From contig NC_047070.1 of the NCBI RefSeq assembly GCF_902459465.1, positions 13,392,001-13,456,000 of the forward strand: a stretch of 64,000 nucleotides of DNA. The letters run 5' to 3'. The first letter of the stretch is position 1. Every line of letters starts with the position of its first letter. Position numbers and translations under genes: made by a program. The notes under the pieces were generated by a model. It ran no database searches and was not told the DNA's origin. It was given only the letters and a program-made list of their open reading frames with translations. Positions 1-64,000 of this stretch are shown piece after piece. The DNA comes from Asterias rubens (taxonomy: Eukaryota).

Positions 1-965
1 TATGTTCCGACACCCCATGTTCCGACACCCCTATGTTCCGACACCCTTATATTCCAACGACCCAAACACCCCTATGTTCCGACACCCCTATGTTCCAACA
101 ACCTGCACCAATATTATTGTGTTAGCCACTTTTTAAGAAACTACACCTGACTGCAATTTAGTCCATAAACGTACCGGTAACTAGGCTATGTAGTCCCCCA
201 GATGAGTGTAATTTGTATGAAAAGTGTTATTCTGCTATTAAAAAATAGCATCTTTGCTTTAGTTAGAAGAGGACTGAGTAATGGAGGGGGTGGTATGANN
301 NNNNNNNNNNNNNNNNNNNNNNNNNNNNNNNNNNNNNNNNNNNNNNNNNNNNNNNNNNNNNNNNNNNNNNNNNNNNNNNNNNNNNNNNNNNNNNNNNNNN
401 NNNNNNNNNNNNNNNNNNNNNNNNNNNNNNNNNNNNNNTTACACATTGGCGCAATAAATTGAAGGCTCATGAAATGTTATCAACACGGACACGCATCTAA
501 CAACAGCAAAGTGCCGAGTTTTTCATTGCCAGCTAACTCAAGCTATAGGCCTAACATGTTTCTAACCACAACAAGCAACAAAATCATGTGTGATTCGATT
601 ATCTTAATTTGATTCCATCACTTTTAAAATCAGTACAAATTCAACTTATGACATTCAAATCCATTCCGGGCCAAAATTCGCCGGGAAACCTGTAATACAA
701 GATGTGTTTTTGTTATTGATCAACAGAGGTGCGAAAAAAACTTGTCCGAACATAGGGGTGCCAGAACATAGGGGTGTCGGAATATAGGGGTGTCGGAACA
801 TAGGGGTGTCGGAATATAGGTTCAGTTGTCGGAACATAGGGGTGTCGGAATATAGGGGTGTCGGAATATAGGGGTGTCGGAACATAGGGGTGTCGGAATA
901 TAGGCCGAGTTGTCGAAACATAGGCGTGTCAGAACATAGGGGTGTCGGAATATAGGTGTGTAACC
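1..965. mobile_element. Foldback/MULE-like element with inverted subterminal 16-bp tandem arrays (left end outside window, interior contains gap)
   Basis: Units ccctatgttccgacac at 1-95 and the reverse complement gtgtcggaacataggg at ~745-960; right end ...gtgtaacc at ~958-965. Confidence 0.55.
299..438. other. Assembly gap (140 N)
   Basis: Run of n. Confidence 1.
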
Positions 966-1920
966 GAAATAAATACTGTACCTGTTTGTATGGCCCAAAA
1001 TCTCCACCCTGGGACCTGTAAGAAATCAAATAAAACAATCAAACATGAAGCCCGAATTCTAAGATGAAAAAGCTATGACTTGCCAGTGACCATGAACAAG
1101 TATCTCAAGGGTCCTGCTGATCAATCCAATGGACATTCATCCAATACCTAGGTGTGTATGCTAAAGACCCGAGTCACACTGCAGCAATAACGAAAACGAT
1201 AACGATAACGACGCAAAGAGAACGCATTCTATTGGTTGAATTGCTTCACACAGAATACGCCCACGCTTATCCAACCAATCTCAAAGCACTTAGGACAAAA
1301 CAAAAATACCCCAAAAAACCATGAGGAACCAATTCTTTTTCATTAGAACATGAAAACATCAAAACCAATAATAATGTAACAATAATGTTGACCCCTATCC
1401 GAGTTGCGTGTACATCATCTTGTATGTTAAATTTTTAAATTTGTTTCTTGGCGAGTTGGATGGCAATTAGGCTTGAGCCATGAACTGCAGTTGCAATGAA
1501 AGCATGCACAGCTCAGCATCAAGAATGGATATTATAACAATAAATATATCTTAATTTTGTTTGCATCAAAATTAATCAGACACAATAAGATTGATACCTA
1601 TTTTTAAGTGTATTGAGAGTAACGATGGATTTAGCCAATTGAGACTTTCTTTACACACCTTCATCTGCGCAACCACTCCTGCCATTGAAGCATAGTCTGT
1701 AAATGTTCTTCAGCTCCAGGGACAAGTTGTGTCTGCATAAAAAGTGTAACAAATTTCATCATCAGTTGTAACTACAAGTCAATCGAAAAAGAATCTTACA
1801 AAATGTGTACAAAAACAAATAGTACATATTATATATTGTGGGTTCAGTGTGAGACCTTTGTATGGCAGTTTCTTGGTCTACATCTTGGTCAAGATCTGCA
1901 GCTGGATCAATCCTGGGCTT
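965..1920 (-). pseudogene. EARS2: Partial duplicate of EARS2 coding exons 2 and 3 with flanking intron (pseudo-exons 1659-1732 and 982-1015)
   Basis: Collinear with ~25890-26245 plus ~27065-27750. The exon 2 copy has a net +1 indel giving an in-frame TGA (TQLVPGAEEHLQTMLQWQEWLRR*); the exon 3 copy has a 4-nt deletion. Confidence 0.85.
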
Positions 1921-2622
1921 ACAAACGCTTTTTATAGACCAACTCGTCCGATCCAAGGCAATGTGTTCTTTTAATAATCGTTTTTTATATAGTGCTTTGA
2001 ACACCCGAAGGGCGTCTCAAAGTGATTCCAGCATTATGAACCCTGGTCATTATCAGCTGTGCTTTTTTACCAAGTCGGTTTTTATAGAGTATCTTTGCAG
2101 TAACTACCAAAGGTATACCTCTCATCACCAGCACTTATCTTTATTGAAGTATCCTCAATGAATGCAATATTTTTATTCTGACAAAGTGAAATACTGGTCT
2201 GTTTGTTTTTGGTGCAAATTTATCTTTGATGTCCTAACATGGTTGGGTTCAAGGTAGCCACCGGCCAATATGGGCTTCATATTGAAGTCAAGATGAATGT
2301 TATACACTCATTTTATCGTGTAAAGAGTTATTTTGTAGTATCATTTACTTGTGTTATTCAGAGCTCAAAATATTCAGGGGACCACTGGACAAAGTCCCAA
2401 AAATGTTATCCCTTGCCCACTAGCTCCACTGCAGAACATCTACAATCTAGGTTTTATTTCAAAACGCATACCTTGGAAGATTTATAAATGTACTGAGGTT
2501 TAGCTTAGATTAAATTTTTTGTTCATCAGGTGAGGAAAACATGAGAAGTGGTTTTTTCAGTCTTTAAAGCCTTTTGTTCATCAGGTGAGAAAAACATGAG
2601 AAGTGATTTTTTCAGTCTTTAA

Positions 2623-2989
2623 AGCCATTGGACCCTTTCGGTACAGACAAAAAAATAAAAGTTCACAGATTTACAAATAACTTACAGGGCTTACAGAAGG
2701 TAGTGGTGAAAGACTTCTCTTGAAATATTATTCCATGAAATGCTTTACTTTTCGAGAAAACAGTAAAACAATATCAATTCTCGATATCAAGAATTACGGA
2801 TTTATTTTAAACACATGTCATGACACAGCGAAACATGCGGATACAAGGGTGGGTTTTGCCCGTTATTTTCTCCCGACTCTGATGACCGATTGAGCCTAAA
2901 TTTCCACAGGTTTGTTATTTCATATAGAAGTTGTGCTACACGAAGTGTGGGCCTTGGAAAATACTGTTTACCGAAAGGGTCCAATGGCT
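2623..2989. mobile_element. Non-autonomous DNA transposon (Kolobok-like: TTAA TSD, RR..YY ends)
   Basis: Perfect 21-bp TIR agccattggaccctttcggta, TTAA on both sides. Confidence 0.8.
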
Positions 2990-4125
2990 TTAAAAAGCAA
3001 GAGCCTAAAAATACAATTAGTCAATTGCCACATTCACAGATATATGTAGTGTGTCTAAGTGGAATGAGAGAAATAGAAAGACCACGAGTTTGTGACATCG
3101 TGAATCATGGGGCAAGACAAAATAAGTATTTGACTTCACAAATAAACTTGATTAAAATCATAAATGATAATCTCCACTCTTTATTGGTTCTTGTCATTAT
3201 TTTGAATGTTTTTTGAATGCCCTGAAGTGGGTTAGAGCTCCCATGGAATATAAATGGTTCAGTAGAATGAACTCTCCATTGTAATGTACATGTGCCCCGA
3301 TGTACACCATCCAAATTGTTCAAGCATTTTTTTAAATATCAATCACTTTTTCTCATCTTGGTCATGTCAGTGGCTAACTTGAGAACAAAAAATGATGAAA
3401 AATGTTTGGGTTCTTGGGAAATTGATAAATAAACAACCTGGTTCTCGATGCAGCATTCCTGTGATGTGGTCGACAAACATGATAGTGTGTGGGTACAGAG
3501 TGTTATAAAATATTGACTGCTTTTTCTCGTGCTATGGTTGGAAATGTTTGAGTGGAATGTCTCAAACAAACAATGAGCACTTTGTGACGCCCCTAGATTA
3601 AGCGCTATATTAAAACTATTTATTATTATTGTAATAATGTGAGTCCCCAAGTGTGTCATTTCCCCTCAGCTTTGCTGCAGGAATATAGAACCCAGCAGGA
3701 TCATTACATCAGGAGTCACAGTTATAACCATAGCACTTGAAGCACTCAGTATTATGTATCAGTAAACTACGTGTTATGTATGGTTGGGAAGGGTCAATTG
3801 TGGGATATTGTACCTTCCAAGTTCTAGAGACCATGCTTGAAGATGAGCCTAGGTTCAATTTGTACACATAACATAATGTGGTAAACTAATGCATCTTATA
3901 GGAGAACACTACACCCTTCACTTTCATTTTTAACTTCCTACGTTATATCAGTTCTGAAATAATAACAAGCGCCCTCTAGTGTTCATGCACAAAGCGGATA
4001 ATGTCAGGCCTAGTAACATCTATCACATCCTTGATTTACTTGTTGCAAAGAGTTATTTGGGCAAGGAAAGTCAGTCTAAGCCTTGTGTTCTTTGGGGCTG
4101 CTTTGCAACTCAATTTATCAGCTAT

Positions 4126-4480
4126 TAATAAATACCTTGGACGGTTTCAAGTCTCTGATTGGTCAAAACCCTGTAACATGGGGGCGTACGCGCTGAAAAT
4201 GTATCAATTTTGAGGGAACGGGTTTGCGCGTATTATCTCATTTGTCTATATATGGTCTTGTTTACAGCGACATGCTACATGGACGCTGAGCGCATGCGTC
4301 CGTTTTAACGCACAAAGAACAGCTATCAGCCATTTTATTTGTCTATTTTGACCCCCGTGAGGCGCTGAAAAGACCATTACTTAAAAGAGTCAGTGGTCTC
4401 AAAGTATCAGTATGTTATTGACAGGAACCATCAAAAGCTAAAATATGGCCCCTGAACATGTCTGGAAGCGCCAGCCACCA
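4126..4480 (+). mobile_element. Interspersed repeat, partial copy of the element at 26246-27064
   Basis: Shared start aataaataccttgga..tttcaagtctctgattggtcaaaacc and shared internal blocks. Confidence 0.7.
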
Positions 4481-4658
4481 ACGAGCTCCTGCACAGAGAG
4501 GATGATGCCAGGTCTGATAGCTTCTTGCATAATACAGTAATATACATGTACAGCATTTATTGTGGACAAGAGTTAATTTGGGCAAAAAGTCCATATGTTG
4601 GCTTGTTAGGCTTAAACTGTCTGTTACTAGCAATGGAAGAGCAGTCTGGTAACTGGAA

Positions 4659-28934
<24,276 letters not shown>

Positions 28935-29139
28935 CTAATCATTCAAAAGAGTAAATGATAACTAGTAAATGAAGTAGTGGCTAATCAAGAGTGGTACACG
29001 ACATAGTGGTCGAGTTGTCTGACAATTAAAAAAAATTTCTGTCGAGTTGTCCGAACAGTCGAGCTGTCAGAACTGTTGAGCTGTCAGAACGGTCCAGTTG
29101 TCTGAACTGTCCAGTTATCTGAACACCTCTTTAAGTGGT

Positions 29140-29374
29140 CAGCACTACTCCACCCAGGGGTAAATGGGTATACCTGTGAGGGCAGAGATGGTTCTTGTGA
29201 TTGATTAGCTTAGTGCGCTACATATTTGGCGGCACAGGCTGTATACTCCCCAGGGAGCTGAGATGGTTTAAGGGAATGATTTAAGGCCCAGTGACCAGGG
29301 GTAATAATGTGGAAGCGCTTTAAGACATGGTGTATAAAGCGCTATAAAAAAAGAAAGATTATTATTATTATTAT
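29140..29374 (+). mobile_element. SINE 3' portion (related copy ~60065-60282; tail fragment on minus strand ~1972-2055)
   Basis: ccacccagg..aaatgggta core, aagcgct..aagcgctata and (att)n tail. Confidence 0.7.
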
Positions 29375-29771
29375 TACTACTTGCCGTCAACTCGCCGTCA
29401 ACTCAACCGCTACTGGTGTGGATTAGTCTTGACCCAAGTCATTAGCGATCAATTTACACGATGTGCAGTACAATCCACTATGCGGTACCAATAAATGACG
29501 TCTTGGGCCAAGACAATTTTGTTTTCCGGAAAGCGCCCTCTGTTGTCCATGTTGTACAAGCTCTGTTAAAAAGCAAGATGGCGGCCGACAGCTTTGCTAC
29601 TTTCGCGATAATTTTTTCTCAACAACAAAATTCAATTAAATGTAGTAAAATAACCGAAATGTAACCTAAAACTTATGAAAATGATCTTTTAGCTATTAAC
29701 AGTTCTATGCCTCTGCTGTGGATTTAAAATGTGTATTGGTTGAGTTGACAGCGAGTTGACGGCAAGTAGTA
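29375..29771. mobile_element. MITE with ~35-bp TIR
   Basis: tactacttgccgtcaactcgccgtcaactcaacc and mirror; possible TA TSD. Confidence 0.75.
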
Positions 29772-30109
29772 GGACCCGAAGTGGTCCCTTCAAATTTCAA
29801 AGTTCAATTCAACTCAAATTAAATAGTGGACTGATTCAATTGTTCACCTCATAAAAACTCTAAATCTAGGCCTACCTCCATGTTCTCACCGGGTATCGAT
29901 CACTTCAGCACCTTGCAAACTCGGCGAAATGGTCAAAAACATACAATTTCGACAGCTAGTCAACAGATTTGCTTTATTTTTACCACTTTCGAAAATCATG
30001 TCACAAATTCTATGAACATGAACTTAATCCTCAACGTCTAATGAATAACACTCAAAACACCATTGAGCAAATATTTTGAAAAAAAAGGACAAGTCACAAA
30101 AGTGTCCCA

Positions 30110-30150
30110 GGTCTTTTGTGCATCGCCATTTTGTGACTTCCCGATATGTT
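30110..30150 (-). promoter_or_regulatory. Candidate EARS2 core promoter (ETS-like CGGGAAGT next to YY1-like AAAATGGCG)
   Basis: Minus strand reads cgggaagtcacaaaatggcg in a CpG-richer patch ~1.2 kb upstream of the ATG exon, which itself has an acceptor-like ttag before ATCATG. Confidence 0.3.
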
Positions 30151-31852
30151 CAACGCTTTATTTTTTGGACACCAAGCGCTGAACCGCAGGTACCAGTCAG
30201 TTGAATTGACGACCTGCCGAGCCGCGGCCGAGTTGGAATAAACCATGCTGTAAAAGGGGTGTTATAAGGCAATGCAGCAGCGCGTGTGTGCTGTCCGTTT
30301 ACTATGCCCGCTGTTCACAATATAGTGGTAAAAAATGAGCAAATCTGCCGACTAGACCATTTCGCCCTTTACAGTTTGCCCATGCTTCGGAACCCTCCGG
30401 CTCTGCCATCGGGAGGGTTAAATTATCGCAACTACAAACTCGGCACCTGCAAACTCGCCACCTTGCAAACTCGCCACCCACAAACTCGGCACAAATACAA
30501 AATACGAAATGTTTGATTTTCACACTGCGTGGTAGGCCTCGGTTTGTTATCTGATAAAGTTCAGTTTATTTAGTTTTAAACCACCTCACAGTCACTTGAC
30601 TATTCTAGTGAATTGCTTGGTGGCAAGTTGTTAGTCAAAAAAAGGCCAATGCCGAGTTTGCATTGTGTCGACATTCTTGGTGCCGAGTGGGTGCCGAGTT
30701 TGCAACTGGTGCCAAGGTTGCAAGATCGCAAGGTTGCATGATTATGATCGAGGTACTAAAGTGTCCGCTATTCTTCTCACCACCACCATCATCCCATGTT
30801 CTCACCAAAGCACGTAAACTATCCTGGTGTCATGGGTTTTCAGTAGGTAGGATAATGGGAAAATTGTTCATAATCAAAGACTAAATTTTTTTAAATCATC
30901 TATCCAACCTTTTTACAATTACACTTGGTAGTCCGCTATTTTGGAGTGACGTCATATGTTTAATATTGCATTAGTGATTTAGTTGCGACAACCTACCGTC
31001 CTCCTGACGGTCAGGGAGGAGGGTTACGTTATCATAACTGTCTAGTGATATATACAAAAAACAAATCATCATTTTATAAATATTTGAGCATAACCTACGA
31101 CAGGAAACATTATTCTCAGCATGATTAAGCCTGATGAAAATACAGATCGTGAGTTAACAGCACAGCTTCTGTCACGGGTGTAGCTTGCACAGTCTCGCGG
31201 TAAACGGGACAAAGTTGGGGGTCGAAAACATGTGATTGTGAGGGTCGATCTGACAACAATCAACATGACCCTACGAATATGTTTAGTAATCAGGTTAATC
31301 AGGACTTACCAAAGACTGATGCTACTGAATAGTGACTGATAGTGATACAAAATGGACAGTTTTATCATGACGAGTTTGAAATGGCTGTTTGTGATCACTT
31401 CTTCATAAGCTTCTACTTTTGCGATTTATGTGACTTGTGCATCGCATGCATGACATGTGATTTGGACCAAGCTGAAGCTAGCCGCGAATTATCAGCCGCG
31501 AATTCCCAGCCGCGAATGCCAGCCGCGAATTCTCAATTTACGGCCGAAATGTCCAGCCGCTAATTCGAGCCGCCACGCCAGCCGCGAATTTCATTACCGA
31601 AGTAGTTTCACGAAGCGACAGGATTTCCTAAGTTGTTCACACACATAAGCCACTATTTCTTAAATTTTGTAAAATCATGGCAATTTTGAATGTTGCTTTT
31701 GTAAAATTTTGGTCATAGTAACAAAATGTAGGCCAAATTGGGTTAAGATAATTGAATTTTTAATGCTTTAGTCGATCCATCAAACTTTAATGGTTACTTA
31801 TCGACTTTCTGAATATCAGTTGTTTTAAAAATAAAAAAATAATAATAATAAT

Positions 31853-34130
31853 ATGTACCTCACATAATTAACAAATTGTTACTTTTTAGTGTTTAATCAT
31901 TAAGACCATTACATAACACATCGAAATATATCGTTGCAGCTAATTAGACCAACTAATTGGTGCCTAATTAAACCACTTTGTATGTTGTGGGTTTTGTCTC
32001 ATTTGAGGGGAATTTTTAGACTAAAAAATAACGTAAGTAGTCACTTTAAAACAAAATGTACCTCACATAATTAACAAATTGTTTTTTTTTAGTGTTTAAT
32101 CATTAAGACCATTACATAACACATCGAAATATATCGTTGCAGCCAATTAGACCAACTAATTGGTGCGTAATTAAACCACTTTATATGCTATGGGTTTTGT
32201 CTATTTTGAGGGGAAGTTTTAGTCTAAAAAATAGTGTAAGAAGTCACTTTAAAACAAAATGTACCTTACATAATTAACAAATTGTTACTTTTTAGTGTTT
32301 AATCATCAAGACCATTACATAACACATCGAAATATATCGTTGCAGCTAATTAGACCAACTAATTGGTGCCTAATTAAACCACTTTGTATGTTGTGGGTTT
32401 TGTCTCATTTGAGGGGAATTTTTAGACTAAAAAATAACGTAAGTAGTCACTTTAAAACAAAATGTACCTCACATAATTAACAAATTGTTTTTTTTTAGTG
32501 TTTAATCATTAAGACCATTACATAACACATCGAAATATATCGTTGCAGCTAATTAGACCAACTAATTGGTGCCTAATTAAACCACTTTGTATGTTGTGGG
32601 TTTTGTCTCATTTGAGGGGAATTTTTAGACTAAAAAATAACGTAAGTAGTCACTTTAAAACAAAATGTACCTCACATAATTAACAAATTGTTTTTTTTTA
32701 GTGTTTAATCATTAAGACCATTACATAACACATCGAAATATATCGTTGCAGCTAATTAGACCAACTAATTGGTGCGTAATTAAACCACTTTATATGCTAT
32801 GGGTTTTGTCTATTTTGAGGGGAAGTTTTAGTCAAAAAAATAGTGTAAGAAGTCACTTTAAAACAAAATGTACCTTACATAATTAACAAATTGTTACTTT
32901 TTAGTGTTTAATCATCAAGACCATTACATAACACATCGAAATATATCGTTGCAGCTAATTAGACCAACTAATTGGTGCCTAATTAAACCACTTTGTATGT
33001 TGTGGGTTTTGTCTCATTTGAAGGGAATTTTAATCAAAGAAATAACGTAAGTAGTCACTTTAAAACAAAATGTACCTCACATAATTAACAAATTGTTGCT
33101 TTTTAGTGTTTAATCATTAAGACCATTACATAACACATCGAAATATATCGTTGCAGCTAATTAGACCAACTAATTGATGCCTAATTAAACCACTTTGTAT
33201 GTTGTGGGTTTTGTCTCATTTGAAGGGAATTTTTAGACTAAAAAATAGTGTAAGTAGTCACTTTAAAACAAAATGTACTTCACATAATTAACAAATTGTT
33301 ACTTTTTAGTGTTTAATCATCAAGACCATCACATAACACATCGAAATATATCGTTGCAGCTAATTAGATCAACTAATTGGTGCCTAATTAAACCACTTAA
33401 TATGTTATGGGTTTTGTCTCATTTGAAGGGAATTTTTAGACTAAAAAATAGTGTAAGTAGTCACTTTAAAATAAAATGTACCTCACATAATTAACAAATT
33501 GTTTTTTTTAGTGTTTAATCATTAAGACCATTACATAACACATCGAAATATATCGTTGCAGCTAATTAGACCAACTAATTGGTGCCTAATTAAACCACTT
33601 TATATGTTGTGGGTTTTGTCTTATTTGAGGGGAATTTTTCAGACTAAAAAAAAATGTTTCCCAGGTTGTATCGTAATTTGGGTGTGATCCCTGGCTACAC
33701 GGCAGTTAACGGTTGTATGGCCTCTGACTGGCACCCCCGAACAAAGATATTGACAAAATAGGGACACCGCCAATAGGGCTAGATAGCTCAGTTGGTAGAG
33801 CGCCGGCACGTTAATCCGGAGGTCGTTGGTTCGAATCCCACTCTAGTAAATTCTTTGTTCAACCCCAAACATCATTAAAAAAAAATGTGTAAGTAGTCGC
33901 TTTAAAACAAAATGTACTTCACATATTTAACAAATTGTTACTTTTTATTGATTAATCATTAAGACCATTACATAACACATCGAAATATATCGTTGCAGCT
34001 AATTAGACCAACTAATTGGTGCCTAATTAAACCATTTTTTATGTTGTGGGTTTTGTCTCGTTTGGAGGGAATTTTTCTCAAAGAAATAATTTAGGTAGTC
34101 ACTTTAAAACAAAATGTACCTCACATAATT
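31853..34130 (+). repeat. ~203-bp satellite array, left arm (about 10-11 units)
   Basis: gtacctcacataattaacaaattg.. recurs every ~203 bp; interrupted by a tRNA-like insertion. Confidence 0.95.
33777..33849 (+). tRNA. Third tRNA-Asn(GTT)-like copy, inserted with ~120 bp of its 5' flank into the foldback left arm
   Basis: ~33655-33875 matches the reverse complement of ~6575-6790. Confidence 0.4.
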
Positions 34131-35169
34131 GACAAATAATGCTGGGCTGAGAGGCTCTCTCCGTTTCCTTTCGAGTATCCCTCCGTAAAGGTTGGATATT
34201 AGGATTACAAGTGCTGGTCATGTCTTACAAGTTTAGCCATTCGATTTTCATTTTAAAACGGCGCTGTCCAAAAAACCCGGAGGAAAAGGCTCTTGATGTG
34301 TATTACGGAACACCACCAGGCCGAAACTACGCAGATTGAAACTTATGGGATCAATTAAATTTGTTTTGAGTGCACATTGTATGTTTAAAAGGTCCCCAAA
34401 GGAAGGGGTTATTTATCAATATTATCCCTTTAACAGGAAGGTCTTTGTTCTTACTCAAATTCGGGAGGTACCGCAGCCGTGCGAGTTTCGTGTGTTTGTA
34501 ACTTTCAAATTAGTATATCTTAAACTGTAAACATTAAAGTCACCGTCCAATTTTAATAAAAAATGTATTCAGTCACAATTTTTCAGGGATAATAACGTCA
34601 TTTTTGTCGTCATTCAAAACTGCGATGTGTATTAAGGACATAACCAAAAAACATGAATACTGTAATCAAGCTGCAATCATAAAAATTACACTTTTACTTA
34701 TTGTTAAAAACCTTTATGGTGTTAGAGTGTTATTCCTTTAATCCCTTTGGTCATCTCCAGATAGAGACAGCATGGTGCCATTGACCGCTTAAGATCACTC
34801 ATCACTTGTCTCATGGAATGCAGCTTGAGCGGACCACACCACATTACGCAATTGAATAACATTAAAGTGAAACGACCCAGTCAGGGTGTGTTTACGTTGA
34901 ATTACTTGGGCACCTTAACTTAGTTTGACGACCATCTGCCAGGAGCACTCAGGCTACCAGTTCAAAGTATTAAGTTACACTAATTATAGTTAAGGAAATA
35001 TTCAGTGGTGTTTTGAAGTGGTCTTAATGACTAAATACTAAAAATTTACCATTTGTAAACCATTATGTAAAGTGCAGTTTGTTTTAGAGCGCTATTTACC
35101 TTATTTCTATGATATAAGAACACGCTTCAAAAGAGACAAACCCATACCGCATTTAAAGTGGTATAATTA

Positions 35170-37260
35170 GGCACCAATTAGTTGGTCTAATCGCGGTCTA
35201 ATTAGCTGCAACGAATTATGTGAGGTACATTTTGTTTTAAAGTGACTACTTACGTTATTACTTTAATTAAAAATTCTCTTCAAATGAGACAAAACCTACA
35301 ACAAATAAAGTGGTTTAATTAGGCACCAATTAGTTGGTCTAATTAGCTGCAACGGAATATTTCGATGTGTTATGTAATGGTCTTAATGATTAAACACTAA
35401 AAAGCAACAATTTGTTAATTATGTGAGGTACATTTTGTTTTAAAGTGACTACTTACACTATTTTTTAGTCTAAAAATTCCCTTCAAATGAGACAAAACCC
35501 ACAACATATAAAGTGGTTTAATTAGGCACCAATTAATTGGTCTAATTAGCTGCAACGATATATTTCGATGTGTTATGTAATGGTCTTGATGATTAAACAC
35601 TAAAAAGTAACAATTTGTTAATTATGTGAGGTACATTTTGTTTTAAAGTGACTACTTACGTTATTTCTTTGATTAAAAATTCCTTTCAAAAGAGACAAAA
35701 CCCATAGCATATAAAGTGGTTTAATTACGCACCAATTAGTTGGTCTAATTAGCTGCAACGATATATTTCGATGTGTTATGTAATGGTCTTAATGATTAAA
35801 CACTTAAAAAAAACGATTTGTTAATTATGTGAGGTACATTTTGTTTTAAAGTGACTACTTACACTATTTTTTAGTCTGAAAATTCCCTTCAAATGAGACA
35901 AAACCCATAACATATTAAGTGGTTTAATTAGGCACCAATTAGTTGATCTAATTAGCTGCAACGATATATTTCGATGTGTTATGTGATGGTCTTGATGATT
36001 AAACACTAAAAAGTAACAATTTGTTAATTATGTGAAGTACATTTTGTTTTAAAGTGACTACTTACACTATTTTTTAGTCTGAAAAATCCCTTCAAAATAG
36101 ACAAAACCCATAGCATATAAAGTGGTTTAATTAGGCACCAATTAGTTGGTCTAATTAGCTGCAACGATATACTTCGATGTGTTATGTAATGGTCTTGATG
36201 ATTAAACAATAAAAAGTAACACTTTGTTAATTATGTGAGGTACATTTTGTTTTAAAGTGACTACTTACACTATTTTTTAGTCTCAAAATTCCCTTCAAAT
36301 GAGACAAAACCCACAACATACAAAGTGGTTTAATTAGGCACCAATTAATTGGTCTAATTAGCTGCAACGATATATTTCGATGTGTTATGTAATGGTCTTG
36401 ATGATTAAACACTAAAAAGTAACAATTTGTTAATTATGTGAGGTACATTTTGTTTTAAAGTGACTACTTACACTATTTTTTAGTCTAAAAATTCCCTTCA
36501 AATGAGACAAAACCCACAACATACAAAGTGGTTTAATTAGGCACCAATTATTTGGTCTAATTAGCTGCAACGATATATTTCGATGTGTTATGTAATGGTC
36601 TTAATGATTAAACACTAAAAAGTAACAGTTTGTTAATTATGTGAAGTACATTTTGTTTTAAAGTGACTACTTACACTATTTTTTAGTCTAAAAATTCCCC
36701 TCAAATGAGACAAAACCCATAGCATATCAAGTGGTTTAATTACGCACCAATTAGTTGGTCTAATTAGCTGCAACGATATATTTCGATGTGTTATGTGATG
36801 GTCTTGATGATTAAACACTAAAAAGTAACAATTTGTTAATTATGTGAAGTACATTTTGTTTTAAAGTGACTACTTACACTATTTTTTAGTCTAAAAATTC
36901 CCTTCAAATGAGACAAAACCCATAACATATAAAGTGGTTTAATTAGGCACCAATTAGTTGGTCTAATTAGCTGCAACGATAAATTTCGATGTGTTATGTA
37001 ATGGTCTTAATGATTAAACACTAAAAGCAACAATTTGTTAATTATGTGAGGTACATTTTGTTTTAAAGTGACTACTTACACTATTTTTTAGTCTAAAAAT
37101 TCCCTTCAAATGAGACAAAACCCACAACATATAAAGTGGTTTAATTAGGCACCAATTAGTTAGTCTAATTAGCTGCAACGATATATTTCGATGTGTTATG
37201 TAATGGTCTTAATGATTTAACACTAAAAAGTAACAATTTGTTAATTATGTGAGGTACATA
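35170..37260 (-). repeat. ~203-bp satellite array, right arm, inverted (about 10-11 units)
   Basis: Reverse complement of the left-arm unit; the 61-aa ORFs at 203-bp spacing are a by-product. Confidence 0.95.
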
Positions 37261-38631
37261 TTATTATTATTATTTCTTTATTTTTAAAACAACTGATATT
37301 CAGAAAGTCGATATGTAACCATTAAAGTTTGATGGATCGACTAAAGCATTAAAAATTAAATTATCTTAACATTTTGTTACTATGACCGAAATTTTACAAA
37401 AGCAACATTCAAAATTGCCATGATTTTACAAAATTTAAGAAATAGTGGCTTATGTGTGTGAACAACTTAGGAAATCCTGTCGCTTCGTGAAACTACTTCG
37501 GTAATGAAATTCGCGGCTGGCGTGGCGGCTCGAATTAGCGGCTGGACTTTTCGGCCGTAAATTGAGAATTCGCGGCTGGCATTTGCGGCTGGGAATTCGC
37601 GGCTGAGAATTCGCGGCTAGCTTCAGCTTGGTGTGATTTGGTCGGCTGCACGGACGGACGGACGACTGCCTTCGCATCATTTTAACTATAGAGGGCGTCC
37701 TTCATAAACACGCGAGGTGCACCCACAGGGTGCATGAACCACACCGTAAAATAAACTTCCAATGCTAAAATATTCAAAAATACTCAACAAATATTTAAAG
37801 TCTCTCGCTCGGCGTCTTGAAAACCAGACACAAAAACTTCAGATATTTTTTAAAATTGTTGTTGGTAGGTTAACCGTTTGGAATCTTTGGTAATTACCCT
37901 ACTGAAGAAAAAAAAACCGACAATGTAACTTTTTCCCAAACCAACTCGTTGCTAGTTCAGGAGTCCCATTCCAGAGCCAAATAATAGAACCAAGTTTAGG
38001 CCTACATTTATAAAATCTCCTCAAAAGTTGAAGCACAGAGCCCTCATGTAACGATACATTGTTGTAATTACACATTACACGATCTTATTGTTCAAAATAT
38101 TTAAAGGGAATACAAAATTATGATAATCAGCTTTGGCGCATGAATGTTTGCCTTTTTAGTGTGGTAGGCCACACCCCGAGAATGCGGGTGCGTCAAACAA
38201 TGCTAAACGCTAACAATACTTTAAAGTAAAACAATAAAAAATACTTACACCTCCCGATGAGTCTAGTGTCTCAGCAAGTCAGTCTTTACATCAATGCGTA
38301 CAACTATCTACTTGTTATTGATACCCCCATGCAAAACAAATTAAAAACATGTAGACGCAGAACTCCTGCCTGGTTGACATTACTCATTGGTAGTATAATC
38401 TAGCGACTTGATGGCAAGTCTAGCCTCGCGACCTTCGATCGAGTGTGCAATCAATACATTTCCACACTTCCTTCATGAAATAACGTTTGGTTTGGGGCCT
38501 CGATCATTCTTGCACGATTTACAGTTACGTATTTTGTTACAGCCTTGCTGTTAATTCGTTCGATAGGAAACTATTGGTTCATGGTTCAACACGATTCTCA
38601 AAGCCATGATTTACAAACTGACTGAAACAAT

Positions 38632-38783
38632 ATGGAACTCCCTAATCTCAGGACACTCTTTGTGTTGGTGATCGTCACGGGTGCATGCATTTTTGGGCTT
38701 CTGACCGTTCTACACTCAACATGGACTTCGGACGGATATATTCTCCCTCTTGAAAATGGACAACTAACACGTGGAAAATTGAG
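38632..38783 (+). CDS. ST8Sia-like exon 1 (type II signal anchor)
   Basis: MELPNLRTLFVLVIVTGACIFGLLTVLHS.., donor AG|gtatca. Confidence 0.75.
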
Positions 38784-41700
38784 GTATCACCCAATATTGG
38801 TTTAGCAGCGTACTGCATGTTATGCACATTTCCTTGTATTTTCTTCCGTTTCTTTTGAATCAAAATGGGTTATAATTATCTCTAAAACTGACAGGGGATA
38901 CACACCACCCAAACTTGCATTGTATTAATCAGTGCGTCATCAATAGGCCTATATGAAGTACGGAAAACAGTAGTTTCATCGAACAGTTTCATTTTTGTCC
39001 AATAGATTTCCTGTAACGCAAAAGAAAGGCCTACCCAAACTCGAAAACGCACGACCTGGCGATGAAACAAGCGCCGTGCTTGCTTTACATGCGTCAGCTT
39101 CACCGACAGACAACCATACTTCACCACCAAGCTATAATATTGACATGATTAAGAAAGGGGTATCTCGTGTCTGGGTATCCAATGAAACACGGAAATCTGG
39201 TGTCCGGTAAGTCTCTCTGGTTCTGAAATAAATTAAATAAATTTTCTTTTCGAAAATACTTTAACGAAAGCCCGACAACCAACTGGAGAAGCCTCTCTTG
39301 GCGGGAGACAGTTCAATGTTGACTGGGATGCAACGGAGGAGGGTTGGTATTGGAATGCTATCATACTTTTTAAAAGATTTGTTTTTATCAGAATAAAATG
39401 AATAATAATTGTAATGTCTTGACGAGCCCACAGGAGGAAGCTGAACAGCATTATGGACGCCAAGGAGCTCGCTGTGATGACGAAAAGGTTGTCCAAGATT
39501 GGACAGACAATTAGGTTTGCTATCACTAACAAATCACGTGCGATGACGGAAGATATATACACTTCACTACCCGAGGTATTAAATTCAATCTAACTGATAC
39601 TTCCCCCAACCCTAGTATACAAGTACATTATACTGCCCAAACCCAATGCGTGTGTGGGGGCGTTGCACGTCGGAGTCCTTGGTCATGTTTGTTTTTATGA
39701 TAGTTGAGACGATCTCAAAGATGTAGACTTGATTCAAGTCCCGTTCCCGTTCCCTAAGCATACCCACCGCCGTCAAAATAAAGCTATTGTGGTCCCGAGA
39801 ATGGAACAGGTTGGGGAATGCAGAACATCACAAAACAATAGTTTTTCTGAGATTGGCACGGGATTGGGACTTGAGTCAAGTCTATCAAAGATGCCGCCCA
39901 AAGAAAGATAAACTTAAAGTCACCTGGAAATATATTTTTTTTCCCCTTTCAAACATAAGAGTATATGCTTAAGAAGAATAAAACAATTTTTTTAGTAATT
40001 TTTTTGTCACGATTTATATGTTTAAAAATATATAAAGTTGTTTGGGGGGCTGACTCCGCCTACAGCTTTTGTGACGTCAATCGAGGCAGACTTTGCCCGC
40101 AATGCGTATAGTAAACACACGTGCAAAGTACATGTACGTCCAAGTCGTGAGATGGTACATTTTTTTTTTTGAAACGTACAAACTCACGACTTGCTCCGTT
40201 CGTACATGTACTTTGCAATTGTGTTTACTCTACGCATTACAGGCAAAGTCTGCCTCGATTGACGTCACGAACAGCGCCCTCTCGGGTCGGGGTCTACTCT
40301 TAAATTTGTAAATAACACAAGAACTGATTTTTTAAAGCCTTAGTTAACTGTTTATTCACATTCCACTCATCAAAACACATATATTAGTGACAAAAGCTTT
40401 ATTTAAAAAAAAATACCACTTCCAGGTGACTTTAAGAATTGAAAGACCGAACGAACAAACGAACGAACGAACAAACGAACGAACTAACTGTAAAAGGCAA
40501 CCTGGTTTCGCGTTGCACAGATCTTAAAAATCACAAAACATTGTTAAATTCAGTACAATAAAAATTTACACTCCACGATACCCTTATATGATAAGTAAGA
40601 TAGAATTGGGTCATTATAAAGACCCTATTGGTATAAGTGAGTCGGATGTTGATTGCTGATTAGCTTTTACCTTCAAATTTTGTATTTGATATGGTATTTT
40701 ATGTGCAATTTTTTATGACGTTTTTGTCCTTTTGTGCCTTTGTTATTTTTATTGTCTGGATCGCCTTCAGATAGTGATTATTTTCCGCTTTTTGGTTATC
40801 CGCAGGCTTGTTCTCTGTGTAGTCTTATTTTTATTGCCTATTCTTGGTATGTTCTGTTTGCCTGGAAATAAATAAGTGTTTAAAGACACTGGACACTTTT
40901 GGTAATAGTATTGTCAAAGACCAGTCTTCTCACTTGGTGTATTTCTACATAATATGCATAAAATAAAATAAAAACCTGTAAAAATTTGAGCTCAATTGGT
41001 CGTCGAAGTTGCGAGATAATAATGAAAGAAAAAACACCCTTGCCACACGAAGTTGTGTGCTTTTAGATGGTTGATTTCGAGACCTCAAATTCTGAATCCG
41101 AGGTCTCGAAATCAAATTCGTGGGAAAATGACGTCTTTCTCGTGAACTATGTAACTTCAGAGGAAGGTTTTTTGCTAATAATTACTTTGAGTAATTAATA
41201 CTCGTGTCCACTGCCTTTAAATTCTCGTCTTCCAAGTTTGAGTGTAGCCCTTCGGCATTACGACAAGATGGATCCGCACACCACACTAGTAATCAAATTC
41301 AACTTACTAACTTCCAATATGCTTACAATTAAACTGGGAACAGTCCCAAGTACACATTAGAACACTCTTACTCACTCGTAACATGTTTATAGTAAGCAAT
41401 AATATTGATGTGCTCTCCAAATTTGAAGAAACTTGTCGAAAACAATCGCTGTTCCAACTTGGAACAGCCACTAAAAATACGTAGTTTTTATAAGGTAAGG
41501 ATCTTTATTTTTTATAAGCAACCTTAATCGGGCTGGATTCGTTATAACGTAAAAAGTTACAAGTAGATATAGCGCTTTATCATACCATATGGGCGGATCA
41601 AAGCGCTAAGAATTGTGTTCCTGTATGATAATTTGGAGCTCGTTTTGAAAGTTAGATTGTATTATTTGGCAATGGTACACTCTATCGTCCACCCCCCCCC

Positions 41701-43588
41701 CCAAAAAAAAAAAAAGCATTTGCTACCTTGAGAAGTATGCGTATTGCTTTCTTTGATTCTTTTTAGCAATCGCCGTTCGCCAATGAAACACTGCAGAGAT
41801 GTATCGTGGTGGGAAATGGAGGAATTCTCACCAATAGCCGATGCGGTACAAACATTGATAGAGCTGACTTCGTCTTTAGGTAATCAGTTCTTATACTTTG
41901 CTTTGAAGGCAGCGGACACTTTTGGTAATTACCCAAAACAATTATTAGCTTAGCATTACACCTGACTTGGTACCGAGTCATGTGAGAGGTTGATAGTATA
42001 AAACATTGTGAGATACGGCTCACTCTGAAGTGACGTTGTTTTCGAGAAAGAAGTAATTTTCCACGAATTTGATTTCGAGACCTCAGAATTAGATTTTATC
42101 GTCTAGAAATCAAGCATTTGAAAGCACATGTACACAACTTCGTGTGACAAGCGTGTTTTTTTCTTTCATTATTACCTCGCAAATTCGACGACTAATTGAG
42201 CTCAAATTTTCACAGGTTTGTGCTTCTATGCATATGTTGAAATACACCAAGTGAGAAGACTGGTCTTTGAAAGTTACCAAGGGTGTCCAGTGTCTTTAAC
42301 TCTCGGTGATGTTGGTAAATAAAAACAAAGATTAGCAGCATATTATGGGAATTTTCTTTGAGTGGACCCATGAGCTCTGAATCATTATAACTGACTATTT
42401 CATTTCTTCGTTCGTTTTTTGTTTTAAACAGTTCAACGTGATGTGCGCCGTTATTATTTTTGGTTTAATTTGTTGAACTTCTGCTATATGTAGACTATAT
42501 CACCAAGTTCATTTCAATGCAATTATTGTCATTACCCCTTTATCTTTATGTCTACTTAATTTAGGTGCAACACGCCACCATTGAGGGGATACGCAGAGGA
42601 TGTTGGAACGAAGACTAACATTGCTTCAATTAACCCTTCAATAATTGCCTCAAAGTAAGGACAATGTTTACTGCAAATTTCCCAATTTACTGCAATTTGA
42701 ATCTCTGATGTAACAATAAATATATATTTTTTATTTTCACTCGTCAGATACAAGCGATTGCTGGATAAGGGACATAAGTCAACATTTCTCAATGATGTGA
42801 AGCGATTTGGCCGGCTTCTTGTCCCGCTATACGGCGTACCATCTGGGTACGCGTACATCGTTCCCGCCTTGAAACTTCTACAAACTAGCAACAACTCCAC
42901 CCCTAAAAAAATGGTGATCATCAACCCTAACCATTTCAGAGCTGTGGCTGGAATATGGGCCGAGATGGGTCTGAAAGATCGCATGACAACGGGTAGGTCT
43001 AGTAAAGTTGTATCGAATCAAGCTTCTTGGATAAACAGTGGGTTCGGGGTTAAATCACGCATGCGGTGGTCTGTGTTTCACTCGAACGCGATTAGTCGAT
43101 AAATTCGTAATAACATGGCAAACAATGACGGCGAAGATCGAAGACGAACAAAAATGTACCGGCTATACGAAACATTACTTGTTTAATAACAACATAGGAA
43201 ATAATAATTATTATCCAAGCAATTAACATAATTCTAATGGCATGGCAAGAAACTACTATCTATCGCAATTGTTTGTCTGTGAATAGATTAGAAAGGGTAA
43301 TAAAACGTTCTTCTTGATCACGTAACTACAATCATTCATTTCTTTTCTAACATTACAGGTTTTTATCTGACGTCATTGGCTTTATCTGTTTGTGGTTCCG
43401 TGGAGTTGTTTGGATTTTGGCCGTTCCCGCTCGATACCATCGGTAATCCAGTCCCATACCATTACTACGGGAAAGACAAAATTACAAAAGGCGTGCACGA
43501 TTTTAATTTAGAATTTGCTTTGTTGTATCAGTTGCACACAGATGGTGTGTTACGGATGCACGTAGGGTCATGCGTGTCGAACACATAG
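38632..43588 (+). CDS. Alpha-2,8-sialyltransferase-like (GT29/ST8Sia family), 7 coding exons, 390 aa
   Basis: Exons 38632-38783, 39006-39206, 39434-39575, 41767-41879, 42565-42654, 42748-42992, 43359-43588 (1173 nt, phase-consistent). N-terminal signal anchor. Sialylmotif L [33 protein letters not shown], motif S TTGFYLTSLALSVCGSVELFGFWPF, motif III YHYY, VS HDFNLE, C-terminal Cys HVGSC. Confidence 0.92.
39006..39206 (+). CDS. ST8Sia-like exon 2 (stem)
   Basis: AG/GT bounded, W.SNET..R motif. Confidence 0.78.
39434..39575 (+). CDS. ST8Sia-like exon 3
   Basis: RKLNSIMDAKE..MTEDIYTSLPE, donor GAG|gtatta. Confidence 0.78.
40071..40268. mobile_element. Palindromic MITE
   Basis: gtgacgtcaatcgaggcagactttgcc and mirror. 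Confidence 0.7.
40884..41216. mobile_element. Kolobok-like MITE copy
   Basis: TTAA flanks, family body. Confidence 0.75.
41767..41879 (+). CDS. ST8Sia-like exon 4 (sialylmotif L)
   Basis: [21 protein letters not shown]..DFVF. Confidence 0.92.
41907..42295. mobile_element. Kolobok-like MITE copy
   Basis: Family TIR and body. Confidence 0.75.
42565..42654 (+). CDS. ST8Sia-like exon 5
   Basis: CNTPPLRGYAEDVGTKT..NPSII. Confidence 0.92.
42748..42992 (+). CDS. ST8Sia-like exon 6
   Basis: ..INPNHFRAVAGIWAEMGLKDRMTT, donor G|gtaggt. Confidence 0.88.
43359..43588 (+). CDS. ST8Sia-like exon 7 (motifs S, III, VS)
   Basis: GFYLTSLALSVCGSVELFGFWPF..YHYY..HDFNLE..HVGSCVSNT*. Confidence 0.92.
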
Positions 43589-43737
43589 CTTAGGACATTT
43601 GTTTCTAATTAATGGTGCAATAATGATGAAGTTATCTTTGCTCTTCAGTACGTCCTGAGACCTCCTTTCATCTTCTTATATGTTGTTACCTTGCAACATT
43701 ATTTTATCAGAGCAAATACTAATACCGTTTTACTCAA

Positions 43738-44102
43738 TGGCACTGGACACTATTGGTAATTACTCAAAATAAACCTCATTCGGTATCAAGTAATAGGGAG
43801 AGGTCGATAGTAAAACACATTCTGAGAAACGGTTCCCTCTAAAATGCCATAGTTTTCGAGAAAGAAGTAATTTTCCATGTATTTGATTTAGATACCTCAG
43901 ATTTTAGAATTTGAGGTCTCGAAATCAAGCATCTGAAAGCACACAACTACGTGGGACAAGGGAGTTTTTTTCTTTCATTATCCTCGCAACTTCGACGACC
44001 AATTGAGCTCAAACTTTCACAGGTTTGTTATTTCATGCATATGCTAAGATACATCATGTGAGAAGACTAGTCTTTGACATTTACCAATAGTGTCCAGTGT
44101 CT
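43738..44102. mobile_element. Kolobok-like MITE copy
   Basis: Family TIR and body. Confidence 0.75.
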
Positions 44103-46963
44103 TTAAAATGTACAGAACAAATTATCCTATTTATGTGAGTTTACTTTATTTATCGCAAGTACTCTTTTTTGTACTGTTACAAAAGTGTTTACTAAATACA
44201 GGTATATTTTCCTTGTTATACAAACGCATTCTGAAATAATCTGTAATTAATTTGAAAATATAAAACCAGTCGACATCATTTTATGTATGTTAACTTTCTG
44301 ACTGACAAATGTTTATAGACAAGGAACGAGTTACGGACAGGTTCCTCAAACGATCAAATTGTCGCTATTTACCAAAAGAGGTATTTGTTTTGACCGCACC
44401 AGCACAATTAATTATCGGTTAAACACTTAACAAATAGTTTAACGCTTGGAAGGTATAGCAGATGAAGTACTAAAAAACAAATAGGGGGTATGTACCGAGT
44501 CGTTTCTTCGCAAACAAGAGCACCTAAAATCTTTGGACAACACATTTAAAAAAGTGTCTGAAATACTTCTCCAAGACATGAGAAATGAATTCAACGTTCG
44601 AATCTAAAAAAACAGATGTTACAACATAAAAACATCATCACCTTTGTTTCTATGATCAATAAATATGAAATGTATTTATTTAGGTGTAGGCCTACATCAA
44701 ATCACTTGCCATCAATAAACTCAAGCTAATTATATTATATCATCTAAATTGCACATATAAATAATGAAAACACATTTGTTTGAGATCGAATCAGGTGAAA
44801 AGTTAAAAAGAAGAATAAATAAATTATATAGGATTTGAGCATTGCATGGTGAGGTATCAATGTATATTTGGTTTGCGGTAGCACCATGTGTGTATCTACT
44901 TGCCAGGTAGGGTTGTAAATTGTAACTGAAAGCATTTTCAGCCTGGATTTATAACAACACTTGATAGATAAAATATGGCAATGTTTACATAAGATCCTCT
45001 AAAATTTGACACATTGTAAACACAAGTCAAAATTCAACCTAGTTGTACAATATAAAAAGTACGCCAACCAGTTATTATAAAAAATTAAATGACTAAGGTT
45101 ACAGTCATAACCGACAGCTGTGGGTTACAGAACCAACTTACATATTATGTTAAGAATGAAAACATAAGTTACAATAGTTAATTCTATCCCTTTGTATTAT
45201 GTTTTTTTTTTTTCTCATAAAACAGATGTATCTATAAAAAAAAAAAACATTCTAGGAAATTCATCGGTTTGCCTTTCTACACTTGAATGTTAATCCTACA
45301 GATTATTGCATTCCTTTTTTATAAAGCTCTTTTGGTATTGTGTGTTGCAGAGTTCTTGTAAAATGCTGTTTTTTGTTTAGTTTCAAGTGCGTACATGCGT
45401 TTTTGTTCCTTTTTGTGTGTGCTGGTGTGGTGTGTGTCTTGCCAAAGGTGTGTGGTTGCTGTTCAATTTAATTCCCCTTTTTGCTTGTGCATTTTTATAT
45501 TTTTATTTCTGTATATAAATTGCTGTTCTCTTAATGATGTCCTTTTAATCTTTTTAAAATGTTGTGTCATAGTTGCAATTCAGTTGTTATGCTGTGATGG
45601 CTATTGCCAATAAACCTTCTATCTATCTATCTATCATCTATCTGTTGAGGGGACGTTAGATTTCCTTTGGCAATTGGTAACCCTTCTCTGGAGTAAGGAG
45701 ATAAGTAAGATCACACTTAAGTGCTTATTTCTCCTTAGGAATGAACCAAGGGTGGCAGTGGGTTTTAAATTTGTTGAGAATTTGCTTTGTTGAGTGAGAA
45801 AAAGGCTGATGAAAAATCCATCTTCAGACTTCATTAGCATATTGTTAAGATGCAGATAGACTATATGCCTGACACCAGTACTCACGTTTGTTTGCATTCT
45901 GGCAAATCTATGTGATATATTCAGGTAATAATGGTCAATCAGGTTATAAAACAAAATAGTTAAAATCTTAATAAAAACTTTAAAACAACTGCGTAAATTC
46001 TTTTAAAATGAAATAAAATTCCTTCTTCTCAACCCTTTAAAATCTTTCAGATCATCCAGGTCAAATAAACGATTTGGACAAAAAAAAATACCTTTTTGTC
46101 TTCTGCGTTGATGCTTCATTAAATTAGGAATACATAAAAATTATAAGTTTTATAAGAAGATGTACATATATTTTAATGTTTGGAAATAAGAAGTACATAT
46201 ATATTAATGTTTGTGTTCACATTACAAACAGAAGGTAACAGTGACACAGAAACAACTTTTGCAATTTTTCCAAATTAAAGAAATGTCAGGACACAATTTA
46301 TCCATGATTTGTTTAATTTTAACTTCAACTTCAACGAGAGGAGATAATAAAAAGCAATCAGACAACACATTGTTTTATCAGCTGCTCGGAAAAAAACAAC
46401 AACCAAAAACAACAACATAATAGATGATGTCACTTGAGCTAGAATTGAACATTGTTTGAAAGATATTTTCACAGTAGAATGTAATGTTTCACACAGACAT
46501 CCCTAGAAAATGTGTGGTTTTCCTTTTACTTTGTCAAGTAACACCGTCCAAATTTTGTTTTACAACACAGCGGACCTTGTTAGTTCTCTATGTAAAAGGA
46601 AAACCACACAGTTTGGGGGTCTATTGTGTGGATCACTATATTCTACATTTAAAACAGCTTTCCCAACAAATTTCATAAAAGCTTTTTATAGTCCGAAGTG
46701 CCAATAAGAAGGCAATGTGTCCATTTAATTATGCCACACAATTTTGACAAATAGCCCAATGGCCCAAAGGTCAAATTATTAGAGGTAAAAAAACAGCTAA
46801 AAAGGCTGGAAGGAGAATGGATTATTTTTCTTTTGGAAAGTATGAAACGTAGCAGTGGGCACATTGAAAATCTTATTGAGATTTGCCCCAAAGACTTCCA
46901 TGTACATTACTGGTTGAGGGTCTGGGTCACCACTGGGGTACCCTTACACACTGAATTCAAGCT

Positions 46964-47811
46964 TCACTTGAAACACATACAGCAAGGGGACCTTCTCTCT
47001 TCCTTCCAGAACTCAGTGGGGATAGAACGAGTAAAATCTTTCGCCACACGGCTAGTCCTTCTTCTGCAGAGAAGAATTGCCAGGATGTATTCTGCTTTAT
47101 TGTGAGAACATTTGAGGTGGGGTCGATGCTTTTCAGATTTTCTTGGAGAACCATCTGGAGCTCTGCCTTCACTGGATCTCAAGAAATCTCCAGACATGCT
47201 ATAGAACAACTGGTCATCGATATCACAGAAGTAGTAGAAGTGGTTAGAGTCCGTAAAGAAGAGGTGTTTGGATTCAGACACCTTAGAAGCCCTGTCGAAA
47301 TGGGAGGACGAGGATTCCTTAGTACTAGAACTTGATGAGATAGATGTTGGCTGACCTCCTGGAGGAATAGATGTTTTTATCCCCTGATCATCGCTGGAAC
47401 TCATGTCTCCTTCAGATCCTTGTTGATTCTGTTCCTTCTGACTGATTAGGGAGGAAGGTTCCTGCTCGTTGGGTATTGATGGAGGACTATCCGAGTTATC
47501 CACAGCAGATACATGAACATCAACCTTCACAGTGACTGTCTTCCTGACAACGTAGTCCGATCGAGACGTTGAGCTATCGTCGCTTGTCTCAATCTCCTCA
47601 GAGTAGAAATCTGAAATTCTTCTTTTGGAGCGCCGCCTCTTTTGATGACTGAATGATGACTCCAGGTTATCTTCTGAGCTGTCATTATTCATGTCTTTGC
47701 ATCGGTGGATAGAGGTCTTGGGTAGACTATGGATTGTGACCGGTGGGAAAGGAGTACTGTCTGTTACACTGGCATCCGAGGAGAAGTCAACAAAATCATC
47801 GGATAGAACAT
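46964..47811 (-). CDS. MUN-DEP gene terminal coding exon
   Basis: Acceptor tttgttctcttag|AT, ORF ends ..RRSPCCMCFK*. Confidence 0.75.
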
Positions 47812-50800
47812 CTAAGAGAACAAAAATATTTTAAATGTACACTTTACTTGAAAACAAAGGGTGGAGTTACCAAAATCACTTCACACTTTGCTTGAAGGCA
47901 TGTTTACTAAGTAACTTTGAAGTTAAGTTATTTCATATACCGTACATATGGCTCTTCTCATCTGTTGGTGGAACACATGTCATGCTTCACCCTTTATTTG
48001 GCCATGTGTTTACTGCCTTGACGTGTAACACACCCAAATTGGAGGAATTTTGGCAGCAAAGCTTTGTAGTGTTGTTTCAAAACAAGCAATTCCTTCCAGC
48101 CAGTATGAAACAAGTCATTGTGAACAAGAGATGGCGTCTACAAGGAGATGTTTACATTACTTAGCTTTTCTTTAAAAATCCACAGAGTTGGGCAGGATGA
48201 GTTTCTGTGTCTTTTTTTGTGTTTATTGTGAACAAATTCAAATTACACATATCTATTTGTGTGTTACATAAAACAAATAATTGATTGCATTTCATTTGTG
48301 CATTATTCATAGAATATAATCTCTCCGTGGAATCTGGCTTTTCCATTTCATTGAGCTTCACCTCGCGACATGGAATATTCAAGACGTCATCTTATATAGT
48401 CTGCATTCTGCGTCAATGCATTCGTACACACTCAATATTTGTATAATATACCCTGTATAACATGTTTAAGTTTGATTATGTTGCAAAAGTTTAAAAGTGA
48501 ACAATGTTTTTGATTTACCCTTTGTTCCTCTGCTTCGTGATGATACATGCTGGATGAAGTTCATATCCAAGAGTTTCTGACCAATCATCTTAGCCTTCCT
48601 CTTGTACTTGCTTCTCTTGCTTGTTGGCCTCTCTGTTCAGACAAACCAGAATAAGTGTTGGATAACTTTGGCAAATCACTGCATAGTGATGTACCCCCAA
48701 GAAGTTACACCTCGGAGGACATTTAACAACAAACAGCAAATGGGGAAAGTCAAAAGTTCTAATAGGAAAAGCTTTTCTAAGCTTTTGATACAAATATAAT
48801 CATTACCTAGATGATGACTACAAAGGTATCAAACTTGATCTTATCAAATTAAAGAAAAGGTATTCATTTGGTAATCACTCTTAAAATAATTGCCACCAAA
48901 AATTAACTTGGTTAAAAGTACAGTAGCTTTCAATGGTATAAAGCATTTTGAGAATTATTTCACTTTCAAGCAATGTGGTTATGGAATATCTATCAGTTTT
49001 TATCCCCAAAATTTGAATCTGAAAAACATTACTGTCAAACGTTTCCCAGATTGTGTATTCCAATTGCGGTTTATTCTTCCTGCATGGAAACGGCTCTTTT
49101 TTAGGGGGGGGGGGGGATATATCAAAAAAGGCTACCACCTTTCGCAAGGAAATTTGACTAGGTTAAAGGGAAGGTATAAGTTTGGTAATTACTCAAAACA
49201 AATATTAGCTTAAAATTTACTTGGTTACGAACATTGGAGAGCTGTTGATAATATAAAACACTATAAGAAATGGCTCCCTCTGAAGTAGCAAATGTTGAGA
49301 TACACCAAGTGAGAGCACTGGTCTTTGACAATTACCAATAGCGTACCTTCCCTTTAAACTTATGGCATTTATACACATTTATATCATATTAAAACGGTTC
49401 CAAAAACCAAAGGTATACACTCCCTTTAAGCACTATTGTGACAATCGCAAGCTCTGTGTGTTAGAATACAACTTGATTCCCTAATATTTGGATAAAAACC
49501 TTGTGCATTGTAGTAATGGACTAGAAGCCACATGACCATATGATGTCCAGTGAAACACTTGCGCTTCTTATGGAGTGCTTGGTACATGGCTTGTAGTATT
49601 TCCCTTGGTAAAGGCTCTGTAGTTGGGTCTGCTTCTACCTCCTATAGGGTCATACAGTAGGGGTCAACAACAAGTAAGGAAAGAGCCATCAATGGACGGT
49701 CAAGCAGAGGTACCAAACGCCACAAATATTAATAAGATTTCTCAGCCAATTTCGGCAAATGAGCAGCCAAATTAACCACCAAGCTATTCTATTTCGCACA
49801 AAATCGAAATGCTACTGAAAAAGGGTCATTCAATTTTGTTTTATGATCAGTCAAATGTAATGTTGCGTCATTCGATTTAAAAAAATAATCATTCGATTCA
49901 ACAATTCATAAAAGCAGCATTCAAATTCGCAGACGCTTCTTGAGGTGTGTGTGTCACGAAAAAGAATGACAATGTGCTAAATTGAACAGAGTGCTTAAGG
50001 ATTTGACTCGACTCAAAACGAAATTGAATAGCCCAATTCTGAATTTGAAACGCAGTAACAACTGGAGAGGCAAAACAGCATTAATTTGAACGCATAAAAA
50101 ATGAAATTGGCTGCTTATTTGCCGTAATTGACCGTGAAAACCTATAGTAGTAATAATAATAATGACATTTGTAAAGAGACCGATGCAAAAACCTCTCGGC
50201 GCATAGAGATTTAAACATTGTAAAGAACTAGGCTGGCAAATATGCACAAGAAGACTGTTCAAAGGAAACAGCGCTGCGTAAGAAAATGATCTGTGACAAA
50301 ATAATAGTCCAAGAAAATATGTCACTTATTATCGTTGTGTGAATCTTTTGAGCAAATCTGTCCTATTCCATCTGGATTTGGTGACAAGCCTACACATTGA
50401 CCAAGAGTAGCCATCTTGGTTTTCCTCTAATCAAACCATTGACCTTTCTTTTTGCAACGTCACATCCCAAGTTTTTGCCAACCGAGATTGGAAAACTATA
50501 AAAAGCCATAAGTGCAAAATCAAGAAAAGATTGCTATTTTTTAACCAAACATGTTGATTTTGTTTAAAACAAAACAACTTTTCATGAGAGGTATTTCATT
50601 TAATTGAAAATTTGCAGAAAATGTTTAATTTTGTGGAAACATCTGTTTTTAAGATTGAGTGTTTTACTAACATTCGGCCGACCATGCCAACCAAGGCGGT
50701 TTGTTTATCAACAAAAGAAAGGTCTATTGACACAAACAGTGGCTGGAGGGTAAAATAGTCAGGAACCTTCTTGTAAAAACAACAACAGCATTCTAACAAA

Positions 50801-53800
50801 GATATATGCAGTGTGGGAACTAGATGAGATCTTACCCTGAGTAATGTCTTCTGGTAGAGATGAACCAAGTTCTTACTTGATAAGCTGTGAAGCTGCAGCA
50901 TGGTCAATACCACCTCCTTATCAAACAATAACATCAATACAGAAAAGGCTCATTATTTTAATCATAACATTATTAATAGTAGACTGCATCAGTCTAGCAT
51001 GTACTCCAACATGTGGTCTCAAAAATGTTTGAATAAACCCATGACCTCCACAGTTTATGAAGCTGTTTAATAAAAGACAACGTTTTATATAGGATTTGAG
51101 GCATTGCATGGTGAGGTATCAATATATGTATCAATATATGTTTGGTTTGCGGGAACAAAATGTGTGTATCTACTTGCCATGTAGAGTTTCTTCTTTAGAG
51201 AACTGTCTTGCTTTATTCTACTACCCCAGAGTAGATTATCGGATGTTCGGGGGCTTCTCAGTTCTTAAAGGAAATGTCGAAGAACTATCCTGCTTACTAA
51301 CTACTACCCGGGCGGAAGGTATAGAAACATGGCTGGGACTACTACTTTAGCTTATAAGATCGTAAATAACTGTACTACCGCGGAGTCAGTTCTTGAATTG
51401 GTCTCAATGTTTCAACTAGCTTGCTCTAGTCATCGTCAGGAGACTGAAGAGTATTTTTGTTAAACCTTGGCTTCCCAACAGTATTGCTTTATTGTGTGAA
51501 ATAAAACAAACCGGGAACTGAACATGTCTCAACATTGGAAAATCTACAAGTACGAGTATGAGCTGACGAGTATGGCAAGCCCCTACTCTATAACACCAAC
51601 TGCTACAAGAAGCTGTGGGGCAAATGTCAAACCAAATCAGACACGTCTGTATTCAGTTTTATTCCAGGGGGCTCTAGCACAATTTGTCAAAACATGATGA
51701 AAGGTACATTTAAATTACAAGTTCATTTATATTGAATGATAATTTAACTTACAGCTGGTTTGACAAGCTGATCTATTTCAAGCCCCTCACCCCTGGCATG
51801 AAGAAACTCAATCAGATGCTGCAAAAACACAACATGCAATAATAATAAATGGAACAAATAAACATAACAGAACAATGTCTAAAAAACTGTATGTACTAAA
51901 ATACTATGAAAATAAAATGTAAAGAAAATAAGAGTGCTTACCAACCAAAGAGCACACATTGTGCAAACGCAAATATAAGTTAACATCAGGCCAATAACAG
52001 GGTTTTTTTCTGAGAAAAATACCATTATAGTATTTTTCTCAGAAAAAAAACAGTCAAACATCAAATACATATCAACATACATAGCAAGTATTTAAAGACA
52101 CTAGAAACTATTGGTAATTGTCAAAGACCAGTCTTCTCACTTGGTGTATCTAAATATATGCATAAAATATAAAACCTGTGAAAATTTAAGCTCAATTGGT
52201 CATCGAAGTTGCGAGATAATAATAAAAGAAAAAAACACCCTTGTCACACGAAGTTGTGTGCTTTTAGATGGTTGATTTCGAGACCTCAAATCTAAGTCTG
52301 AGGTCTCAAAATCAAATTCGTGGAAAATTATGTCTTTCTCGAAAACTATATTACTTCAGAGGGAGCCGTTTCTCACACTGTTTTATACAATCAACCTCTA
52401 CCCATTACTCGTTACCAAGAAAGGTTTTATGCTAATAATTATTTTGAGTAATTACCAAAAGTATCCACTGCTTTTAAAAACATAAACAAAAACCCTAACC
52501 AGAGAGCCAAAAAGCAAACAAGCGAATCTGGAAGTTGGAACTATCCAAACAAAAAGCATCACAATATACAGGCATGCAACTGTCCGTTGAGGACAATTTT
52601 CAAAGGCACAACGCAAGTGCGGAGCGAGGCAGCAGAAACGCCACGGGACATGATACCCACAATGGTACCCTAGAAAATGTTAATGCCAGGCATAAATTAG
52701 GCTAAATATAAAGTAAAAAAACGTGGAACTCCGCGGAAACGCGGAAGAGTTGCATGCCTGAATATAATTCCGTGAAAGTGTTATAAAAGAGGTATTCAAT
52801 CAAGTATCCAATGTGCAAAATAAAGAAAACGAAGTTTGAGAAAGCTTGTAGGGACCTACCGCTATGGACTGCGATAAAAGCAATGCGTGCCTGTCAGCCT
52901 TCTCCTCCAGTAGCTTCAAGCCCTCTACCTCAAGCTCAAAATCTGCCACTAGACGTAGCCACAGATTCTCCATGAATAGAGTCAGGCAAGGTGGCGTTAA
53001 CCAACTACCAAGGGCCTTCCAGTGATCAAACAGACATGAGGTCAGAGGTTGGAGTCTGTCTGCTATGGTCAGACTGTCAAAGTCTGGAGATAGCAGTACA
53101 TACAGGGCTTGCTGGAGCACTTGGTTTAGCTGCAATGGAAGGATAAATACAAGAAATGAAGATCAAGATAGTGCAACATCCCAGGGCCTTCCAGTGATCA
53201 AACAGACATGAGGTCAGAGGTTGGAGTCTGTCTGCTATGGTCAGACTGTCAAAGTCTGGAGATAGTAGTACACACAGGGCTTGCTGGAGCACTTGGTTTA
53301 GCTGCAATGGAAGGATAAATACAAGAAATGAAGATCAAGATAGTGCAACATCCCAGGGCCTTCCAGTGATCAAACAGACATGAGGTCAGAGGTTGGAGTC
53401 TGTCTGCGATGGTCAGACTGTCAAAGTCTGGAGATAGTAGTACACACAGGGCTTGCTGGAGCACTTGGTTTAGCTGCAATGGAAGGATAAATACAAGAAA
53501 TGAAGATCAAGATAATGCAACATCCCAGGGCCTTCCAGTGATCAAACAGACATGAGGTCAGAGGTTGGAGTCTGTCTGCGATGGTCAGACTGTCAAAGTC
53601 TGGAGATAGCAGTACATACAGGGCTTGCTGGAGCACTTGGTTTAGCTGCAATGGAAGGATAAATACAAGAAATGAAGATCAAGATAGTGCAACATCCCAG
53701 GGCCTTCCAGTGATCAAACAGACATGAGGTCAGAGGTTGGAGTCTGTCTGCTATGGTCAGACTGTCAAAGTCTGGAGATAGCAGTACATACAGGGCTTGC

Positions 53801-56800
53801 TGGAGCACTTGGTTTAGCTGCAATGGAAGGATAAATACAAGAAATGAAGATCAAGATAGTGCAACATCCCAGGGCCTTCCAGTGATCAAACAGACATGAG
53901 GTCAGAGGTTGGAGTCCAGACTGTCAAAGTCTGGAGATAGCAGTACACACAGGGCTTGCTGGAGCACTTGGTTTAGCTGCAATGGAAGGATAAATACAAG
54001 AAATGAAGATCAAGATAGTGCAACATCCAAGGGCCTTCCAGTGATCAAACAGACATGAGGTCAGAGGTTGGAGTCTGTCTGCTATGGTCAGACTGTCAAA
54101 GTCTGGAGATAGTAGTACACACAGGGCTTGCTGGAGCACTTGGTTTAGCTGCAATGGAAGGATAAATACAAGAAATGAAGATCAACATAGTGCAACATCC
54201 AAGGGCCTTCCAGTGATCAAACAGACATGAGGTCAGAGGTTGGAGTCTGTCTGCTATGGTCAGACTGTCAAAGTCTGGAGATAGTAGTACACACAGGGCT
54301 TGCTGGAGCACTTGGTTTAGCTGCAATGGAAGGATAAATACAAGAAATGAAGATCAAGATAGTGCAACATCCAAGGGCCTTCCAGTGATCAAACAGACAT
54401 GAGGTCAGAGGTTGGAGTCTGTCTGCTATGGTCAGACTGTCAAAGTCTGGAGATAGTAGTACACACAGGGCTTGCTGGAGCACTTGGTTTAGCTGCAATG
54501 GAAGGATAAATACAAGAAATGAAGATCAAGATAGTGCAACATCCAAGGGCCTTCCAGTGATCAAACAGACATGAGGTCAGAGGTTGGAGTCTGTCTGCTA
54601 TGGTCAGACTGTCAAAGTCTGGAGATAGTAGTACACACAGGGCTTGCTGGAGCACTTGGTTTAGCTGCAATGGAAGGATAAATACAAGAAATGAAGATCA
54701 AGATAGTGCAACATCCAAGGGCCTTCCAGTGATCAAACAGACATGAGGTCAGAGGTTGGAGTCTGTCTGCTATGGTCAGACTGTCAAAGTCTGGAGATAG
54801 TAGTACACACAGGGCTTGCTGGAGCACTTGGTTTAGCTGCAATGGAAGGATAAATACAAGAAATGAAGATCAAGATAGTGCAACATCCAAGGGCCTTCCA
54901 GTGATCAAACAGACATGAGGTCAGAGGTTGGAGTCTGTCTGCTATGGTCAGACTGTCAAAGTCTGGAGATAGTAGTACACACAGGGCTTGCTGGAGCACT
55001 TGGTTTAGCTGCAATGGAAGGATAAATACAAGAAATGAAGATCAAGATAGTGCAACATCCAAGGGCCTTCCAGTGATCAAACAGACATGAGGTCAGAGGT
55101 TGGAGTCTGTCTGCTATGGTCAGACTGTCAAAGTCTGGAGATAGCAGTACATACAGGGCTTGCTGGAGCACTTGGTTTAGCTGCAATGGAAGGATAAACA
55201 CACGAAATGAAGATCAAGATAATGCAACATCCCAGGGCCTTCCAGTGATCAAACAGACATGAGGTCAGAGGTTGGAGTCTGTCTGCTATGGTCAGACTGT
55301 CAAAGTCTGGAGATAGTAGTACACACAGGGCTTGCTGGAGCACTTGGTTTAGCTGCAATGGAAGGATAAATACAAGAAATGAAGATCAAGATAATGCAAC
55401 ATCCCAGGGCCTTCCAGTGATCAAACAGACATGAGGTCAGAGGTTGGAGTCTGTCTGCTATGGTCAGACTGTCAAAGTCTGGAGATAGCAGTACATACAG
55501 GGCTTGCTGGAGCACTTGGTTTAGCTGCAATGGAAGGATAAATACAAGAAATGAAGATCAAGATAATGCAACATCCCAGGGCCTTCCAGTGATCAAACAG
55601 ACATGAGGTCAGAGGTTGGAGTCTGTCTGCTATGGTCAGACTGTCAAAGTCTGGAGATAGCAGTACACACAGGGCTTGCTGGAGCACTTGGTTTAGCTGC
55701 AATGGAAGGATAAATACAAGAAATGAAGATCAAGATAATGCAACATCCCAGGGCCTTCCAGTGATCAAACAGACATGAGGTCAGAGGTTGGAGTCTGTCT
55801 GCTATGGTCAGACTGTCAAAGTCTGGAGATAGCAGTACACACAGGGCTTGCTGGAGCACTTGGTTTAGCTGCAATGGAAGGATAAATACAAGAAATGAAG
55901 ATCAAGATAATGCAACATCCCAGGGCCTTCCAGTGATCAAACAGACATGAGGTCAGAGGTTGGAGTCTGTCTGCTATGGTCAGACTGTCAAAGTCTGGAG
56001 ATAGCAGTACATACAGGGCTTGCTGGAGCACTTGGTTTAGCTGCAATGGAAGGATAAATACAAGAAATGAAGATCAAGATAATGCAACATCCAAGGGCCT
56101 TCCAGTGATCAAACAGACATGAGGTTAGAGGTTGGAGTCTGTCTGCTATGGTCAGACTGTCAAAGTCTGGAGATAGCAGTACATACAGGGCTTGCTGGAG
56201 CACTTGGTTTAGCTGCAATGGAAGGATAAATACAAGAAATGAAACTCATGCTCATAGTATGCATGCCAGGTTCCTAATGTACACAAGGACAATGATAGTT
56301 ACAACACCTATTTCATGTAAAGGGTCCAAACATTTTCTTTTCACAAACAGTGCAAGAAAAAGAGGGTGACAAAGCAGAAGATGGAGAGATGAATTAGGCA
56401 CATACAGGGGCATTGCTTGGCAACAAAGAGTGCAGGATAGAATGAGATGGAGAATTGGTGAAGAGGCTCTCCTCCTGCAGTGGAGTGAAACATGCTAAAC
56501 GATGACACAGTCATTTTGGCAAAATCTTTTATGGTGAGCATAATTTGATATTTCAGTTAACTTTTGCGCATAAGTAGCTCTAAACTCTAATACTGTCCAC
56601 TGTGTTTGAAGGAAAGAAAAGATTAGTTTGTCAACTTAATCTTTATGAACACTGCCCCTGATTTCACGAAGCGCTGCGACGTTAGGTGTGCCAGGCATCG
56701 CAAACCCTACGATGCATTGCTTCTTGCGATGAGTTTGATGAAATCGGGGGCTGGACGTATAACACCAACAAGAGCTAGCCTATACGACTGTACCTTGTAT

Positions 56801-59800
56801 GTAAGTAGGTTGATCTGAGCCTGTAAGGCACTGTTGAGGTAATCTAGATGATCCCCTTCAGCAAGACTAGATGTGTCTATATCCAAATGCTCCATAGGGG
56901 CATCGTAGATTCCATTCTGCTGCTGGTCTTCAATAGACTGGCTGGCAGAGAGGCGACGGCCTTTAAGTCCTAAAAATTAACAATGTCTAGATCTTGACTA
57001 ATATTCTCATGGAAATCCAGCAAATAAACAATGTCTAGATCTTGACTAATATTCTCATGGAAATTCAGCAAATAAACAATGTCTAGATCTTGACTAATAT
57101 TCTCATGGAAATCCAGCAAATACATTTATTTTGCCTCTCTCAAAATGACTAATTCTCATAACTAATTCTCAAAACTAAGATACTATTTATGCCTCATTTT
57201 AAGATTCTATATTAATTTATCCAATCATATTTTGTTCAAATCGATTAAAAACAACATGATATCCTTAATCTGGCGTACAAAATGATATTTAAAATCCAAG
57301 AATTTCACCATTAGGTGTTTTTATGTTTTTGCATCAGCATCTGCCATAACTACGCCTACTTACTGCCGCTTGGACTGAGGCCTTAGTTACCACTAGAATC
57401 ATATGTCTAAAGAGCGATTCATACTTCATGCGAATGCGAATCGAATTTGATGTGAATTTGTCATCACAACTCTCCTTTCGCAGCGATATTCACAAGTGAG
57501 TTGGGCAGAGTTGAACTGCTGCAAATCATTTGTTGCGAATTTGTGACGTTAACATTCACTTCACATTCGCATTCGCAGGAAGTATGAACCGAGCTTAATG
57601 GCAAGCTTTGATGGTAATACATTGACAGACAGCGGGAAAGACTTACGAGACTGCAGCATTCTAGACAGCTCTGGTAAGAGGCAAATGATGCTCCACATAT
57701 TGTTGATTCTAATGCACATCTACAAGTTAGAGAAACAACATTAATTGATAACAGAGACAACATTTGATGACAAGACTAATGTAAAGTAGCCTTAATAGGA
57801 AGACGGGGTAAGAGTGACTAAATTCACCTAATGTATATGTATGGCAAGGAAGAGGGGAGATGATTGTAGTCAACTTTCCTATTGGTGAAGGGTGAAACAT
57901 AAAATAATTAAGCAGGTAACCATTCACAAACAGAATGGTATTTGAGCTGGTAACCTTGTCTGGTGAGCAAAATCGTTCTGTGCACCAAGCTTAAAATTGT
58001 CATGCCTAAAAGCAGTGGACACTATTGGTAATTACTCGAAATAATTGTTAGCATAAAAACTTACTTGGTAATGAGTAATGGACAGAGGTTGATAGTACAA
58101 AACATTGTGAGAAAGGGCTCCCTCTGAAGTGACATAGTTTTTGAGAAAGAAGCAATTTCTTACTCAAATAATAAAAGACTTCAGCTGAAGCCTTTTATTA
58201 TGCATACTGAAAGCACACAGAGTAATGTTTTTTTTCTTCTTTCATTATTCTCTTGCAAATTGATGACTAATTGAGCCCAAATTTATGCAAGATGGGATAT
58301 ACCAAGTGAGAATACTGGTCTTTGACAACTACCAAACGAGTCAAGTGCCTTTAAGCAGCTATGACCAAGATGTATTACCAATATGTAGATGTTTGAGATA
58401 AATATAGAGAATGCATAATGCATACCTGTGATGTTATAGGTTCATGCTTGTCACATAGTAGGGCGGTATCTTTGTTCATGTAGTAATCACATGGAATGTT
58501 ACTCTCTCGTTCATGTCTGCAGCGACTTAGCATCGCCTCTTCACGACTTACTAGAACTCCAGAGATAACCTGCTCAGAAATCAAATAACAATTGGCAAAA
58601 AACTTTAAGTTATGTTCCCATTGTGTTATTTAATTAAAATAACACTTTTGTAAACCAGGGCACACTTTCATAGAGCTGCTTACGCAGAAAATATATTGCT
58701 TTACATTTTTCTGCTATGCAGACGTGAGCAGGACACCAGTCACAAATTACACATGTGGCATGGTAGTTTGGCTGATAACCCTCATTTTAGTGTGCTTAGC
58801 TACATTTAGTGCTTAAGCAGCTTTATGAATTTTGACCCAGGCCAACAGAATCAACTAAAAAGACATGTACGGACAATTTGCCCATACATGTACATTTGAC
58901 TCTTTCGTCTAACGCATCAATGTACCACAAATACCCAAATTTCACACAAGGACCTTTCAAGGTCGCCATTAGTGAGTCCTTTTATATTTGCTTGTGTAAT
59001 GAACTGTTAAACGCCTTGTGTACATAAATTTATGTTTAACATGTACCATCTCATCAAATGTGTGTTTTGTGATGTAATTTTGTAGTACACATGTGTCACT
59101 TGGTATGCATTGAGACACAGAAAGGTTGAGTTCAGAGTTCCATTTCCATGTACATGTATTTAAGCTACCAGCTACCTTCACGTTAATCATGTTAATATAC
59201 TTCTATCTGTGCATTCAGCACAAAGTCATCCAATGAAATCATTCAATTTGTCAATAAACCCTGTCTTTAACCTTGAAGGGTTAACACAGTGTACTGTTAC
59301 CGTTAGAGGTTTTGCAAGTCTACGAATACACATACAGATACCTCGACACTTTGTGTGTTCACATGACGCGTATCCGACTATCGTATTTTGCACAATCGTT
59401 AGCAACGGATACAGGAGCTCATATACGTCGTAAAAAACGGATATTGTTTTGCAGCCTTTTACTTGTCTTTTTGTCCCAGATCAAACACATTTCCCATGGA
59501 ATTGCTTTCACTGGTATCGTGCTTGATATAAATACAAAATTGGTAGTCATTTGCAAGCAAAACGATGAGAAAATGCAGTATATAAAACGTGGGGTCTTTA
59601 TCGGTCATGCTTGTCGAGAAGAACAGTCATGATGAATGCGAGCACACTCCAGTAACACATACCTATATTTTGCGAAAACCAAAATCCACCAAGCGGCTGA
59701 TGTAAACGGATACAGTGATCATATCCGTATCTGTACCCGCACACTTGCGTAACCTCTCTTATATTTCTAATTGAACCATTACCTGAGAATCAACTAAGGA

Positions 59801-62800
59801 GTCAATGTTGTCCTTTTCAACAGCACATAAATCCATGGCAAGAAGATTGTTTGCATATAAACAAAGCACCTTGATGATAGCCTAGAAGACAAAGGTAAAC
59901 AACAACATAAATAAAAATAAACAAAAAGAATACCATAGTTGACATATTGATGCCATGCTACTTCGGAACCAGATGTCTATATTAAAAGGTTAAGAAAACA
60001 CGAGTGGTTCATCATGATTATTATGGTTTCCAGCTTAATCTATTTTCTTGTTTGAAATTTAAATTATACCCAGGGGTAAACATGTAAATGGGTACCTGCG
60101 AGGGTAGAGGTTGATAATGTGAATGAAAAAGCCTTCGAGGCGCCACAGCAGCTCGGGGCTGTATACTCCCTATTGGGAGCTGAGAAAGATTAAATGGATG
60201 TTATTGGCCCAATGACCAGGGCACTAATGTAAAGCGCATTGATACGGTTAATTGTGAAATGCGCTATATTATTGTTATTATAGAAAATATTTTAACAGTC
60301 CTGTCCCAATTTTTGTACGGGTAGAGAAAGACAAAACAAATTTGGTATTTATCATTTGGTTCTCTAGAATCCCTTAATGCGCAAGCTGGAGATTTTGCAT
60401 ATACCATTTGAAGGTCTTCTCAAAAATCTGTCCTTAACAAATTAGAGGTGTCTATTGTTAGGCCGTGTCTAAATTGGTGACTTTGGCTACAGCTACGGCT
60501 AGATCAGCGTGTCTGTCAGTGTTGAAGAATAGCAGACGCGCGCACCCTAGCCGTAGCCGAAGTCGCCAATTCGGACACGGCCTAAAAGTATCATTTATAG
60601 TATTGCTTGGGCCTATCAAACCACAGTCATGTCAGTGGAGGTATCAACAAAGTAGGCATACAACTCTGTAGCTGCAAAGCATCATGTGTATTGACCTGTA
60701 GATGCTGATAGACACACTACATGTATCTTTAGTCTTTGAGAATACCCTGTGCTTATAGGGGTTCAACTCCAAGATACCGCTTGATTCATTCAATTCTACC
60801 CTGACGCATACAAAACAAAACCACATTAGGCTGTTTTCTTGCCTTAGTTTGTTTTAAAGCAGGTTTTTGCTGGGTACACAAAGTTCCACAATAGCTGCGG
60901 AACACTATAGACAGAGCCATGTATAGAAAGAGTTGTGACTGAAAACAAAGTATCCCCTGCTAAATGTGCATAATTACTGTTTCCTTGATGTACAGGTATG
61001 GTCAGAAATGTAGTAAATTGAGTTTGCGTTATACTAACAATGGTTTCAAGGTTTAGTTACTGTGTCAAACGTCCAAAGTGAATACCATGCTTTTAAGAAT
61101 AATTGTATCATTATGACAATAGACCGATCCAGTAGGCTCCGCCCACAACGCACGTGTGAGCAAGAACACGTGGGGCTCTCCAATGCCTTTCTACACAACT
61201 CTGCCGCGCGCGCCAAGATACGCGCACGCCTGTCGGACCTTAGTGTCGGACCTTCGTTGCGTTGTGATTGGTTAATACGCAATGGGGCGGAGCTTAATGA
61301 ATCGGTCTATTAAACTCACCTCTTCAGTAACTTCTTTCAGTTCCACTTTCATGACTCTCATTCTCTCTGCAAATGTCCTATAATTCAATGATGCAGTGAA
61401 GTCTCCGTCAGGACCCAAAGGTAAATTAACATCCGACGGACATAGAATCCCTATCAGTTTCTGCATGAAGCCAATGATCCGCTGCGATATGAACATGACA
61501 TCCACCATACTAGAGGAGAACCGGTCTGGATGCTTGCTCTTTGACTTTGAGTACTGTGTGTGATCTGACTGAAAGGATACGGATGCCCCACGAGATCGGA
61601 GCTGATCCGTCATCGAGGGGAGTGGGTTGGAGGAGGTGGATGTGGATGTGACTGATGAGGACCGGATGCTGGATGAAGTGTTGGAAGATGGCATTGAGGT
61701 TGTCAAGCCTGTTGCTTCTGGTCTGGGTGCTTCCTCTACTGTAGATGAAGTTATAGAAGATTCACCAAGGGCAGTATTGACATTGTCCAAAGTTAACTCA
61801 ACAGGCCGAGTGGTCCTGACTGGAGCAATATCACATTCATCATGTGAATCTGTCTCTGGAAGGTGAGTAGAGTCCGTTTCTTTGATATCTTCAGTACTGT
61901 TATTGTTATCATCTTCACATGTCAAGTCATTCTTTGTGAGTGGTGTTTGTGTAGTGGAGCTTTCCAAGTCCATGGAACTGTTTATGTCCTCTGCAGTGCT
62001 GATTTGAAGATCTGATCTTCCAATATCAATTTGCTTTGGTTTTACTACACCTTCCTGCATGGAGCTAGTCTCCAGAGGTACGTTCGTCTCCAAGGATATC
62101 TTGTTATCAGAGTTTGTCAAACGCTGTATAGTACTCTCCTCTGTCTGAAATGAGTCTGTCTCTATTTTCAGGTCTATGCTACTTGCATGTTCATGTTGAG
62201 GCACTTTGGCAGTAAAGCTTACCACACCTGAGCCTGCCTCGTCAATTCTAATATCTGAGGATGACGTGACCAAAGGGTGAAAGTCGGCTGATGTTGCATT
62301 TCTTCGAAGCAAGACCACAAAATCTTCAGTCTTTTGGGGCTTTATCTCTGGCATTGACTGGATTCTTTTTATGCTTCCACTTCCATTGAAATATAAAGCG
62401 GTACCTTTGTACAAAGAATAACAATAACGATTATAAACCCACCTCAGATCCTCAAAAATCCATCTTGAGGTATTACTTGAATTGGATGGATCTGGTACTC
62501 TATCCCCAAGTCTACAAAATGTTCTAGAAGCAGGCATGCAGCCACATCAACCAAATATGACCATGGGGCACCGCAAGAGATCAAAAGTGCTTGATTTTTC
62601 ACGAGGGAGGAAAACCGGATGGTCTGGAAAACCCTCGTGGCACATTAGAGAACTAACTCACAACTCAACTCACATATGGCCTTTGCCGGGTATCAAACTA
62701 AGGTCACCTTGGTGAGAGGCGGAGCGCTTTACTTAACTGTCCAATGCGGGGCCAGGCATACCAATCTCATAGGGGGTCCAAACATTTGGGTGCTTAGTTA

Positions 62801-63972
62801 CCATGGGGTATTTGAGAGGATTTTGGACAGCTCTCGGCCAAACCACTGAGGATGTTTAAGAGCAAAATGTAGAACAATGAGAAGGACTTGTGGCGGTAAG
62901 ACAACATTGATGACAATATTCAAAGTGAACAACGACAGTAAATAAACACAGAATCAATTAATGTAGTCCTCATTAATATGAGAGATATAACAGTTTGATT
63001 GATTATTCCGGTCAGACCTTTGACAACATAAGAAGATTTATAATTTGTTTTTGATAATCCCAGACTATTATTAAATAGTCAAAGCAGGGGTGATAAAAGT
63101 GTCTCTCTGTGGGACCCAGTATGCAACATAAGTCAAGTGACGTCGGAGCTCACCTTGTTGGTTTCTACCCTTTGAAGACTCCTCTGTGGTATTATTGCGT
63201 TGGTCTTTGGGATGTAGTCTGGAACTGGGTACAGTGGTTGAAGAGCTGGTTTCATCAGTAGGTGTTACTTGACTGGACGTCTCCTAAAACCAAACACAAA
63301 CCCAACATTGCGTCAAAGTACAAATGACATTAATGGATTAACCAAAAAAGGCTGGCTTCAATGTCAAATTATGTCTATGTTAGGGCCAATGAAGACACTG
63401 ATGATGTAAACATCAGGCTGAGTAGCCTTGAGACACTCAGGGTGTTTGTGAATTGAAAGATAAACCTAAGTTTTAAGCTCTCAAAAATACAGTGCTAACA
63501 AGTACAACAAATGAAAAATACAGATTTTACACAATAGTGTATTTTCCATGAAGAATTTAAGAAGCCAACAAGGGTGGGTTTTTCCCGTTATTTTCTCCCG
63601 ACGCCGATGACCGATTGAGCCTAAACTTTCACAGGATTTTCCCTGTATAGTCCTTTCCTTTGCATCGACATGGCTAATTGTGTTCTTGTTTAATAAAGAT
63701 ATGTGTCAGCATTAAAATATCTGACATTTTTTGGTTGAGGACAATAAGGTCACAACTTGTGCCATTTACAGCCCCAGTCAGTGTTTGGTAGTAGCTACTA
63801 GCCATAACTACAGTCTTTAAAAGCTACCGATCAAAGTTTGCAATTTACCTGTTTGGTTTGGACTCCATTGGATGAGCCATCCATTGAGGGGCCCACTGGT
63901 CTGAATGGGGAGGCTGGAGAATGTCTTAAGATGCTGGAAGGATTCTGCCATTGTCTTAGGGGAGGCTCAGGG
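46964..63972 (-). CDS. Large multi-exon gene (5' end outside window): Munc13/BAIAP3-type MUN (MHD1/MHD2-like) region followed by a DEP domain and a Ser/acidic tail
   Basis: Exons found: 63849-~63972, 63154-63283, 61320-62404, unresolved small exons in 59900-60940, 59783-59881, 58426-58569, 57647-57719, 56794-56969, 52860-53129, 51753-51818, 50836-50916, 49500-49641, 48519-48632, 46964-47811. Phase-consistent where resolved. MUN motifs CIRINNM and EFLHARGEGLEIDQL; DEP motifs CFTGHHMVMWLL and IGQKLLDMNFIQHV. Confidence 0.75.
48519..48632 (-). CDS. MUN-DEP gene exon (DEP middle)
   Basis: AKMIGQKLLDMNFIQHV. Confidence 0.8.
49167..49353. mobile_element. Short Kolobok-like MITE (internally deleted subfamily)
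   Basis: agggaaggta..taccttccct TIR, TTAA flanks. Confidence 0.7.
49500..49641 (-). CDS. MUN-DEP gene exon (DEP N-part)
   Basis: KCFTGHHMVMWLL. Confidence 0.8.
50836..50916 (-). CDS. MUN-DEP gene exon (EVVLTMLQLHSLSSKNLVHLYQKTLLR)
   Basis: AG/GT bounded, end of MHD2. Confidence 0.78.
51181..51445 (-). mobile_element. Penelope-like fragment carrying a degenerate minimal hammerhead motif
   Basis: Minus strand 51444-51401 GTCTC CTGACGA T GACTAG AGCAAG CTAGTT GAAAC ATT GAGAC. Confidence 0.45.
51753..51818 (-). CDS. MUN-DEP gene exon (HLIEFLHARGEGLEIDQLVKPA)
   Basis: MHD2 signature F.HA.G.GL. Confidence 0.85.
52096..52473. mobile_element. Kolobok-like MITE copy
   Basis: TTAA flanks, family body. 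Confidence 0.75.
52569..52760. mobile_element. hAT-like MITE
   Basis: 13-bp TIR caggcatgcaact; aatata on both sides. Confidence 0.6.
52860..53129 (-). CDS. MUN-DEP gene exon (MHD2 start, LNQVLQQ..LLLSQSIA)
   Basis: The only array unit with a complete exon and donor GCG|gtaggt. Confidence 0.8.
53009..56242 (-). repeat. 172-bp tandem array x19 of splice acceptor plus 5' half of the MHD2 exon
   Basis: The 76-aa ORFs recur at 172-bp spacing; one unit has a 13-bp deletion (~53916). Confidence 0.95.
56794..56969 (-). CDS. MUN-DEP gene exon
   Basis: AG/GT bounded, 176 nt. Confidence 0.75.
56979..57122. repeat. 48-bp tandem repeat x3 abutting a splice acceptor
   Basis: aacaatgtctagatcttgactaatattctcatggaaatccagcaaata. 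Confidence 0.9.
57410..57595. mobile_element. Harbinger-like MITE
   Basis: TIR ..ttcatacttc.tgcgaatgcgaat. Confidence 0.6.
57647..57719 (-). CDS. MUN-DEP gene exon (MCIRINNMWSIICLLPELSRMLQS)
   Basis: AG/GT bounded, MUN-like helix. Confidence 0.75.
58010..58350. mobile_element. Kolobok-like MITE copy
   Basis: Family TIR and body. Confidence 0.7.
58426..58569 (-). CDS. MUN-DEP gene exon
   Basis: AG/GT bounded, 144 nt. Confidence 0.7.
59783..59881 (-). CDS. MUN-DEP gene exon (AIIKVLCLYANNLL..)
   Basis: AG/GT bounded, 99 nt. Confidence 0.7.
60461..60582. mobile_element. PIF/Harbinger-like MITE
   Basis: ggccgtgtc..gacacggcc TIR, TTA/TAA flanks. Confidence 0.7.
61118..61311. mobile_element. 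MITE
   Basis: aatagaccgat..gctccgccc and mirror. Confidence 0.7.
61320..62404 (-). CDS. MUN-DEP gene: large Ser/Thr-rich exon
   Basis: Acceptor ttattctttgtacaaag|GT, donor GAG|gtgagt, 1085 nt, phase 1 to 0. Confidence 0.75.
62600..62760 (-). mobile_element. SINE fragment (gggttttc..ccggttttcctcc core)
   Basis: Reverse complement of a widespread SINE core plus tRNA-like boxes. Confidence 0.5.
63154..63283 (-). CDS. MUN-DEP gene exon (ETSSQVTPTDE..RNQQ)
   Basis: AG/GT bounded; only one open frame, and it fits both neighbours. Confidence 0.7.
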
Positions 63973-64000
63973 GATCAAAGTTTGCAATTTACCTGTTTGG
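63829..64000 (-). repeat. 144-bp tandem duplication of an exon end plus donor (continues beyond window)
   Basis: gatcaaagtttgcaatttacctgtttgg at 63829 and 63973. Confidence 0.75.

What the first reader, a model, noticed from the sequence alone, without database searches (positions are those of the whole stretch)
31457..37641. Intact 6.2-kb foldback transposon carrying satellite arrays in both arms
Seen: exact 9-bp TSD (GTGATTTGG). The arms are modular: an outer domain of short cagccgcgaat motifs, a ~270-bp unique inner domain, then ~10-11 tandem ~203-bp TAATTA-rich units in opposite orientation on each side of a ~1-kb non-coding core. Known: 9-bp TSDs and modular TIRs characterise MuDR-related foldbacks such as Drosophila FB and Tetris and sea-urchin TU elements; Tetris TIR repeats seeded a satellite. 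Inference: this is a recent, mobile satellite carrier that could disperse nucleosome-length arrays and form a large hairpin/cruciform between the EARS2 promoter and the sialyltransferase gene.
Basis: partly seen in the sequence, partly recalled or inferred. Interest (0 to 1): 0.72.

Follow-up and report, generated by a model that had tools for sequence, protein, structure and literature searches.

The report
Young foldback transposon in a starfish
This is a real, structurally intact 6.2-kb "foldback" jumping gene without a transposase of its own, one of about 13 copies in this starfish-type genome; it moved very recently but is an ordinary new member of a known kind of transposon.

Summary
[quoted passage not shown] Each arm has a terminus plus seven copies of an 11-14-bp motif, a ~260-bp unique domain and about ten 203-bp tandem units. 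The two arms enclose a 926-bp non-coding core.

It is a transposon, not an artefact. The genome holds about 13 copies with the same 25-nt terminus. Seven have perfect, unrelated 9-bp target duplications. Short-read contigs from two studies bridge the left junction.

A sister copy 5.75 Mb away is 100% identical in the 387-bp terminal arm segment compared and 99.9% in the core, but has a different target duplication, so the last jump was very recent.

Canonical copies carry two arm types, A and B, about 85% alike. The window lineage is a symmetrised A/A' variant.

The 203-bp unit occurs only inside these elements, so no free satellite exists in this assembly. No copy encodes a protein, and no transposase gene with these ends was found.

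Assignment to the Mutator/foldback superfamily rests on the 9-bp duplications and the architecture. A separate, apparently intact NOF-like foldback element in the same genome adds indirect support.

The parts
31457..31465 (.). Left target-site duplication GTGATTTGG
   Evidence: Identical 9-mer abuts both termini
31466..31590 (+). Left outer domain: terminus ACCAAGCTGAAGCTAGCCGCGAATT plus seven AGCCGCGAATT-type motifs at a spacing of about 14 bp. The first ~105 nt are almost invariant in all arms of all copies.
31591..31852 (+). Left unique inner domain (arm type A)
   Evidence: Alignment and tree of arms
31853..33651 (+). Left array: 8.9 units of 203 bp, 28% G+C, three TAATTA per unit, with a local 3-unit higher-order duplication
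33652..33886 (+). Nested insertion between A-runs. It is a copy of a very abundant ~219-bp repeat that carries a tRNA-Asn(GTT)-like sequence at 33777-33849. It is absent from the sister copy.
33887..34135 (+). Remainder of the left array (1.2 units)
34136..35061 (+). Non-coding core (loop). Present in 7 copies plus one fragment and found nowhere else in the genome.
35062..35213 (-). Degenerate innermost unit of the right arm
35214..37259 (-). Right array: 10.1 units of 203 bp in inverted orientation
37260..37507 (-). Right unique inner domain (type A', 98% identical to the left one, with a 14-bp deletion)
37508..37632 (-). Right outer domain with terminus and motif repeats
37633..37641 (.). 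Right target-site duplication GTGATTTGG

Best explanation
The element is a non-autonomous, foldback-type cut-and-paste (class II) DNA transposon. It inserted by a 9-bp staggered cut into the intergenic region upstream of an EARS2-like gene.

Shown:
- The family has about 13 members of 2-14 kb, all with the same 25-nt terminus.
- Insertions are flanked by unrelated 9-bp duplications.
- The outer ~105 nt (terminus plus repeated AGCCGCGAATT motifs) are nearly invariant, while the inner arm domains fall into two types, A and B, about 85% alike.
- The window copy and a copy 5.75 Mb away belong to a derived lineage in which the B arm was replaced by a second A arm. That lineage still transposed afterwards.
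- The 203-bp arrays change copy number locally.

Inferred:
- The repeated subterminal motifs are the binding sites of a transposase supplied in trans.
- That transposase is of the Mutator-like foldback group (MULE-NOF, Rehavkus or Phantom type), because these give 9-bp duplications and carry tandem repeats in long inverted ends.
- The source gene is either lost from this individual, diverged in its ends, or is the NOF-like gene on contig C5.
For: - TSD and termini.
- 25 termini genome-wide against 0 for the reversed-pattern control.
- Paired termini at about 10 loci.
- Perfect 9-bp TSDs at the window and at L031, L032, L033, L034, L035 and L039. L030 matches 8 of 9 and the 14-kb C4 copy shares 8 bp.
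- Arm types A and B, and the A/A' lineage (WIN_L = L030_R at 100%, WIN_R = L030_L at 100%).
- Conserved outer 105 nt.
- Unit and core confined to the family.
- No ORF and no transposase remnant.
- Contigs of runs X1 and X15 (two studies) cross the left junction. An X4 contig joins the terminus to the flank of the sister copy.
- Literature: foldbacks with 9-bp TSDs and ~14-bp tandem repeats in the TIRs encode MULE transposases (Tm1, PMC3169594). Rehavkus elements have 9-bp TSDs, long TIRs, subterminal tandem repeats and a PHD finger (PMC6446971 and bioRxiv 10.1101/2024.12.02.626372). Most foldbacks appear to belong to Mutator (PMC4079207).
- The same genome holds an intact 1046-aa MULE + Peptidase_C48 + PHD ORF between inverted 244-bp arrays.
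Against: - No copy with these ends encodes a protein.
- The four MULE-domain loci share no DNA with the element.
- No terminus or motif hit lies near the NOF-like element.
- 9-bp duplications also fit Merlin, which is young and intact in this genome.
- One copy (L038) has no TSD.
- The right junction and the internal palindrome were not checked with reads.
Confidence: 0.85

Rival explanations
1. The family is a non-autonomous derivative of, or is cross-mobilised by, the young Merlin (IS1595-like) transposons of this genome, which make 8-9-bp duplications.
For: At least 8 loci carry intact 312-aa DDE_Tnp_IS1595 reading frames with near-identical scores. An earlier scan note describes a young Merlin family. 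Both families were active recently.
Against: No exact match to the 14-nt foldback terminus, and no 25-nt match with up to 3 mismatches, lies near any listed Merlin locus. The TSDs here are 9 bp in seven copies, with one 8-bp shared repeat (C4) and one 8-of-9 match beside a terminal deletion (L030). Long array-bearing arms are not a Merlin hallmark (my own knowledge).
Confidence: 0.1
2. The family is mobilised specifically by the NOF-like MULE + C48 + PHD protein encoded at C5:16412781-16415918, inside a foldback element of 19 kb or more with 244-bp arrays.
For: This is the only long intact MULE-type ORF found. The Atlas nearest cluster is named after the Drosophila NOF-FB protein (score 0.95). 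Inverted arrays flank the ORF. Drosophila FB also gives 9-bp TSDs (my own knowledge).
Against: The fetched 10 kb share no DNA with the window element. The 244-bp and 203-bp units are unrelated. No foldback terminus or motif lies within that region. The ends of the C5 element were not read.
Confidence: 0.15
3. The palindrome is an assembly artefact, either a fold-back chimeric long read or a collapsed repeat.
For: Large near-perfect palindromes are a known long-read artefact. Array copy numbers differ between the two near-identical copies. Internal reads were not examined.
Against: The same architecture recurs at about 10 loci on 8 contigs, each with its own TSD. Short-read contigs of two studies bridge the left junction with 0 and 3 differences, at single-copy depth in run X1.
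Confidence: 0.02

Closest known systems
Drosophila Foldback (FB / FB-NOF) elements
   Same: Long modular inverted arms built of tandem repeats. Sizes vary widely among copies. Most copies are non-coding. TSDs are 9 bp. A NOF-like protein gene sits between inverted arrays elsewhere in this genome.
   Different: There is no sequence similarity to test here. The arms have a unique ~260-bp domain and a single 203-bp repeat class, not repeats that lengthen inwards (my own knowledge of FB). No coding copy with these ends was found.
Tetris (Drosophila virilis foldback; PMC4079207)
   Same: Three-domain arms with tandem repeats of about 220 bp (203 bp here), a non-coding middle domain, 8-9-bp TSDs, few structurally complete copies, and no autonomous copy found.
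   Different: The Tetris repeats also form kb-sized free satellite arrays. Here the 203-bp unit occurs only inside the elements. It shares no stretch with the terminal domain.
Tm1 of root-knot nematodes and Rehavkus elements (Mutator-related foldbacks; PMC3169594, PMC6446971)
   Same: 9-bp TSDs. Tandem motifs of about 14 bp in the TIRs (Tm1). Long TIRs with subterminal tandem repeats (Rehavkus).
   Different: Those families have coding members with MULE transposases (Phantom-like, or with a PHD finger). None with these ends is present here. Rehavkus was reported only from arthropods and annelids in PMC6446971.
Sea-urchin TU elements
   Same: An echinoderm host and modular inverted repeats whose outer domain is made of short tandem repeats. 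This rests on my own knowledge and on the citation in PMC4079207.
   Different: I recall TU target duplications as 8 bp, which I could not check. The paper is not held, so no sequence comparison was possible.

Membership tests
Foldback-type transposons (structural class) | Long inverted arms that contain tandem repeats, with little or no loop | tested here: met
   Copies occur with and without the 926-bp core.
Foldback-type transposons (structural class) | Target-site duplications at independent insertions | tested here: met
   Seven perfect, unrelated 9-bp TSDs
Foldback-type transposons (structural class) | Size differences among copies caused by repeat number | tested here: met
   Copies range from 2 to 14 kb, with 3 to 22 full units per arm
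Mutator superfamily (MULE-NOF / Rehavkus / Phantom) | An autonomous member with the same ends that encodes a MULE DDE transposase | tested here: not met
   All 25 termini belong to non-coding copies. MULE loci share no DNA with the element.
Mutator superfamily (MULE-NOF / Rehavkus / Phantom) | TSD of about 9 bp | tested here: met
.
Merlin superfamily | Termini shared with a Merlin transposase-encoding element | tested here: inconclusive
   No foldback-type terminus lies near the Merlin loci among the exact 14-mers and the 25-mers with up to 3 mismatches. The one-mismatch list was cut off after contig C4, and the Merlin ends could not be read.
Tetris-like satellite seeding | The same repeat unit also forms free arrays outside the transposon | tested here: not met
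   All 24 candidate places were scored. All hits lie in the foldback copies except two short, roughly 72% fragments.
TU elements of sea urchins | Sequence homology of the inverted repeats, and an 8-bp TSD | not testable with these tools
   No TU sequence or paper is held. The TSD here is 9 bp.

The most novel reading that the evidence does not exclude
The 203-bp family and the NOF-like element of 19 kb or more on C5 could together be a living FB-NOF/Rehavkus-type foldback system in a deuterostome. In this reading the NOF-like MULE + C48 + PHD protein, or a lost sister of it, recognises the AGCCGCGAATT repeats. Replacement of one arm by the other (B to A') does not stop transposition. The elements drop clusters of 60 or more TAATTA homeodomain-type sites next to promoters such as the EARS2-like one.
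Probability: 0.15. Interest if true: 0.5.

Novelty: new member of a known kind. Interest (0 to 1): 0.36.

Why it matters
It gives a well-delimited, very young foldback family in an echinoderm. The exact ends, the target-duplication length, two arm types and a symmetrised, still-mobile derivative are all defined.

Foldback elements are hard to assemble. Their transposases and their link to satellite DNA are still debated.

Here the array-bearing arms can be studied copy by copy. A candidate NOF-like transposase gene in the same genome makes a direct transposition test possible.

For genome annotation, it explains a 6.2-kb palindrome about 2.5 kb upstream of an EARS2-like gene as a transposon insertion.

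Tried and rejected
- Looked for coding capacity in the element and in all copies. I found none. The only long ORF, in the 14-kb C4 copy, belongs to a nested LINE.
- Rfam gave only the nested tRNA-like sequence.
- Searched the genome for the MULE domain. The four loci found share no DNA with the element.
- Searched for the Merlin domain and found many intact copies. I did not try to obtain those letters another way.
- A 14-nt terminus search gave 276 hits against 58 for the control, but the list was cut off after contig C4. Recurrent variants (ACCAAACTGAAGCT, ACCGAGCTGAAGCT) may be other repeat families and were not followed.
- The fragment on C16 with the same motif is a 5'-truncated, diverged arm, not an autonomous element.
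- Two metagenome scans found nothing, or only chance hits in GC-rich prokaryotic contigs.
- The 203-bp unit has no similarity to the terminal domain, so there is no sign of secondary binding sites as in Galileo or Tetris. It has none to the 244-bp unit either.
- The two sides of the NOF-like ORF within the fetched 10 kb showed no similarity to each other. The inverted arrays only became visible genome-wide.
- The TU-element paper is not held.
- The other sialyltransferase exons were not located. It therefore remains open whether the element is strictly intergenic or lies in a 5' intron of that gene.
Full report

- The 9-mer GTGATTTGG lies at 31457-31465 and 37633-37641. It directly abuts inverted termini that begin ACCAAGCTGAAGC.
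- The element proper is 31466-37632 (6,167 bp).
- Each arm starts with an outer domain in which the motif AGCCGCGAATT, or a close variant, occurs seven times within 125 nt at a spacing of about 14 bp.
- A unique domain of about 260 bp follows, then tandem 203-bp units of 28% G+C.
- The left array (31853-33651, 8.9 units) continues at 33887-34135.
- The right array (35214-37259, 10.1 units, plus a degenerate unit at 35062-35213) is inverted.
- The core, 34136-35061, has no reading frame above 64 aa.
- After removing the insertion, the arms are 94.1% identical over about 2.42 kb, and 98% identical in the outer 390 nt.

**It is a transposon family.** The window is C10:13392001-13456000 of a 417.6-Mb, 150-contig genome. 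Earlier notes of this scan call it the starfish Asterias rubens, which I did not verify.

- The first 387 nt of the left arm hit 29 places.
- The 25-nt terminus occurs 25 times with up to 3 mismatches, against 0 for the reversed control.
- The termini pair up in inverted orientation at about 10 loci, 2 to 14 kb apart. There are also three truncated copies and a 152-bp mini-element.

Flanks diverge immediately outside ACCAAG. The target duplications are:

| Copy | Target duplication |
|---|---|
| Window | GTGATTTGG |
| L031 | GCGGCGGGG |
| L032 | ACAAAAAGT |
| L033 | ACGGATCAG |
| L034 | TCGTTCGAC |
| L035 | GTTTGTCAT |
| L039 | CTATAAAAC |
| L030 | AATAGACC(T), 8 of 9, beside a 7-nt terminal deletion |
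| C4 (14 kb) | shares CATAGTCT (8 bp) |
| L038 | none |

The seven perfect duplications are unrelated to each other. The copies differ in unit number (3 to 22 full units per arm). The core is present in seven copies; in others the two arrays meet head to head. This is the classical picture of a foldback family moved by a transposase that makes 9-bp staggered cuts.

**Not an artefact.** Logan contigs of run X1 (probably the source individual) cover 31117-31495 with no difference. Their depth, 173, is like that of neighbouring single-copy contigs (166 and 188). A contig of run X15, from another study, covers 31145-31495 with three differences. Both cross the left junction by the 30 nt that a 31-mer graph allows.

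A contig of run X4 joins the terminus to the flank of the sister copy on C10. In the marine metagenome X3, the flank contig stops exactly at 31465. A branch between filled and empty alleles would give this, but at depth 6 it is only a hint. The right junction and the interior were not examined, because only one call was allowed.

**Age and arm types.** A tree of the first 420 nt of all arms shows two types, A and B, about 85% alike. Ordinary copies carry one of each. The first ~105 nt, which hold the terminus and most of the motif repeats, are almost invariant in both types. The differences start after that. This fits selection on transposase recognition in the outer domain.

The window copy and C10:7669298-7674429 (L030) carry two A-type arms that are 98% alike. 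The window's left arm equals L030's right arm (100%) and vice versa. The cores differ at 1 of 926 positions. Their target duplications differ.

So the B arm was replaced by a second A arm first. That symmetrised element then transposed very recently. Since then the arrays have changed unit number, and the window copy alone carries the nested insertion.

Unit-by-unit comparison shows the two arrays are not mirror images. The left one contains a 3-unit higher-order duplication. Unit identity within a copy (about 94%) is close to that between the most closely related copies (91-94%).

**Satellite carrier?** The 203-bp unit is found only in the foldback copies. All 24 candidate places were scored, and only two short fragments of about 72% identity lie elsewhere. 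The core is likewise confined to the family. The arrays are therefore dispersed by the element. No free satellite has arisen in this assembly, unlike Tetris.

The unit carries three TAATTA per 203 bp: 26 in the left array against about 3 expected from a first-order model. It has no copy of the terminal motif and no similarity to the terminal domain.

**Which transposase?** No copy encodes a protein. The 1180-aa ORF in the 14-kb C4 copy belongs to a nested LINE.

The MULE domain occurs at four places. One is an intact 1046-aa ORF with MULE, Ulp1-type peptidase C48 and a C-terminal PHD finger. Its nearest Atlas cluster is named after the 120.7-kDa protein of the Drosophila NOF-FB element, with a score of 0.95; this is a lead, not an alignment. 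Its sequence relatives are MULE/PHD proteins of invertebrates.

Inverted arrays of an unrelated 244-bp unit flank this ORF at C5:16401974-16406104 and C5:16416930-16421136. That makes a second, coding foldback family with several non-coding relatives. It shares no DNA with the window element in the 10 kb I hold, and no foldback terminus or motif lies in that region.

Merlin transposons, which give 8-9-bp duplications, are intact and multi-copy. No foldback-type terminus lies near them among the exact matches. I could not read their ends.

The literature links 9-bp duplications and repeat-bearing long TIRs mainly to Mutator-related elements: Tm1, Rehavkus and most foldbacks. It also warns that foldback structure has arisen in other superfamilies. 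I therefore put the Mutator-like assignment at about one half. The statement that this is a non-autonomous foldback transposon I put at 0.85.

**Context.** An exon encoding the start of the class I Glu/Gln-tRNA synthetase catalytic domain lies at 28665-28934 on the minus strand (E 9e-23). The last exon of a family-29 sialyltransferase lies at 43304-43585 on the plus strand (E 6e-15). The element thus sits about 2.5 kb upstream of the EARS2-like gene. The other sialyltransferase exons were not found.

**Verdict.** This is a correct first reading of a real and very young foldback transposon. It is a new member of a known kind, with some instructive details: two arm types, a still-mobile symmetrised lineage, and a possible NOF-like partner family. 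The transposase remains unidentified.

Noticed in passing
G000:C5:16401974-16421136 (L053 = C5:16408000-16417999): A second foldback family with a coding loop. Inverted arrays of a 244-bp unit, about 4 kb each, flank an intact 1046-aa ORF (L053:4782-7919, minus strand) with MULE, Peptidase_C48 and PHD domains. The Atlas nearest cluster is named after the Drosophila NOF-FB protein. Non-coding arrays of the same unit lie at C1:4463696-4467064 (head to head), C12:3291375-3294578 and C2:12912300-12914726. The termini were not read.
   Followed up: partly
window 33652-33886; e.g. G000:C13:11051781-11055114, C10:16027403-16030128: The insertion in the left array is a copy of a very abundant ~219-bp repeat (2,637 candidate places) that contains a tRNA-Asn(GTT)-like sequence (Rfam tRNA, 47 bits). 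Elsewhere the repeat forms tandem arrays with a 312-bp period, often as two head-to-head inverted blocks.
   Followed up: partly
L036:1371-4913 (G000:C4:9747961-9751503): A LINE with an open 1180-aa endonuclease/reverse-transcriptase frame is nested in the left arm of the 14-kb foldback copy on C4.
   Followed up: no
G000:C11:8033983, C18:8669560, C20:9435452, C3:13709491, C8:15784245, C29:55918, C13:7815259 and others: At least eight loci carry intact 312-aa DDE_Tnp_IS1595 (Merlin-type) frames with near-identical scores.
   Followed up: partly
L043:1001-1151 (G000:C5:11858871-11859022): A 152-bp mini-element made only of two diverged outer domains of the foldback family (MITE-like). Its target duplication is degenerate.
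   Followed up: partly
window 30449-30497, 30792-30889 and 31086-31232: Stretches just left of the element have k-mer depths of thousands to hundreds of thousands in all four runs. They are therefore high-copy repeats. The last 230 nt before the insertion are single copy.
   Followed up: no
L038 and L039 (G000:C15:6549621-6555293, C18:4701726-4705617): These two copies share a distinctive left arm (99% alike, only about 70% to the others) and a core lacking its first 201 nt. One has a perfect TSD and the other none. They may be an older subfamily or the product of a recombination event.
   Followed up: no

What the first reader, a model, noticed from the sequence alone, without database searches (positions are those of the whole stretch)
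46964..63972. Munc13-type MUN domain followed by a DEP domain instead of the usual C-terminal C2
Seen: exons encoding CIRINNM, LQPLTSCLFDHWKAL..LW, FLHARGEGL and LQLHSLSS..LY splice in frame directly into CFTGHHMVMWLL..IGQKLLDMNFIQHV. Known: Munc13, BAIAP3 and Munc13-4 carry a C2 domain after MHD2, and DEP domains target proteins to membranes and GPCRs. Inference: a vesicle-priming-type scaffold with a DEP membrane module, an architecture I do not recognise from characterised families.
Basis: partly seen in the sequence, partly recalled or inferred. Interest (0 to 1): 0.7.

Follow-up and report, generated by a model that had tools for sequence, protein, structure and literature searches.

The report
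Munc13-like MUN protein ending in DEP
This starfish-type gene encodes an uncharacterised relative of the Munc13 vesicle-priming proteins that has no calcium- or lipid-sensing C1/C2 domains and instead ends in a DEP domain and a cysteine tail, an architecture conserved from sea anemones to amphioxus.

Summary
RNA contigs from four public runs, covering two species, join the MHD2-type exons directly to the DEP exons in one transcript. The frame is open through to the stop at 46964.

The gene is larger than the finding. It has about 27 exons over about 40 kb, and its 5' half lies beyond the window end. It encodes about 1,730 aa and is single-copy in this genome.

Orthologues occur in echinoderms, hemichordates, amphioxus, brachiopod, annelid, molluscs and a sea anemone. 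All are named "uncharacterized" or, automatically, "MHD2 domain-containing".

- **MUN domain.** AlphaFold models of the Patiria orthologue give a complete Munc13-type rod. The N half scores Z 21.1 against Munc13-1, with Exo70 next at 10.8. The C half scores Z 17.5, with Tip20 next at 14.5. A family profile hits Munc13-1 by sequence at E 7.8e-5.
- **DEP domain.** It is firm (DEPTOR E 3e-11) but split by a serine-rich insert of about 180 aa.
- **Absent domains.** No C1 or C2 domain is found, and Pfam's MUN model does not hit.
- **New here.** A conserved C-terminal cysteine or CaaX motif.

The function, a membrane-anchored tether or SNARE-assembly factor, is inferred. I found no paper on it. The scan had noted only this same stretch before.

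The parts
63993..64000 (-). Last 8 nt of the exon 64166-63993 (extended coordinates). The rest of this exon, and about 14 further upstream exons encoding the N half of the MUN domain, lie beyond the window end.
   Evidence: tblastn of the Patiria orthologue P0001; splice-site and frame solution.
63154..63283 (-). Small exon (130 nt) in the Ser/Thr-rich disordered insert that splits the MUN domain.
   Evidence: Inferred. It is the only AG/GT exon that restores the frame between 63993 and 62404. Not checked against RNA.
61320..62404 (-). Large exon (1085 nt). It holds most of the ~310-aa disordered insert (17% Ser, 13% Thr). From about 61550 downward it holds the first helices of the C half of the MUN domain.
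   Evidence: Homology to P0001 residues 1013-1102; family HMM match; composition. The acceptor at 62404 was chosen by homology and frame.
59783..59881 (-). MUN C-half exon.
58426..58569 (-). MUN C-half exon carrying the family-invariant Cys/His-rich block (WGCRH...DC...Y...LCD...EPIT).
57647..57719 (-). MUN exon with the invariant M-C-x-R-I-N-N motif (CIRINNM at 57716-57696).
56794..56969 (-). MUN exon upstream of the MHD2-type region.
52860..53129 (-). First MHD2-type exon (LQPLTSCLFDHWKAL...LW).
   Evidence: RNA contigs cover 52860-53000 and splice from 52860. phmmer gives E 6e-34 to the Patiria orthologue. The family profile aligns this region to the end of the Munc13-1 MUN domain (3swh, E 0.011).
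51753..51818 (-). MHD2-type exon (FLHARGEGL).
   Evidence: RNA contigs. Weak Pfam TPR_PATROL1 match on the orthologue over this region.
50836..50916 (-). Last MUN exon (LQLHSLSS..LY).
   Evidence: RNA contigs.
49500..49641 (-). Short linker and first half of the DEP domain (RKCFTGHHMVMWLL).
   Evidence: RNA contigs. Pfam DEP profile 11-31, E 0.014.
48519..48632 (-). Second half of the DEP core (IGQKLLDMNFIQHV).
   Evidence: RNA contigs. Pfam DEP profile 42-65, E 0.0046.
46964..47811 (-). Last exon. It holds: a ~180-aa Ser-rich insert inside the DEP domain; the strand FFTDSNHFYYF (47260-47228) that completes the DEP fold; conserved terminal helices (47095-47033); the Cys cluster CCMCFK (46984-46967); and the stop codon at 46966-46964.
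   Evidence: RNA contigs from 47811 down. In the AF2 model of the orthologue the strand has pLDDT 86, and DEP fold matches span residues 380-675. C-terminal Cys conservation.

Best explanation
The stretch holds the 3' two thirds of one single-copy gene on the minus strand. The gene encodes a protein of about 1,730 aa and belongs to an uncharacterised metazoan family.

Shown:
- The protein has a complete Munc13-type MUN (CATCHR) rod, split in its middle by a disordered Ser/Thr-rich insert of about 310 aa.
- About ten residues after the last MUN helix comes a DEP domain. It is itself split by a Ser-rich insert of about 180 aa.
- After DEP come two conserved helices and a C-terminal cysteine motif. 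This is a canonical CaaX box in mollusc, sea-anemone, crinoid and Diadema orthologues, and CCxCFx in starfish.
- There is no C1, C2 or PH domain.

Inferred mechanism: the rod works like other MUN/CATCHR proteins, as a vesicle tether and SNARE-assembly scaffold. In Munc13-1 and Munc13-4 the far end of the rod is fixed to a membrane by a Ca2+-dependent C2 domain. Here it would be fixed constitutively by DEP (acidic lipids, or a membrane protein partner) together with a lipidated C-terminal cysteine. Regulation would then come from the two long Ser/Thr-rich inserts rather than from Ca2+ or diacylglycerol.
For: **One transcript.** Contigs of four runs from two organisms join the MHD2-type exons to the DEP exons. 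The frame is open, with AG/GT at all 26 junctions, and the product aligns end to end with Patiria P0001 residues 24-1790.

**Family.** Orthologues of 1,300-2,200 aa with the same order of blocks occur in five phyla: Echinodermata, Hemichordata, Chordata (amphioxus), Brachiopoda, Annelida, Mollusca and Cnidaria. The gene is single-copy in this genome.

**MUN domain.**
- N half: model vs Munc13-1 5ue8 gives Z 21.1, rmsd 4.0, 383 aligned. Munc13-4 gives Z 16.8. The best non-Munc13 hit is Exo70 at Z 10.8-11.2. The Foldseek-independent search gives the same order.
- C half: model residues 4-363 align to Munc13-1 1175-1516 with Z 16.4-17.5. Munc13-4 gives Z 16.3-16.5. Tip20 (14.5) and Sec10 (14.0-14.2) come next.
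- The two halves abut on the Munc13-1 sequence at about residue 1190-1200.
- Sequence: the A1 profile hits Munc13-1 at E 7.8e-5. The A2 profile hits the Munc13-1 MUN C-terminal module at E 0.011. Pfam TPR_PATROL1 matches 4 of 22 members, best E 4e-5. The AFDB top hits are BAIAP3-like. Four orthologues carry the UniProt name 'MHD2 domain-containing protein'.

**DEP domain.**

**No C2 or C1.** Pfam scans of five full-length orthologues at E<=1 (four) or E<=0.01 (one) find none. The models contain no beta-rich domain other than DEP.

**C-terminal Cys.** It is invariant in the nine-sequence alignment A1. It forms a CaaX box in 11 of 26 sequences.

**Known biology.** Anchoring Munc13-4 to the membrane through C2B, coupled with SNARE binding, was required for SNARE complex assembly (review PMC3849599).
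Against: - Pfam MUN (PF06292) finds two canonical MUN genes in this genome but not this locus. The N-half profile alone finds nothing in PDB by sequence.
- For helical rods, a Z of about 14 can arise without kinship. The C half stands only 2-3 Z units above other CATCHR proteins.
- The structures were predicted for the Patiria orthologue (56% identical overall), not for the window's own protein, and from shallow alignments of 21-22 sequences.
- No SNARE, lipid or partner binding was tested.
- Starfish C-termini are not canonical CaaX boxes.
How the distant DEP strand and the terminal helices pack is therefore read only from pLDDT values and aligned ranges.
Confidence: 0.75

Rival explanations
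1. The rod is a generic CATCHR domain, as in exocyst, Dsl1, COG or myosin-V tails, and has no special kinship or shared mechanism with Munc13. The protein would be a cargo adaptor or tether subunit that does not act on SNAREs.
For: Pfam MUN does not hit the locus. The C half also scores Z 12-14.5 with Tip20, Sec10, Sec6, Sec8 and Myo4p. ESM Atlas neighbours include Sec6, Vps53 and Sec10 clusters at scores close to the CAPS cluster.
Against: Munc13-1 and Munc13-4 are the top hits for both halves in four searches. For the N half the gap to the next family is 6-10 Z units. Munc13-1 is the only natural non-DEP protein in PDB matched by sequence at E < 0.02, at 7.8e-5 and 0.011. PATROL1 and MHD2 labels also point to MUN.
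Confidence: 0.12
2. The protein is mainly a signalling scaffold. Its DEP domain recruits it to a GPCR or a G-protein/RGS-type anchor, and the helical rod serves as a spacer or interaction platform unrelated to vesicle fusion.
For: DEP domains of characterised proteins act in receptor and G-protein signalling (my own knowledge of Dishevelled, RGS7/9, Epac, P-Rex1). The closest DEP sequences here are DEPTOR and P-Rex1. The long Ser/Thr-rich inserts look like phospho-regulated linkers.
Against: The most conserved parts of the family are the MUN blocks, not DEP. Every characterised MUN/CATCHR protein acts in membrane traffic (PMC3849599). This reading also does not exclude the trafficking one.
Confidence: 0.08
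3. The MUN and DEP exons belong to two neighbouring genes, or the locus is a decaying pseudogene, and the joined reading is an artefact.
For: The locus carries odd tandem duplications of partial exons (53011-56243, and across 63829-64113). These could suggest decay.
Against: Spliced contigs in four runs from two species join the exons. The whole ORF is open with canonical splice sites. The same architecture is conserved across five or more phyla.
Confidence: 0.02

Closest known systems
Munc13-4 (UNC13D) and BAIAP3, the short Munc13 proteins
   Same: A MUN rod of about the same length, including the MHD2-type C-terminal region. Munc13-4 (9la9) is the top Foldseek hit for the C half and scores Z 16.3-16.8 for both halves. 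BAIAP3-like entries top the AFDB search. A membrane-binding module sits right after the last MUN helices.
   Different: Munc13-4 and BAIAP3 have C2 domains on both sides of MHD1-MHD2 (PMC3849599). This family has none. It carries DEP plus a Cys/CaaX tail instead, and two long disordered inserts. Pfam MUN does not recognise it.
Munc13-1/2/3 (UNC13A-C)
   Same: Best structural match overall. The N half aligns to Munc13-1 542-1206 (Z 21.1) and the C half to 1175-1516 (Z 16.4-17.5). There is a significant profile hit at E 7.8e-5.
   Different: No C1, C2B, C2C or calmodulin-binding region was detected. Whether the residues Munc13-1 uses on syntaxin are kept was not tested.
CAPS/CADPS and plant PATROL1 (other MUN-domain proteins)
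   Same: MUN/CATCHR fold. There are weak Pfam TPR_PATROL1 matches. A CAPS2-like MUN cluster is the nearest ESM Atlas neighbour, score 0.88, which is a lead only.
   Different: CAPS has C2 and PH domains and lacks MHD2 (PMC3849599). PATROL1 has no DEP. Neither ends in a Cys/CaaX motif, as far as I know (own knowledge).
DEP domains of DEPTOR, P-Rex1, pleckstrin, Epac and DEPDC1
   Same: Sequence hits: DEPTOR E 3e-11, P-Rex1 E 3e-6. Fold hits: Z 7.5-8.2 over 75-97 residues.
   Different: This DEP is interrupted by a disordered insert of about 180 aa before its last strand. It is attached to a MUN rod, a partner domain not described for DEP in any paper I found.

Membership tests
Munc13/UNC13 family (Munc13-1/2/3, Munc13-4, BAIAP3) | MUN domain fold (CATCHR rod, subdomains A-D) | tested here: met
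   AF2 models of the Patiria orthologue: N half Z 21.1 vs 5ue8, C half Z 17.5 vs 7t7c. Munc13 proteins top all four VIA searches. This is by proxy (orthologue) and by prediction.
Munc13/UNC13 family (Munc13-1/2/3, Munc13-4, BAIAP3) | MHD2 sequence homology region | tested here: inconclusive
   The family profile aligns positions 294-407 to the end of the Munc13-1 MUN domain at E 0.011-0.03. Pfam TPR_PATROL1 matches up to E 4e-5. Four orthologues bear the UniProt name 'MHD2 domain-containing protein'. The PROSITE profile itself could not be run here.
Munc13/UNC13 family (Munc13-1/2/3, Munc13-4, BAIAP3) | MHD1 sequence homology region / match to Pfam MUN (PF06292) | tested here: not met
   PF06292 hits two other genes in this genome but not this locus at E<=10. 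No orthologue matches it at E<=1. The disordered insert falls where the two halves abut, at about Munc13-1 residue 1190-1200. The full-length profile still hits the Munc13-1 N-terminal MUN region at E 7.8e-5.
Munc13/UNC13 family (Munc13-1/2/3, Munc13-4, BAIAP3) | C2 domains flanking the MUN domain (and C1 in Munc13-1/2/3) | tested here: not met
   No C2 or C1 Pfam match in full-length orthologues. There is no beta-rich domain other than DEP in the models.
CAPS/CADPS | C2 and PH domains upstream of the MUN domain; no MHD2 | tested here: not met
   No C2 or PH match. An MHD2-type region is present.
DEP domain (Pfam PF00610) | DEP sequence profile and winged-helix-like fold with C-terminal strands | tested here: met
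   The window's own exons match profile 11-31 and 42-65. 18 of 22 family members match, most just under or over the 32.7-bit cut-off. DEPTOR E 3e-11. Fold Z 7.5-8.2, spanning the distant strand.
CATCHR tethering-factor fold (exocyst, COG, GARP, Dsl1, MyoV tail) | Stacked helical-bundle rod | tested here: met
   Tip20, Sec10, Sec6, Sec8, Exo70, COG4 and Myo4p/MyoV tails score Z 10-14.5.
Prenylated (CaaX) proteins | Cys at position -4 followed by two aliphatic residues and X; actual lipid modification | tested here: inconclusive
   A canonical C-a-a-X ending occurs in 11 of 26 family sequences (molluscs, Actinia, Anneissia, Diadema). The window's protein ends CCMCFK, with Cys at -3, -5 and -6, so it does not fit CaaX. 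Lipidation cannot be tested with these tools.

The most novel reading that the evidence does not exclude
This would be an ancient fourth branch of metazoan MUN-domain priming factors. It would be permanently lipid- and DEP-anchored and independent of Ca2+ and diacylglycerol. It would couple a DEP-recognised membrane partner (a GPCR, or a SNARE-like anchor of the R7BP/R9AP type) to SNARE assembly. It appears to have been lost in vertebrates and ecdysozoans.
Probability: 0.25. Interest if true: 0.8.

Novelty: new variant of a known kind. Interest (0 to 1): 0.6.

Why it matters
Every studied MUN-domain priming factor (Munc13-1/2/3, Munc13-4, BAIAP3, CAPS) is fixed to membranes and regulated through C1, C2 or PH domains. 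This family keeps the MUN rod and replaces those sensors with a DEP domain and a cysteine or CaaX tail. It has kept that design since before cnidarians and bilaterians split.

The family is a natural test of which Munc13 functions belong to the rod itself. It is also a possible link between DEP-type signalling and membrane fusion. It adds a trafficking gene that the common model animals (vertebrates, flies, worms) seem to lack, which may be why nobody has studied it. Tractable species that carry it include Patiria, sea urchins, amphioxus and sea anemones.

Tried and rejected
- **Pfam on single exons.** Only weak DEP hits appeared, and nothing for MUN.
- **Pfam models.** PF10540 is not in the library. 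PF06292 does not hit the locus.
- **N-half profile vs PDB sequences.** It found only designed coiled coils.
- **ESM Atlas with the MHD2 exon.** It gave only CATCHR-type leads below 0.8.
- **First gene model.** Large-exon acceptors at 62523 or 62511 broke the frame. I replaced them with an extra exon 63283-63154 and an acceptor at 62404. The choice rests on homology to Patiria and on frame, not on RNA.
- **Apparent long ORF across the window end (64175-63834).** There is a TGA between two tandem copies, so only the first donor, at 63993, fits.
- **Exon 1.** The exon with the ATG and about 23 aa was not found within 7 kb upstream by a motif search.
- **Family HMMs vs the two canonical MUN genes of this genome.** Only weak, partly co-linear exon hits appeared (best E 0.01 among 1,034 ORFs). 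These are too weak to use as evidence.
- **Two profile-based word searches for more distant members.** They added only molluscs, hemichordates, crinoids, a brittle star and one sea anemone. Absence from vertebrates, arthropods and nematodes is therefore an impression, not a result.
- **Rfam and tRNA scans of 46000-64000.** Nothing found.
- **Literature.** No paper pairs a MUN domain, MHD2 or Munc13 with a DEP domain in one protein.
- **The window's own spliced protein.** It could not be passed to Pfam or AlphaFold by reference, so the Patiria orthologue stood in for it.
Full report
**1. What is in the sequence**

The region 46964-64000 holds minus-strand exons of an animal gene.

Laying contigs of four public runs on 47100-53000 gave single records whose pieces are contiguous in the record. 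On the genome they lie on 52860-53000, 51752-51818, 50835-50915, 49500-49640, 48519-48632 and 47100-47811. Runs X1 and X2 are organism A and run X3 is organism B. In X10 the two unlisted exons exactly fill the 148-letter gap in the record.

After resolving the one-base alignment ties, the exons are 53129-52860, 51818-51753, 50916-50836, 49641-49500, 48632-48519 and 47811-46964. All have AG/GT, and the frame is open to the stop at 46964. The MHD2-type exons and the DEP exons are therefore one mRNA in two species. This removes the main way the finding could have failed.

**2. The whole gene**

The window is G000:C10:13392001-13456000, in a 417.6-Mb genome. From its size and its closest relatives this looks like a starfish, but I did not verify the species.

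A phmmer search with the first MHD2-type exon found a 1,790-aa protein of Patiria miniata (P0001) at E 6e-34. It also found proteins of 1,100-1,900 aa from other invertebrates.

tblastn of P0001 against the window plus 30 kb fetched upstream shows co-linear exons from about 87112 (extended coordinates) down to 46964. Most of the N-terminal 630 residues are thus encoded beyond the window.

With splice sites solved by homology and frame, 27 exons give an open 1,705-aa product. It aligns end to end with P0001 residues 24-1790 at 56% identity. It scores 672 and 705 bits against the family HMMs.

Three points remain weak:
- The first exon (about 23 aa) was not located.
- Exon 63283-63154 rests on homology and frame, not on RNA.
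- The acceptor at 62404 rests on the same.

The family is single-copy here. A six-frame search of the genome with the family profile hits only this locus.

**3. The family**

Orthologues with the same block order were found in:
- starfish, sea urchins, sea cucumbers, crinoids and a brittle star
- hemichordates (Ptychodera, Glandiceps)
- amphioxus
- Lingula and Owenia
- gastropods and bivalves
- the sea anemone Actinia tenebrosa

All are named "uncharacterized" or "hypothetical". Four carry UniProt's automatic name "MHD2 domain-containing protein".

No vertebrate, arthropod or nematode protein appeared, even in the exhaustive phmmer run at E<=0.001. That query was only 111 aa, and the other searches are word-limited, so absence is not proven.

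Conservation is concentrated in two modules, at P0001 residues 1-660 and 1000-1480, plus a C-terminal block. Poorly conserved stretches lie between them.

**4. The DEP domain**

- The window's two DEP exons match consecutive parts of Pfam DEP.
- 18 of 22 family members match DEP.
- The family profile hits DEPTOR DEP1 at E 3e-11 and P-Rex1 DEP1 at E 3e-6.

The Pfam matches stop at about profile position 56-65 of 72. The missing last strand appears about 180 residues later. In the window's protein it is FFTDSNHFYYF at 47260-47228, after an insert that is 25% Ser.

In the AlphaFold model of the Patiria C module this short strand has pLDDT 86, in a sea of values near 30. Matches to pleckstrin, pleckstrin-2, DEPDC1 and Epac DEP domains (Z 7.5-8.2, 75-97 residues aligned) span model residues about 375-675, so they include that strand. 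I read this as a DEP domain split by a disordered loop. I could not inspect the coordinates.

**5. The MUN domain**

Sequence evidence is weak but consistent:
- Pfam MUN (PF06292) finds two canonical MUN genes in this genome (on C11 and C2) but not this locus.
- Orthologues give only sub-threshold TPR_PATROL1 matches, in 4 of 22 members, best E 4e-5.
- The C-module profile aligns its positions 294-407 to the very end of the Munc13-1 MUN domain. This is 3swh at E 0.011, and it recurs in 7t7c, 5uf7 and 4y21.
- The full-length profile hits Munc13-1 at E 7.8e-5 through its N module.
- In both PDB searches, no natural non-DEP protein other than Munc13-1 scores at E below 0.02. Designed helical repeat proteins appear at E about 0.02.

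Predicted structure is much clearer.

The N module (P0001:1-680) has helices at 174-597 with pLDDT around 90. Its matches are:

| Target | Z | rmsd | Aligned | Notes |
|---|---|---|---|---|
| Munc13-1 C1C2BMUN (5ue8) | 21.1 | 4.0 | 383 | model 77-604 on chain 542-1206 |
| Other Munc13-1 and Munc13-4 entries | 16.6-17.0 | – | – | – |
| Exo70 (next family) | 10.8-11.2 | – | – | – |

These results hold both in the Foldseek-seeded search and in the exhaustive one.

The C module (P0001:1030-1790) has its rod at residues 10-375, with pLDDT about 85-95. Its matches are:

| Target | Z | Notes |
|---|---|---|
| Munc13-1 | 16.4-17.5 | model 4-363 on residues 1175-1516 |
| Munc13-4 | 16.3-16.5 | – |
| Tip20 | 14.5 | – |
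| Sec10 | 14.0-14.2 | – |
| Myo4p | about 14 | – |
| Sec6 | about 13 | – |

The AFDB search is topped by BAIAP3-like entries.

The two modules meet at about Munc13-1 residue 1190-1200. Together they make one complete MUN rod. The ~310-aa Ser/Thr-rich insert sits inside it. That probably explains why profile models of MHD1 and MUN fail.

According to the review PMC3849599, MHD2 is shared by all Munc13 proteins but not by CAPS. This places the family nearer to Munc13 and BAIAP3.

Caveats: helical rods reach a Z of about 14 by arrangement alone, the C module's margin is small, and the models are of an orthologue.

**6. What is absent, and what else is present**

No C1, C2 or PH domain appears in Pfam scans of full-length orthologues. 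None appears in the models either. The first 170 residues are mostly disordered, with two short helices.

After the DEP strand come two conserved helices (pLDDT 86). Many CATCHR alignments extend into them, at model residues 726-754. This hints that they pack back on the rod, so that DEP would be an insertion near its tip. That is inference only.

The protein ends in a conserved cysteine, which is invariant in alignment A1. The endings are:
- a canonical CaaX box in molluscs (CVSS, CVTS, CISS and others), Actinia (CFNI), Anneissia (CWCL) and Diadema (CFKY)
- CCxCFx in the three starfish and in the window's protein (CCMCFK)
- other near-terminal Cys forms elsewhere

A lipid anchor is therefore likely for at least part of the family. 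It is untested.

**7. Likely mechanism**

Shown: the architecture is MUN rod, then DEP, then a Cys tail, without Ca2+ or DAG sensors. It is transcribed as one mRNA and conserved across phyla.

Inferred: the rod acts as other MUN/CATCHR proteins do, tethering a vesicle and scaffolding SNARE assembly. For Munc13-4, membrane anchoring through C2B coupled to SNARE binding was needed for SNARE complex assembly (PMC3849599). Here DEP sits about ten residues after the last MUN helix, where that C2 domain would be. Together with a lipidated tail it would provide a constitutive anchor.

From my own knowledge, DEP domains bind acidic lipids, or membrane proteins such as GPCRs. The RGS anchors R7BP and R9AP are themselves SNARE-like. 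This makes a DEP next to a SNARE-handling rod suggestive, but nothing here tests it.

The two long Ser/Thr-rich inserts are candidate phospho-regulatory regions.

**8. Comparison and novelty**

The protein works like a short Munc13 and has the Munc13-type fold. It fails the family's defining domain set, since it has no C2 domains and no Pfam MUN match. I therefore file it as a new variant of the MUN-domain kind, not as a Munc13 member.

Public databases already hold the orthologues, with automatic DEP and MHD2 labels. The architecture is thus recorded, but as far as the searchable literature shows it is undescribed.

The scan's earlier notes hold only this same stretch (s1-181623) and the intronic array (s1-181627).

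**9. Verdict**

- the gene is twice as long as the finding
- both domains are split by disordered inserts
- a Cys/CaaX tail follows DEP
- the family dates from before the cnidarian-bilaterian split

Interest is 0.6. This is a real, ancient and unstudied relative of central exocytosis proteins, but it is a domain-swap variant and its function is still only inferred.

Noticed in passing
window 53011-56243: A tandem array of 172 bp x 18.9 copies, 98% identical, lies in the intron just upstream of exon 53129-52860. Each unit copies the last ~40 nt of the intron, the AG acceptor and the first ~132 nt of the exon. A stop follows in frame where each copy runs into the next. About 19 identical decoy acceptors therefore precede the real one. 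The family profile hits every copy. An organism-B contig of 5,588 nt runs about 4.1 kb past 53000, which roughly fits the summed upstream exons with a single copy of this one. I did not lay reads on the array.
   Followed up: partly
window 63829-64000, continuing to about 64113 beyond the window (L004:1-113): Two tandem copies of about 144 nt cover the 3' part of exon 64166-63993, its GT donor and the first ~20 nt of the intron. A TGA lies between the copies, so only the first donor gives an open frame. This is the same kind of partial-exon-plus-splice-site duplication as the 172-bp array, in the same gene.
   Followed up: partly
window 52025-52615, 49070-49463, 51040-51433, 49661-50251: These intronic stretches have very high summed contig depth in all four runs, up to about 1.2 million at 52222-52418. 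They also show many internal joints and loose ends. They are probably copies of abundant, transcribed interspersed repeats. They are not tRNA-derived by ARAGORN and match no Rfam family.
   Followed up: no
window 56974-57122: A 48-bp x 3.1 tandem repeat lies in the intron between exons 57719-57647 and 56969-56794.
   Followed up: no
window 58426-58569 and 57647-57719 (P0001 residues ~1150-1190): A family-invariant block rich in Cys and His (W-G-C-R-H ... D-C ... Y ... L-C-D ... E-P-I-T ... M-C-x-R-I-N-N) lies inside the MUN C half. The spacing could suggest a metal site or a structural cluster. The model shows lower pLDDT (69-72) over part of it.
   Followed up: no
G000:C11:2771600-2782900 and G000:C2:24911900-24929400 (loci L007-L012): These are the two canonical Pfam-MUN genes of this genome, presumably Munc13-like, BAIAP3-like or CAPS-like. 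They are useful as in-genome comparators for a MUN phylogeny.
   Followed up: partly
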